Source: Octopus vulgaris
Taxonomy: Eukaryota
DNA length: 64,000 nt
Reading direction: 5' to 3'
Assembly (NCBI GenBank): GCA_951406725.2
Contig: OX597822.1
Coordinates: 115,196,001 to 115,260,000 of the forward strand
The notes under the pieces were generated by a model. The model did no database searches, was not told the origin of the DNA, and saw only the letters and a list, made by a program, of their open reading frames with translations. This document shows positions 1-64,000 of the stretch, piece after piece. Each line of letters begins with the position of its first letter. The first letter of the stretch is position 1. Made by a program: the position numbers and the translations under genes.

Positions 1-1328
1 CTCAATGCTAAAAACAAGATAATAGGTATTAACACTTTAGCCGTCCCAGTTATAAGTTACAGCTACAATATCCTTAACTGGACGCTAAATGAACTAACCA
101 AAGTAGATAGGAAAACAAGAAAAATAATGACAGGATCTATGATGCATCACCCAAAATCTGACATAGAAAGGCTATATATGCAACGTACAGAAGGTGGTAG
201 AGGCCTTATACAGCTGGAAAACTACTATAAAATAACCACTAAAGGACTGCAAAAATACCAACTTCAGAAGGAAGGAAAACTGATCCAAATAGCGGCAAAA
301 CACGAGCAAAACAAAAAATTGTTCTTAGTATTTAAGGAAGCTGACAAATACAAACAAGAAATCATACCACCTAATAAATATGAAGAAGAAGATGATGAAG
401 AAACAACAAAAGCTATAAAACAAATGAAATCCAAACTAAAAATAGAACAGCAACGAACCATGATAAAACGATGGCAAGAAAAGCCCCTTCATGGTAAATA
501 CTGGACTAAACTAAACGCAAAAGAAATAGACAAAGAAAAATCCCAGCAATGGTTGAGAAGCTCAGGACTCAAAGCAGATACAGAGGGATTTTTAATTGCA
601 GCACAATACCAAAGCCTCCCCACCAGAAATTACCAAAAACATGTAATGAAAAGAAATATTACAAGTAACTGCAGAATATGTGGAGATGGACAAGAAACAA
701 TAAATCATATTATCTCTGGCTGCCCAGTCCTGGCTAAGAAGGAATATATTCATAGACACGACAGTTTTGGGACCTACATACACTGGAAGCTATGCCAACA
801 TTATGGAATAACAACAGAAAAAAGATGGTATAGACACACACCAGAAAAGTTCACAGAAAACGAGAAAGCAACCATACTCTGGGATATGCCGATACACACA
901 GATAAAGAAATTAAGGCCAACAGACGAGATATAGTTGTCAGAGATCATGAAGAAAAATGCTTTCTAATTGATGTATCAATACCAGCAGATGACAACGTGT
1001 CTCTAAAAGAAATGGAGAAACTTTCAAATTATAAAGACCTGGAAATAGAGGTAACCAGAATGTGAAATCTAAAAACAGAAACAATTCCTATCATAGAAGG
1101 TGCATAGGCATGATAAAAAATATTCAGACAAATACATAACAAAAACACCAGGACTTACAAACACATATAACATACAGAAAATTGCACTACTAGGCACTGC
1201 ACACATCCTACGCAGAACACTTTCCATACAGTAACCATCAGAGCATCACAACAAATCACAGCACATACCCAAGGCACACAGAGCTGCGCTCGGTAATGAA
1301 GTGAAAGCACGTTATAAAAATAAAACTA

Positions 1329-1331
<3 letters not shown>
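1..1331 (+). mobile_element. R4/Dong-like non-LTR retrotransposon, 3' part (family A, copy 1; continues left of window), pseudogenised
   Basis: ORF 127-1065 carries R..EGGRGL, a CCHC knuckle (CRICGDGQETINHIISGC), RHD and an RLE-type (R)RDIVV..LIDVS..K motif. TGG>TGA at 1063 and a frameshift near 1107 relative to copy 2. The 3' UTR ends ...AAAACTACTG and is followed by (AAT)n. Confidence 0.9.
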
Positions 1332-1387
<56 letters not shown>

Positions 1388-1416
1388 CAACAACAACAAC
1401 AACAATAATAATAATT

Positions 1417-1511
<95 letters not shown>
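1332..1511 (+). repeat. (AAT)n microsatellite with AAC/GAT variants, between two R4/Dong copies
   Basis: Read directly from the sequence. Confidence 0.97.
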
Positions 1512-1513
<2 letters not shown>

Positions 1514-2722
1514 CATGATCTAGGATGCATCACCCAAAATCTGACATAGAAAGACTATATATACAACGTATAGAAGGTGGTAGAGGCCTTATACAGCTGG
1601 AAAACTACTATAAAATAACCACCATAGGACTGCAAAAATATCTACTTCAGAAGGAAGGAAAACTGATCCAAATAGCGGCAAAACACGAGCAAAACAAAAA
1701 ACTGTTCTCAGTATTTAAGGAAGCTGACAAATACAAACAAGAAATCATACCACCTAATAAACATGAAGAAGAAGAAGAAGATGAAGAAACAACAAAAGCT
1801 ATAAAACAAATGAAATCCAAACTAAAAATAGAACAGCAACGAACCATGATAAAACGATGGCAAGAAAAGCCCCTTCATGGTAAATACTGGACTAAACTAA
1901 ACGCAAAAGAAATAGACAAAGAAAAATCCCAGCAATGGTTGAGAAGCTCAGGACTCAAAGCAGATACAGAGGGATTTTTAATTGCAGCACAAGACCAAAG
2001 CCTCCCCACCAGAAATTACCAAAAACATGTAATGAAAAGAAATATTACAAGTAACTGCAGAATATGTGGAGATGGACAAGAAACAATAAATCATATTATC
2101 TCTAGCTGCCCAGTCCTGGCTAAGAAGGAATATATTCACAGGCATGACAGAGTTGGAACCTACATACATTGGAAGCTATGCCAACATTATGGAATAACAA
2201 CAGAAAAAAGATGGTATAGGCACACACCAGAAAAGGTCACAGAAAACGAGAAAGCAATCATACTCTGGGATATGCCGATACACACAGATAGAGAAATTAA
2301 GGCCAACAGACCAGATATAGTTGTCAGAGATCATGAAGAAAAAAAATGCTTTCTAATTGATGTATCATTACCGGCTGACGACAACGTGTCTCTAAAAGAA
2401 ATGGAGAAACTCTCAAAATACAAAGACCTGGAAATAGAGGTAACTAGAATGTGGAATCTGAAAACAGAAACAATTCCTATCATAGTAGGTGCATTAGGCA
2501 TGATAAAAAAATATTCAGACAAATACATAACAAAAACACCAGGACTTACAAACACATATAACATACAGAAAATTGCACTACTAGGCACTGCACACATCCT
2601 ACGCAGAACACTTTCCATACAATAACCATCAGAGCATCACAACAAATCACAGCACATACCCAAGGCACACGGAGCTGCGCTCGGTAGTGAAGTGAAAGCA
2701 CGCTATAAAAATAAAACTACTG
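1506..2722 (+). mobile_element. R4/Dong-like retrotransposon family A, copy 2 (5'-truncated, about 1.2 kb)
   Basis: Near-identical to 123-1331, with the same 3' UTR and an (AAT)n tail. Confidence 0.92.
1525..2625 (+). CDS. Uninterrupted C-terminal part of the retrotransposon ORF (RT thumb/linker, CCHC zinc knuckle, restriction-like endonuclease). Not a host gene.
   Basis: 366 aa with CRIC..ETINHIISSC, HRHDRV, RPDIVVRD, LIDVS, KLSKYKDL, PIIVGALG and QKIALLGTAHILRR, typical of R4/Dong RLE elements. Confidence 0.85.
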   Translation: MHHPKSDIERLYIQRIEGGRGLIQLENYYKITTIGLQKYLLQKEGKLIQIAAKHEQNKKLFSVFKEADKYKQEIIPPNKHEEEEEDEETTKAIKQMKSKLKIEQQRTMIKRWQEKPLHGKYWTKLNAKEIDKEKSQQWLRSSGLKADTEGFLIAAQDQSLPTRNYQKHVMKRNITSNCRICGDGQETINHIISSCPVLAKKEYIHRHDRVGTYIHWKLCQHYGITTEKRWYRHTPEKVTENEKAIILWDMPIHTDREIKANRPDIVVRDHEEKKCFLIDVSLPADDNVSLKEMEKLSKYKDLEIEVTRMWNLKTETIPIIVGALGMIKKYSDKYITKTPGLTNTYNIQKIALLGTAHILRRTLSIQ

Positions 2723-2744
2723 AATAATAATAATAATAATATTA

Positions 2745-3279
2745 ATATTGCTCCCATGGCTTCTGATCATAATTGAATGGTAGCGTTATCATGTAAATTG
2801 TTTTGTTTTGGTGTAAAACATGGTTAGAACAAATATTCTGCTCAATGCTACAGATTTGCTTGTCAGTTGTTTGACCTTAACCAGTTGAGCATGTCTTTTA
2901 GTTGCTGACGATATGTGCATCCCTGATCATGTGTAGGAGTAGAGTGGGAGTATCATAGTCATGTGTTGAGAGGAATTCTTAGGGGTTTGGATAGTTCGCC
3001 TCTGGTAGCATGGGTGTTTCGTTCATCATCCTTAAACCACACTAAGTCAGGGAAGTTTTGAGCGGGATGGGCGTCTCGAACTAAAGAAAATTCTAATTGG
3101 GCTTCACCTGCAAGGTCATGTACTGTTTATTTTGATATGAGATCACCATGTCATGCCATATGGTTGTGATGCATGTGCCGAGTGTACCCATATAAGTTGG
3201 GTAGTCATGATGTGTATACTGGGCTTCGTATATTCGTATCCCAGTGTAGCTTTGCTGGTATGCGCTACTCTCTCACTCA
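2745..3279 (+). mobile_element. About 530-bp non-coding retroposon-like 3' end (family C), followed by (GAA)n at 3279-3353
   Basis: Aligns along its length to the reverse complement of 61041-61517 (e.g. CTGGGCTTCGTATATT...TCACTCAA; TTTGACCTTAACCAGTTGAG). Confidence 0.7.
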
Positions 3280-3354
3280 AGAAGAAGAAGAAGAAGAAGA
3301 AAAAGAAGAAGAAGAAGAAGAAGAAGAAGAAAAAGAAGAAGAAGAAGAAGAAGA

Positions 3355-3753
3355 GTTGGAGATCGCCAAGATAGGCAATGCCTTGTAATCGTTTTATCAA
3401 TCTCAGCTTATGACAATGTATCTCGAAAAGAAATGGAGCAACTCTGAAGATCCAAAGGACTGGAAATAGATATAACCCGAATGTGAAGCCTAAAAACTGA
3501 AGCAATCTCTATAATAATAGGTGCATTCGGTATGATTAAAAATCGTACAAACAAATGCATAACCAAAATACCCGGACATACGTATGTATATAATATAGAG
3601 AAAATAGCATCAGTAGGCACTGCACACATTTTACGTAAAGCACTAAAAATATACAGTAAAAATTATAGCACCACAGCAAACCATAGCACACACTCAAGGC
3701 ACACAGAACTACGCTCGACTGTGCAGTGAAATCACGTGGTAAAAGTAAGACTA

Positions 3754-3756
<3 letters not shown>
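3355..3756 (+). mobile_element. Older, diverged R4/Dong 3' fragment (family D, related to A)
   Basis: Degenerate LEIDITRM*..IIIGAFGMIK..IEKIASVGTAHILRKAL; 3' UTR similar to family A, ending ACTACTG, then (AAT)n/(GAT)n at 3757-3903. Confidence 0.82.
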
Positions 3757-3818
<62 letters not shown>

Positions 3819-3835
3819 TGATGATGATGATAATA

Positions 3836-3882
<47 letters not shown>

Positions 3883-4074
3883 AATGATGATGATAATAAT
3901 AATGCTTACTTTATTAACCTCTAAGATTGACAAAAACACCGAAGTTGGTGTAGGACAGTACACTGGAATTATAGAAAAGCATTTAAAAAAATAAAATAGT
4001 AAACTATTAACACTAAGGCAAAATCCCTGCAATCTAGTTGTGCTCTTCTAATCCATTGGTGCATGCTCAGAGAA

Positions 4075-4620
4075 TACACGCTCATTCGGACAATACTCGC
4101 CATTCTCACCCATCTTTCAACAAATTTGCTGGGAATCAGCAGTTCATCGCTACGTTCACCTTGTTTTTCGAATGAAACTTGAAAAAGGCGATGGAGGTTT
4201 GGCTAAGAGACAGTGTCTGTCTTCTACCTTTTCGATCTCATCCACCACAAATCTTTCACTAAAGCCTGTCTTTCCTTGGCCAATAGAGAGCAGCAGCATG
4301 ATCTTTACAATAATCTCAGCAGATAACTGGATCTGTCCTCTTGTAACAGCAATGAACAATGTTCTGGCAGAGATGATCTTTGTCGCTTTGCGTACATTTC
4401 AGTCAAGCCTGGCTGACGGCATTTCCATGGCTGTAGAGTTTATCTCGAACCAGAAATGCCCCCTTACCCCAGTCCCAGTGACACCGATAAGCCCAGGATT
4501 TCTGTAAATCATCCATAGGTCGGAAACAAATTAGTCTGTTGATCTACATTAATGGTTAGAGATTGCCCGAGAAATTCGTCTCTTTTGATCACCGCTAGCA
4601 CTCTATAGAACGCCACTCTG
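4075..4620 (-). mobile_element. Degenerate Tx1/L1-clade LINE C-terminal (zf-RVT-like) fragment
   Basis: Minus strand reads GAFLVRDKLYSHGNAVS... and KFVERWVRMAS, matching ALPVRDKLYRHG and KRWVNVARM of the element at 63397-64000. Confidence 0.7.
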
Positions 4621-5213
4621 GAACTTATACCGACCAAATCTTGGAACTTCTACAGACCATATTACCGGTGGATCGCTGAATATATGACGGAATTCCTGGT
4701 ATCAAGTGTCCTGTCTCGTCCCTTAAGGGGTTCTTAGTTCTGTTCTATCCTACCAGTTGTATCACTCTTCTCTCTGCGCTCACAATTTTTTAGCTTCAGA
4801 TTTCATTAGGAAAGCCCTTGATCTGAGTGTTTTCATGGTCGGATTCTGTTCTTGCTATAATATATCTTGCTTCATTATGGGCAAAAAGTCCAATCAGACT
4901 TCATCCATGTTATTTCTGATCACCTCGTGGTGACAATCTTCCCGTACTGCCCTCTAAATGTTATAATTAACAAATTATTAAACCCGCACCGAGAACCCTC
5001 CTGACCTCGAATCTTATATTACGCTTCCCGATGAATTAAGGGACACACTTGTGGAAATCTCTGTAACTCGGCACTTTGCTTCCTTTCCTCTTTGGTTTCA
5101 AAAACCAGGCATACACTCCAGTATGCTCTACATACTGAAGGGCATGGAACCCCATAACACCTTACATATCTTCCATTATTGTTTTCTTTAGAGGCACACT
5201 GACAGTCATTTTA

Positions 5214-5780
5214 TTGGGTTGTCCGGAAAGTTCGTGCCGATTTTTAAAGGAAAGAAAAGGGTCAATAAATACTTGCCATTACATTTTTAATCAACCAAAT
5301 ATGAACTATTTTGTTGCACAATGCGTCTCCATCTTTCCTTTAACTTGAAAATACCCTCTTCCCAGAATTGAGGGGGTTTCATGGCAAAGAATTCATCAAG
5401 GTATCTTTTTACGTCATCCAAGGAACTGACATTTTTACCATTAAGACTGTTCTGCAGAGACCCGAATAAGTGGAAATCCGAAGGAGCAATATCTGGGGAA
5501 TAGGGAGGGTGTGGGTAACACATCCCAGCCGAGTTGCAGCAATTTTTGTCTGGTTCCCAAAGCATCAAGTGCCAAAAATGAACTTCCTTATCTTCCATTT
5601 TAAAGGGTTACAGAATTAACACAGATCACAGGAACATAAACCTTCTTCCACGAAAAGATAGCTTAAACGGTGCTGTAAATGGAGGTGTAGCTAAATCCTA
5701 TTTTATGGATTCAACCATGTTCTAAAATAAGTCGAAAGATAAGCTACTATAAATCGGCACAAACTTTCCGGACAACCCAA
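5214..5780 (-). mobile_element. Internally deleted mariner transposon with near-perfect TIRs and TA TSD
   Basis: TIR TTGGGTTGTCCGGAAAGTTCGTGCCGATTT at 5214 and its reverse complement (1 mismatch) ending at 5780, with TA on both sides. ORF 5287-5598 fuses the transposase N-terminus to HPPYSPDIAPSDFHLF. Confidence 0.93.
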
Positions 5781-6410
5781 TAATTTTCAGGAGGTAGACG
5801 TACCTAGCTTTCGATTTGTCCGACAAAATCGTCGAGCAGGGGAGCACAACTTTTCCTGAAATAGCTTCCCATCATTTATTTTTTCTTAGAGACTCTTCCC
5901 AAATTCAAAACTTCTTAGCTTAGTACATCAGCAAAGCTTTTTTCTGTTATTGTTTGTGCTGTGAAAACTTTCTTTCTCTCTTCGCTATCGCCATTGGCTG
6001 TGTTTACATAACAAATGTGTTTGTTTGTGCTTTGCTGTGTAAATTTTAAATTGTCGATGTTTGGGTTTATGGTTGTAATTACATAATTTTAAATGTCATA
6101 ATGTTTCTTGATTCTTTATTTTTACATTCTAGGTTTTAATTTTCAACAAATTTTTCTCCGAAGAACTCCAGACGGTAAAAAAAAAATAATGTCGTCAAAA
6201 ATTTTTAAATAAAAATATTTTTAAAATTGATTTTTCAAAGACAGACCCATTACCTCCCTGCGGTGATGGATCAAGCGTCTAAGAATTCCAGAAGTTTCTT
6301 TTCCTTTTTTTCTTTTTTAAAATATAACAAGAAATTTTTTTGTTCTTTAAATGAAATGTTATGAATTAAAGAAGTACTGAGAACAAATCGAAACAAGCTC
6401 ATTGGCAGCA

Positions 6411-6675
<265 letters not shown>

Positions 6676-6786
6676 CTTTTATTTGCCGCGGATGATTAGG
6701 GACAGTACACAGTCGAATATAAAGTGTAAAAATTAACGATGAATCAAATGTTTAAAAAATCTTTGAAATATACAGAGTATACAATA

Positions 6787-6954
<168 letters not shown>

Positions 6955-8480
6955 ACACACTAAAAAATGTATGATTTAAAACAACAACGAATGAAATCGA
7001 ATGAATGATTCAAATTTAATGGCTAATTATGCAGTAATTGTAAACTTTATTGATTATTACCTCATAATTTAATGCATTGCAAATATTTATAGTGGTCGGC
7101 AGAGTACATTTCATATGGTGACAATTGCGTTCCGTACACTCACCCTCAGAAAATGACAAACAATAAAAATATGAACTGTATCATAACAGGAAAAATATCA
7201 TAAATAGACACGAGAGAAATATGTTTTTATCCATTTTTATTTTTGTCTTTTAGTTGCCAGAGCTGAGGAAAGGTGCATGGTCTTCGCAGCCCGTCAAGGG
7301 ATAGTGAGACTAATGTAGCTAATGTTTGCTTTGAATAGTTGCAAATTGCAACTATTGCAGCTGCTTGCAGGAAAATGTGGGCAGATAGGTCTTTTTTGAT
7401 GACTATTGTTATGGGGAACAGGGATTGGGCGTAATCGTGGCGGGGAAGCAATATTAGTAATGAAAGAAGGGGAAATAGTAATGAAAGGAGGAGAGTTTGA
7501 AGCATCTGACTGGAAGGTGACACGAGACAAGATAACACCGAGGATCAAACGCCAGTAATGGCAGACACGGGCGGTAGCACATCTGTGGAGTAAAGGTTAT
7601 ACGCTAATCAGTTCTCGTGATGCGGTCGATGACAGCAGCAACGTCACACTTGTAGGAGCTGCACTTCATTATGGATCTCAATTGGCTTATCAGAGGGTTA
7701 ATAATTGTTTTTCTCGCTCCGAAAAAGATAAAGATCAGGTTTCCAGATGCAGTCCTTACTGTTAAGGATATGCTTTCACCATAAGAGATCCACACTAATA
7801 GAAAGGCATAGCATTTGCAGAGATCATGAGAACTTTAGGTGTGCGTTGAATATGATTTTAGTAGGGTAAAATGTGGTCACATTATGATATAGGCTGACTG
7901 TATTATATTGCACAGCACCATTGGGAGATACTTTCATGATCTCTGTTCACGGAATGATTAGAAATATGGCATATTTGATTGAATGTGGATGAGGTTTAAG
8001 ATCTGCAGCTAAAGCATCATCTGCCTGAGACTAACTTTGTATTTGAAGATACGTTAGTCACTGATGTATAGGTGGAAATACGTAGGAATAAAAGTGAATT
8101 CCGGGGGTACAGCCGTGTTGAAAGGGTGTGAAAAAGAAACGTTCTAGCAGCACAAGCCGCAATTGTACATTCTGATAGGATCCAGTTTAATACCAGCAAC
8201 CCAGATTGAAGGCTTAATAAATCATACACATATTTTCTAAAAACAAGTGCAAAGAACCGTTAACTTTGTAATAAGATCGTGGGGGGGGGAGAGTTCTATT
8301 TTCCTTTTGGGAAAAAAAGAGAGATTTCAAAAGGAAGATTGGCAGTGATTGACTACCCGTCATCTGTCTCATGACGGCGAGTAAGAGGAAAGTTTGAAGT
8401 CACTGTCACCATGTTACTTCTAAGAATTCATAAATGCCGTATTCTACTAAGGGACATTGAGTGATCGTAATTTAATTAAT

Positions 8481-9652
8481 ACTCTTTTGCTCTTTTACTT
8501 GTTTCAGTTATTTGACTGTGGTCATGCTGGAACACCACCTTTAGTCGAATAAAATCGACCCCAGGACTTATTCTTTGTAAGCCTAGTACTTATTCTATCG
8601 GTCTCTTATTGCCGAGCCGCTAAGTTACAGGAACATAAACACACCAGCATCGGTTGTCAAGCGATGGTGGGCGGGACAAACACTGACACAAACAACAAAG
8701 ACATACATATATATATATATATATATTAACAATTGAGGATAAAATCTTTAAAAGAAATTATCAGTAGTCAGCGTGAAAAACCTCGTAAGAGAAAAAATCC
8801 GTAAATTCTTCCTCTTTGAAAATATTCATTTATATCATATTGAGGGTACTACTATTCGTAGATACCAACACGCTAAGAGGGACCAATGCGGTCAAAACTA
8901 CTAAAAATAAACAAAATTTTACCGAATGCAAAACTTCAAAACACATCATTTTTAAAAAGAATTCAGTTACATATCACATGTGATTTCGCATTTAATGCAG
9001 AATATGCATTTCATGTTCATCAGTGCAACAAACTCAAGAAATATAAGAGAAAACATAACATTACAAGCTCGATAGCCAACCGTAGAATTCGTCGTAGCAT
9101 GTACGAATGTTTATCTTTACATATCTATGAAAATGGCGGGCTTATTCGCAATGCATTTCGGTACAAATTGTCTAGTCGGAATAAAAATTCAGTATTGAAC
9201 CTATTCCGGTGAAAAATATAAATTAACAATTGAGGATAAAATCTTTAAAAGAAATTATCAGTAGTCAGCGTGAAAAACCTCGTAAGAGAAAAAATCCGTA
9301 AATTCTTCCTCTTTGAAAATATTCATTTATATTATATTGAGGGTACTACTATTCGTAGATACCAACACGCTATGAGGGACCAATGCGGTCAAAACTACTA
9401 AAAATAAACAAAATTTTACCGAATGCAAAACTTCAAAACACATCATATCACATGTGATTTCGCATTTAATGCAGAATATGCATTTCATGTTCATCAGTGC
9501 AACAAACTCAAGAAATATAAGAGAAAACATAACATTTAAAATGATGTGTTTTGAAGTTTTGCATTCGGTAAAATTTTGTTTATTTTTAGTAGTTTTGACC
9601 GCATTGGTCCCTCTTAGCGTGTTGGTATCTACGAATAGTAGTACCCTCAATA

Positions 9653-9709
<57 letters not shown>

Positions 9710-9866
9710 CGGGCTTCTTTCAGTTTCCGTCGACCAAATCCACTCACAAGGCTTTGGTCGGTCCGAGGCTAAAGCAGAAGACACTTGCCCAAGGTGCCAC
9801 GCAGTAGGACTGAACCCGGAACCATGTGGTTGGTAAGCAAGCTTACCACACAGCCACTCCTGCGCA
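8481..9866 (-). mobile_element. SINE family 1 (tRNA head, CORE-like segment, internal microsatellite, GAAACAAGTAAAAGAG tail), split by an insertion in its (TA)n
   Basis: 3' half at 8481-8702 and 5' half at 9705-9866 match the intact copy at 58519-58920. Confidence 0.88.
8725..9657 (-). mobile_element. Penelope-like pseudo-LTR structure: 497-bp unit, partial tandem copy, and inverted segment
   Basis: 8725-9221 is repeated from 9222 to about 9535. 9536-9657 is the reverse complement of about 8832-8951. Flanked by (TA)n. No RT or GIY-YIG coding sequence is visible, so the class assignment is an inference. Confidence 0.6.
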
Positions 9867-10085
9867 TATAACTTTACTTAGGAAAAACATTCATATGTAT
9901 GTGTATGTATTAATATTGTCATATCCATACATAAGATCCAAGCAATCTTTTGCATCAGTTTAAAATGATAGTAAAATTATAAAACGACAATTTCAATATA
10001 TTTTCACAAAAATAGCGTTTTTATTGTCGATTAAGGGCACAATACTTGCTCAAATCCAACTATCATCTCCTTTCTTCTTCCCTCG

Positions 10086-10156
<71 letters not shown>

Positions 10157-10437
10157 ATTCCTGTGCAGTCACATCCTCTTCTACCACAGGTTTCCGTCTT
10201 CAAACTGCATCATCATCTCTGCCTTCCAATCTGAGTTGCATCGTTATTCTGTACTTTACAATATTATCATAACAAACACATATTTACAGAAACGAAAGAA
10301 AACCTGAATAAGTGTATGTGTGTGTGCGTATATATGGGTGGGGAGTGTGTGTGCATGTGTGTGCATGTGTGTGGGCATGAGTGTAGACCCGCACGTACGC
10401 ATACATACATGCATATATGTGTGCGTGTGTGTACATG

Positions 10438-10492
<55 letters not shown>

Positions 10493-10493
10493 T

Positions 10494-10794
10494 GAATGCG
10501 TGAGGCTTAGTGGTTAGGGGTATTCAGCTCATGATCGTGAGTTCAATTCCCGGCGATGCGTTCTGCCCTTGAGCAATACACTTTATTTCATGTTGCACCA
10601 GTCCACTCAGCTGGCAAAAATGAGTAGTACCTGTATTTGAAAAAGGGCCTGGCTTGCTACTTTCTGTGTCACGCTGAAGTTCCCAGTGATCTACATTAAT
10701 AGTACGCGTGTCTGTGGAGTGTACGTTAATTTCCCAAGCAGCTGTTCCGTTGATCGAATCAACTAGAACCCTCCGCGTCGTAACCGACGGAGTG

Positions 10795-10797
<3 letters not shown>
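10494..10797 (+). mobile_element. SINE family 3 (tRNA head, CORE-like segment, tail CGTAACCGACGGAGTGCC)
   Basis: A-box-like GGCTTAGTGG and B-box GAGTTCAATTCC; CCTTGAGCAATACACTT. Related copies at 29485-29800(-), 37420-37545(+), 37800-37940(-) and 60258-60460(+). Confidence 0.8.
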
Positions 10798-10838
<41 letters not shown>

Positions 10839-11009
10839 TCGATGTAGTAGGGTCTAATCGATCGTGGCGAAGCAGTTGGTCAGCCTCTGCTCTCTACAGG
10901 ATCGTATAGAAAACAAGAAGGAAACGATGACGGATCAATAAAGTTTACAAATCCATGTAGCAAACACATTTGTGTCTATAGTAGAACGCATTATCAGTAT
11001 CATTAGGGT

Positions 11010-11335
11010 TGTAAGCTGGCAGACACGTTAGGATGCCGGTCAAAATGCTTAGCGGCATTTCGTCCGTCATTACATTCTGAGTTCAAATTCCACCGACGTC
11101 GACTTTACTTTTTATTCTTTCAAGGTTGATAAAATAAGTACCGGTCAAATACTGTAATTGGCTTATGCTCCCCTCAAAAGCTACTGGCTCTCTGCCAAAA
11201 TTTGGGATCATTATTATTACTAGTAAGACAGCGAGCTAGCAGAAACATTAGTATGCCGGACAAAATGCTTAGAGGCATTTCGTCCGTTTTCACCTTCTAA
11301 GTTTTAAATGCCGCCAAAGTTGATTTTTTCTTTGG
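11010..11335 (+). mobile_element. Two tandem degenerate SINE family 2 copies
   Basis: The GCTGGCAGA..TTAG..GCCGG..AAATGCTTAGCGGCATTTCGTC head occurs at about 11015 and again at about 11232. Confidence 0.75.
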
Positions 11336-11598
11336 TACTACACTGGGGAGGTGAATAAAAGTTTCAAGCTACCCCACTACGTATCTGGTATTTATATCTG
11401 GAAATATTTAAAATAAAATTAAAAAAATCAAGGATGTCAATATTTGCTATATCGCCTGCAGCACTTCACTGGTGTTTTATCATATCGACTCCGGTTGGCT
11501 GATTGGCAAATTTGATCTCGGTATGATTTGATATCAGAATATAAAGAACCATAAGACATCGTAAGCAATTATTTCACTCCCCTCCTGTGTCTGGTATC

Positions 11599-12407
11599 CA
11601 ATCCGTCCACTATCCTAAGATAATTGCTTCTGAATTAGAGTCAAAGGCTTAAATTTAGGGTGAGGGACTTGTTGTTACCGTGGACCTCAGTACTTGGCTA
11701 GCACTTTATTTTATCGACTTTGAATGGTGAAAAACAAACGTAACCCACGGTGGGATTTAAACCCGCAGCGTAATTCGATATCGTAAGTACTTGTTCATTA
11801 TCCTACGGTGTCTGACACCTTAATCTTTCACAATCACATAAAGAAAAGAAAAATAACACGTTGAAGAATTGAAGAAAGAAACTATTTTAAACAAATTATT
11901 TTTAAAATGTAAAGAAAAAAGAAAAAAAGAAATTTTTAGAATTACTCGAAGAAACAAGATTGCCAAGAATCATAGATTAGAAAATCTAACAACCAATCCC
12001 TCCACTATTCTAAGATAATTATTTTCCGAATTACAGGCAAGGGCTGAAATTTGGCGCGAGGGTCTTGTCGATAGTAGGAACCTCACCACTTGGCTGGTAC
12101 TCTATTTTATCGACCGTGAAAGGATGAAAGTCAAAGTTGACTCACGGCGAGATTTGAACTCACAACGAAACTAGATGTCTTTTTATCTTTTATTTTTTAC
12201 TGGTTTCAGTCATTTGACTGCGGCCATGCTGGAGCACCGACTTGAAGGGTTTTAATCGAGCAGATCGATTAAAGGCTAATTACCTTTTTAGGCCTAGTAC
12301 TTATTCTATCGGTTTTTTGTCGAAACGCTTAGTTACGTGGACGTAAACACACCACCGCCGGTTGTTAAGCGGTGGTGGGGGGCAAACAAAGAATCAGAGA
12401 CACACGC

Positions 12408-12451
<44 letters not shown>

Positions 12452-12735
12452 ACAATATATATGTATGAGTCTTTCAGTTTCCGTCTAGCAAATCCACTCG
12501 CATGTCTTTGATCGTATCAGTTCATTATCCTATTATCCTACGGTGTCAAAAAACCGAGCCCTTTACAATCACACAATGAAAAAAACAAAAATAACTATAA
12601 AAGTTTTAAAAATGAATAAAGCGATAAATTTTAAACAAGTTTTAAAAAGTGAAGGGGGAAGAAAAAAGAATTTGGTTTTTAAATTACATGAAGAAACAAG
12701 ATTGCCAAGAACCATAGATGAGAAAATCAAACCGA
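11599..12735 (+). repeat. Old tandem duplication (about 395-bp unit); the second copy is interrupted by a SINE
   Basis: 11599-11780 resembles 11994-12178; 11792-11990 resembles 12521-12735 (e.g. GAAGAAACAAGATTGCCAAGAA in both). Confidence 0.75.
12178..12520 (-). mobile_element. SINE family 1, 5'-truncated
   Basis: GTTTCAGTCATTTGACTGCGGCCATGCTGGAGCACC ... CTTTCAGTTTCCGTCTA. Confidence 0.85.
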
Positions 12736-13199
12736 ATAATTGGGAACCAATGAAATCGTTTGTCCTCGGATGAGGATTTGTTTCATGGCGTCACGGCTTT
12801 CGTACAGCGTGGTGTGGTGGTACGTGTCGAGAACTGGATGAATGTGCAAACTGCAGTTAACGGTTTCTCACCATTCTCGGGTTACAGAGTCTTTGTTCAG
12901 AGCTTCAGCAATAATAAATAGAACCACGCTCTTTGCACACAGCAGTCTTGGTTAGCGTGAGTCCTCGGTGGTAGAGGGCCGTTGATATCGCGGAGAGACG
13001 CCATTTTGGAGAAGGATGAAAATGTATCAGAATTCGGCAATGTTTTGTTTGTTTACTCTGGTAGAGTACATGACTTCAACTTCATTAGTTTTCATTCTGT
13101 CATTCATTCACTTTCTTTTTCGTTTTCATTCTGTTTCGGACCAAATGCGCATACAGCAAAAGTAGCAATTATATTCATATTCAATTCAAAATTTCAGAA

Positions 13200-13291
13200 T
13201 GTATATATATATATATGTGTGTATGTATGTATGAATGTATATATATATATTTATATATATATATATGTATGTATGTATATATGTATGTATG

Positions 13292-13370
<79 letters not shown>

Positions 13371-13411
13371 ATGTATGTATGTATGTATATGTGTATATAT
13401 ATATATACATA

Positions 13412-13447
<36 letters not shown>

Positions 13448-13506
13448 TGTATGTATGTATGTATGTATGTATGTATGTATGTATGTACATATGTATGTAT
13501 ATATGT
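13200..13506. repeat. Compound (TA)n/(TG)n/(TATG)n microsatellite
   Basis: Read directly from the sequence. Confidence 0.95.
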
Positions 13507-13655
13507 AGTCACAGATAACCAATTTTTTCCTAAATTTCTCATTCATAGAGCTCGTCTCCCGTTGTCTCTGTGATTCTCCCTCTTCACCTATCTTCGCCCC
13601 TTTTTTCATAAAAATCTCTTTCTCCACATCTCTCTGTCATTATCTGTGTCTTCCT

Positions 13656-13695
<40 letters not shown>

Positions 13696-14285
13696 ATACA
13701 AAATAAATGAAAAACTAATTCTTAAAACTGACCGGAATCAGTGCATTCCCGTCTTTCAAGTTTGTCCGATCGTTTGAGTTTTCAGGTTATCTCCCTTCGT
13801 TATCTCTGTCGTATTCTTTCTCCACCTCTCTTTATCCGTTTGTTTTTGTCAGTCTCTTTCACTTCCTTTCTGTCTCTTTCACACACTCTCACTCTCATTG
13901 TTTCACAGACATACTCTGTACTGTAACAGAGAAGTAATTCTCGAATTCATGAATGAGTCAGACGTTTCTTACTACATGTTCTGTGCGCGAAAATGCATAT
14001 GGGTGTATATATATGTATATATGCATATGGGTGTATGCCTGTGAGAGTATCTCATTTCAAACATTTCCATTCTCTCTGTATATTTCTCTTTCATTCTAAC
14101 TTTAACATTCTTTTTTACTATATCTCTATGGAAACTTTTTACATGGTCGAGTGATCTTCTAGAAATAGAAACCAAATCTCCCACAACTTACAACTTGACT
14201 TCTTAGAATATAAATGTTATTTTTTAATGTAGATCCTAAACTACGATATCAGAAAATTTTTTTTAATAAAAACAGAAAAATAAAA

Positions 14286-14333
<48 letters not shown>

Positions 14334-14760
14334 GAGAAAACCTCTGAATACATAGATTTCCTTGATCAGGAGCGAACTGGAGCTAGACAACAGTAAGCTC
14401 CAAGAAATAGCAATCATATTTATCAAAAATCAGTCTACTATTTTATAAAAAATAGCGAGATTGGATGAAAGGATCTCAGAAATACAGTCCGACAGAAAAA
14501 AATGGTGCGGGTGGTGGTCACGACTGGAATGAATTGTTAGACCAAGGTGTACCTGACACGAAACAACAACACAGGAATATGCCAAATAATTTTTCCCCAT
14601 ATTTATGCTTCATTTCTTTCTTTCCTTTCTCTTTCTTTTTTCACACTATTTTCTAGATTTCGTATTCTCGTTAATTTTCATTAAACTTCTTGTTCTGTCT
14701 TCCGTTTCCTGCTCCGCATACTTCTGCTCTACTCACTTTCTGTCTTCTGCAAATTTGACT

Positions 14761-15200
<440 letters not shown>

Positions 15201-15232
15201 TGTGCATGTATGTATGTATTTATGTACGTATG

Positions 15233-15610
15233 CGAGATCTGTCTGAAAAGTAACTGGACTAGTGTCACAAAAAATTTTACTTCAATTTCAAGCAACAAAC
15301 TACATGATTTCCCCTTCAAAGTAATCCCTCACGAGTCTAATGCATTTTCCCATCCTTCTCTGCTACGCTTCTCTGCACTGCTGGAAGGATTCATCTGGGA
15401 CGCCCCTCAGCTCCGTCGTTACCGCCCTCTTGATGGTCTCCACGCCTTTAAAATGGGTCCCCTTGATGATTCCCTTTAGCTTGGGGAAAAGGAAAAAAGG
15501 CACACGCAGCAAGATCAGGTGAACAAGAAGCGATGTTCTGTTATGGCGATGTTCTCGGCCAGGAATTGCCTGATGCTGAGGACGCTGTGCGCAGATGCAT
15601 TGTCGTACAT
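15233..15610 (-). mobile_element. Mariner transposase 3' relic
   Basis: Minus strand reads SPDLAACAFF..FPKLKGIIKGTHF; TIR-like CGAGATCTGTCTGAAAAGT at 15233. Confidence 0.7.
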
Positions 15611-15784
15611 TCGCTCATTTGATACCACGTGATGGCGTCCGAAGTAAGCTCCCTATACGATATCGAGAGCTAGAGAACAACGGATGTTCCAGACCAGGTG
15701 AGATAACTCGTATCTAGATGACCGAGAATGGTAGTTATTGATATTTCGCCATTTTTGTGCCGAAATATCGATATATATATATAT

Positions 15785-16160
15785 TATTCTCTTCTTTTAT
15801 TCTTTTACTTGTTTCAGTCATTTGACTGCGACCAAGCTGAAGCACCGCCTTAAAGGGTGGTAGTCGAGGAAATTGACCCAGGACTTATTCTTTGTAAGCC
15901 TGGTACTCATTCTATCGGTGACATAAACACACCAGCATCGGCTGTGAAGTGACGGTGAGAGGGCAACTACACACAACCACAAATACACACAAACACACAC
16001 ACACACACATATATAAGACAAGCTTCTTCCAGTGTCCATCTACCAAAGCTACTCACAAAGCTTTAGTCGCCCCGAGGCTATAGAAGACACGCCGTGGGAC
16101 TGAACCCGGAGCCATGTGGTTGGGAAGCAAGTTTCTTACCACACAGCCACGCCTGCACCT
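15785..16160 (-). mobile_element. SINE family 1
   Basis: Head and tail match the family consensus seen at 58519-58920. Confidence 0.88.
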
Positions 16161-16600
16161 ATATTATGTATGTATGTATGTATATATGTATGTATGTATG
16201 TATGTATGCATGTATGTATGTATGTATGCATGTATGTATGCATGTATGTATGTATGTATGCATGTATGTATATGTAGGTAGATATGTATATTTATATACA
16301 TTTATATATAGATATGTATATATACATTCATAGTTTCGGCGATCATCAGATGATGGCTTTGCCGGTCGAACCTTTGAAGTCACTGTCAGCAATATTCTTA
16401 TTTAAAATTAATAAATATATATTCTACAGAATTATAGTGGAACCCATCAGATTAATGTAAAATTGTTTTTATTATAACTGAACATGGAAATAAACACTCA
16501 TATATGTGAGTGCGTGTGTGCGTGCGCGCGTTTGTGGTATATATATATATATATATATACATTTACATATGCATATACATCAATATGTTCATATATATAT

Positions 16601-16831
16601 ATTTCTTTACTACCCACGAGGGGCTAAACATAGAGGGCACAAACAAGGACAGACATAGGTATTAAGTCGATTACATCGACCCCAGTGCGTAACTGGTACT
16701 TATTTAATCGACCCTGAAAGGATGAAATGTAAAGTCGACCTTGGCGGCATTTGAACACAGAACGTAACGGCAGACGAAATACGGCTACGCATTTCGCCCG
16801 GCGTGCTAACGTTTCTGCCAGCTCGCCGCCT
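16601..16831 (-). mobile_element. SINE family 2, full length, with Tx1-like 3' tail
   Basis: Minus strand GGCGGCGAGCTGGCAGAAACGTTAGCACGCCGGGCG...TTTCATCCTTTCAGGGTCGAT...GTGGGTAGTAAAGAAAT, followed by (AT)n. Confidence 0.88.
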
Positions 16832-17214
16832 TATACATATATAGCTTCGTATGTGTGTGTTCGTGTGTGAGAACATGTGTATATGTGTGTGTGTATATAT
16901 ATGTGTGTGTGCGTGTGTGTAAATACGATCCAGGGATCCGAGGAATTTTGTTAAGCTTCAAGCAATCGGCGTCTAGAATATAGAACAGAATTTAAGGTTA
17001 TAAGATAAGGTATAATAACAAATTCATTGCCGTCTTAAGTTACACACTAATTCCCATAACCGAAGTTACAACGAATTCTGATAAGCCGAGAATTTACAAC
17101 TCGCTGTTAACTTATACTGTTAAAATTGCACCTAATTTTCGATTATATATACACATACATATATGCATGCATACATGTATGTATACATGTGCGTATTAGG
17201 TGTGTATGTATGTA

Positions 17215-17627
17215 TACTCTTTTACTCTTTTACTTGTTTCAGTCATTTGACTGTGGCCATGCTGGAGCACCGCCTTTAGTCGAGCAAATCGACACCAGGA
17301 CTTATTCTTTGTAAGCCTAGTACTTATTCTATCGGTCTCTTTTGCCGAGCCGCTAAGTTACGGGGACGTAAACACACCAGCATCGGTTTTCAAACAATGT
17401 TGGGGGGGGGGCATATACATACACATGCACACACACACACACACACTTATATATATATATATATATATACATATATACGACGGGTTCTTTTCAGTTTCCT
17501 TCTACTAAGGCTTTGGTCGGCCCGAGGCTATAGTAGAAGACACTTGCCCAACGTGCCACGCAGTGGGACTGAACCCGGAACTATGTGGTTCGTAAGCAAG
17601 CTACTTACCATGCAGCCACTCCTACGC
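17215..17627 (-). mobile_element. SINE family 1
   Basis: Full head-to-tail match with internal (CA)/(TA) microsatellite. Confidence 0.9.
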
Positions 17628-18373
17628 TTGTATGTATGTATGTATGTATGTATGTATGTATGTTTATTTGTATGTGGCTAAGCTACCGTCATTACTCTAG
17701 CGTTTCTGCATTTTTAAGCATCCTTTGCTAATCACCATAGCGAAACAAAAACAATGAACGTCACTGATGAAAATATAAGATGTCTGAAGAACACACAGTC
17801 CGCAGTTGGTGGTCGGCGGGTCTCACATTAATCACGTACGAAATAAAGAGAAAAAGAAAAGATCGGCAAAAACTAAAGTGATGCGACAGAAAAGATAGGT
17901 CATTGGATAGTGTCGGAAAGAGGCAAATTGTTGGTAAATAGATAAATGTTCAATTGTATAGACGTGTTCACGCATATATTCGTACATACATATATGCACA
18001 TATATACCCACATAGAAAAAAACATATGTGTATCTATGTACATATACATATATGTGCGCACGTGCCTACATAAACACATATACTCACACGCATGCACTTA
18101 CGTACATACACACATGCAGGAGCGAGAACAATCGTGCTTCATATATGCATACACGCATACTTACATTCATATATACTTGTATGCATAGACACACATAATA
18201 ATATACTCAAGTATACATACATGCATACATAAATACATACGTACACACATACATACATAAATACATACATACATACATAAATACATACATACATAAATAC
18301 ATACATACATAAATACCTACATACATAAATACATACATACATACATACATACATACATACATACATACATACA

Positions 18374-18406
<33 letters not shown>

Positions 18407-18681
18407 GCATACATACGTGTAATTAAAAAACACACTTTTCGGACTTATAAATAACAAACTAATGAAAAATATGCCGTTACCCCATCGGGATTATAGCTCT
18501 ACATTAATGGCTATCGGGCGCTTCGGTACTTATCTAACTGCCTTTGCTGTAATCTTGAGAACCTGGGTTTCACAGAAGCCGTAAGAACACGAATAATTAG
18601 AAAATTACAGCTACAATCCATTAGAAGCACGGTGAAAATATGTGAAGCATTCAAGAAGTTTAGTTTGTAATAGGTTTATAT

Positions 18682-18724
<43 letters not shown>

Positions 18725-18836
18725 AACAAACATATATATATATATATATATACGCACACATACACATATATATATAGAGAGAGAGAGACAGGCAGGCATT
18801 TAGATAGATATATAGCTATATATATATACTCACACA

Positions 18837-18929
<93 letters not shown>

Positions 18930-19278
18930 GTGTAGATAGGCATGCATTTGTGTGCGGAGACATAATTAAATGAAAACAGCGAATCTCACATGCTGTAATA
19001 TGCTTGCTGTGTCTTGATGTTATGGCATGCGTGGTTCCACATCCGTATGTATGAGATTTCATGTATGAATGCGGTCATGTATAAGTATTCGTATATATGT
19101 GTAGACGCAGATGTGTATGCATGTATATATTCGGAGATACAAGCCTGCATACGCGCGTACCTGCTTGTGTACATATCCTGTTAAATGTTATCATAATTTC
19201 TATGAAAGAGTTTTGTTTTGGGGTTAAAAATTGACTCTTTCTTTATTGAAGGAAGCCATTCGAAGACTAAAATTAAAA

Positions 19279-19309
<31 letters not shown>

Positions 19310-19339
19310 CATACATACATACATACATACATACATACA

Positions 19340-19878
19340 TGGTGGCTGCCCCCTCGTTATCGAGTATGGCCATTGCACGAAGCTTAATCAATGTTGTTAT
19401 CGTGCAATGCCTGTGCAAGAAGATTTTTTAAAGTGAGGAAAGGCTGTGTACTGAGTCAATCCCACACACTAAGCAACAGCAGCCATAATCCGAAAAGAAG
19501 AACAAGTCAACATCATCGGTAACCACTGAGCCGCAGGTACTATGTCGGAGTTATCCCAGTTACCTGAGTTACCTTCTCCTAGAAGGATGCCCTAACAAAG
19601 GCTAGGAGTCCTTCACTTCCAATGGTTTAACCGCGTGATCGGGTATTCAGTCCGATTATTTCTATGTCCCCGCGCATGGTACAGCCTTAAGACATTTACT
19701 GGATGGCCGTTGACTCTTAAGAGTTCCTTCGCCCTTTGACGGGTTTTGTTTTTCATCCCGCAGGGTGACCAATAAACACCCTCCTCACCAAGCAAGCTTG
19801 GTGGGGTTGCCGGTTTAGTCGTACTTTAGTTTGTACTGGGTTACATGTTACCAGTAGCATTCGAAAGTAACCTGACAT
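19340..19878 (-). mobile_element. Short non-coding RTE-derived (bipartite-type) element within (ATAC)n
   Basis: Minus strand has TAGCCTTTGTTAGGGCATCCTTCTAGGAGAAGGTAACTC, which resembles an RTE 5'-UTR motif (from recall), and an RTE-like end TACTCGATAACGAGGGGGCAGCCACCA + (TGTA)n. No ORF. Confidence 0.5.
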
Positions 19879-19895
19879 AATACATACATAATACA

Positions 19896-19926
<31 letters not shown>

Positions 19927-22364
19927 GTACGTACGTACGTAGATACATAGAATAGATGTAAAACTAATAGGTTGGCGGAGGCATTTTTACTCGTCTTATT
20001 TCCAAATTATTGTCTTACTTTGAGCTTCTTGTTAAGATGATATAATCGAAGAAATTACAGAAGCGGTTAAACAATGCTGTTCACAAATACAAACAATGAG
20101 AATTGAAATATTGCATATCTGACTTGGCAGAAGAACTGTAAACGATTGAGAGAAAAGATATAATGCAAATATATGCATATGTATAAAAACACACACGCGC
20201 ATATTCATGTATGCATGCAGATATGCATACATATATGTGTGCGTATATACATATATATATATATATATATATACATACCATCCACTGGGGAGTTAAGTGT
20301 GAAATGTCTAATGAGAATGTATTGTGCAGATCGGTGGATGTGTAGTGTTATATGCTTGATCCAAAGGCAGCAGGCTTGACTGAATTCGTACATGTTTAAC
20401 ATGAAGGACAGTTCAACGGCAACCACAGAGGCAAGTAAGCTGATGTTCCAGATATCGTAGCCAATACGTTGTTTCTATAATGTGGGGCGGTACGGTAGAA
20501 ATCATTGAAGCGTGAAGTATTGATGGCTTAGTTCAAAGGAGTGTTTGTTGGCTCTTTATGATAAAGGCGTGTCGTGTAGTTACCAATAACGTAATAACCA
20601 TGCCACTAACGATAATAGGCGTGGTTTTGCTTTTCTGTTTTTTTTTCCTTTTCAGATATTTCATTGTAAGGCACATTAATACACCCACTGGGGTGGCGTA
20701 GTATAAAATAACCAATAACTATGTGGTGTTTGCATTGATGTTAGTAGAAACTTTACATAATGTCCGTCTGCATAGCTCAATCTGTAGAGCATCCTATTTT
20801 TATATGTTGACCTTGGCGGTAATGTGAGGGTCGAGGGTTCGGGACCCTTTGTAGGTTTATGTTTCTTTTATCTTGCTACTTCACCAAAAACAGTTCCTGA
20901 GAGAAAGCTGGGAAATGAGTGTGAAATTTAAAAAAAGCAATCACACTTAAAGCGGTGCCCCATGATAGCCATAGTCTCTGACTAAAATCAGTTAAAGTAA
21001 AAGTAAGGTAAATGGAGAAAATAATAGTTTCTTGTGTAGAGAGATATGTCCTTTGGTCAGCAGTTTGAAGAGAGAAGGCTGTCGGTTAAATCGACCATAA
21101 TTCATTACTGGTACTTAACTGGTTGAACCTGGAAGGATGAAACTACAAATAAATAAGCATTTGTCACACTAGTACAAGAACTGGAGAATTTGGACTGGAG
21201 TTGATTGGATCGACTCTCCCCAGCCCAGCGCAGGATCTAGTGCTTGATTTCTTAGGACAGGTTTGAACTCAGAATGTAGAACATCAAAACTAAATTGTAT
21301 TAGATCTTTAACCAACTATTTTACTACTTTATACTACCCTGTCTTCCTGTTTACAATACTTACTTACATTGACACAAGAATCCTGATTTATAGAAAACAC
21401 AGCCGAGTATATCGATTGTCAGTTTATTACAGATAAATTGTCAATCTACCCCTGTGTGAATGAAGCCAAAGTGAACTCCTTGGGGATTTGAACTCAGAGC
21501 ATAGCACAACTTAACTAAATACTACAACATTGTATTTTGCTCAGTACCCTTCCAATTTTATCACCACTCCGTTGCCTGCTACTCTATTATTTTTCACAAT
21601 CTTGGGCAAACTGCGGTCCGCGTGACTTTCTGAATGGCAAGCCTAATGAAAAATTACCTTGAATTTTTCTAGTAGTGCGGCCTCCCTGATAATGAACCAT
21701 GCCTTATGCGACCAGCTTCTCGAAAAATGTTTCTCATGCCTGATCAATCACATAAAGTGTGACAACAGAATTTATGTGTAAGAGGAGAGAAAGTACTGAA
21801 GAAATACGTGACGGAGAGTGATGGACAATGCAGAGTAAAAGAGAGCATTCCTGGCAAGTGAAGGTCACCATTCGATTACGATTCTTTGCTTAGGGGTTTC
21901 GATTTACGTAAAACCAGACTCTAAATCTCCCTCAAATCACACACAGCTGTTTTCAAAAACGAAAGAACATTTTAGATAATAGTCCGATAGACTTTTACAG
22001 GAAAAAGACGGAAATTACTGGAATGATTTTGCTAACAATCCGCTGATTAAGAAACTGTCTTGAGTTAAACAACAACAGCAACAACACTTAAATGATTGTT
22101 TCTAATATAGGTACAAGTTTGTGAGAAGAGCATAATCGATGATTTTGACCCGAGTATTTTACTTTATTCCAGGTGGAGGAAGAGCAAAAATTTTAGTCGG
22201 CGGGATCCTTAGTTCAAATACAAACGTGGTAATCAGGAAGTCGATGGTATCGACTCACTGCTTTTGCTGGCCCTCAGCAAAAATTAATTTGAAATCCATT
22301 ATTATTACTACTACTACTGCTGCTGCTGCTACTACTACTGCTGCTGCTGCTACTACTACTGCTG

Positions 22365-22395
<31 letters not shown>

Positions 22396-22762
22396 AATTC
22401 AGATAGCCAGCTAGAAGAATCGTTAGCACGTCAGACAAAAACTTGTCAAAAAGGCGAGACAATGCAAAATGAAAATAGAGAAGTAAAAACAGAAGAGCAG
22501 TCAATGATTTACATGGTATTTCTTCGATATTTCAGAGTTCGAGCCTCTTCATGAGGACAAGTAGAGAAACTGGAGATGGTGTAGAGTTCTTATCTTCGCT
22601 CAGATGTTTGAGAAATTATAGTAATATTTGCAGACTGGTATTGTAATAGTAACCAGGCTGCCACCTGTTGTTCTTGTCTGTTGTTTAGTGGACGCAACAT
22701 AGGCAATCTTAGAATCAGGAAGGCTATCTTAATTATTAGGTCTAAACCTTCATTAACAAACA

Positions 22763-22898
22763 GACAAGAATTAGGTTATTACCTAGACAAAAACTAGGCT
22801 ATTGCCTGGACATGAACTAGGCTATTGCCTGGACAAGAATTAGGCTATTGCCTGGACAAAAACTAGGCTATTGTCTGGACAAGAACTAGGCTATTGTC
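22763..22898 (+). repeat. Minisatellite, about 6 x 23 bp (GACAAGAAYTAGGCTATTGCCTG)
   Basis: Direct tandem units with no spacers. Confidence 0.9.
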
Positions 22899-24024
22899 AC
22901 TATTGCAAAACCAGCATGCACAAGTCAGTATCACATCTCATATATATGAGCAAACATAACAACTCTATACCATCTACCATTCATTTATCAATATATCATG
23001 ATAAAAGAGTTCTAACGCTAAAATATCGACGAAAGAAAGCTAAACTAAAAGTGTTGCTCTCTTTTCACTTTTGTATTTTTTTTCCGCTTTGCATTGCTTC
23101 GGCCTGGTAAAAAGTGTTAATCTAATAATGATATCACAGAATGCCTCACCTAAACTACTCTATACTACTTTAGATTCCTATTCCTATGTTCCAGATTCAG
23201 ACACGTCAGAGCGAACATTGCCATGCATCATACAGAAGTCGATAAGGTTATTAGTTATTTGATATTGTTGCTGCTGCTGTTGCTACTCTTGCAGCTGTTA
23301 TCGTGGGTGGTGTTGTTGTGGCTCAACCCCTGGTTAGCCCTTCTCCAGCAGACCTACCATTCCAGGTACCCAGCCATGACCCACCTGTTTTAAAGGTATT
23401 TCTTGGACATTATCCAACGTCACCTTGGAGATTATCCAACGTGTACGGAGTTATTTGATGGAGATTTAGCCGTTATTTTGTAGCAGTTCAAAAACAACGT
23501 AGATGTTTCCTCGTAATGGATAGAGGTTAAAGCTATCGACAATCCACTGCAAAACTGGCCGTATGCTGAAAGAAATTATTATTATTATTATTGATAGAAA
23601 TAACACCTGTCACTTATATCAACTATATATCTTTACCTTGTGTTCATATCGTTTCTATTTCAGCTGAGAATAAGGTGAGTGGAGTGGGGTGCACGATGAA
23701 ACAGCTTTAAAATCTAAGCTCAGTTCCACTTAGTCAACGACCAGCCAGCCAGTAAGCTAGGCAGCCAGCCAGACGGTCTAGTTTTAAATATTTACATCTC
23801 AGTAGGGGACGCTTTTAAGATTTCTTACTTTAGCAACAGTCATGGAGTTTTGCAGACAAGTGGGGTTCAGCATAATATCATATTGTACCAGCTTACGTCT
23901 GTTACTACAACAACAACAACAACTACCAACATTACTGATACTGCAGTTGCTGCTGTTGCTACAGTGGATTATGTAACTTTACCACCCGGTGTAGTTTGCA
24001 TTTCTTTAACAATTTCCAACATAT

Positions 24025-24025
24025 A

Positions 24026-24060
<35 letters not shown>

Positions 24061-24075
24061 ATAATAATAATAATG

Positions 24076-24116
<41 letters not shown>

Positions 24117-24165
24117 AATACTACTACTACTACTACTAATAATAATAATAATAATAATAATAATG

Positions 24166-24205
<40 letters not shown>

Positions 24206-24230
24206 TAATAATAATAATAATAATAATAAT
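24025..24230 (+). repeat. (ACT)n/(AAT)n microsatellite
   Basis: Read directly from the sequence. Confidence 0.95.
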
Positions 24231-24442
24231 ACTTTCTACTATAGGCATAAGGCCTGAAATTTGGTGGAGGAGTAATTCGATTACATCGATCCCGGTACTC
24301 AAATGGTACTTAATTTATCGATCCCGAAAGGATGAAAGGGTAAGTCAATCTCGGCGAAATTTGAACTCAGAAGGGAGCGATGGACAAAATGCCGCTAAGC
24401 ATTTCGCCCGGCGTGCAAACGATTCTGCCAGCTCGCCGCCTT
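24231..24442 (-). mobile_element. SINE family 2 with the alternative tail (CCTTATGCCTATAGTAGAAAG + (ATT)n)
   Basis: Same head and core as 16601-16831 but a different 3' end. Confidence 0.85.
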
Positions 24443-24448
24443 AATAAT

Positions 24449-24519
<71 letters not shown>

Positions 24520-24521
24520 CT

Positions 24522-24562
<41 letters not shown>

Positions 24563-24584
24563 AATAATAATAATAATAATGATA

Positions 24585-25002
24585 ATAAAAATGACATACA
24601 GAATAGGAAACCAGACATAGTACTAATTGAGAGAGAAAGCAAACGATACTTGATCATAGACATGGCATGCCCAGCTGACAACAAGGTATGCGATAAGGAA
24701 GAAAGAAAAGTCGAGAGATATGACAGGTTAGCTTGGGAGTTAAAGCAATTGTGGTCGATGAAAAAGGTAGTAGGAGCACTAATAATTGTCAGAGCGCTGG
24801 GAACAGTGAGTAAAAGTCTTGAGAAGTACATGGAACAAATAGGGGTTACAGTAAGTGTGGAGCACTTGCAGAAAACAGCACTGCTTGGAACCGCTCCAAT
24901 ACACCGGATGATGCTCGAAACTTAAGGGATGTTACCTTAGTTCACTGGTAGTGAACAGCTGGCACTGTAATACACCTCCAGTGTTAGCAGCTGTGCAAAG
25001 GC
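24585..25002 (+). mobile_element. R4/Dong-like 3' fragment (family F)
   Basis: RKPDIVLI..IIDMACP.D..K..KVERY..L..LW..QKTALLGTA; distinct hairpin-rich 3' UTR, then (AAT)n at 25003-25189. Confidence 0.85.
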
Positions 25003-25021
25003 AATAATGATGATGATGATG

Positions 25022-25625
<604 letters not shown>

Positions 25626-25629
<4 letters not shown>

Positions 25630-27816
25630 CTAGTTACAGTAAAGTCTGTCGCATCAAAAGAAGTGCAGGAATTTTGGAATAAAATTTGGGCAGAAGAAAA
25701 AGCACTCAATGAAAAGGCTCCTTGGATTGATAGAATATCTACACACTCAGTCTCCTTAGAAGAGCAAAAGTGGGAGTGTATCAAGGTAGAGGATGTAAGA
25801 TCTGTTCTCAGGAAGTCAAGCAAATGGAACCCATCTGGTTGAATGTTTTCCAGCTTAGCAACAATGTATAAAATGCTAACATCTGTGTTGACTGAATATA
25901 CCTATAGTTTTTTTTTAATAGAAAATGGCATATTCCCTAATGAGCAAAAAGGATGTAAGCATGGGTTCTATGGTTGTAAAGATTAGCTACGATTGTCACA
26001 AGCAACACAAAAACTTGTCGATTGCCTGAATAGACTATAAAAAAGCTTTTGATAGCCTACCACATAGCTGGATTAAGAAATGTCAGGAAATGTATAAAAT
26101 AGCACCTACTCTGCGAAACTTCTCGACTGTAAGTATGAGACCATGGACAACTACACTGAATTTGAACAGTGGCAATGAATATCTTAGTGCGGGAGATGCA
26201 AGAATTTCATGTGGCATTTTCCAGGGTGCTTCTCTATCGCCACTTCTCTTTTGTTTAGCCTTAATACCTCTCTCGAAATTGCTCACTGATGTACAATACG
26301 GTTATAAATTTTTTGATAAAAATATAAATCATCTCATTTACATGGATGGTTTAAAGCTCTCTGCAAAAAATGACCAACAACTCCAGGGCTTACTAGCGAT
26401 TGTTAAACAATTCATTAATGGCCTCAGGATGCAATTTGGCCTCGATAAATGTGCAAAGGATATTTTTATCAAAGGCAAAATGACAGAAACATCTTATGTT
26501 AATCTTGACCAGCAGAATGTCATAAAGGAATTAGAACCAGTGGAGAGCTACAAATACCTTGGGGTATTTGAAGGAGACGGAATCAAACATTCAGCAATGA
26601 GGGAGAGGGTCAGATGAGAATGTTATCGCAGGGTAAGGGCAATACACAAGACAGAGCTGAATGCAAGAAACAGGATCGAAGTGATCAATAATTTAGCCAT
26701 ACCAGTCGTGACTTACAGTTTCAATATCATTCACTGGTCAATTACTGAAATATGTAATCTTGTCAGAAAAATATGAAAATTGCTAATGATGTATAGAATG
26801 CACCACCCTAAGACATAGAACGACTTTATCTTCCAAGAAAACAGGGTGGCCGTGGACTTTTACAACTGGAATTAACAATGAAGATTGCTACAATTGGCCA
26901 AAATCTCTGATGACTGGATGTGAAAACTTGACATGAAAACAAGATAGCATCATTCATAGATCATCCATGAAAACAAGAAAGCATCACACTCGGTAACAAA
27001 ATAGGCAAATAAATATCTAGAGGTGAATTCCAAATACAACAAATTCCAGAATTAGATGAACTAGAAACAAGCTCAGAAAAACTAAGTGTATGAAAACCCG
27101 AACTAAAACTACTGCCTTAGATATTCTTACTGATAAATGGCAAAAAAAAGCTCTCAATGACAAATACCCAAAGAAAACTAATATTGCTAATGTTGATAAA
27201 ACCCTTACTCATCAATGGCTAGTGACTTCTGGCTTAAAGTCAGAAACACAAGGGTTTATCATAGCAGCCCAAGATCAATGCCTACCTACAAGAAACTACC
27301 AGGCCAACATATTAAAGAACGGCAGTAGCCCAACATGTCGTGTATGTCGAAAACAAAATGAAACCACTGATCATGTTGTCTCTACGTGCAGTCCTCTTGC
27401 GCCTACAGAATATCTCAACAGTCATGATAGAGCAGCAATAGAAATTAGCAAAATGTAGAACATAAAGACTAAAACAATACCTTTGTCATGGGTGACCTAT
27501 GAATGATAGCAAAAGAGGCAAATTACTACCTAGCTCAAATACCAGGAACGCCAAAAATGGCAAAAATTCAAAAGATAGTGCTCATGGGAACTGCACATAA
27601 CCTACGTAAAATTCTGTCTATGTAATCTCATATTTTAAAACAAACTCATAAGTTTCTTGTTTTCTTAAACATTGTCTAGAACAATACTATGTGCAAAACC
27701 GAATATATGACACCTTAGGCATAACACAAACATGAACTGCTAACTTGTTGTCTCTTGAGGTCTCTGGGTGAGACTTGGAGCCATCTTGTACAAATACAAA
27801 GCAAAAGTCAAACATG
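25626..27816 (+). mobile_element. R4/Dong-like retrotransposon (family E), decayed, includes the RT domain
   Basis: IDYKKAFDSLPHSW, GIFQGASLSPLLF, HLIYMDGLKL, MQFGLDKC, YKYLG and a CCHC knuckle. Many stops and frameshifts; the RLE core is deleted near 27437. (AAT)n tail at 27817-28078. Confidence 0.9.
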
Positions 27817-27913
<97 letters not shown>

Positions 27914-27939
27914 TAAGAAGAATAATAATGATAATAATA

Positions 27940-28567
<628 letters not shown>

Positions 28568-28601
28568 AATAATAATGATAATAATAATAATGATAATAAT
28601 G

Positions 28602-28689
<88 letters not shown>

Positions 28690-29484
28690 TAATGTTTTCT
28701 TTATTCACCAGTAAGGGTTCATATAAAAAAATTGTAAATATAAAATGATGGTAAATAGGCAGCAATTTCGGTGAAGGAATGAGTCATTGACCCCAGCTGA
28801 TGTAAGGCTACGTTGACTTCAGCAGTGTTTGAACTGAGAATGTAAAGAGTTGGAACAAAACCCATAGAACATATTTCCGAAGCTCTAAAGATTCTGTCAT
28901 CTCACCATTGTTTATTAGTTACAAGAACTCGAAAGCAAACAATAAACCGCAGGAAACATTGACCAAGGAACTATAAATAAATGTGATGTAGAATATCGAT
29001 AAGTCACAGAAGGACAATAGTTGAGATGACATTTAATAACCAACATATAAAGAGATGAATGTATGTCAATGTATGTGCGTTTGTATGTATGTGTGTATGT
29101 ATGTACGTACGTACGTATGTATGTATTATGTCATTATTCACTTTAATTTCAAGAAGGTCCCTTCAGCGGAATTTCAAGATTAACAGGGTATTTTTCTATG
29201 TATGTGTGTATGATTTTCCTTTGAGACTTATTTAAGTTCTTGAGAGAGTTCAAGTCGATCGCTAACAAAGCAACAAGTCTTGTTGAGTTAAGAGATTTCC
29301 CGGTGTTTGTAACTTTGTGACTGAGTGGGATGTGCTGTTTGAACTTTCAATGCATACACCAAAGTTTATGCATCTTTTCATACAATAATCTCACCTTTTT
29401 TTGTAATGAGAATGTTTGTAATGTCTTACTAAGACATTTTGGGTAAACGTTCAGAGATTGTTGATTGATGCCTTTTCTCACTCT

Positions 29485-29800
29485 AACTGGCACTCCGTTG
29501 GTTAAGACGGCGAGAGTTTCAGCCAATAGTACAGCCTGCTCGTGAAATTAAGGTGCAAGTAGCGGAGCACTCCATAGACCGATGTATTCTTAATGGAATT
29601 CTCAGCATGATTCAGCATGACATAGAATGTGACGAGGCTGCTCTATTGAAATACCGGTACTACTCAATTTTGCCAAGTGGGTGGACTGGAGCAATGTGAA
29701 ACAAAGTATCTTGCTGAAGAACACCACGCACTGCTGGGAATCGAACTCAAAATCTTACGATCGTGAGCCGAAGACGCTAACCACTAAACCACGTGCCTTG
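29485..29800 (-). mobile_element. SINE family 3
   Basis: Reverse complement resembles 10494-10797. Confidence 0.78.
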
Positions 29801-30009
29801 AAAAAGCTTCAAAGACAAGCATCGTTTGATTTTTAGCATCTGTGTTTAGCTCTGTTTTATATGTTGCACATTACGGCTGACTCTAACCAAAAACGTCAAG
29901 ACACTGAATGAAGAATTATGATAATTCAAAGACTTATGGTAATAAGGGCTTTGGAACGTATAGTGAAAAAGGGTGGCTGGGCATATGCCCCAGAGCACCG
30001 TAGCCTTAC

Positions 30010-31600
30010 ATACCATCATCTTGCAACTTCAACAAAGTTTGATTGCAGGGATATTAAGACCTTATTTGATTATGAATCCTCTAGAAGGTGCCCGAAAGAA
30101 TAACAGCGTGATAGTAAAGGAGTTGCAGTGATACAACATGGATGTGATGGCCTTGTCTGAAATGAGACTCTCTGAAAGGGGTCACTTCACAAAGTAATCG
30201 TGTGGTTATTCGTTTTATTGGAGTGAGAGAAGGAAAGGGTACGAGAGGAAGCTTAGTGCAGCGTCTAGAGTAAAGAAATTCATTGTTTCTTGGTTGGAAG
30301 ATTTACGTGAATTTATTGATCGCTTGATACCAGTAAGGATGCCATTGTCAAATAACAGATTTGTTACCCGAGTGAGCACCTACGCTCCAACCATGCGTTC
30401 TTCTGAAGATGAAAAACTATCATTTTATTTGTTGCTAAAGGAGCTTGTCCGGAAGATTCCTTGTACTGATGAAATTGTCATACTTTATGATTTCAACGCT
30501 AAAGTTGGCAAGAATTACGAAACCTAGCATGTAATCGGAAAACATGGAATCGGAAAGTGCAATAGAATTGGTTTGTTACTGCTACAAATGTGTCAGGAAC
30601 TAGATTTGCGCATAGTAAGCACTATGTTCCAGTAGAAGCATTAACATAATACAACCTGGATGCATTCAGACTCGAAGCATTAAAAGAGAATTGATTTTCT
30701 TCTGGTTTGCGTGAGTGATGTTCGTAATGTGTGTAGCCTCCGCGTTACGCAAGGAGATGAATACTGAATTGGCTATCGCCTTGTTCGTGCGAAGATGAAG
30801 TTTATTATAAAACTGAAAGAACCCAGGATGTGACCATTCCAAAGAAACTAAATGTGATTTGTCTGAAAGTTGATATTATTAAGGAGGTTTTGGTGGAGAA
30901 AATGAATAGCGTTCAGTTCAATCATTCATGGGATGTGCTCAAAACGTTTTTGTATGGCGTTTGTAATGATTTTCTGTGTGTAGTGGAAAGAGAGCTTGAA
31001 GACTTGTGGGATGAAAATTATCAAATTCAGATACTTTTAGATGGAAAGAGTGCCCTTGATGGAGAGCCAGAAATGCATAGGAATGAAACAGTATACAAGG
31101 TGGTGATGTGTAAGATTCAGCATAGATTTCGTAGCTACAAGATGGAGGAAGAATTAACAGATTAGATTCAATCTATATCTGACTCCAACACTAGGAAGCT
31201 TCAGTATAATTTGTTGTGAGAGGTTTATAGGCCATATTCTCCTCACGTTACTCCTTTATGTACCCTAGATGGCAAATAATGGCTCAGGGATCCTGAAGAT
31301 ATTCTTGTCGGGAAGCAAGAACACTTTTAAATATGCCGACTCAATTTGATGAGTTTGTTGGCTTCATTCTCTACATAGCCCCCCCCCCCCCGCCACAAAA
31401 AAAAAACATATTGTAGATCCTGCTACTCTTATTGAACTTGAAAATGATGTAAAAAGCTAGATGGAGGCAAGTCGTCTGTGATAGAATCTCTTTGTATTGA
31501 GATCTTGAAATGTGGAAGTGAAAACTACCTTCAACATCTAATTTAATGCCGAAGGTTTGAATTGAATAGAGTGTTTCAAGAGACTAGAAAGAATGCAAAT
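30010..31600 (+). mobile_element. Decayed RTE-clade LINE, AP-endonuclease region
   Basis: YNMDVMALSEMRL, DRLIPVRMPL..VSTYAPTM, ILYDFNAKVG, GKHGIGKCN..GLLLL, TTWMH; many stops. Confidence 0.8.
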
Positions 31601-31840
31601 GTAAATCCAAATTGAACGAGTGGAGCATGTAAAATCCAGGCCACACGCTTCCTAGCCAGCAGATCCACCGATGTAATAATGACTCGCTGAGGGGTAGTTT
31701 GCTCGCTGTCGATCAGGCCGAAAATACTTTAATTATAAGAAGGTTACAGTAAGGAATCTCAAATTAACTCACTGAAGATATAAGTTGAAATTTCATAAGC
31801 GAATCATACGGCCCTTTAAAACATCATATATATATGTATA

Positions 31841-32056
31841 TATAAAATTAATTAATCTAAAAATACTGAGAAAAAACACAGGACAAAATAACAACGCGAG
31901 AACGCGGTACATGCAAAGTATTAAAAGACGCTCAGGGAAGGAAAGAATGGGGGTTTTACGTTTCGATCAAGGCCCTTCTTCAGAAACAGAAGGAAAAAGA
32001 AAGTCCAAGAGAAAAGGAAGACGGAGGTAAAAAAAAAATGGCCAACAATCCACATG
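31841..32056 (-). mobile_element. Short non-coding repeat containing a minimal hammerhead ribozyme motif (Penelope-like)
   Basis: Homologous to 32655-32845 in opposite orientation; minus strand gttt-CTGAAGA-A-gggccttgatc-GAAA-cg-TA-aaac at 31953-31987. Confidence 0.65.
31953..31987 (-). ncRNA. Minimal type I hammerhead ribozyme motif
   Basis: CUGANGA and GAAA boxes, palindromic ACGU stem III, GUA cleavage triplet, stem I GUUU/AAAC; stem II is imperfect. Confidence 0.6.
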
Positions 32057-32079
32057 TAATTAAATTTTGGAATATTCTT

Positions 32080-32475
32080 TCATTCTTTTATCGTTTTACT
32101 TGTTTCAGTTATTTCAGTGCGGCCACTTTGGTGCATCATCTTGAAGAATCGAGAGATAAAGGAATCAGCCCAGAATTTACTCCATTTCAACCAGCGACTT
32201 ATTTCATACGATTTGTCTCTTTTGCTGAACTGCTACTTTACGGGGTCCTACACATACCAACACCAGTTGTCAAGCGGCGGTAGGGGACAAGCAGACAGAC
32301 ACACGCACACACACACACACGCGCACACACGCGCACACACGCTCACACATATGTATATATAAATTTATCACGGGTTTCTTTCAGTTCCAAATCCACTCGC
32401 GATGCCTTGGTCAGCCTGAGGCTATTGTAGAAGACACTTGACCCAGGTGCCACGCAGAAGGACTGAATCCCGAAT
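32080..32475 (-). mobile_element. SINE family 1, diverged
   Basis: TTTTACTTGTTTCAGT ... AGAAGACACTTGACCCAGGTGCCACGCAG. Confidence 0.8.
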
Positions 32476-32654
32476 CACACACCCACGATCACTAGAAATC
32501 TAGTTAAGTGCAAGTGAATATGGTTTTGCTGATAAGGCCTAAAGAAATCGAAACATGTCCGCTCGTCAGTTGACTACAAGAACAAGTTCAACTCAAGACT
32601 GCATTGTTTGAATTTTTCAAAATTGCAGAACGAGTCCAAGAAAAGAGAAGATAT

Positions 32655-32840
32655 TTGGCGCCTTTCTTTTCCTCTGTCTTCCCTTCTCTGGATCTTTCCT
32701 TCTCCTAAGTTTCCGACGAAGAGCTCCGCTCGAAACGTTAGACCCTCCTTCTTCCCTTCTTTTCTGAGCGTCCAATAATACCATATTTGTTCCACGTCCT
32801 CGCGTTGTTGTGTTTTTTTTGTGTTTTCTTGTTTGGATTA

Positions 32841-32845
<5 letters not shown>
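32655..32845 (+). mobile_element. Second copy of the hammerhead-bearing short repeat, ending at (TA)n
   Basis: gttt-CCGACGA-A-gagc-tcc-gctc-GAAA-cg-TT-agac at 32709-32743; shares CTGAGCGTC and CTCGCGTTGTT with the reverse complement of 31841-32056. Confidence 0.65.
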
Positions 32846-32910
<65 letters not shown>

Positions 32911-32924
32911 CATACATACATACA

Positions 32925-32976
<52 letters not shown>

Positions 32977-33094
32977 GTGTGTGTGTGTGTGTGTGTGTAT
33001 CTATATATATATACTATATATATATATATATACATATATATAATTGTATATATTTGTATATATTTATATATTCATATACATATATTTTTATATA

Positions 33095-33130
<36 letters not shown>

Positions 33131-33139
33131 CATATATAT

Positions 33140-33204
<65 letters not shown>

Positions 33205-33531
33205 AGGAGTGAGTGAGTGATATATAGTTATATATATGTGCGTGTGTATGTGTGCACGCTTGTGTGTACATACACACACACACCATGTGTGGTTATATAT
33301 ATACATATATATATACAAACACACACCTGTATGTATGTATGTCTCCTGTGTGTATTCTGTTTGTATGTATATTTCATTTCAATCTGCAGAATTAGCAGCG
33401 CCCAGAGAAGGCATAAATATTTACATATATATTTATATATGCTTGCATACATACCACACATATAAAAATGCATAGGCAGCTCATACATATACGTACGCAT
33501 GCATGTATGTATGTATATCTGCATGCATGTA

Positions 33532-33567
<36 letters not shown>

Positions 33568-33573
33568 TGTATG

Positions 33574-33604
<31 letters not shown>

Positions 33605-33880
33605 TATGTACCAGCGTACGTGCGTACTAATAAATGTCGTGCACACTCACGCAGGTTACCCCTTGGACAAGCTTGCACACTTGCATATTCGTGTGTACAC
33701 CTGCACGCGCGTACATACACACACGCACATATTTACATACATATACACACACACATATATATATGTTCATACACATACGTACATACATTCATACACACAC
33801 ATATAAATACATGTGTATCTGTTCGTGAGTGTGTTCGTGTGTGTGTGTGTGTATGTGTGCGTGCGCGCACACACACACAT
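32845..33880. repeat. Extended (TA)n/(TACA)n/(TG)n simple-repeat field
   Basis: Read directly from the sequence. Confidence 0.93.
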
Positions 33881-34204
33881 ATTCTGTGTTTATTCCTGTT
33901 TGGTATAGGATTTATTTTTATTCTCTAGCCTCTCAGTAATTTGTATCTTGGTTGCCAATTAAAAAGAAGCGTATATGACAAGTGATTCTGTTTGACACGG
34001 CTGCGCAATCCCAGACGCCGGCTGATCTGTCATCACGGAACAATGAAATACTGAGGCTTGTCTTGGCTTCTGTAAAACCAGTCTCCCGGGAATTCCATAA
34101 TAACTTCGTTTGAACAGATTTGCTTCAGAAGTTTCCTGTGATAGACATAACAGACTTGGCCAGCACCTGCAGACATATTATAATGGTTTGAAGACGGAAA
34201 ATAA

Positions 34205-34297
34205 GAGAAGAGAAGAGAGAGAGAGAGAGAGAGGAAGACAGAGACAGACAGACACAAACAGACAGAGCGACAGAGATAGATAGATAGATAGATAGAT

Positions 34298-34381
<84 letters not shown>

Positions 34382-34382
34382 G

Positions 34383-34460
<78 letters not shown>

Positions 34461-34664
34461 CGGATAGATAGATAGGTAGGAGAGTAAAGAGATAGACAAA
34501 CAGAAAAAAAAGACAGAAAAAAAAGACAAACAGAATAGAGATGGCGAAGCATAGTGAAAGGGAATCGGGATTGAGAGCGAAGAAGAGAGCAGAATGAAAG
34601 AATTTCGGGAAATACAGAAGAAAACCCAAATGACAGAGAGAGTGAGCGAGAGAGAGAGACAGAC

Positions 34665-34722
<58 letters not shown>

Positions 34723-34933
34723 TGATCAAAGTACTGAAAGAAATAGTCGAATAGATGACAAGTAAGATGTAATTTGTGTGTATGTTTGTGTGGATCTTTG
34801 CGTAAATTACGTATGTGTTTGTGTGTTTGTGTGTGTGTATCGCAAGTTATTTCGTTGTAGTTATTTGGTTGTCTGTGTCTATATATTTATACGCACGCGC
34901 GCACACACACACATATACAGCTAGCTAGCTTCC

Positions 34934-35005
<72 letters not shown>

Positions 35006-35010
35006 CAGAC
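34205..35010. repeat. (GATA)n and (GA)n microsatellites
   Basis: Read directly from the sequence. Confidence 0.93.
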
Positions 35011-35459
35011 AGACATACGCGTCTTTGCGTGTGTGCATATGTCTAAAATAGATAGACAAAGGGGCAGGTATATAGATAGATAATTAGAGAGAGCAACAGA
35101 GATTTGAACCTTAGCTCCTCGTTTCGCGTTATCTACCGCGTTTATAGCCTCATGGGTGGATAGATAAAAACGGAAAAGCATTTGTCACGTGAAGAGTAGT
35201 ACAAAATAGAAGGATAGTTTATGATGAGGCTTCATAGAACGAATCGTGCTGAATACCTCCCCTAACCTGCCAACGCATTGGCGACGTTCCTCTAAGCACG
35301 TGACATTTAGAAATTACTCTTAATTTCTTGGATTTATCTCCCCTTTTTTTCTGGAACCCAAACAGTCAATTCTTGATTTTTTTATCCAGTCGATATGGTA
35401 ATTGAACGAATTAAAAATTACCCATATTTTTAGTTATGTAAATCTATTGCTAATAAATT

Positions 35460-35628
35460 AGGCGTAGCTGTGTGGTAAGAGGTTTGCTTTCCAATCAAAT
35501 GGTTCCGGGTTCAGTCCTATTGCGTGGCACACTGAGCGAGTTTCTTCTACTATGGTCTGAGGCCAACCAAAGCTTTATGAGCGGATTTGATAGAGGGAAC
35601 CCGAAAGAAGCCCACCGTATATATATAT

Positions 35629-35665
<37 letters not shown>

Positions 35666-35900
35666 TGCGTGTGTGTGTGCTTTTGTGTCTATATTCTTCA
35701 CCCACTACCGCTCCACAACCGCTGTTGGTGTGTTTACATCCCCGTTACTTAGCAATTCGGCAAAACAGGCCGAGAGAATATTACCAGGCTTAAAAAGAAA
35801 ATAATTACTGGAGTTGATTCACTCGACTAAAAATTTTTCAAGATGATGCTTCAATATGACAGCTGTCTACTGACTGATGCCAATAAAAGATAAAAGATAA
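35460..35900 (+). mobile_element. SINE family 1, diverged
   Basis: GCTGTGTGGTAAG..GGTTCAGTCC head; TAAAAGATAAAAGATAA tail. Confidence 0.82.
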
Positions 35901-35902
35901 TT

Positions 35903-36293
35903 ATATATATATAAAAGTGAAGTTGTGTCTGTCTCCCACGATTTCGATTCCTAATTACTCCCACATTTTGCGGTGCAGTGTAATCAAAAGCGGGTATTTT
36001 ATAGTCGTGATTCATATCGAGCCCTTCTGTGTATTAGCGCGCGTCTACGTTGAGTCTACGATTTAAAAAAAAATTACCATAATTTTTTCCCATTTTTTAT
36101 GCATTTTTTGCTATTATATAAGGGAAGTAACTCTCTAAAAATGTATTATTAAATCTCAGAGTGTAAAAAGCTACAGTAACACCCCTCCTTTGTGGTTAGC
36201 CATATTGAGATGGCTATTATACTTTACATCTCTAAAAATGGTTATATAGTTATTTCCCTTACAAACCCGAGCAACGCCGGGCGATACTGCTAG
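35903..36293 (+). mobile_element. Non-autonomous Helitron
   Basis: 3' end CCCGAGCAACGCCGGG hairpin followed by CTAG|T; terminus shared with 43673-44054. Confidence 0.75.
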
Positions 36294-36466
36294 TATATAT
36301 ATATATATATAGGATTTCTCATCAAGAGTAGAGTCCACAGTGATCCGTGTGTAGGAGAGGTGCAGCCGGAGGGTAAATATCCAAACATCTGTTTGTTTTG
36401 TACACCACCTGTCTTCGTCTTTTATTTCTTTCGTAAACTCTCCCTATACATACATACATACATACA

Positions 36467-36553
<87 letters not shown>

Positions 36554-36732
36554 CAAATTACAGTGAACGTAAACAAACAAACGAAGTTTGCTTTAGAAGC
36601 GTTGAAATGTCTTAGAAAGTTAAAGAAGTGATTTTAAATTCCCAAACGCAGGATAATGCTAATAATCTAGCCTGAACAGGATAAGCTACCCCTATTTTGC
36701 AGAAAAAAGTGTTGGCAACCGGCTAATATATA

Positions 36733-37122
36733 TTCTTTTATTCTTTTACTTGTTTCAATCTTTTGACTGCGGCGATGCTGGAGCACCGCCTTTAGTCGAA
36801 CAAATCGACACCAGGACTTATTCTTTGTATGCTTAGTACTTATTCTATCCGTGTTTTTCGCCGAACTGCTAGATTACGGAGACGTAAACACACCAACATT
36901 GATTGTCAAGCGATTCTGGAGCACAGGCACGCACTTATACACAAACACACGCATGTATCGACGAGCTTCTTTCAGTTTCCGCCAACCAAATCTACTCACA
37001 AGGCTTTGGTCTGGATTGAGGCTATAGTAGAAGACACTTACCCGAGGTACCACGCACGGGTCCGTACCCGGAACCATGTGGTTAGGTACCAAGCTTCTTT
37101 CCACACAGCCTCTTCTGCGCCT
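36733..37122 (-). mobile_element. SINE family 1
   Basis: Head-to-tail match to the family. Confidence 0.87.
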
Positions 37123-37620
37123 ATAGCAGTAATTCGCACACATACACACACACACACATACAAACCTTTGTCAGTTGAGCAGGCAAGCTTAAGTAGATAT
37201 ATTAATCTGATGTTAATAAGCCGAAACATATGTCCATAGTTATCTTTTGTCCCCTAACAATGATGAAACACCGCTCTAAGCTTATAAACTAACTTTCAGA
37301 AATTAATTTTTCTAAAATTATCTTCCCTTATTTTGGGAGCTGCATGTACAATTCTACGTAGGGTTTTGTTTCCTTTCTTCAAGGTGGAGCATTGAATGAA
37401 TTAAGAATTTCCTTGTGCGGTACTCAGTACATTCACGTGACTGTGGAGTGCTCAGCCACTTGCACGTTAATTTCACGAGCAGGCTGTTCCGTTGCTCGGA
37501 TCAACCGGAACCCTCGTCGTCGTCGTCGTAACCGGCAGAGGACCAACAGAACGCAGTACGTTACTCCTTTACTTTCTATTACACAAAATAACGTTAACTG
37601 GGGAGAGAGACAGAGAGGAT

Positions 37621-37665
<45 letters not shown>

Positions 37666-37954
37666 GAGCGAGAGAGAGAGAGAACGAGAGAGAGAGAGAA
37701 AAGAGAGAAAATGAAAGAGAGAGAATGACGAAGAATAAAAGAGGAAAAGAGAGAAAGATAGAGAATTAGTAAAGGAAACGAGAGAGAGAGAAAGGGAGAG
37801 ACCAGGTACTCTGTCATTCTTGTGATACTCATTTTCGCCGGTGAAGTGAAATGGAACAACGTGATATACAGTGTCTTGTCAAAGAGCATAGAATACCCCT
37901 GGGACTGGGAATCGAACCGACGATCTGATTACCGAGCAGCCAATATAATATTTT

Positions 37955-38350
37955 CTATCATAGCCACTGGACGACTAAAGCTTCCTGGGTGGATTCGGTG
38001 GACGGAAACTGAAAGAAAGCAATCGTATGTTTAAATATGTATGAATCTATATATATGTGTGTGTGTGCGCGCGCTTGTGTATGTATATATAGATAGATAG
38101 ATAGATAGATGTGTGTATATATATGTGTGTTTGTGTGTGCGTTTGTGTTTGAGTTTGTCCTCCACCATCGCTTCACAACAAGTGGCGGTTTGTTTACGTC
38201 CCCATAACGTATCAGTTCGGCAAAAAAAAAAGGAAGAAAATTCATAGAATAAGTACCAGACTAAATACCGGGATACATTTGATCGACTAAAACCCTTCCA
38301 GGCGGTGCTCCAGCATGGTCACAATCCAATGACTGAAACAAGTAAGAAGG
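37955..38350 (+). mobile_element. SINE family 1, 5'-truncated
   Basis: GACGGAAACTGAAAGAA ... GCGGTGCTCCAGCATGG..GACTGAAACAAGTAA. Confidence 0.82.
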
Positions 38351-38998
38351 GAAAGACAGAAGAGCAAAAACAACAACAATAAAATCCAGTATGGCCGACG
38401 AGAGAGCAAGAGATTGCAGAGGGAAATTTTGAGGCATAAATACAACGCTTATGTAACAATACAGAATAGTCTTTAGCCGTTCTTTAAATGTTTTGTGGTC
38501 TTGTGTCATCCTAATAAATCAATAAAGGTATTTATCTATATACTTTTTTTGCTCTCTCTTTTACATGAGTAGAAAGCGTGAAATATATAAAATTCGTAAC
38601 AAAAGTGTTTCGCTATTTTGATGTATTTTCTCAAAGTTGAACGCAGGACTGAAATACTGAATCACGTGCACCTCTTCATATATTTTCTCTGAGGTGAATT
38701 TTTCGACGGGAAAGTTCTGAAACATTTTTTTTTTTTTTTGCTTTGGTTTTTTTTTTTTTTTTTTTTTCACAAACTGGGAATCAAAACTTGTTCGCTAATG
38801 TGGTGAGGATTCCTGGTGCTCTTAGCTCGATTCTTCACTGTCGTTGGTCACAGGGCGTGCATAGAAAGAAAAGTAAAAGCAAACACTTACAGGAAATTTG
38901 TTAATGTGCAAAATGTTTGAACATATTTACATTTCTATTCATATTACGGCGTACAAAGGACTTTGAAAACGACCGATATGGTATAATGATCAGGGCCG

Positions 38999-42539
<3,541 letters not shown>

Positions 42540-42540
<1 letters not shown>

Positions 42541-43670
42541 AGAGTGTTCATTTCACACCTTAACAAACAATTGATAACTCACTTAATTTGCAATTTCTTT
42601 TTCAAGTTTCGCTCATTATAAATAATGAAGCAATCCTGGCTAAGTTTTAAAGAAAGGAAATCCCTATAAAAGGGCTACTCGAAGTTTGGAAATGCAATTG
42701 ACGTGAAAAGACAGTTCTGGATGGAGTTTCAAACAGATCCTCGTATGCAACTTATAACCCGATTTAGAGATAAGTTTGAAATTGACAGGACCGTTCTGAA
42801 CGTCCTCTGCAAATGTTCCAGAAGAGTGTGAACATCGACAATCTCCACAATACAGGAAAGAGTACCAATAACGCATTGCCAGATTTTAAGAAAATCTGTG
42901 CAACAAGCGATTCATGAAATAGAGACTTCAGAATTCAAGCATCCATTTTGAATTACTCGCACTGGAAAAGTTTTATTTTGATATTAGTTCATGCACTCAA
43001 TGAAAATATTCGGAACCAAAGTTGGACTTTTTGAGTGGCATTTGACAGAATGTGTGAAAGATTCCCATTTTCCAACCCAGAGTCTATATTTTAAAATAAG
43101 TTGTTCGAAACATTTGCACCTAATAGGGGCCTGAAAAACTGTATGCTGTGGAAGAACATCATGTTAATTTACCATGGGTTGTAATATGGTGAGGTTTATC
43201 GTCAAAACTGGACCATTCTTTTTTCACGGTCCTGTGACTTGTTGTGGCACCCTGCCATTCTTAACATTTAAAAGGGCTTTGAGATGTGCAGTTTATTGAT
43301 AGCAAGATGAGCCACCTTAAAATTACAACAGAATTATAAGGGCCCACATTGATGAGATTTTACCAAACAGGTGAATCACATGAAAAGCTTCGATAGCACA
43401 AACTCTGCATTCCCCAGATCTCAAATCACTCGACTTCTTTTATGGGGATGCATAGGCGATCAAGTTTACAGTGCAAAACCTTAACACACGACCGACCGAG
43501 AGCAGCCATTGGACGGGAATACGCACGAACACCGAAAGAAAAGCTTCGGATTCCATTGCTTCCCGTTAGCCGCGGTGCTTAGAGCAGGATGGCCATCAGT
43601 TTGAGAAGCCTTCATGAAATAATATTAGATTTAGTCTCTAGATTATATTAGGGTTGGAAATGAAGCGCAT
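42540..43670 (+). mobile_element. Highly decayed Tc1/mariner-superfamily transposon
   Basis: HSPDLKSLDFF..WGCIGDQVYSAKP near 43408-43480; TGPFFF; degenerate TIRs (TA)CAGAGTGTTCATTTCACACCTTAA / TTAGGGTTGGAAATGAAGCGC. Confidence 0.7.
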
Positions 43671-43672
43671 TA

Positions 43673-44054
43673 TCTCTCTCTATATAAACGGCAGTTTGTC
43701 TGTGCGTGTTTCTGCGTGTCTGTTTGCTTGTACCCTCACCCTGACCACGGCTTTCAACCGATTCTGATGAAACTTGACACCCACATAGCCCAATGTTATA
43801 ATTCAAAACTAACGCAGCGAAAATTTTGAAAAGTTCCCCCAGTTCTGAAAAAAATCGATAAATTCGACATGGGGTCGAGAATCAGAAACACAAACTGCAA
43901 ACTGTCTAGGGGACGCAACTCCACCTTTTTTAACTAAAAAAAAATTTACCATCATTTTTTACCATTTTTTTGCTATTTTTTGGCTATAACTCTCTAAAAA
44001 TGCTTTATAGTTATTTCCCTTACAAACCTGAGCAACGCCGGGCGATACTGCTAG
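43673..44054 (+). mobile_element. Non-autonomous Helitron
   Basis: A|TC start, subterminal hairpin and CTAG|T end, no TSD. Confidence 0.8.
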
Positions 44055-44809
44055 TAATAAATACAGACATTATAAAAATTGAATGTGTGTGTGTAAGTGT
44101 GTGTAAGTGTGTGTGCGTGTGTGTGTGTGTGTGTATGTGTATTCTCATCCAAAATGGAGACTATTACCAACATTCCCAAATGGCGCGCAATAACAGTTTA
44201 TTGAGCAATAACAGTTAATACTGTTTCAGAAATTTCCAATCGAAAAATAACAGTTATTGCAATTACTCCTGAAATCTGCATTTTCGTCCATTGACGAGTT
44301 TTCGGTCGCATTATTTACAAAGACGAGTCCGGGTACGAAACGTCCTAACTTTTCAGTGTTGGCTCTAAGTTTTATAGAAATCTTTAGCAATATGCGCGCG
44401 TGTGTGTATGTGTGTGTATGTGTGTGTGTGTAACAATTGTTCCAAGTTGTTGCAACAGAATACCCTTCGTTAAAGGTTCACTGAATGCCATGTAGTGGTG
44501 TTAAACCGAGCGACGGATGAAGTCTACCCCTGTAGAATATGAAAAAGTGTGTGTGTGTGTGTGTCTGTGAATTTGTGTATGCGTGTAATGCATGGGGATA
44601 ATATTGCTATTTTCACGGAGAAAATATTGCTCCTTATTCATTTATTATGTAGAAAAAGAGAGGAAAAAAGAAAGATTCAGAAGTCTTATCAAAGGCTGAA
44701 TATCTACAGAAGGAAGGTTTAATTCATATCCATGCATTCTTACTTAACCTCAGATCGACCTTGATCGTAGACAAATAAGATGTAAAATGTTAATATAGAT
44801 TATCTCAGT

Positions 44810-44962
44810 AATAATGGTTACAAATTGTGGCACAGGACCAATATTCATTGAGGCTAGGGGCGCTAGTCGATTACATCAACTCCAGTACTTAAGTGTTACT
44901 CATTTTATCAACCCCGAAATAATGAAAGTCAAAGTCCACCTCGGCGGTATTTGAACTCAGAA
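44810..44962 (-). mobile_element. SINE family 2 fragment
   Basis: AGTCGATTACATCAAC..TTTATCAACCCCGAAA..AAAGTCCACCTCGGCGGTATTTGAACTCAGAA. Confidence 0.72.
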
Positions 44963-45025
44963 GAGTGTGTGTGTATCTGTAAGTGCATATGTATGTGTAC
45001 ATACATATGTATATATACATATACA

Positions 45026-45095
<70 letters not shown>

Positions 45096-45621
45096 TACGA
45101 GCAAAACGCCCCCGTCCAATGGACGCAGCTGAGTTGTCAAACATTTAAACCAAATTTTCTCAAAACAACTTGTCCGACCATCTCATACACATCCCCTTTG
45201 AGAAACACTGATTTAACCTAAATTTGAGACATCAGCAAAAGAAGAAATAAAGATAGATTTTTTTTCTGTTCCAAAGAAAAACGATTTATTCACACAAATA
45301 TGCAACCGAAGAGTTTAAAGTACCAGTAATGTTAAGGCTGTTGACTGGGAGAACACAAGCATAGTTTAAACTGTAAGCTTGGCAGGAAAGAAATGCACCT
45401 TTAAACAGTACAAAAACAACAAAAAATGGAAGGTGCAGTTCTGTACAGATTGACGGAAGAAAAGCAGGACAAAAACGATGCATGCAAATGGGTTAGCTGG
45501 AGGTATATCTAGATGGAAAAGCATGAGGAATTTATGAGAACGTACCTGGGACAATAATAAGTTTATCCGATAAAACATATAGGAAATCAACTTGGGGCGA
45601 TTTTTGATGAATAGTAACAAC

Positions 45622-45936
45622 CTAGGGAACTAAGTAACTAATTTTATTATTTCAAGCCAGCCGGCTTTTTTTGCGCAAACTGCACGTGCATTTTTCTCGC
45701 GTACGCGTAGTATCAATCGCAACAGCTGATGTACTTGCGCGTACAAATGCACGTTCCCACGGCTTTATCGATCGCATTCTCACCTGGAATCGATTTTTGT
45801 AATTTTTCCAAAACTTATACACGCCCTGATACCGTCGGTATTTACATATCAAATTTGAGCGCAATCGAATGGAGGATGCCCGAGATACTAGAAGACACAC
45901 ACACAGACAGGCAGAATGGATTTTATATAATAGATC
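45622..45936 (-). mobile_element. Possible non-autonomous Helitron-like element
   Basis: Minus strand starts A|TCTATTATATAAAA..CTGTCTGTGTGT, like the 5' end at 43673; CTAG at 45622 but no clear hairpin. Confidence 0.4.
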
Positions 45937-46611
45937 TATCTTATGTATATACTTCTATATATGTATAAATACACATGTATATACACACACACACACAGGT
46001 TTCTGTGTGCTTGTGAGTGTGCATGTGTGTGCGTGCGTGAATATTGGGGTTGTCATGAAGTTGCCTAACATTGTCTAATATTATATTGTGAAGATCCACC
46101 CACGAAATATTTGTGGGTGTATCACTGTAAATGAAACAAAAATATCGACGACAACAATGAAGCACATTGCATAGAGGTATGGTTTACCTTGACACCGTTG
46201 AAGCATCTGCTGATAGGCCTGATCCAACCGCAATCACACTAAAATGAATAGTAAGCAAAAACTGCCACAACAAGTTATAACGAATACAATACAACAACAA
46301 AATTACGACTACAAGTTCTATTATAGACGCAATACTGGGAGGTTGTAGAGAGGGTTTCATCGATTATAATTTATCCCCGTACATAAGAGATTCATTTTAC
46401 TACTGACCTTTGGAATGATGAAAATTAAAATGGACGATCGCTGAATTTAAAGAACAATAACAATAATAAAAATTAAAATAATACTTTGTAAAATAGGGAC
46501 AAGAATAGAAATTTTGGAGAAGGAAGTAAGTCGATTGACCCCAGTGGTCAACTGGTAACTTTTTCATCGGCCACAAAAGGATGAAGGGCATAGTCAACTT
46601 CGGTGCAAATT

Positions 46612-47690
46612 GAGGATGATGGCAACAGACAGACCGTTTGACCACTGGAACGCGTCCCTTCCACAAGAATTTAAATAAGAGACGCTCCAACCTGGTCAAG
46701 CAAGTAACCGTGTCAAGGCACGACGGTCAGGAGATAAATGATAACAGAGGGGGTGTGAGCATTCACCAGCTCTGTCCGACCTTTCAGAGACAGCTTCCTT
46801 TCAGCCCATTTCTGGATAAGACTGGCTACCTCGTCCTAATTTTTATCAATCTATAGGTCGGAACTTAACCAGACCCCAAGCAGTTTAACAAGTTCGTCGG
46901 CCCTGTGTCCGACAATGCAGTCCGATAGCACCGTTCTGCTTCTCCAGGAGCCCAACCGCAAACCCACCGATTTGTTGGCGTTGATTTTAGCCCTTGCAAC
47001 CGACTCATATTTCTTTACCGACCGTCTCCACTTCGTAGGCATCCGACACCATGACGACACTGCCTTTCCTTGCCCCAGTTCGAAAGGGATGCCCTTTAGC
47101 TGTTCCAACTTCCGCAGCAGTAGCTCGAGTGCCAATACGTACAGAAGAGGCAGCTCTGACGGACCGGGCGTGCGATGCCAAACGGCTCCGATAGGTGGCC
47201 GTTTACTTTGGCCACTGAACAGGTGCTGCTGTGCATTGCAGCGATCTAGTCTCTGTAAAAACGGGTCCGAAACCAGCTTTCAAGACGGCTTCCAAGTAGA
47301 GATGGTCGACCCTATTGAATGCTTTTGATTGATCGAAATTGATCAGAGCACCCCCGAAGCCAGCTTTGGTTCTAGACCTCTCTATGATGTATCACATAAG
47401 GTGGGAGGTTGTCGTGTATAGACTAGCTCGGGATTGCGCACGTTTGCATTTCTCCGACCAGGCTACCGTTGACGAGCGCCAACCTTTTCGTTAACACCTT
47501 GGCCCAAATCTTAAACTCTGTGTTTAGCAGAGTTATAGGCCGAAAATTCTCTAGTACGTCCCCATTGTTGGCGTCCTTCCTCATCAGTGTCCTCACCCCT
47601 TTGCTAGCAGCACTAGGAATTCTCCCGTTCTGTTACCAGTCATGGTAGACGTCTGTCAAGAGGTCGCCAAACATAACTGGCATGAATATA
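46612..47690 (-). mobile_element. Decayed Tx1/L1-clade LINE, RT domain fragment
   Basis: Minus strand: ENFRPITLLNTEFKIWAKVL, INFDQSKAFNRVDH, LYVLALELLLRKL, AKINANKS.GL.LG.W, FKFLWKG. Confidence 0.85.
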
Positions 47691-48414
47691 TAGAATTCAT
47701 AGGGTAGACTTTTCTATGAGAATTAACATTTCTAATAAATATAGGAGAATTAATCCTATGGAAAGCAGTATCCCCTGATGTATATCTGTAGCCTTGGTAA
47801 ATGCTTAGAAAGTGGGGAAAAAGAAATTCAAGAATACTTCCAGACTTTGGAAGAACATAACAGCCTAAACTTTTAAAATTTTCTTTGCATAGAGACAGCT
47901 TAAACAAGAACAGATTTTGACGACTTTAGCCATATCATATGCAATATCTTAGATCACCATTGTCTTCTTAAATTTAATTCCGAAATATACTTTCTTGCAG
48001 AGAATTAGACTAATCTGTTTGTCTTTGTTTGCTTCTAAGTATTTATCTACTCATATGTACGTCGTAGGTGTATTTTATCTCTGACCGTCCAAATCTCTAT
48101 ACCATTGCAATCATTTGACTTAGCGTTTTGCATAAATTGACAGAAGCACTACACAACAAAATCAATTAAAAAGAATATCAATGAAGATCGGTGAAATATC
48201 ACAATTGCAACAGACTCACAAAACGGTGAAATATCACAATTGTTATCGATGACTTTGATTCTATACTGTCTGTCAACAACGCTTGCGATGAAACTGATGA
48301 CAAATTGTATTGGCCCAAGTCTGTAGCCTTTATTTTGGATAAACAACCGTGAGGTAGATAGGGGAGACCTAAGTGCATGGGCAACTAACTCTTCCATTCT
48401 GTCTCAAAAAAATA

Positions 48415-48865
48415 TTTTCTTGCAAAGACCAAGAAAATCATTTCAATTGTGCTCACAGTCCCGTGGAAATAGGGGTGTGATAAGGCCCACGAATTAAAAC
48501 GTGCAAAATATGAGAGCCTTCTGCGGGATTGCAGGGAGAAGTTATGGCTTTTCCCAGTCGATGTTGGCTGTAAGGGGTTCCCTGCTCAGTCGACATGGAA
48601 GATGCTTACAGTTATTGGAATTAGAGGAAAAGAACGAAGGGCAGCTGAAAAAGCTTCTTGTTGACTTTGGAGAAAGAGAGAGGAATTAAGCTGGAAGCCA
48701 GGATGAGATGGAAAGCAGTGATTTGCACACCTCTGTTGGCCCACCAACGAGAAGGTGTTAGGGTTCAGGGTCGAAACACCTGTTGAACTGATGACATCAG
48801 TTCCTCCTGGCGAAAGCTCCATTCAATTTGGTAAGTGGAAAAAGCAACTTCTGGGTGCTATCACC
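48415..48865 (+). mobile_element. Hero-like RLE non-LTR retrotransposon, 3' fragment
   Basis: Translates (with stops) as KKIISIVLTVPWK*GCDKAHELKRAKYESL..CREK..WLFPVDVGCKGFPAQS..AAEKASC*LWRKRE, the Hero-clade RLE pattern. Confidence 0.75.
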
Positions 48866-49038
48866 ACACACACACACACACACATGCATGAAAAATCGAT
48901 GACTGGGATAGCTAATAGATGGTAACACGGAACGAACCGGGCGTTTTCACACTGCATTTTAGCAGTTGAAATATGTCACAAACATATTTCAACTAACCTA
49001 AATTTTTTTTATGCCTAAATACTGCTTAGCGCTAACAT

Positions 49039-49093
<55 letters not shown>

Positions 49094-49389
49094 AAATGTA
49101 TATATACATATAAACATACATACATAGCCACTGAAGCAGTATCAATACCAAGAGGTAATCTTGTTCTCTAACTTAACGTGGGAGTTGTGTTAGAACACAG
49201 AGTACTGCGTAATTAACCTTGAGAGGATCTCTCATGTGGACTCATAGCACATAAAAACGCTCGTAATTATATCGCTGACAGATGATAACCGTCTGCCATG
49301 GCCGCCTGAACTGTCAGATCACGTGATTTCTCTGTGATTTTGCTGACAAGTGAGGTTAGATAGACAGGCCTACAAATTTTAGCCTCCGC

Positions 49390-50025
49390 TCTGTTTCCTG
49401 CTTTGGAAAAAGATCAGCAGTGATCTTGCTAGAGCTCCTTAGCATTTCTTTGGGAGGATTGCTGGGAATCTATCATAGTCTGCGACTGAGTTTAAACGCA
49501 TTTCATCAATGGCTGATAGTACATCAGATTCTTCTATTTCGGTGTAATCGATAATCCCTTTGTGTAGAGTTGTGGTGCTGAAGACCTGTTAAGTTATGGC
49601 TATTTGCAAGCGTTCCATCGAAGTTGTGGAAACACTTTTGTGTTGCACATTCAGAATTTCACTTATCTTCTCCGGCTCTGCAGTTAACGAGTCACTTTCT
49701 TTGAATAGTGGCTCTATTTTGTACCGTATCGAAGCAGACTCTTTTGCAAATCTATAGAAGGCTTTAGGGTTTGCTTACGTTTTATACAACCCTGCCTACT
49801 TTTTCTGCCCTGTCCTGTTCATGGGAACGTTTAAGTTCACTTTCAATCGCAAGCAGTGTTTGTTTAAGAAAAGATTCTTTCCTATCTTTTAGTGGCCCAT
49901 TCAAATGATTTAAAGTCTTTGCTTGTCGTCTCATAAAAATCTTCATATCCCTGGGAATTAAGTTTTGTTCGTTTGACATAGTCCTCGATGTAAACTTACT
50001 ACGTATGTCATGCATGACTGTCACA
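49390..50025 (-). mobile_element. Decayed CR1/Jockey-group LINE fragment (region upstream of RT)
   Basis: Minus strand: ANPKAFYRFAK..EKISEILNVQHKSV and IEESDVLSAIDEMRLNSVADYDRFPAILPKKC. Confidence 0.68.
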
Positions 50026-51034
50026 AATATTTGTTTTTATATCGAGTTATAATACAAAAATATTAAACTGAAAAATTACTCAAAATACTTTTTAGTGTAC
50101 ATGTTCATTGTTCATTATAAATAATCGTTATTTGCACCGTCTACAGCGAGATCTGGAATGAATCTTTGCATATTTATTCATAACGCGCAGGAGCGTAGCT
50201 CTTTGGAAAATAACTTCACCCTTTAATGACAATATGTTCAATATGTTCAGCACAATCATCTCACTGGTGCACGGCATTCTCCGTTCACAGGTGTTTCGAC
50301 ATATTGTGTCTCATCAGTCAGAAGTAACCGGAGACTAACCAAATCCGATGGCTTCCTTCATTGTTTGAGCGGACTAATTGTTTTCTGAAAAGTATTCTTT
50401 ATGGTTTTAGTAGAGTGACAGTGGCATTGAACTTTCGGCCAGATAGTCTTCGAAACTTCGAAGTCGCTGTCCTTCTTACTTGCAAAGGTATAACCGATAT
50501 AATACTAAAAGTCTGTGATTGCTTGCTTGCGTGCTTCTCTGTAATTTAATACAGCCAAACCGGTGCATAATGGGAAAATACTCTGAAAGTAAGATCACCC
50601 CTGAAATGTGGATACAAACAGAATAAAACAAGTTTCGCGTAAATCGGGGGACGGATTCCCAAGATACGCGGTTTTTTAGGTTTGTTTCCACAAATGTAAG
50701 CAGTGAAATCTAGGGTTATTGCCCTTTACTCAGAACATCTGGATAGTTTTGTTTGCGTGCTTGTCTGTATTTTAATACGGCCAAACCGGCGCATAATGGG
50801 GAAAAATACTGAAAGTAAGATCACCCCTGAAATAGGAATACAAACTGAACAATAGACGTTTCGCGTAAATCGGACCACAGGTTCCCAAGATACGCGGTTT
50901 TTTGTGTGGGTGGGGGTACCTTTATGATTGCCTGCTTGCGTGCTTGTTTGTAATTTAATACAGCCATGGCCGCCTGAACTATCAGTGACTTCGAAGTTTC
51001 AAAGACTATCAGACCGAAACTTCAACGTTGCTAC

Positions 51035-51511
51035 CATCTCAACTCCGCATATTTAGTTCAAACGTAAAATTTGTGCTTTTGTATAGCTCTGAAACATGGA
51101 GAGCCACCTGCAACAACTACAAGAAGATCCAGACAGTCATCGACATATGTCTCCGGCAGATCCTCCATCTGAAGTGGTTCGACAGAGTGTCAAACACAGA
51201 CCTATGGCAAAGGGCCAACCAGGAGTCCATACATGTTCAGATTAGACGAAGGAAATGGAGATGGATCGGGCACACACTGTGGAAAGAACCCTCAAATGTG
51301 GAACGACAAGACTAGAACTTGACTAGAACCTGCAGGGGAAAAGGAAGCGAGGACGCCCGAAGCAGACATGAAAGCGGAGCATTTTGGACGAGTTCAGGAC
51401 CACCGGCCTGACATGGGACGCAGCCAAGAAACACGCCAATGACCGCAAAAAGTGGAAAACAACTGTGAGGCCCTATGCTCCACAAGGGGCAAAAAGGATT
51501 GAGAAGAAGAA
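51035..51511 (+). mobile_element. RTE-type LINE 3' fragment with (GAA)n tail
   Basis: LRIFSSNVKFVLLYSSETW..IRRRKWRWIGHTL..NLQGKRKRGRPKQT. Confidence 0.85.
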
Positions 51512-51721
51512 TACCGGCGCATAATGGGAAAATACTTTGGAAGTAATGTACCATTGAAATGTGAATACATACGGAATAAAACAAGTTTCGCGTAAATCGG
51601 GGGACGGGTTCCCGAGATACGCTCTGTTTTAGATTAGCTTTATAAATAGCCAAACCGGTGCGTAATGGGGAAAATGCTTTGAAAGTAAGGTACCATTGAA
51701 ATGACAATACTTGAATTAAGA

Positions 51722-52106
51722 GGGCGAGCTGGCAGAAACGTTAGCACGCCGGGCGAAATGCTTAGCAGTATTTCGTCTGCCATTACGTTCTGAGTTCAAA
51801 TTCTACCGAGGTCGACCTTGCCTTTCATCCTTTCGGGGTCGATAAATTAAGTACTAGTTACGCACTAGGGTCGATGTAATCGACTTAATCCGTTTGTCTG
51901 TCCTTGTTTGTCCCATCTGTGTTTAGCCCCTTGTGGGTAGTAAAGAAATAGGTATTTCGTCTGTCTTTATGTTCTGAGTTCAAATTTCGCCGAGGTCGAC
52001 TTTGCCTTTCGTCCTTTCAGGGTCGATAAATTAAGTACCAGTTGGTCGATCTAATCGGCTGGCCCCCTCCCCCAAAATTTCGGTCCTTGTGTCTAAAGTA
52101 GGAAAG
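51722..52106 (+). mobile_element. Dimeric SINE family 2: full monomer with Tx1-like tail, then a partial monomer with the alternative tail
   Basis: GTATTTCGTCTG..TTCTGAGTTCAAATT..GAGGTCGAC occurs at 51767 and again at 51952; AATAC is duplicated on both sides of the insertion. Confidence 0.85.
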
Positions 52107-52497
52107 AATACAAACGGAATAAAACAAGTTCCAAGTGAATCGGACCACGGGTTCCCGAGACACGCGGTTTTTCCGAGTACCTTGAACTACTGATAACCCA
52201 ATGGGTCACGGGAAGTCTAGCATATATGATTCTTTCTTTCTTGTTTGTTCCCGTCTGGGCTATGAAAGGTCTTTTTTATACTTTTGTTGGTCGTAATTAT
52301 TCATACAAATATGTAATTCCTCGCGAAGAATCTAATTTTCATTTCAAGAGGAGTTTTTCGTGTTTGTCTTTGGAATTAATTAAACTCCGAAACACAATGT
52401 AGAATTTATATTAGATCTGTACCAACCTGGATTATGAATTAAAGATCGTCTACACCTACAATTTTTTTTCTTTTCCTTATACTTCAATTATATATAC

Positions 52498-52981
52498 TAC
52501 ATTGAGGAAAAGGATCATGCGCAGTGATAAAATAATGATTTTTTTTTTCGTAAGAATTTATCCAAAAACAACAACAACTTTTCATTTTCCACGACCTTCT
52601 CTCAATGATCTGCAAGCTTTCGGATTTGGTCAAAGTACCAATCCTTCGGATTTGAATCGAAAAATTCTTGACAGGCTTCTTCAACTTCATCGAATGACTT
52701 TTCATAACGTGCTGCACTGATCGGGAGAGACTGTAGTCAGATAGAGCAATGTCTGGACTATAGGCTGAATGCGGCAGAACTTCAACACCGTCCAGTTCTT
52801 CAATCGTGCGGCTTTGCATTGTTTTGTTGAAATAGAGCGCGATTTCGACAAACAAGCTTTGGTTACTTTTCAACAGTGAGTCATCATTGAACACGACATG
52901 AACTGAATGGACACACACACCACAAAAATATATATAAAAGCATTATTTTCACACGGCGCACGAACTTTTTCCTCAACCTAT
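52498..52981 (-). mobile_element. Internally deleted, decayed mariner
   Basis: EVLPHSAYSPDIALSDYSL; imperfect TIRs TTGAGGAAAAGGATCATGCGCAGTG / CACGGCGCACGAACTTTTTCCTCAA. Confidence 0.8.
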
Positions 52982-53096
52982 TATATCATTGTATCGAGCA
53001 AATATTTTTATGCACCGCTGGTCACAGTGGGCTTCCTCACATTGCAGACAGGCCAACATTACTCCTGAATGGAAAGCTAGTCCGTCGCTGGGGTAC

Positions 53097-56000
53097 TGTT
53101 GTAACGTAATTTGTCACGTACACTAAATAAGACATCAGACATCTACTGCGAGAAAGTGTAATTTCTTTTATTTTTTCTTTCCACTACCTCTCCCTCTTTT
53201 TTATTTTACTTGTTGCATATTAATTGTTGCCCGACTTTTAAGGTAGTATTGTTCATTGTACACAACACTTTTTCTTTTCGTTGTACTAAGCATTCTTTTT
53301 TGTTGTTTTTTTTTATCAAAAATTAATATCTGTTACATTTAGGCATTACTTCCAGATATCCAGTTTGTTTTCGTTTTCTGAAGCTAGCTATACGGGGTTC
53401 AATATCTCTTGGTGTTGGCACCTCAAACATCATGGAAGACTTCCATTGAAATTACCTTTCGTTCTTCTGTATATCTCATCTTTAACTGGTTAAGGTGTCT
53501 CTTATGTTTCGAACGTTGTCCTTTAATCAAATATATCATGTTACCTAATCTTTTGATCACACAGCCACCCTCCCAACCTTCTTTACCATTTTTGTAATTT
53601 TTAAAATGAACTTTATCTCCTACTTCGAAATGTTTTGTAATATTTCTTGTATTTCCTTCAAATGTATTTTTGTCTTTCCTTTATATGTATTTTTTCCTGG
53701 CAATAATTTATCAAAGATCGATTTTATTTTACGCGCGAACACTAACTCTGCTGCTGACTTTCCTGAATTAGTATTTGGATTTGGCGTTATTCTATACGCT
53801 GTCAAAAATGTTGCCAGTGCCTCGTCAGTATCTAGCATTTCCGTGATTTTCTTAGAGCTCTTTTCAACGTGTCGACAAATCTTTCCGCCTGCCTGTTTCA
53901 CCTCGGGTGGTAGGGCGGCGTAAAGATGTTCTTTATGGCATGTATTTTGCAGATATTTCTTAATCCATATCCCGTGAATTGTGTTCCATTATCTGAAACT
54001 AAATTGTCAGGAACACCGTATCGAGAAAATAGCTCGAGTAGGAACTTTATTGTTGTCTTTGCTGTGGGTTTATTACATCTGCACACCTCTGACCACTTTG
54101 TATAACTATCCACAACGATTGGATAGTATGCAGCTTTCACTGGTACAGCGTAGTCGATATGTAACCTGGACCATGGACTTTCAGTCTCCGACCACGATTG
54201 GTTTTTTACTGTTGGTGCTTTGGTTGCCAATGCGCAACCTCTACATGCTTCCATCAATTCCTCGATGTCCCTGTCCATAGTCGGCCAGTATACAAAGCTC
54301 CTAATTAAAGCTTTCATTCTGGACATTCCCGAGTGCCTATAGTGGAATTGTTGCAATACTCGTTTCTGTAGTGCACTTGGTACTACTACTTTCTGCGCGT
54401 ATTTTAAGACATTGTCGCATAGTGAGAAATTATTTCTTTCGTCTTTGTAATGTAACTAGCCTCTGCGGATTATACACAATAATTCTTACTTCATTTTCAG
54501 ACTGCAATGACGCTATCACGGTCTCTTCTAGCGGCCGAGATAAGCAGTCTGCATGACCAATTTTCTTCGACGGAATATGCTGCATCTTAAAATTGTAGTT
54601 CAGCAATAGTGTACCCTAGCATTGTAGTCGGCTCGCTGTATGGGTAGGCGATCCCTTCTTTGATCCAAAAATTGATAGCAAAAGTCGATGGTCGGTTTGT
54701 AACAAAGAATTTTTACCACGGAGGAATTTATAAAAAATTTTTCCGCAAAAATAATCGATACAGCTTCCTTCTCTATCTGACTATAATTTTTCCGCTGCTA
54801 TCAGCGAACGTGAAGCAGGAACTATTGGCTTCATTATTCCATCTTTATACTTGTGTAGCAAGACTGCTCCTATTCCATAATCCGAAGTATCAAACGCTAC
54901 AACAATGTCCATTCCAGGATCGAAATGTGCTAGTAACAAGTCAGGAATTCGAATTTTCTTTATGTCTTCAAATGAGGTTTGGCACTTTACTGATCGATTC
55001 CATTTTACTTCTCTTTGTAGTAAATCGTTCAATGGTGCTCTCAATTTATGTATATTTGGAATGTACTGTTGATAGTAAATTACCAGGCCAAGGAAAGCTT
55101 GTAATGTCGGTATATCCGTTGGAGGAAGCATATTCTTGATTGCGTCTGCCCTCGACGGGTAAGTACGACTTGCATTTTTATCTATGATTTGACCTAGGCA
55201 TTTGATTTTAGGCCAAAATATTCACACTTCTCTTCACTGAGTGTGAAACCATAATCTTTAATTTTTTAAAGACACAGTTCACGTGTTCAATATGTTCATT
55301 CCGCGATTCGCTTTTGATTAAGACGTTATCAAGGTAAGGAATAGCCAATTGACTGTCTGCCAACATCGCATCGATCACCTGTTGAAATATTGCAGGTGCT
55401 ACCTTCAGTTCAAAACGTAGTCTATTATATTTGTATAGTCCTCTGTGCGTGTTGGCCGTTAACAGCTTGGATCATTTTTTATCTACTTTGATTCGTAGAT
55501 TTACGTCTGACAGATCGAATTTTGACAATATTTTACCTCCGTTTCATTTTGTAAAAATATCTTCTGGGGTCGCTCGTGGCTGATGGTTCATTTTTAAACA
55601 GTCATTTAAATCGGTCGAAAAATCGGCACACGACCTAATTTTGTTGTTTTTCTTTTCTGTGCCATCCATTTCGCGTAATCCACTTTTTCAATGATTTCTT
55701 TTTATTTTTTTTTCTAATCTGTCCAACTCATCGTCCACTTGTTTTATTGCCGCAAAAGAGACTTTCTTATTAGGCTTGAACACAGGTGTAATGTTATCAT
55801 CTAATTCAAAACACGCTTCAGTCTTTGTGCATAGACCTAGTTTGTCCGAGAGCTCATGCGGAAACATTAAAAAAAATTTTCTCTTTAACTCTTCAGAAGA
55901 ATTATTTTCAGACGGACAACCATTTATGTTTTTACAATAGAGATTTATGGGCAGATTTCACTGTTTTTCTCAAAATAGGTCTCCCTATTTTCTTCTATGT

Positions 56001-57330
56001 TTCCATATTTATTATTGAAATATCACTTCTAGTATCCAATTGAAGTTTAATATGTATTCCATTTATTTTTACGCCAACGAAATTTCTTATTTGGGAGTCG
56101 ATTTTTGTTTCTGCTGAGAGTACTCAAATATTTTTAACGTTTGACTTCCGTAATTTTGTTCTGCAGTGAGAATTCTTGCGACCAATTCTTTTGCAACTGT
56201 AACATTTTTCTGGAATTTATGCCCCCACATCCATTACGTGGATTAGGACGCGGCACTCTTTTTGGTTGTACATTTTTGGTCGGCATATCTTTATTTTTGA
56301 GGGATCCTTTTCTTGAATTTTTCTACATTGCGTTTCAGGTTTAACATCCTTTGGCATTCTTCTGCCACGGACTGTAAGACTGAATCTTGGTTCGCTTGTT
56401 CCAATTCAGAAACGAATTCTTACCTGAATTTCTGTATCTTCGCTTGCTGTAAGGCCTTGTACGAAAATTAGACACTTGACCATTTCAGGGGTAAGATTTT
56501 TGAGTTTAAAACTTTCACACATTCTGTTGACTGTTCCTGTGTATGTGATAAAATCACTACTCTCTTTCGTTATATTCCAACACTCCATTCGAGTGTTAAA
56601 TACAGAAGTTTATCACAGAATATTTTAGACAGTAATTCCATTGTCTCCTTAAACAAATTTCTTTGTGAGGTGGGGGTGGGATATGAATTTAGAGTAACAT
56701 TCATGCTCATGCGGAGCTAATTTTCGCAATAAAAAATATCCCTTTTTGTTCGTCTGGCCATTATTTGCAGTCTTGCTTTAAAATCTCCACAAACCTTCTG
56801 TAGTACGATGCAAAAGTTATAACCTTCTCTGTGTTATAACTGAATTCATTAATCGAGTTCGAAACGCCATCTGGTGAAAACTAACTTCCCTAATTTTTGA
56901 ACTTCTTTGAATATCGCTCGAATAATTGTTGTTGTAGTTGTTGCTCCAGTACTTGCTTCTGCAACTCCTGTTGCTGTTCTTGTTGTTGCTTTTGCAATTG
57001 TATGAAGGAGACTAATAGGTCTTCCATTGTTTAACAAGTTTCATTGTTTAACAATTTGTTAAATAGCCTACGTGAGCTTCGAAATCTACGTCGGCAGATG
57101 TAAAGTAATTTGTTCTGTACAATAAATAAGATAACCAGACAACAGTAATAACAATGTAACGAAATAACAAATCTCTTTACAAACCAACAATCAATATCCC
57201 TTTTCAAATGACCAAACTTCCGACTTCACTGCGAACTAACACGAACATCATCCAACTCCGAACTCTGAAACTCGAACTCACTCGAACCAGTCTCTTTCTG
57301 CAAGGGAGTGTCGTAACTGTCATCACAACA
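53097..57330 (-). mobile_element. Decayed Ty3/Gypsy LTR retrotransposon (Mag/K02A2.6-like), near full length
   Basis: Integrase H-GMSRMKAL.RS.VYWP..C..C, WSRLHIDYA, LVSDNGTQF, TPPYHP (53898-54356); RT-RNaseH LQAFLGL..DTSDYGIGAVL (54781-55131); gag remnants near 56400. LTR remnants at 53097-53186 and 57099-57330. PPT at about 53187-53200, PBS-like sequence at about 57086-57096. TSD GGTAC/GGAAC. Confidence 0.9.
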
Positions 57331-57438
57331 GGAACCCATTTACAGCAGATTCTACTCAAAACACAACATACTGCAGGTCTGCGAGCCGAAACAACTATCT
57401 TGCGATCGTGAGTTCAACACCCTAACTACAAGACAATG

Positions 57439-57518
<80 letters not shown>

Positions 57519-58282
57519 GTAAAGTAGATAAATGGTACAAGGCACCAATATTTACTGGGAAATAGCAATCGTAATAAATACGACGCTATTGTATAGCTTC
57601 ACTGCGTATATACTAGCAAAGACGCGTGTGTGCAACAAACATGAAAAAAATTTGTCTTACCTCTAGGAAGAACATCTGATAAATGGACAACCTAGAATCG
57701 GATAATGCAGGACCGGTTTCTGACTCTTCAAATACGTTTGACAACGTAAATTTGATTAGTCTTCATCAGCTGCATTTACCTAGACAAAATTTCAAATGTT
57801 GCCACATTAATACCAGTACACTCGTCTGAACGCCAAAACGTTAACAGAATATATATATAGCTAGATAGATAGATAGATAGATACATACATACATACATAC
57901 ATACATACATACATACATACATACATACATACATACGTATGTATGTATGTATGTATGTATGTATGTATGTATGTGTATGTATGTATGTATGCATGTATGT
58001 ATGTATGTGTGTATACGTAGAGTTGTAAATATATGTGAGAGTGTGTATGTGCAAAAGAAAGCCGAATTGACGTCAAAGACCATACAACCATGTCACCTAG
58101 ACAGCAGCAATGATAGGGGCGGAAGGGTAGGTTTCAGGGGTGGGGGAGGCACACGGGGTAACGTGACTGTAATTGCCCAACAACTGGCAAACAATGGGTT
58201 CGTTCAGTCATATTCTTAATGCAGCCATCAGTGAAAGCAATGTCAAAAGAAAGGAGAAATGTGTCACATCACATGATTGGCT

Positions 58283-58353
<71 letters not shown>

Positions 58354-58518
58354 CCACATTCGCACAATCACACAGACACACACATATATACATGCATATG
58401 TATATAATATATATAGATATATACATGTATATATGCATGTATATGTATGTATATGTATATACACACACACACATATATATATATATGTATACACATATAT
58501 ATATATATATATATGTAT

Positions 58519-58918
58519 ACGGCTGTGTGGTAAGTAGCTTGCTAACCAACCACATGGTACCGGGTTCAGTCCCACTGCGTGGCATCTTGGGCAAGTGTCT
58601 TCTGCTATAGCCCCGGGCCGACCAATGCCTTGTGAGTGGATTTGGTAGACGGAAACTGAAAGAAGCCTGTCGTATATATGTATATATATATATGCATGTG
58701 TGTTTGTTTGTGTGTCTGTGTTTGTCCCCCTAGCATTGCTTGACAACCGATGCTGGTGTGTTTATGTCCCCGTTACTTTTGCGGTTCGGCAAAAGAGACC
58801 GATAGAATAAGTACTGGGCTTACAAAAAGAATAAGTTCCGGGGTCGAGTTGCTCGATTAAAGGCGGTGCTCCAGCATGGCCGCAGTCAAACGACTGAAAC
58901 AAGTAAAAGAGTAAAGGA

Positions 58919-58920
<2 letters not shown>
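58519..58920 (+). mobile_element. SINE family 1, near-intact
   Basis: GGCTGTGTGGTAAG (A box), GGGTTCAGTCCC (B box), CORE-like CTTGGGCAAGTGTCTT, internal microsatellite, tail GAAACAAGTAAAAGAGTAAAGGAG. Confidence 0.92.
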
Positions 58921-58970
<50 letters not shown>

Positions 58971-59349
58971 AACTATATATATGCATATATAGACATACAC
59001 ACACACATGTATATATAGAAACATATATATATATACATGCATATATGTGTTGGTGTTGTTATCTGTACGGATTATTATTATTATTGTCATTCTCCCTTTC
59101 TACTTTCTTACATTGCTTGCGGCACTTTCATACCAATGAAATACCGTGGAAGCCGGATGTCTGTCTGAATGTACGTCTGTCCCATTGTTTCTTGTCGCTT
59201 TTCACTTGTCGTACACGTTGCCGGCTGGCTGGCCGTTCGGTCGGTAGGTCGGTCGGTCGCTTGGTGGGTTCGATGGCTGGTTGGTCGGAGTGCTAGATGG
59301 CTGTGTTTGTTTTGGTGTACGAATTTGCATCATTCAACGTGCTCATAAG

Positions 59350-59351
59350 TG

Positions 59352-59402
<51 letters not shown>

Positions 59403-59454
59403 TCCCTCTTTTACTTGTTTCAGTCATTTGACTGCGGCCATGCAAGAGCACCGT

Positions 59455-59490
<36 letters not shown>

Positions 59491-59554
59491 TGGTGCTATT
59501 AAGTTAGACCTGGCCTGGACCAATCTTTGGTCGAAACATATCTAAGTTTATCTA

Positions 59555-59612
<58 letters not shown>

Positions 59613-59629
59613 TACATATATGTACATAT

Positions 59630-59675
<46 letters not shown>

Positions 59676-59704
59676 ACATATCATTGATATATTGACCTAT
59701 TTAT

Positions 59705-59755
<51 letters not shown>

Positions 59756-59950
59756 CACACACACGCACAGACAGTCATACGGGCATACATTTATATACAT
59801 AGCTACACATACACATACAAGTTTGTAATTACATGTGCATGGCTGCTTGTATGTTTGTGCGCTTATGCGAGTGTATGTATGTATATGTATGCGTATGTCT
59901 GTTTCTGTACATGTGTGTTTCTGTGTGTGTGTGTGTGTGTGTGCGTGTGT
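59350..59950. repeat. (TA)n/(TG)n field with a SINE family 1 tail fragment at 59400-59457
   Basis: Read directly from the sequence. Confidence 0.9.
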
Positions 59951-61040
59951 GTAACTTTATACCCTACTATTAACTCCTCACCTCCCAACTTTAATATTGA
60001 GCGCCGTCCCGACTTAACATCCGTATTTAACTGCATCTAACAGATAATTAATTGCTTTTTTTCTCTTTTATTATTATCATTATCTTTAACACTGTGTTAA
60101 GCTAGTTTTAGTGGTGCGTCGAACAAACTGCATAAGGGCATTTCTTCCAGTTTTACGTTCTGAATTCATATATCACCAAGGTCGATTTTGACTTTTCTCG
60201 TTTCGAGGTCGGTAATTACCAGCTGCCAATCAGAAAGGATTATTATCCTTATTTTGGAGTCACGTGGCTTAGAGGTAAGGTGTTGCACTCATGATCGTAA
60301 GATTGCGGTTTCGATTCCAGAACCCTTCGATGCAATGCAATTCCGATATACATTTTATTTCACGTTGCTCCAGTCCACTTAGCTTGCAAAAGGAGTAATC
60401 GTTTGATGGACTGGCGTCTTAGGAAACCGGCCTTATGAGCCTATGGTACGAGATGGGCTAGAATCTATTGTGTGCGTCGAACACAATGTCTCGTTCTGGC
60501 TGTTTACGATCGAACCGAGGTTATTCTCACCTTTTATCTTTTCGAAGTCGATGAAATGAACTATCCATCAAGACCTGGGGTCAAAGTTATCAACTGAGAC
60601 GCTCTCGTGCAAATTGCTAGCCTGGGGATTCAACGAGAAACCATTATGAAAAGCTACGAGCAGGCGGAATAGTTAGAATTTGGGTAAAATGCTCCATGGT
60701 ATATATTCCATTTTCTTGACCATCTGACTTCAACTTCAGACAATGTCAACATTGCCTTTCATTCTTTGCGTGCGATAAAGCAAAACGTCTCTTTTATGTA
60801 CTGTAATTTATTAATCCTTCCGCTTATAGACAGCTGGTTGTGAGCCTCAATTACGAATTGTAATAATAATAATGATAATAATATTAATAACAATAATAAC
60901 AACGACAACAATAATAATAATAGTAGTAATAATAATAATAATAATAATAGAATAATAATAATAATGATGATGATGATAATTATTGTTATTATTATTATTA
61001 TTATTATTATTTTTATTTTTATGATTATTATTATTATTAT

Positions 61041-61517
61041 TGAGTGACAGAGCAGGGCCTGCCATCAAAGTGGCACTGGAGTAAAATATACGAAGCCCAG
61101 TATACGCATCATGACTACCCGTCTGATAAGGGTATACTAGGCACATGCATTACACCCACATGTGCGTGACATGGTGATCTCTCATCAAGATAAACAACGC
61201 TTGATCTTGCAGATGGGGGCCCAATTAGAATTGTCATCAGGTCGAATAACTCATCCCGCTCAACGCTGAATACGGGTTGCTTAAGAGTGTTGAACGAAAC
61301 ACCCATGTTTCCAGAGGTGAATTATTCAAACCCCAAATAATCCTTCTCAACACCTGCCTAAGATGCTCCCCAACTACTTCTGCTTGTGATCAGAGATGCA
61401 CATATCATCAGCCACTAAGTAACATACTCAACTGGTTAAGGTCAAACAAGTGACAAGCAAATCTGCCGTATTGAGCAGAATATTTGCTGTAGACCATCTT
61501 TTATACCAAGATAAAAC
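61041..61517 (-). mobile_element. Family C non-coding retroposon-like 3' end with (TAA)n tail
   Basis: Reverse complement of 2745-3279; flanked by (TTA)n on both sides. Confidence 0.72.
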
Positions 61518-61580
<63 letters not shown>

Positions 61581-61581
<1 letters not shown>

Positions 61582-61797
61582 AGGCGATGAGCTGGCAGAA
61601 TCGATAGAACGCTGGACGAAATGCTTAGCAGTATTTCACCCGCCCCTCTGTTCTGAGTTCAAATTCCGGCGAGATCGACTTTGCTTTTCATCTTTTCGGA
61701 GCCAATGAAATAAGTACCAGTTAAACACAGGGGTCGATGTAATCGACTCATCCTCTCCTCCAAAATCGCTGTCCTTGTGGCAAAACCTGAAACCATT
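61581..61797 (+). mobile_element. SINE family 2 with the alternative tail
   Basis: GAGCTGGCAGAATCG..TTCTGAGTTCAAATTCC..CCTTGTGGCAAAACCTGAAACC. Confidence 0.82.
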
Positions 61798-61799
61798 AA

Positions 61800-61852
<53 letters not shown>

Positions 61853-61864
61853 TATCATTATTAT

Positions 61865-62670
61865 TATACATACAATAATTAGATTAGACTGTTGGAAAAG
61901 AAAATATCCTAACATCGGGCCGGAACAAGTAACCTTAGATGCCAAGAACCCTCCAAAATATCCCACCTGTCCTTAATAACACTGATTTCTGGAGCTGTAC
62001 AAAACTGCGTTTTATGCCTTTTTCTTCTATACAACTTTTCAAATCTTTAAGGATAGTCCCTAATGCACTTATAACTGCTGGGGTACATTTTACCCGCACT
62101 TTCCATAGTCTCTGTAATTGAGTGGTCAGGTCCTGATACTTTGCTATTTTTCTACACTTTCATATTAATTTTTACATCCTTTGGGACTGTAAAGTCGCTT
62201 ATCTGGCACTTTCTATTCCCTTTATCTACTACTACCAAATCAGGCCTTCTAGCTTCTATTACACTGTCAGTCTGAATGTTAAAGTCCCATACGTTTCTTA
62301 CTTTCTAGTACTTTACTAGGTTCATGTTCATACCATCTATCAGTAGCTTTCTACATTACTCCCAGTGGATTACTCTGCCTAGATTGTCATGTCCTTCCTT
62401 ATATTCTTTCTGTGCCAGCATGCTACATTCACTTACTATATGAGTAACGCTTTCCTCTTTTGATTTGCATAATATCTACATTGAAAATCTATTTGGCTAT
62501 CTTAGCTTTCATCAAATTAGTCTTTAATGTTTGATCATATGCTGCTACTAACACACTTCCTGTCTCCTTTTTCAGCCTTCCTTTCTGCAACTATAACCAT
62601 GTCTCACTACTACTATTTACTGCAACTATCTTTGGGAATCTACCATGCAAAGCCTTCTCCTGCCAATATG
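61865..62670 (-). mobile_element. Decayed R4/Dong-like 3' fragment (family G)
   Basis: Minus strand: QEKALHGRF, ESVTHIVSECSMLAQKEY..HDNLG, RRPDLVV, LWKV..PAVISALG, LQKSVLLRTGGIFWRVLG; ends near (AAT)n. Confidence 0.8.
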
Positions 62671-62709
62671 ACATCTACCTTTACATTGTAACAGAGAGAG
62701 AAATATGAC

Positions 62710-62802
62710 AGATAGACAGACAGATAGATGGATGGATAAATAGATAGATAGAAAGATAGTTAGCTAGCTAGCTAGCTAGGTAGATAGATAGGTATATTGA
62801 TT

Positions 62803-62839
<37 letters not shown>

Positions 62840-62840
62840 G

Positions 62841-62914
<74 letters not shown>

Positions 62915-62915
62915 T

Positions 62916-62947
<32 letters not shown>
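62710..62947. repeat. (GATA)n microsatellite abutting the Tx1 3' end
   Basis: Read directly from the sequence. Confidence 0.95.
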
Positions 62948-64000
62948 GTTTCTTTATTGGCCACACAGGGCTGCACACAGATGGGACAAGTTACAAGGTA
63001 GAGCTTTTCTTTTGGGGGATGAAAAAAACAAAAGAAACAAAAAAAGGGGTGGCGTAGGTTTTCGATCAAGAGGGATCGTAAAAGGGAAACAAAAAAAAAA
63101 AAATAAAAAAAAAAAAAGAAAAATTTAAAAAAAAAGAAGAAAAAAGGAAAAGGAACAAAAGAAAAGAGAAATGAAAAAGAAGAAAAAATGGGAAGAAAAG
63201 GGGAAGAGGAAAAAAAACCGATCAATAGGGATCGTGTATCACAGTGTTATGATATATGGTGTAAAGGGGAAAGCAAGTAAGGTTTATCCATGGGAAGAAA
63301 AGCCTACGAAAAAGACCACGGTAACCTTGGTCAATATTGTTATATGTTACCACATTTGTTTGCAAGTGGGTAACCCTCTGTTTTCAATTTCTGGGTTCAT
63401 AGGATTATGCTCAAGGTGGCTTCGTCATTCATACGTGCCATCCTTGCTACATTCACCCATCTTTTTTTAAAACATTCGCTAGACAAAACATTGCCTCTCT
63501 ACTCTCACTTTCCTTTTCAAGTGGTACTTGAAGAAGTTGATGAGAGATTGACCAGAGAGGAAAGTGTTTGTCTCCAATCCTTTCAGACGCGTCCACCAGA
63601 TACATTCTTTCGCCATAGCCACAAGGATGATGAAAATAGCTCTTCCTTCCCGTTTGAAGGAAGGAGGCGTGACAATATTGACGATAGACTCAGCTGATAA
63701 ACCGACTCGTCCCACACGCGACAGCAGTTGTTCGACATAAGCCCACAGGTCGGAAATTGTTGGACACTGCACGAGTGCGTGCAGAACGGTTTCGTCGCTC
63801 TGACCGCATCTCGGGCAGGTCGGCCCCGTGTTTCTCGAGCCGTGTCTGTAGAGCTTATCCCGAACGGGTAGCGCTTCTCGGTAGCACTGCCAGGCCAGGG
63901 ATCTCTGGAAGTTGTCCATGGGCCCTGGCCCGAAAGTCGTCCCGAACAGGCGGGTCAGGTACTCCTCGTCGACGTCCAGGTTCATCCCTCTGATGCTAAT
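62948..64000 (-). mobile_element. Tx1/L1-clade LINE 3' end (zf-RVT C-terminus and 3' UTR); continues beyond the window
   Basis: LAWQCYREALPVRDKL..CPRCGQSDETVLHALVQCP..W; frameshift near 63485 with the probable true stop at 63397-63399; pyrimidine-rich 3' UTR ending GCCAATAAAGAAAC, then (TATC)n. Confidence 0.88.

Follow-up and report, generated by a model that had tools for sequence, protein, structure and literature searches.

An abundant SINE of Octopus vulgaris ends in a 3′ tail related to those of Tx1-like LINEs, one family of which inserts into the SINE itself

Introduction

Stringent SINE/LINE pairs within the L1 clade have been described for ZmSINE2/3 with LINE1-1_ZM and for SINEX-3_CR with L1-1_CR, so that L1-tailed SINEs have precedents in maize and Chlamydomonas; the maize pair displays a hairpin with compensatory changes, and Table 1 of the same article lists no Tx1 partner (Ohshima 2013, PMC3747384, in its accessible part). 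The octopus SINE described herein resembles these elements in sharing its tail with an L1-clade LINE. Mobilisation by Tx1 LINEs has been inferred for the crocodilian SINEU elements (Kojima 2015, PMC4494074), and the octopus system is similar to SINEU and Tx1-Mar in its inferred Tx1 mobilisation, common target site and tandem SINE insertions. SINEU elements combine an snRNA head with a poly(A) tail, whereas the octopus SINE harbours a homologous LINE tail and no poly(A). In the available portion of that article, the 3′ half of SINEU-1 is similar to no Repbase LINE and the link is drawn from targets, not from tail homology; furthermore, the target of SINEU and Tx1-Mar is a Mariner element, whilst that of octopus family K is the SINE itself.

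Tx1 elements that target microsatellites include Kibi in (TC)n, Koshi in (TTC)n and crocodilian elements in (TTCC)n or (TTTC)n (PMC4494074, in part). Family A, to which the LINE that shares the SINE tail in the sequence analysed herein belongs, is likewise an APE-type, Tx1-like element residing in a microsatellite, although its target, (TCTA)n, differs and our tree joins it no closer to fish elements than other families. Octopus tRNA-SINEs termed OK, OR1 and OR2 were reportedly described by Ohshima and Okada in 1994. The wider octopus record comprises these tRNA-SINEs, the tRNA-Deu and CORE classes, abundant SINEs in general and active L1-Tx1 families, with no partner LINE named for OK/OR1/OR2 or tRNA-Deu/CORE in the accessible parts of the two articles (PMC8967140, PMC13282606); the repeat library of the latter may already hold the families presented below. 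Within the article texts searched, no SINE/Tx1 pair with a common tail was found, nor any LINE that targets a SINE or lands in its own passenger SINE. The available portions of PMC4758252, PMC4824008, PMC11481361, PMC5786205, PMC5804259 and PMC4640811 contain no such case, and 'TX1' in the accessible text of PMC4176376 denotes mutant protein names.

Results

The shared 3′ tail

The window, i.e. the whole stretch of DNA analysed, comprises 64,000 nt of O. vulgaris (assembly GCA_951406725.2, contig OX597822.1, forward-strand positions 115,196,001 to 115,260,000) and contains the following features.

16601..16829 (−): monomeric SINE copy with Tx1-type tail and TA-rich flanks
46640..47640 (−): decayed RT fragment of an older Tx1-like family, B; genome copies have a related tail followed by (ATT/CAT)n
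51722..51767 (+): SINE head containing an A-box-like motif; elsewhere in the genome, family K inserts at base 46/47
51768..51949 (+): SINE unit 1, with B-box-like motif, body and Tx1-type tail at ~51895-51949
51952..52108 (+): SINE unit 2, which starts again at SINE base 47 and has a different terminal tail (tail 1)
62760..62944 (−): (TCTA)n array, the usual family A target; in the window copy the array is on the 3′ side only
62947..63983 (−): 5′-truncated copy of Tx1-like LINE family A (ORF2 end and 3′ UTR), 95 % identical to the near-full copy L037 from L037 base 5057 onward
62948..62998 (−): LINE 3′ tail common to the SINE, with a predicted 3-bp hairpin ahead of AATAAAGAAA
63479..63983 (−): ORF2 C-terminal fragment with zf-RVT zinc finger (PF13966, E 3e-8); frame broken near 63480

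A sequence-only reading had proposed that the SINE tail at 51902-51949 (+) corresponds to the 3′ end of the LINE at 62948-62998 (−), and both were located where it placed them. Their alignment displays 40 identities in 50 columns and a score of 50, which is well above that of dinucleotide shuffles (mean 13.7, maximum 27, 0 of 5000 as high), and includes a 15-nt identical run and a common AAAGAAA end. The SINE at 16601-16655 (−) indeed has the same type of tail (score 30, shuffle maximum 28, 0 of 5000), and a scan of a 6,124-nt near-full LINE copy returns its 3′ end as the top match to the SINE tail (50, with at most 18 elsewhere). The concern that the LINE end might be an inserted SINE tail is removed by the 30 family A copies fetched, as the tail is the LINE's own 3′ end in every one. 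The 15-base identity, whilst present in the pair for which it was reported, depends on a minority SINE variant, found by hand count in 8 of 25 complete copies chosen for likeness to the 51722 copy, in none of the 99 position-sampled tails detailed below, and not in the 16601 copy. The tail at 51902-51949 is also internal, residing inside a dimer that runs on to ~52108.

Structure and abundance of the SINE

The SINE monomer is 229 nt in length, and contains A- and B-box-like motifs assigned by eye against the consensus; no tRNA (ARAGORN, 0) or Rfam match (0) was returned for it. With at least 81,605 exact genome matches to a 30-nt tail pattern (control 0) and target duplications of 10-24 bp, it is short, non-coding, high in copy number and flanked in the manner of a SINE. 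In a second set of complete copies, part of it selected, 31 of 55 are bordered by duplications of at least 9 bp (control 7 of 300). Target duplications of the SINE often start with GGTA. A pyrimidine occupies target base −1 in 20 of 28 cases, with no significant repeat in a second sample (6 of 10).

A sample drawn by position, from the first 100 places listed for contig C1, yielded 90 regions and 99 distinct SINE tails, 98 of which are attached to a SINE body. Almost half (49) run into a further SINE unit starting at base 46/47, 4 continue at SINE base 14 and 46 are terminal; amongst these last, a target-site duplication of 10-18 bp accompanies 15 and an AGGT remnant lies behind 17. Poly(A) was found after neither the SINE tails nor those of the related LINEs. 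The junctions of tandem SINEs are almost uniform, and the C allele at the SINE-in-SINE junction, which would mark fresh K-type insertions, is not enriched (16 C and 26 T by hand count among the first 100 listed), indicating that inheritance, rather than fresh insertion of this kind, likely accounts for most tandems.

A second SINE subfamily has the same head and body with a different tail (52060-52108 and many other loci), often before (ATT)n. No LINE partner for this tail 1 was found among the sampled loci, and comparison by eye with a Dong/R4-like 3′ end at 2626-2730 gave no match. The dimer in the window is inserted in a tandem repeat of ~150-bp period (51500-51720, 52108-52200).

Tx1-like families with related tails

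Families were sampled by a zf-RVT search, in which 150 of 25,803 candidates were scored and 88 fetched, and by adding relatives of families B, C, D and K. Most of the sampled Tx1-like families terminate in related tails. To differing extents, their 3′ ends have in common TGTCC..TCTATGT, a short stem and AATAAAGAAA; families G and H retain little of this beyond the hairpin and a terminal AATAAAG motif. The 3′ ends lie at one place within each family, and target-site duplications of the LINEs are mostly 13-24 bp. The homology between SINE and LINE is 3′-coterminal, with median matches to the last 41 nt of the SINE, across the 99 tails, of 37 for families D and E, 34 for K, 32 for A and 31 for C. 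Family C instead resembles a more upstream portion of the tail, for ~25-30 nt; the 55-nt SINE tail has a C-like 5′ part and a D/E-like 3′ part. The whole 55 nt occurs in no sampled LINE family, and two patterns designed for the exact donor returned 0 matches, although a donor with other upstream sequence would escape these.

In a tree built from the C-terminal halves of natural ORF2s by a quick method with no bootstrap and no L1 references, K, D, E and F form a single clade (SH-aLRT 100) that excludes A, and A also falls outside a 14-row clade (99) of these four with C, G, H and J. Copies of families I and B (L148, L233; L082-L099) are followed by (ATT)n or (CAT)n arrays, and the two families fall near A with weak support, suggesting that I, B and A may form a microsatellite-targeting branch. 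By eye, families D and E display no GGTAT preference. Repeated, family-specific 3′ flanks accompany other Tx1-like copies (L133/L134/L213/L214/L219/L230; L138/L142/L144/L231; L121/L152-L154/L156; L141/L143), some of which form tandem stacks (C2:73.04-73.07 Mb); the flanks suggest that additional fixed targets lie within other repeats. SINE base 14 serves as another junction, both for family D copies and for SINE tandems (L205/L348, L209, L254, L257), with a 22-bp duplication at L348.

The predicted terminal hairpin

That recognition of the tail is stringent had been part of the original proposal, and this element of it finds moderate support from covariation and none from folding energy. A stem of 3-6 bp ending at most 3 nt from AATAAA is predicted in 20 of 20 representatives, despite a sequence that turns over between families (GCCC/GGGY, CCT/AGG, GATT/AATC). 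Watson-Crick pairs sum to 74, above every shuffle (mean 54, maximum 72, 0 of 500), with no single family significant alone. For a 4-bp stem derived from the SINE, a 19-row alignment gives 72 % paired cells (0 of 500) and a covariation score of 0.386 (1 of 500), with pairs altered on both sides at a frequency that is not significant (101 of 500); in these stem tests the structure comes from the same data and the alignment rows are related. RNAalifold returned no consensus structure for the tails, and folding energies are those of ordinary single-strand folds (z-scores −1.04 to +0.85). A second hairpin register received no support. Overall, the conserved hairpin has moderate support.

The tail could alternatively have been taken from Tx1 elements whose ORF2 is relaxed, with priming by microhomology near AATAAA and a hairpin that is no recognition signal. 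Such an ORF2 would sit well with stems this short and no more stable than shuffles, with the RNAalifold outcome, and with the GGTAT often common to SINE 3′ junctions and target. It is, however, rather unlikely, given that the stem keeps its place in all 20 representatives, that both its summed pairing and its covariation stand out from shuffles, and that each family has a single 3′ end position.

Classification and target of family A

The near-full copy L037 encodes APE, RT and zf-RVT domains (PF03372, PF00078 and PF13966) in a frame of 1,126 aa. Family A ORF2 scores 148 bits against human L1 ORF2p and at most 62 against R2; against a database of the same size, three fish proteins annotated automatically as TX1 give 233-268 bits, the nine fish proteins tested spanning 175-294. 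The nearest named relative, at 65 %, is from Argonauta, and a protein atlas search returned Pfam-level names only. With an APE endonuclease followed by an RT, and being closest to L1 among known clades, family A ORF2 belongs to the L1 group of non-LTR retrotransposons, which bears out the earlier Tx1/L1-clade assignment; membership of the Tx1 clade is likely from bit scores, set beside a tree without L1 references. The combination of target preference with an APE-type endonuclease, as in Tx1 elements, is seen in family A, within (TCTA)n, and in family K, at SINE base 46/47. A CCHC zinc knuckle in ORF1 is a feature of the Tx1 clade, and one is present in family K (PF00098, E 2.5e-5); in family A, CX2CX4HX4C was seen by eye in ORF1 and a Pfam search gave no match.

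Of 2,676 first-look candidates for family A in the genome, 40 were scored and the 30 copies mentioned above were fetched. TCTA/TCTG arrays adjoin the 3′ end in 28 of 30 copies and the 5′ end in 20 of the 29 in which it is visible, as against 0.4 % for TCTA arrays in a background sample. Family A is therefore microsatellite-specific, with (TCTA)n as its target.

This target does not accord with the proposal that the window LINE is the main partner of the SINE. Family A has a significant tail match, is numerous and, with ~95 % identity between copies, is of similar age, and one SINE copy (L026) lies inside a TCTA array. Nevertheless, a TCTA array follows 0 of 46 terminal SINE tails, a mismatch that largely refutes the proposal; the tail match of family A is below that of D, E and K, the 15-nt identity is a rare variant, and L026 came from a locus chosen for family A. 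The insertion signature of the SINE is not that of family A and is in part that of K, sister families either matching the tail better or sharing the SINE junction. We thus regard family A as a very unlikely main partner; it is likely a cousin of the true helper, and may move the SINE now and then, as at L026.

Insertions of family K within the SINE

The first K copy found in the SINE is flanked by a 13-bp duplication of SINE bases 46-58. SINE base 46/47 directly follows the K tail in 30 of 30 BLAST hits with a query that ended at the tail. A K tail pattern has 72 exact genome copies, compared with 81,605 SINE tails, and 27 of the first 30 of these 72 lie at SINE base 46/47; the other three are at a GATATT site, at a GGTATT site and in a SINE, L360, which carries three diagnostic hairpin bases of K. 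In 20 extended K loci, SINE bases 1-58 are found upstream in 16, a partial or displaced head in 2 and none in 2. Contigs of two other public runs also cross the K-SINE junction (X2 by 31 nt, X16 by 34 nt).

K is mostly younger than the SINE. For K pairs at least 98 % identical (80 of 190), the flanking SINEs are 91.6 % identical (maximum 96 %), no more alike than a background of 25 copies (91.5 %), which argues for independent insertions. The same comparison bears on whether these loci are a single composite, SINE head, K and SINE body transposing as a whole, rather than the product of targeting. A composite is in keeping with the 16 of 20 K copies that are near full length with a head attached, with the lack of a SINE head upstream of 2 truncated K copies, and with the correlation of LINE and flanking-SINE identity across all 190 pairs (rho 0.43). 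It is highly improbable even so: near-identical K copies occupy SINEs as divergent as random ones, the downstream SINE parts differ in subfamily, unit number and tail, and the junction base tracks the host allele (L319). Near-full copies make up 16 of 20 in family K (L311-L330) and 2 of 30 in family A; the excess of complete K insertions may reflect homology between the RNA 5′ end and the target, or else the search ranking.

Other elements in the window

LINE fragments at 1-1065, 1519-2730, 24700-25400 and 26030-28480 (+) lie beside (TAA)n runs, and come from a LINE with a restriction-like endonuclease C-terminus that is R4/Dong-like by its motifs. By eye, decayed Ty3/gypsy-like RT/RNase H and integrase frames are found at 53500-55221 (−), and Mariner-like transposase and RTE-like LINE fragments at 5287-5607 and 52484-52942 (−) and at 30198-30527 and 50989-51315 (+).

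Discussion

The SINE carries at its terminus the 3′ tail found in a group of Tx1-like LINEs, and is probably copied by their RT, most likely that of the K/D/E/F clade rather than of family A. Coincidental likeness of the tails, or a SINE tail inserted at the LINE end, scarcely merits consideration: both tails are of low complexity and the longest identical run hangs on a variant, yet shuffling already refutes chance, and the end is the same in all family A copies and homologous across the sampled families.

With regard to mechanism, ORF2 of the K/D/E/F clade would recognise the SINE tail via the small hairpin just before AATAAAGAAA, nick a GGTAT-like target, and begin cDNA synthesis a few bases beyond the tail, just past AAAGAAAT, without poly(A). 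An older SINE with tail 1 probably received a K-type insertion, or underwent a template switch, at base 46/47, giving head, body, Tx1 tail, body and tail 1, the structure at 51722-52108. Read-through transcripts of SINE tandems likely seeded the expansion; such RNAs would account for the multimers as well as for the AGGT remnant of terminal tails. Due to the low copy number of K, it may be that D, E or an extinct relative performed most of the copying.

A closed loop may tentatively be drawn from this, although we hold it with less than even confidence: a Tx1 lineage would land in the very SINE that it mobilises, that insertion would have given the SINE its Tx1 tail, with the 51722-52108 dimer as the record, and animal Tx1 elements would recognise a 3-6 bp hairpin with AAUAAAGAAA in place of poly(A).

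The pairing proposed here offers a probable driver for one of the octopus genome's largest repeat families, and would provide an animal case, within the L1 group, of tail-based mobilisation that is independent of poly(A). Such a case is relevant to the model of PMC3747384, in which stringent recognition is the ancestral state of the L1 group. Several of the families have intact ORF2s but differ in their targets and in their stems, so that an assay should be able to separate RNA recognition from the choice of target.
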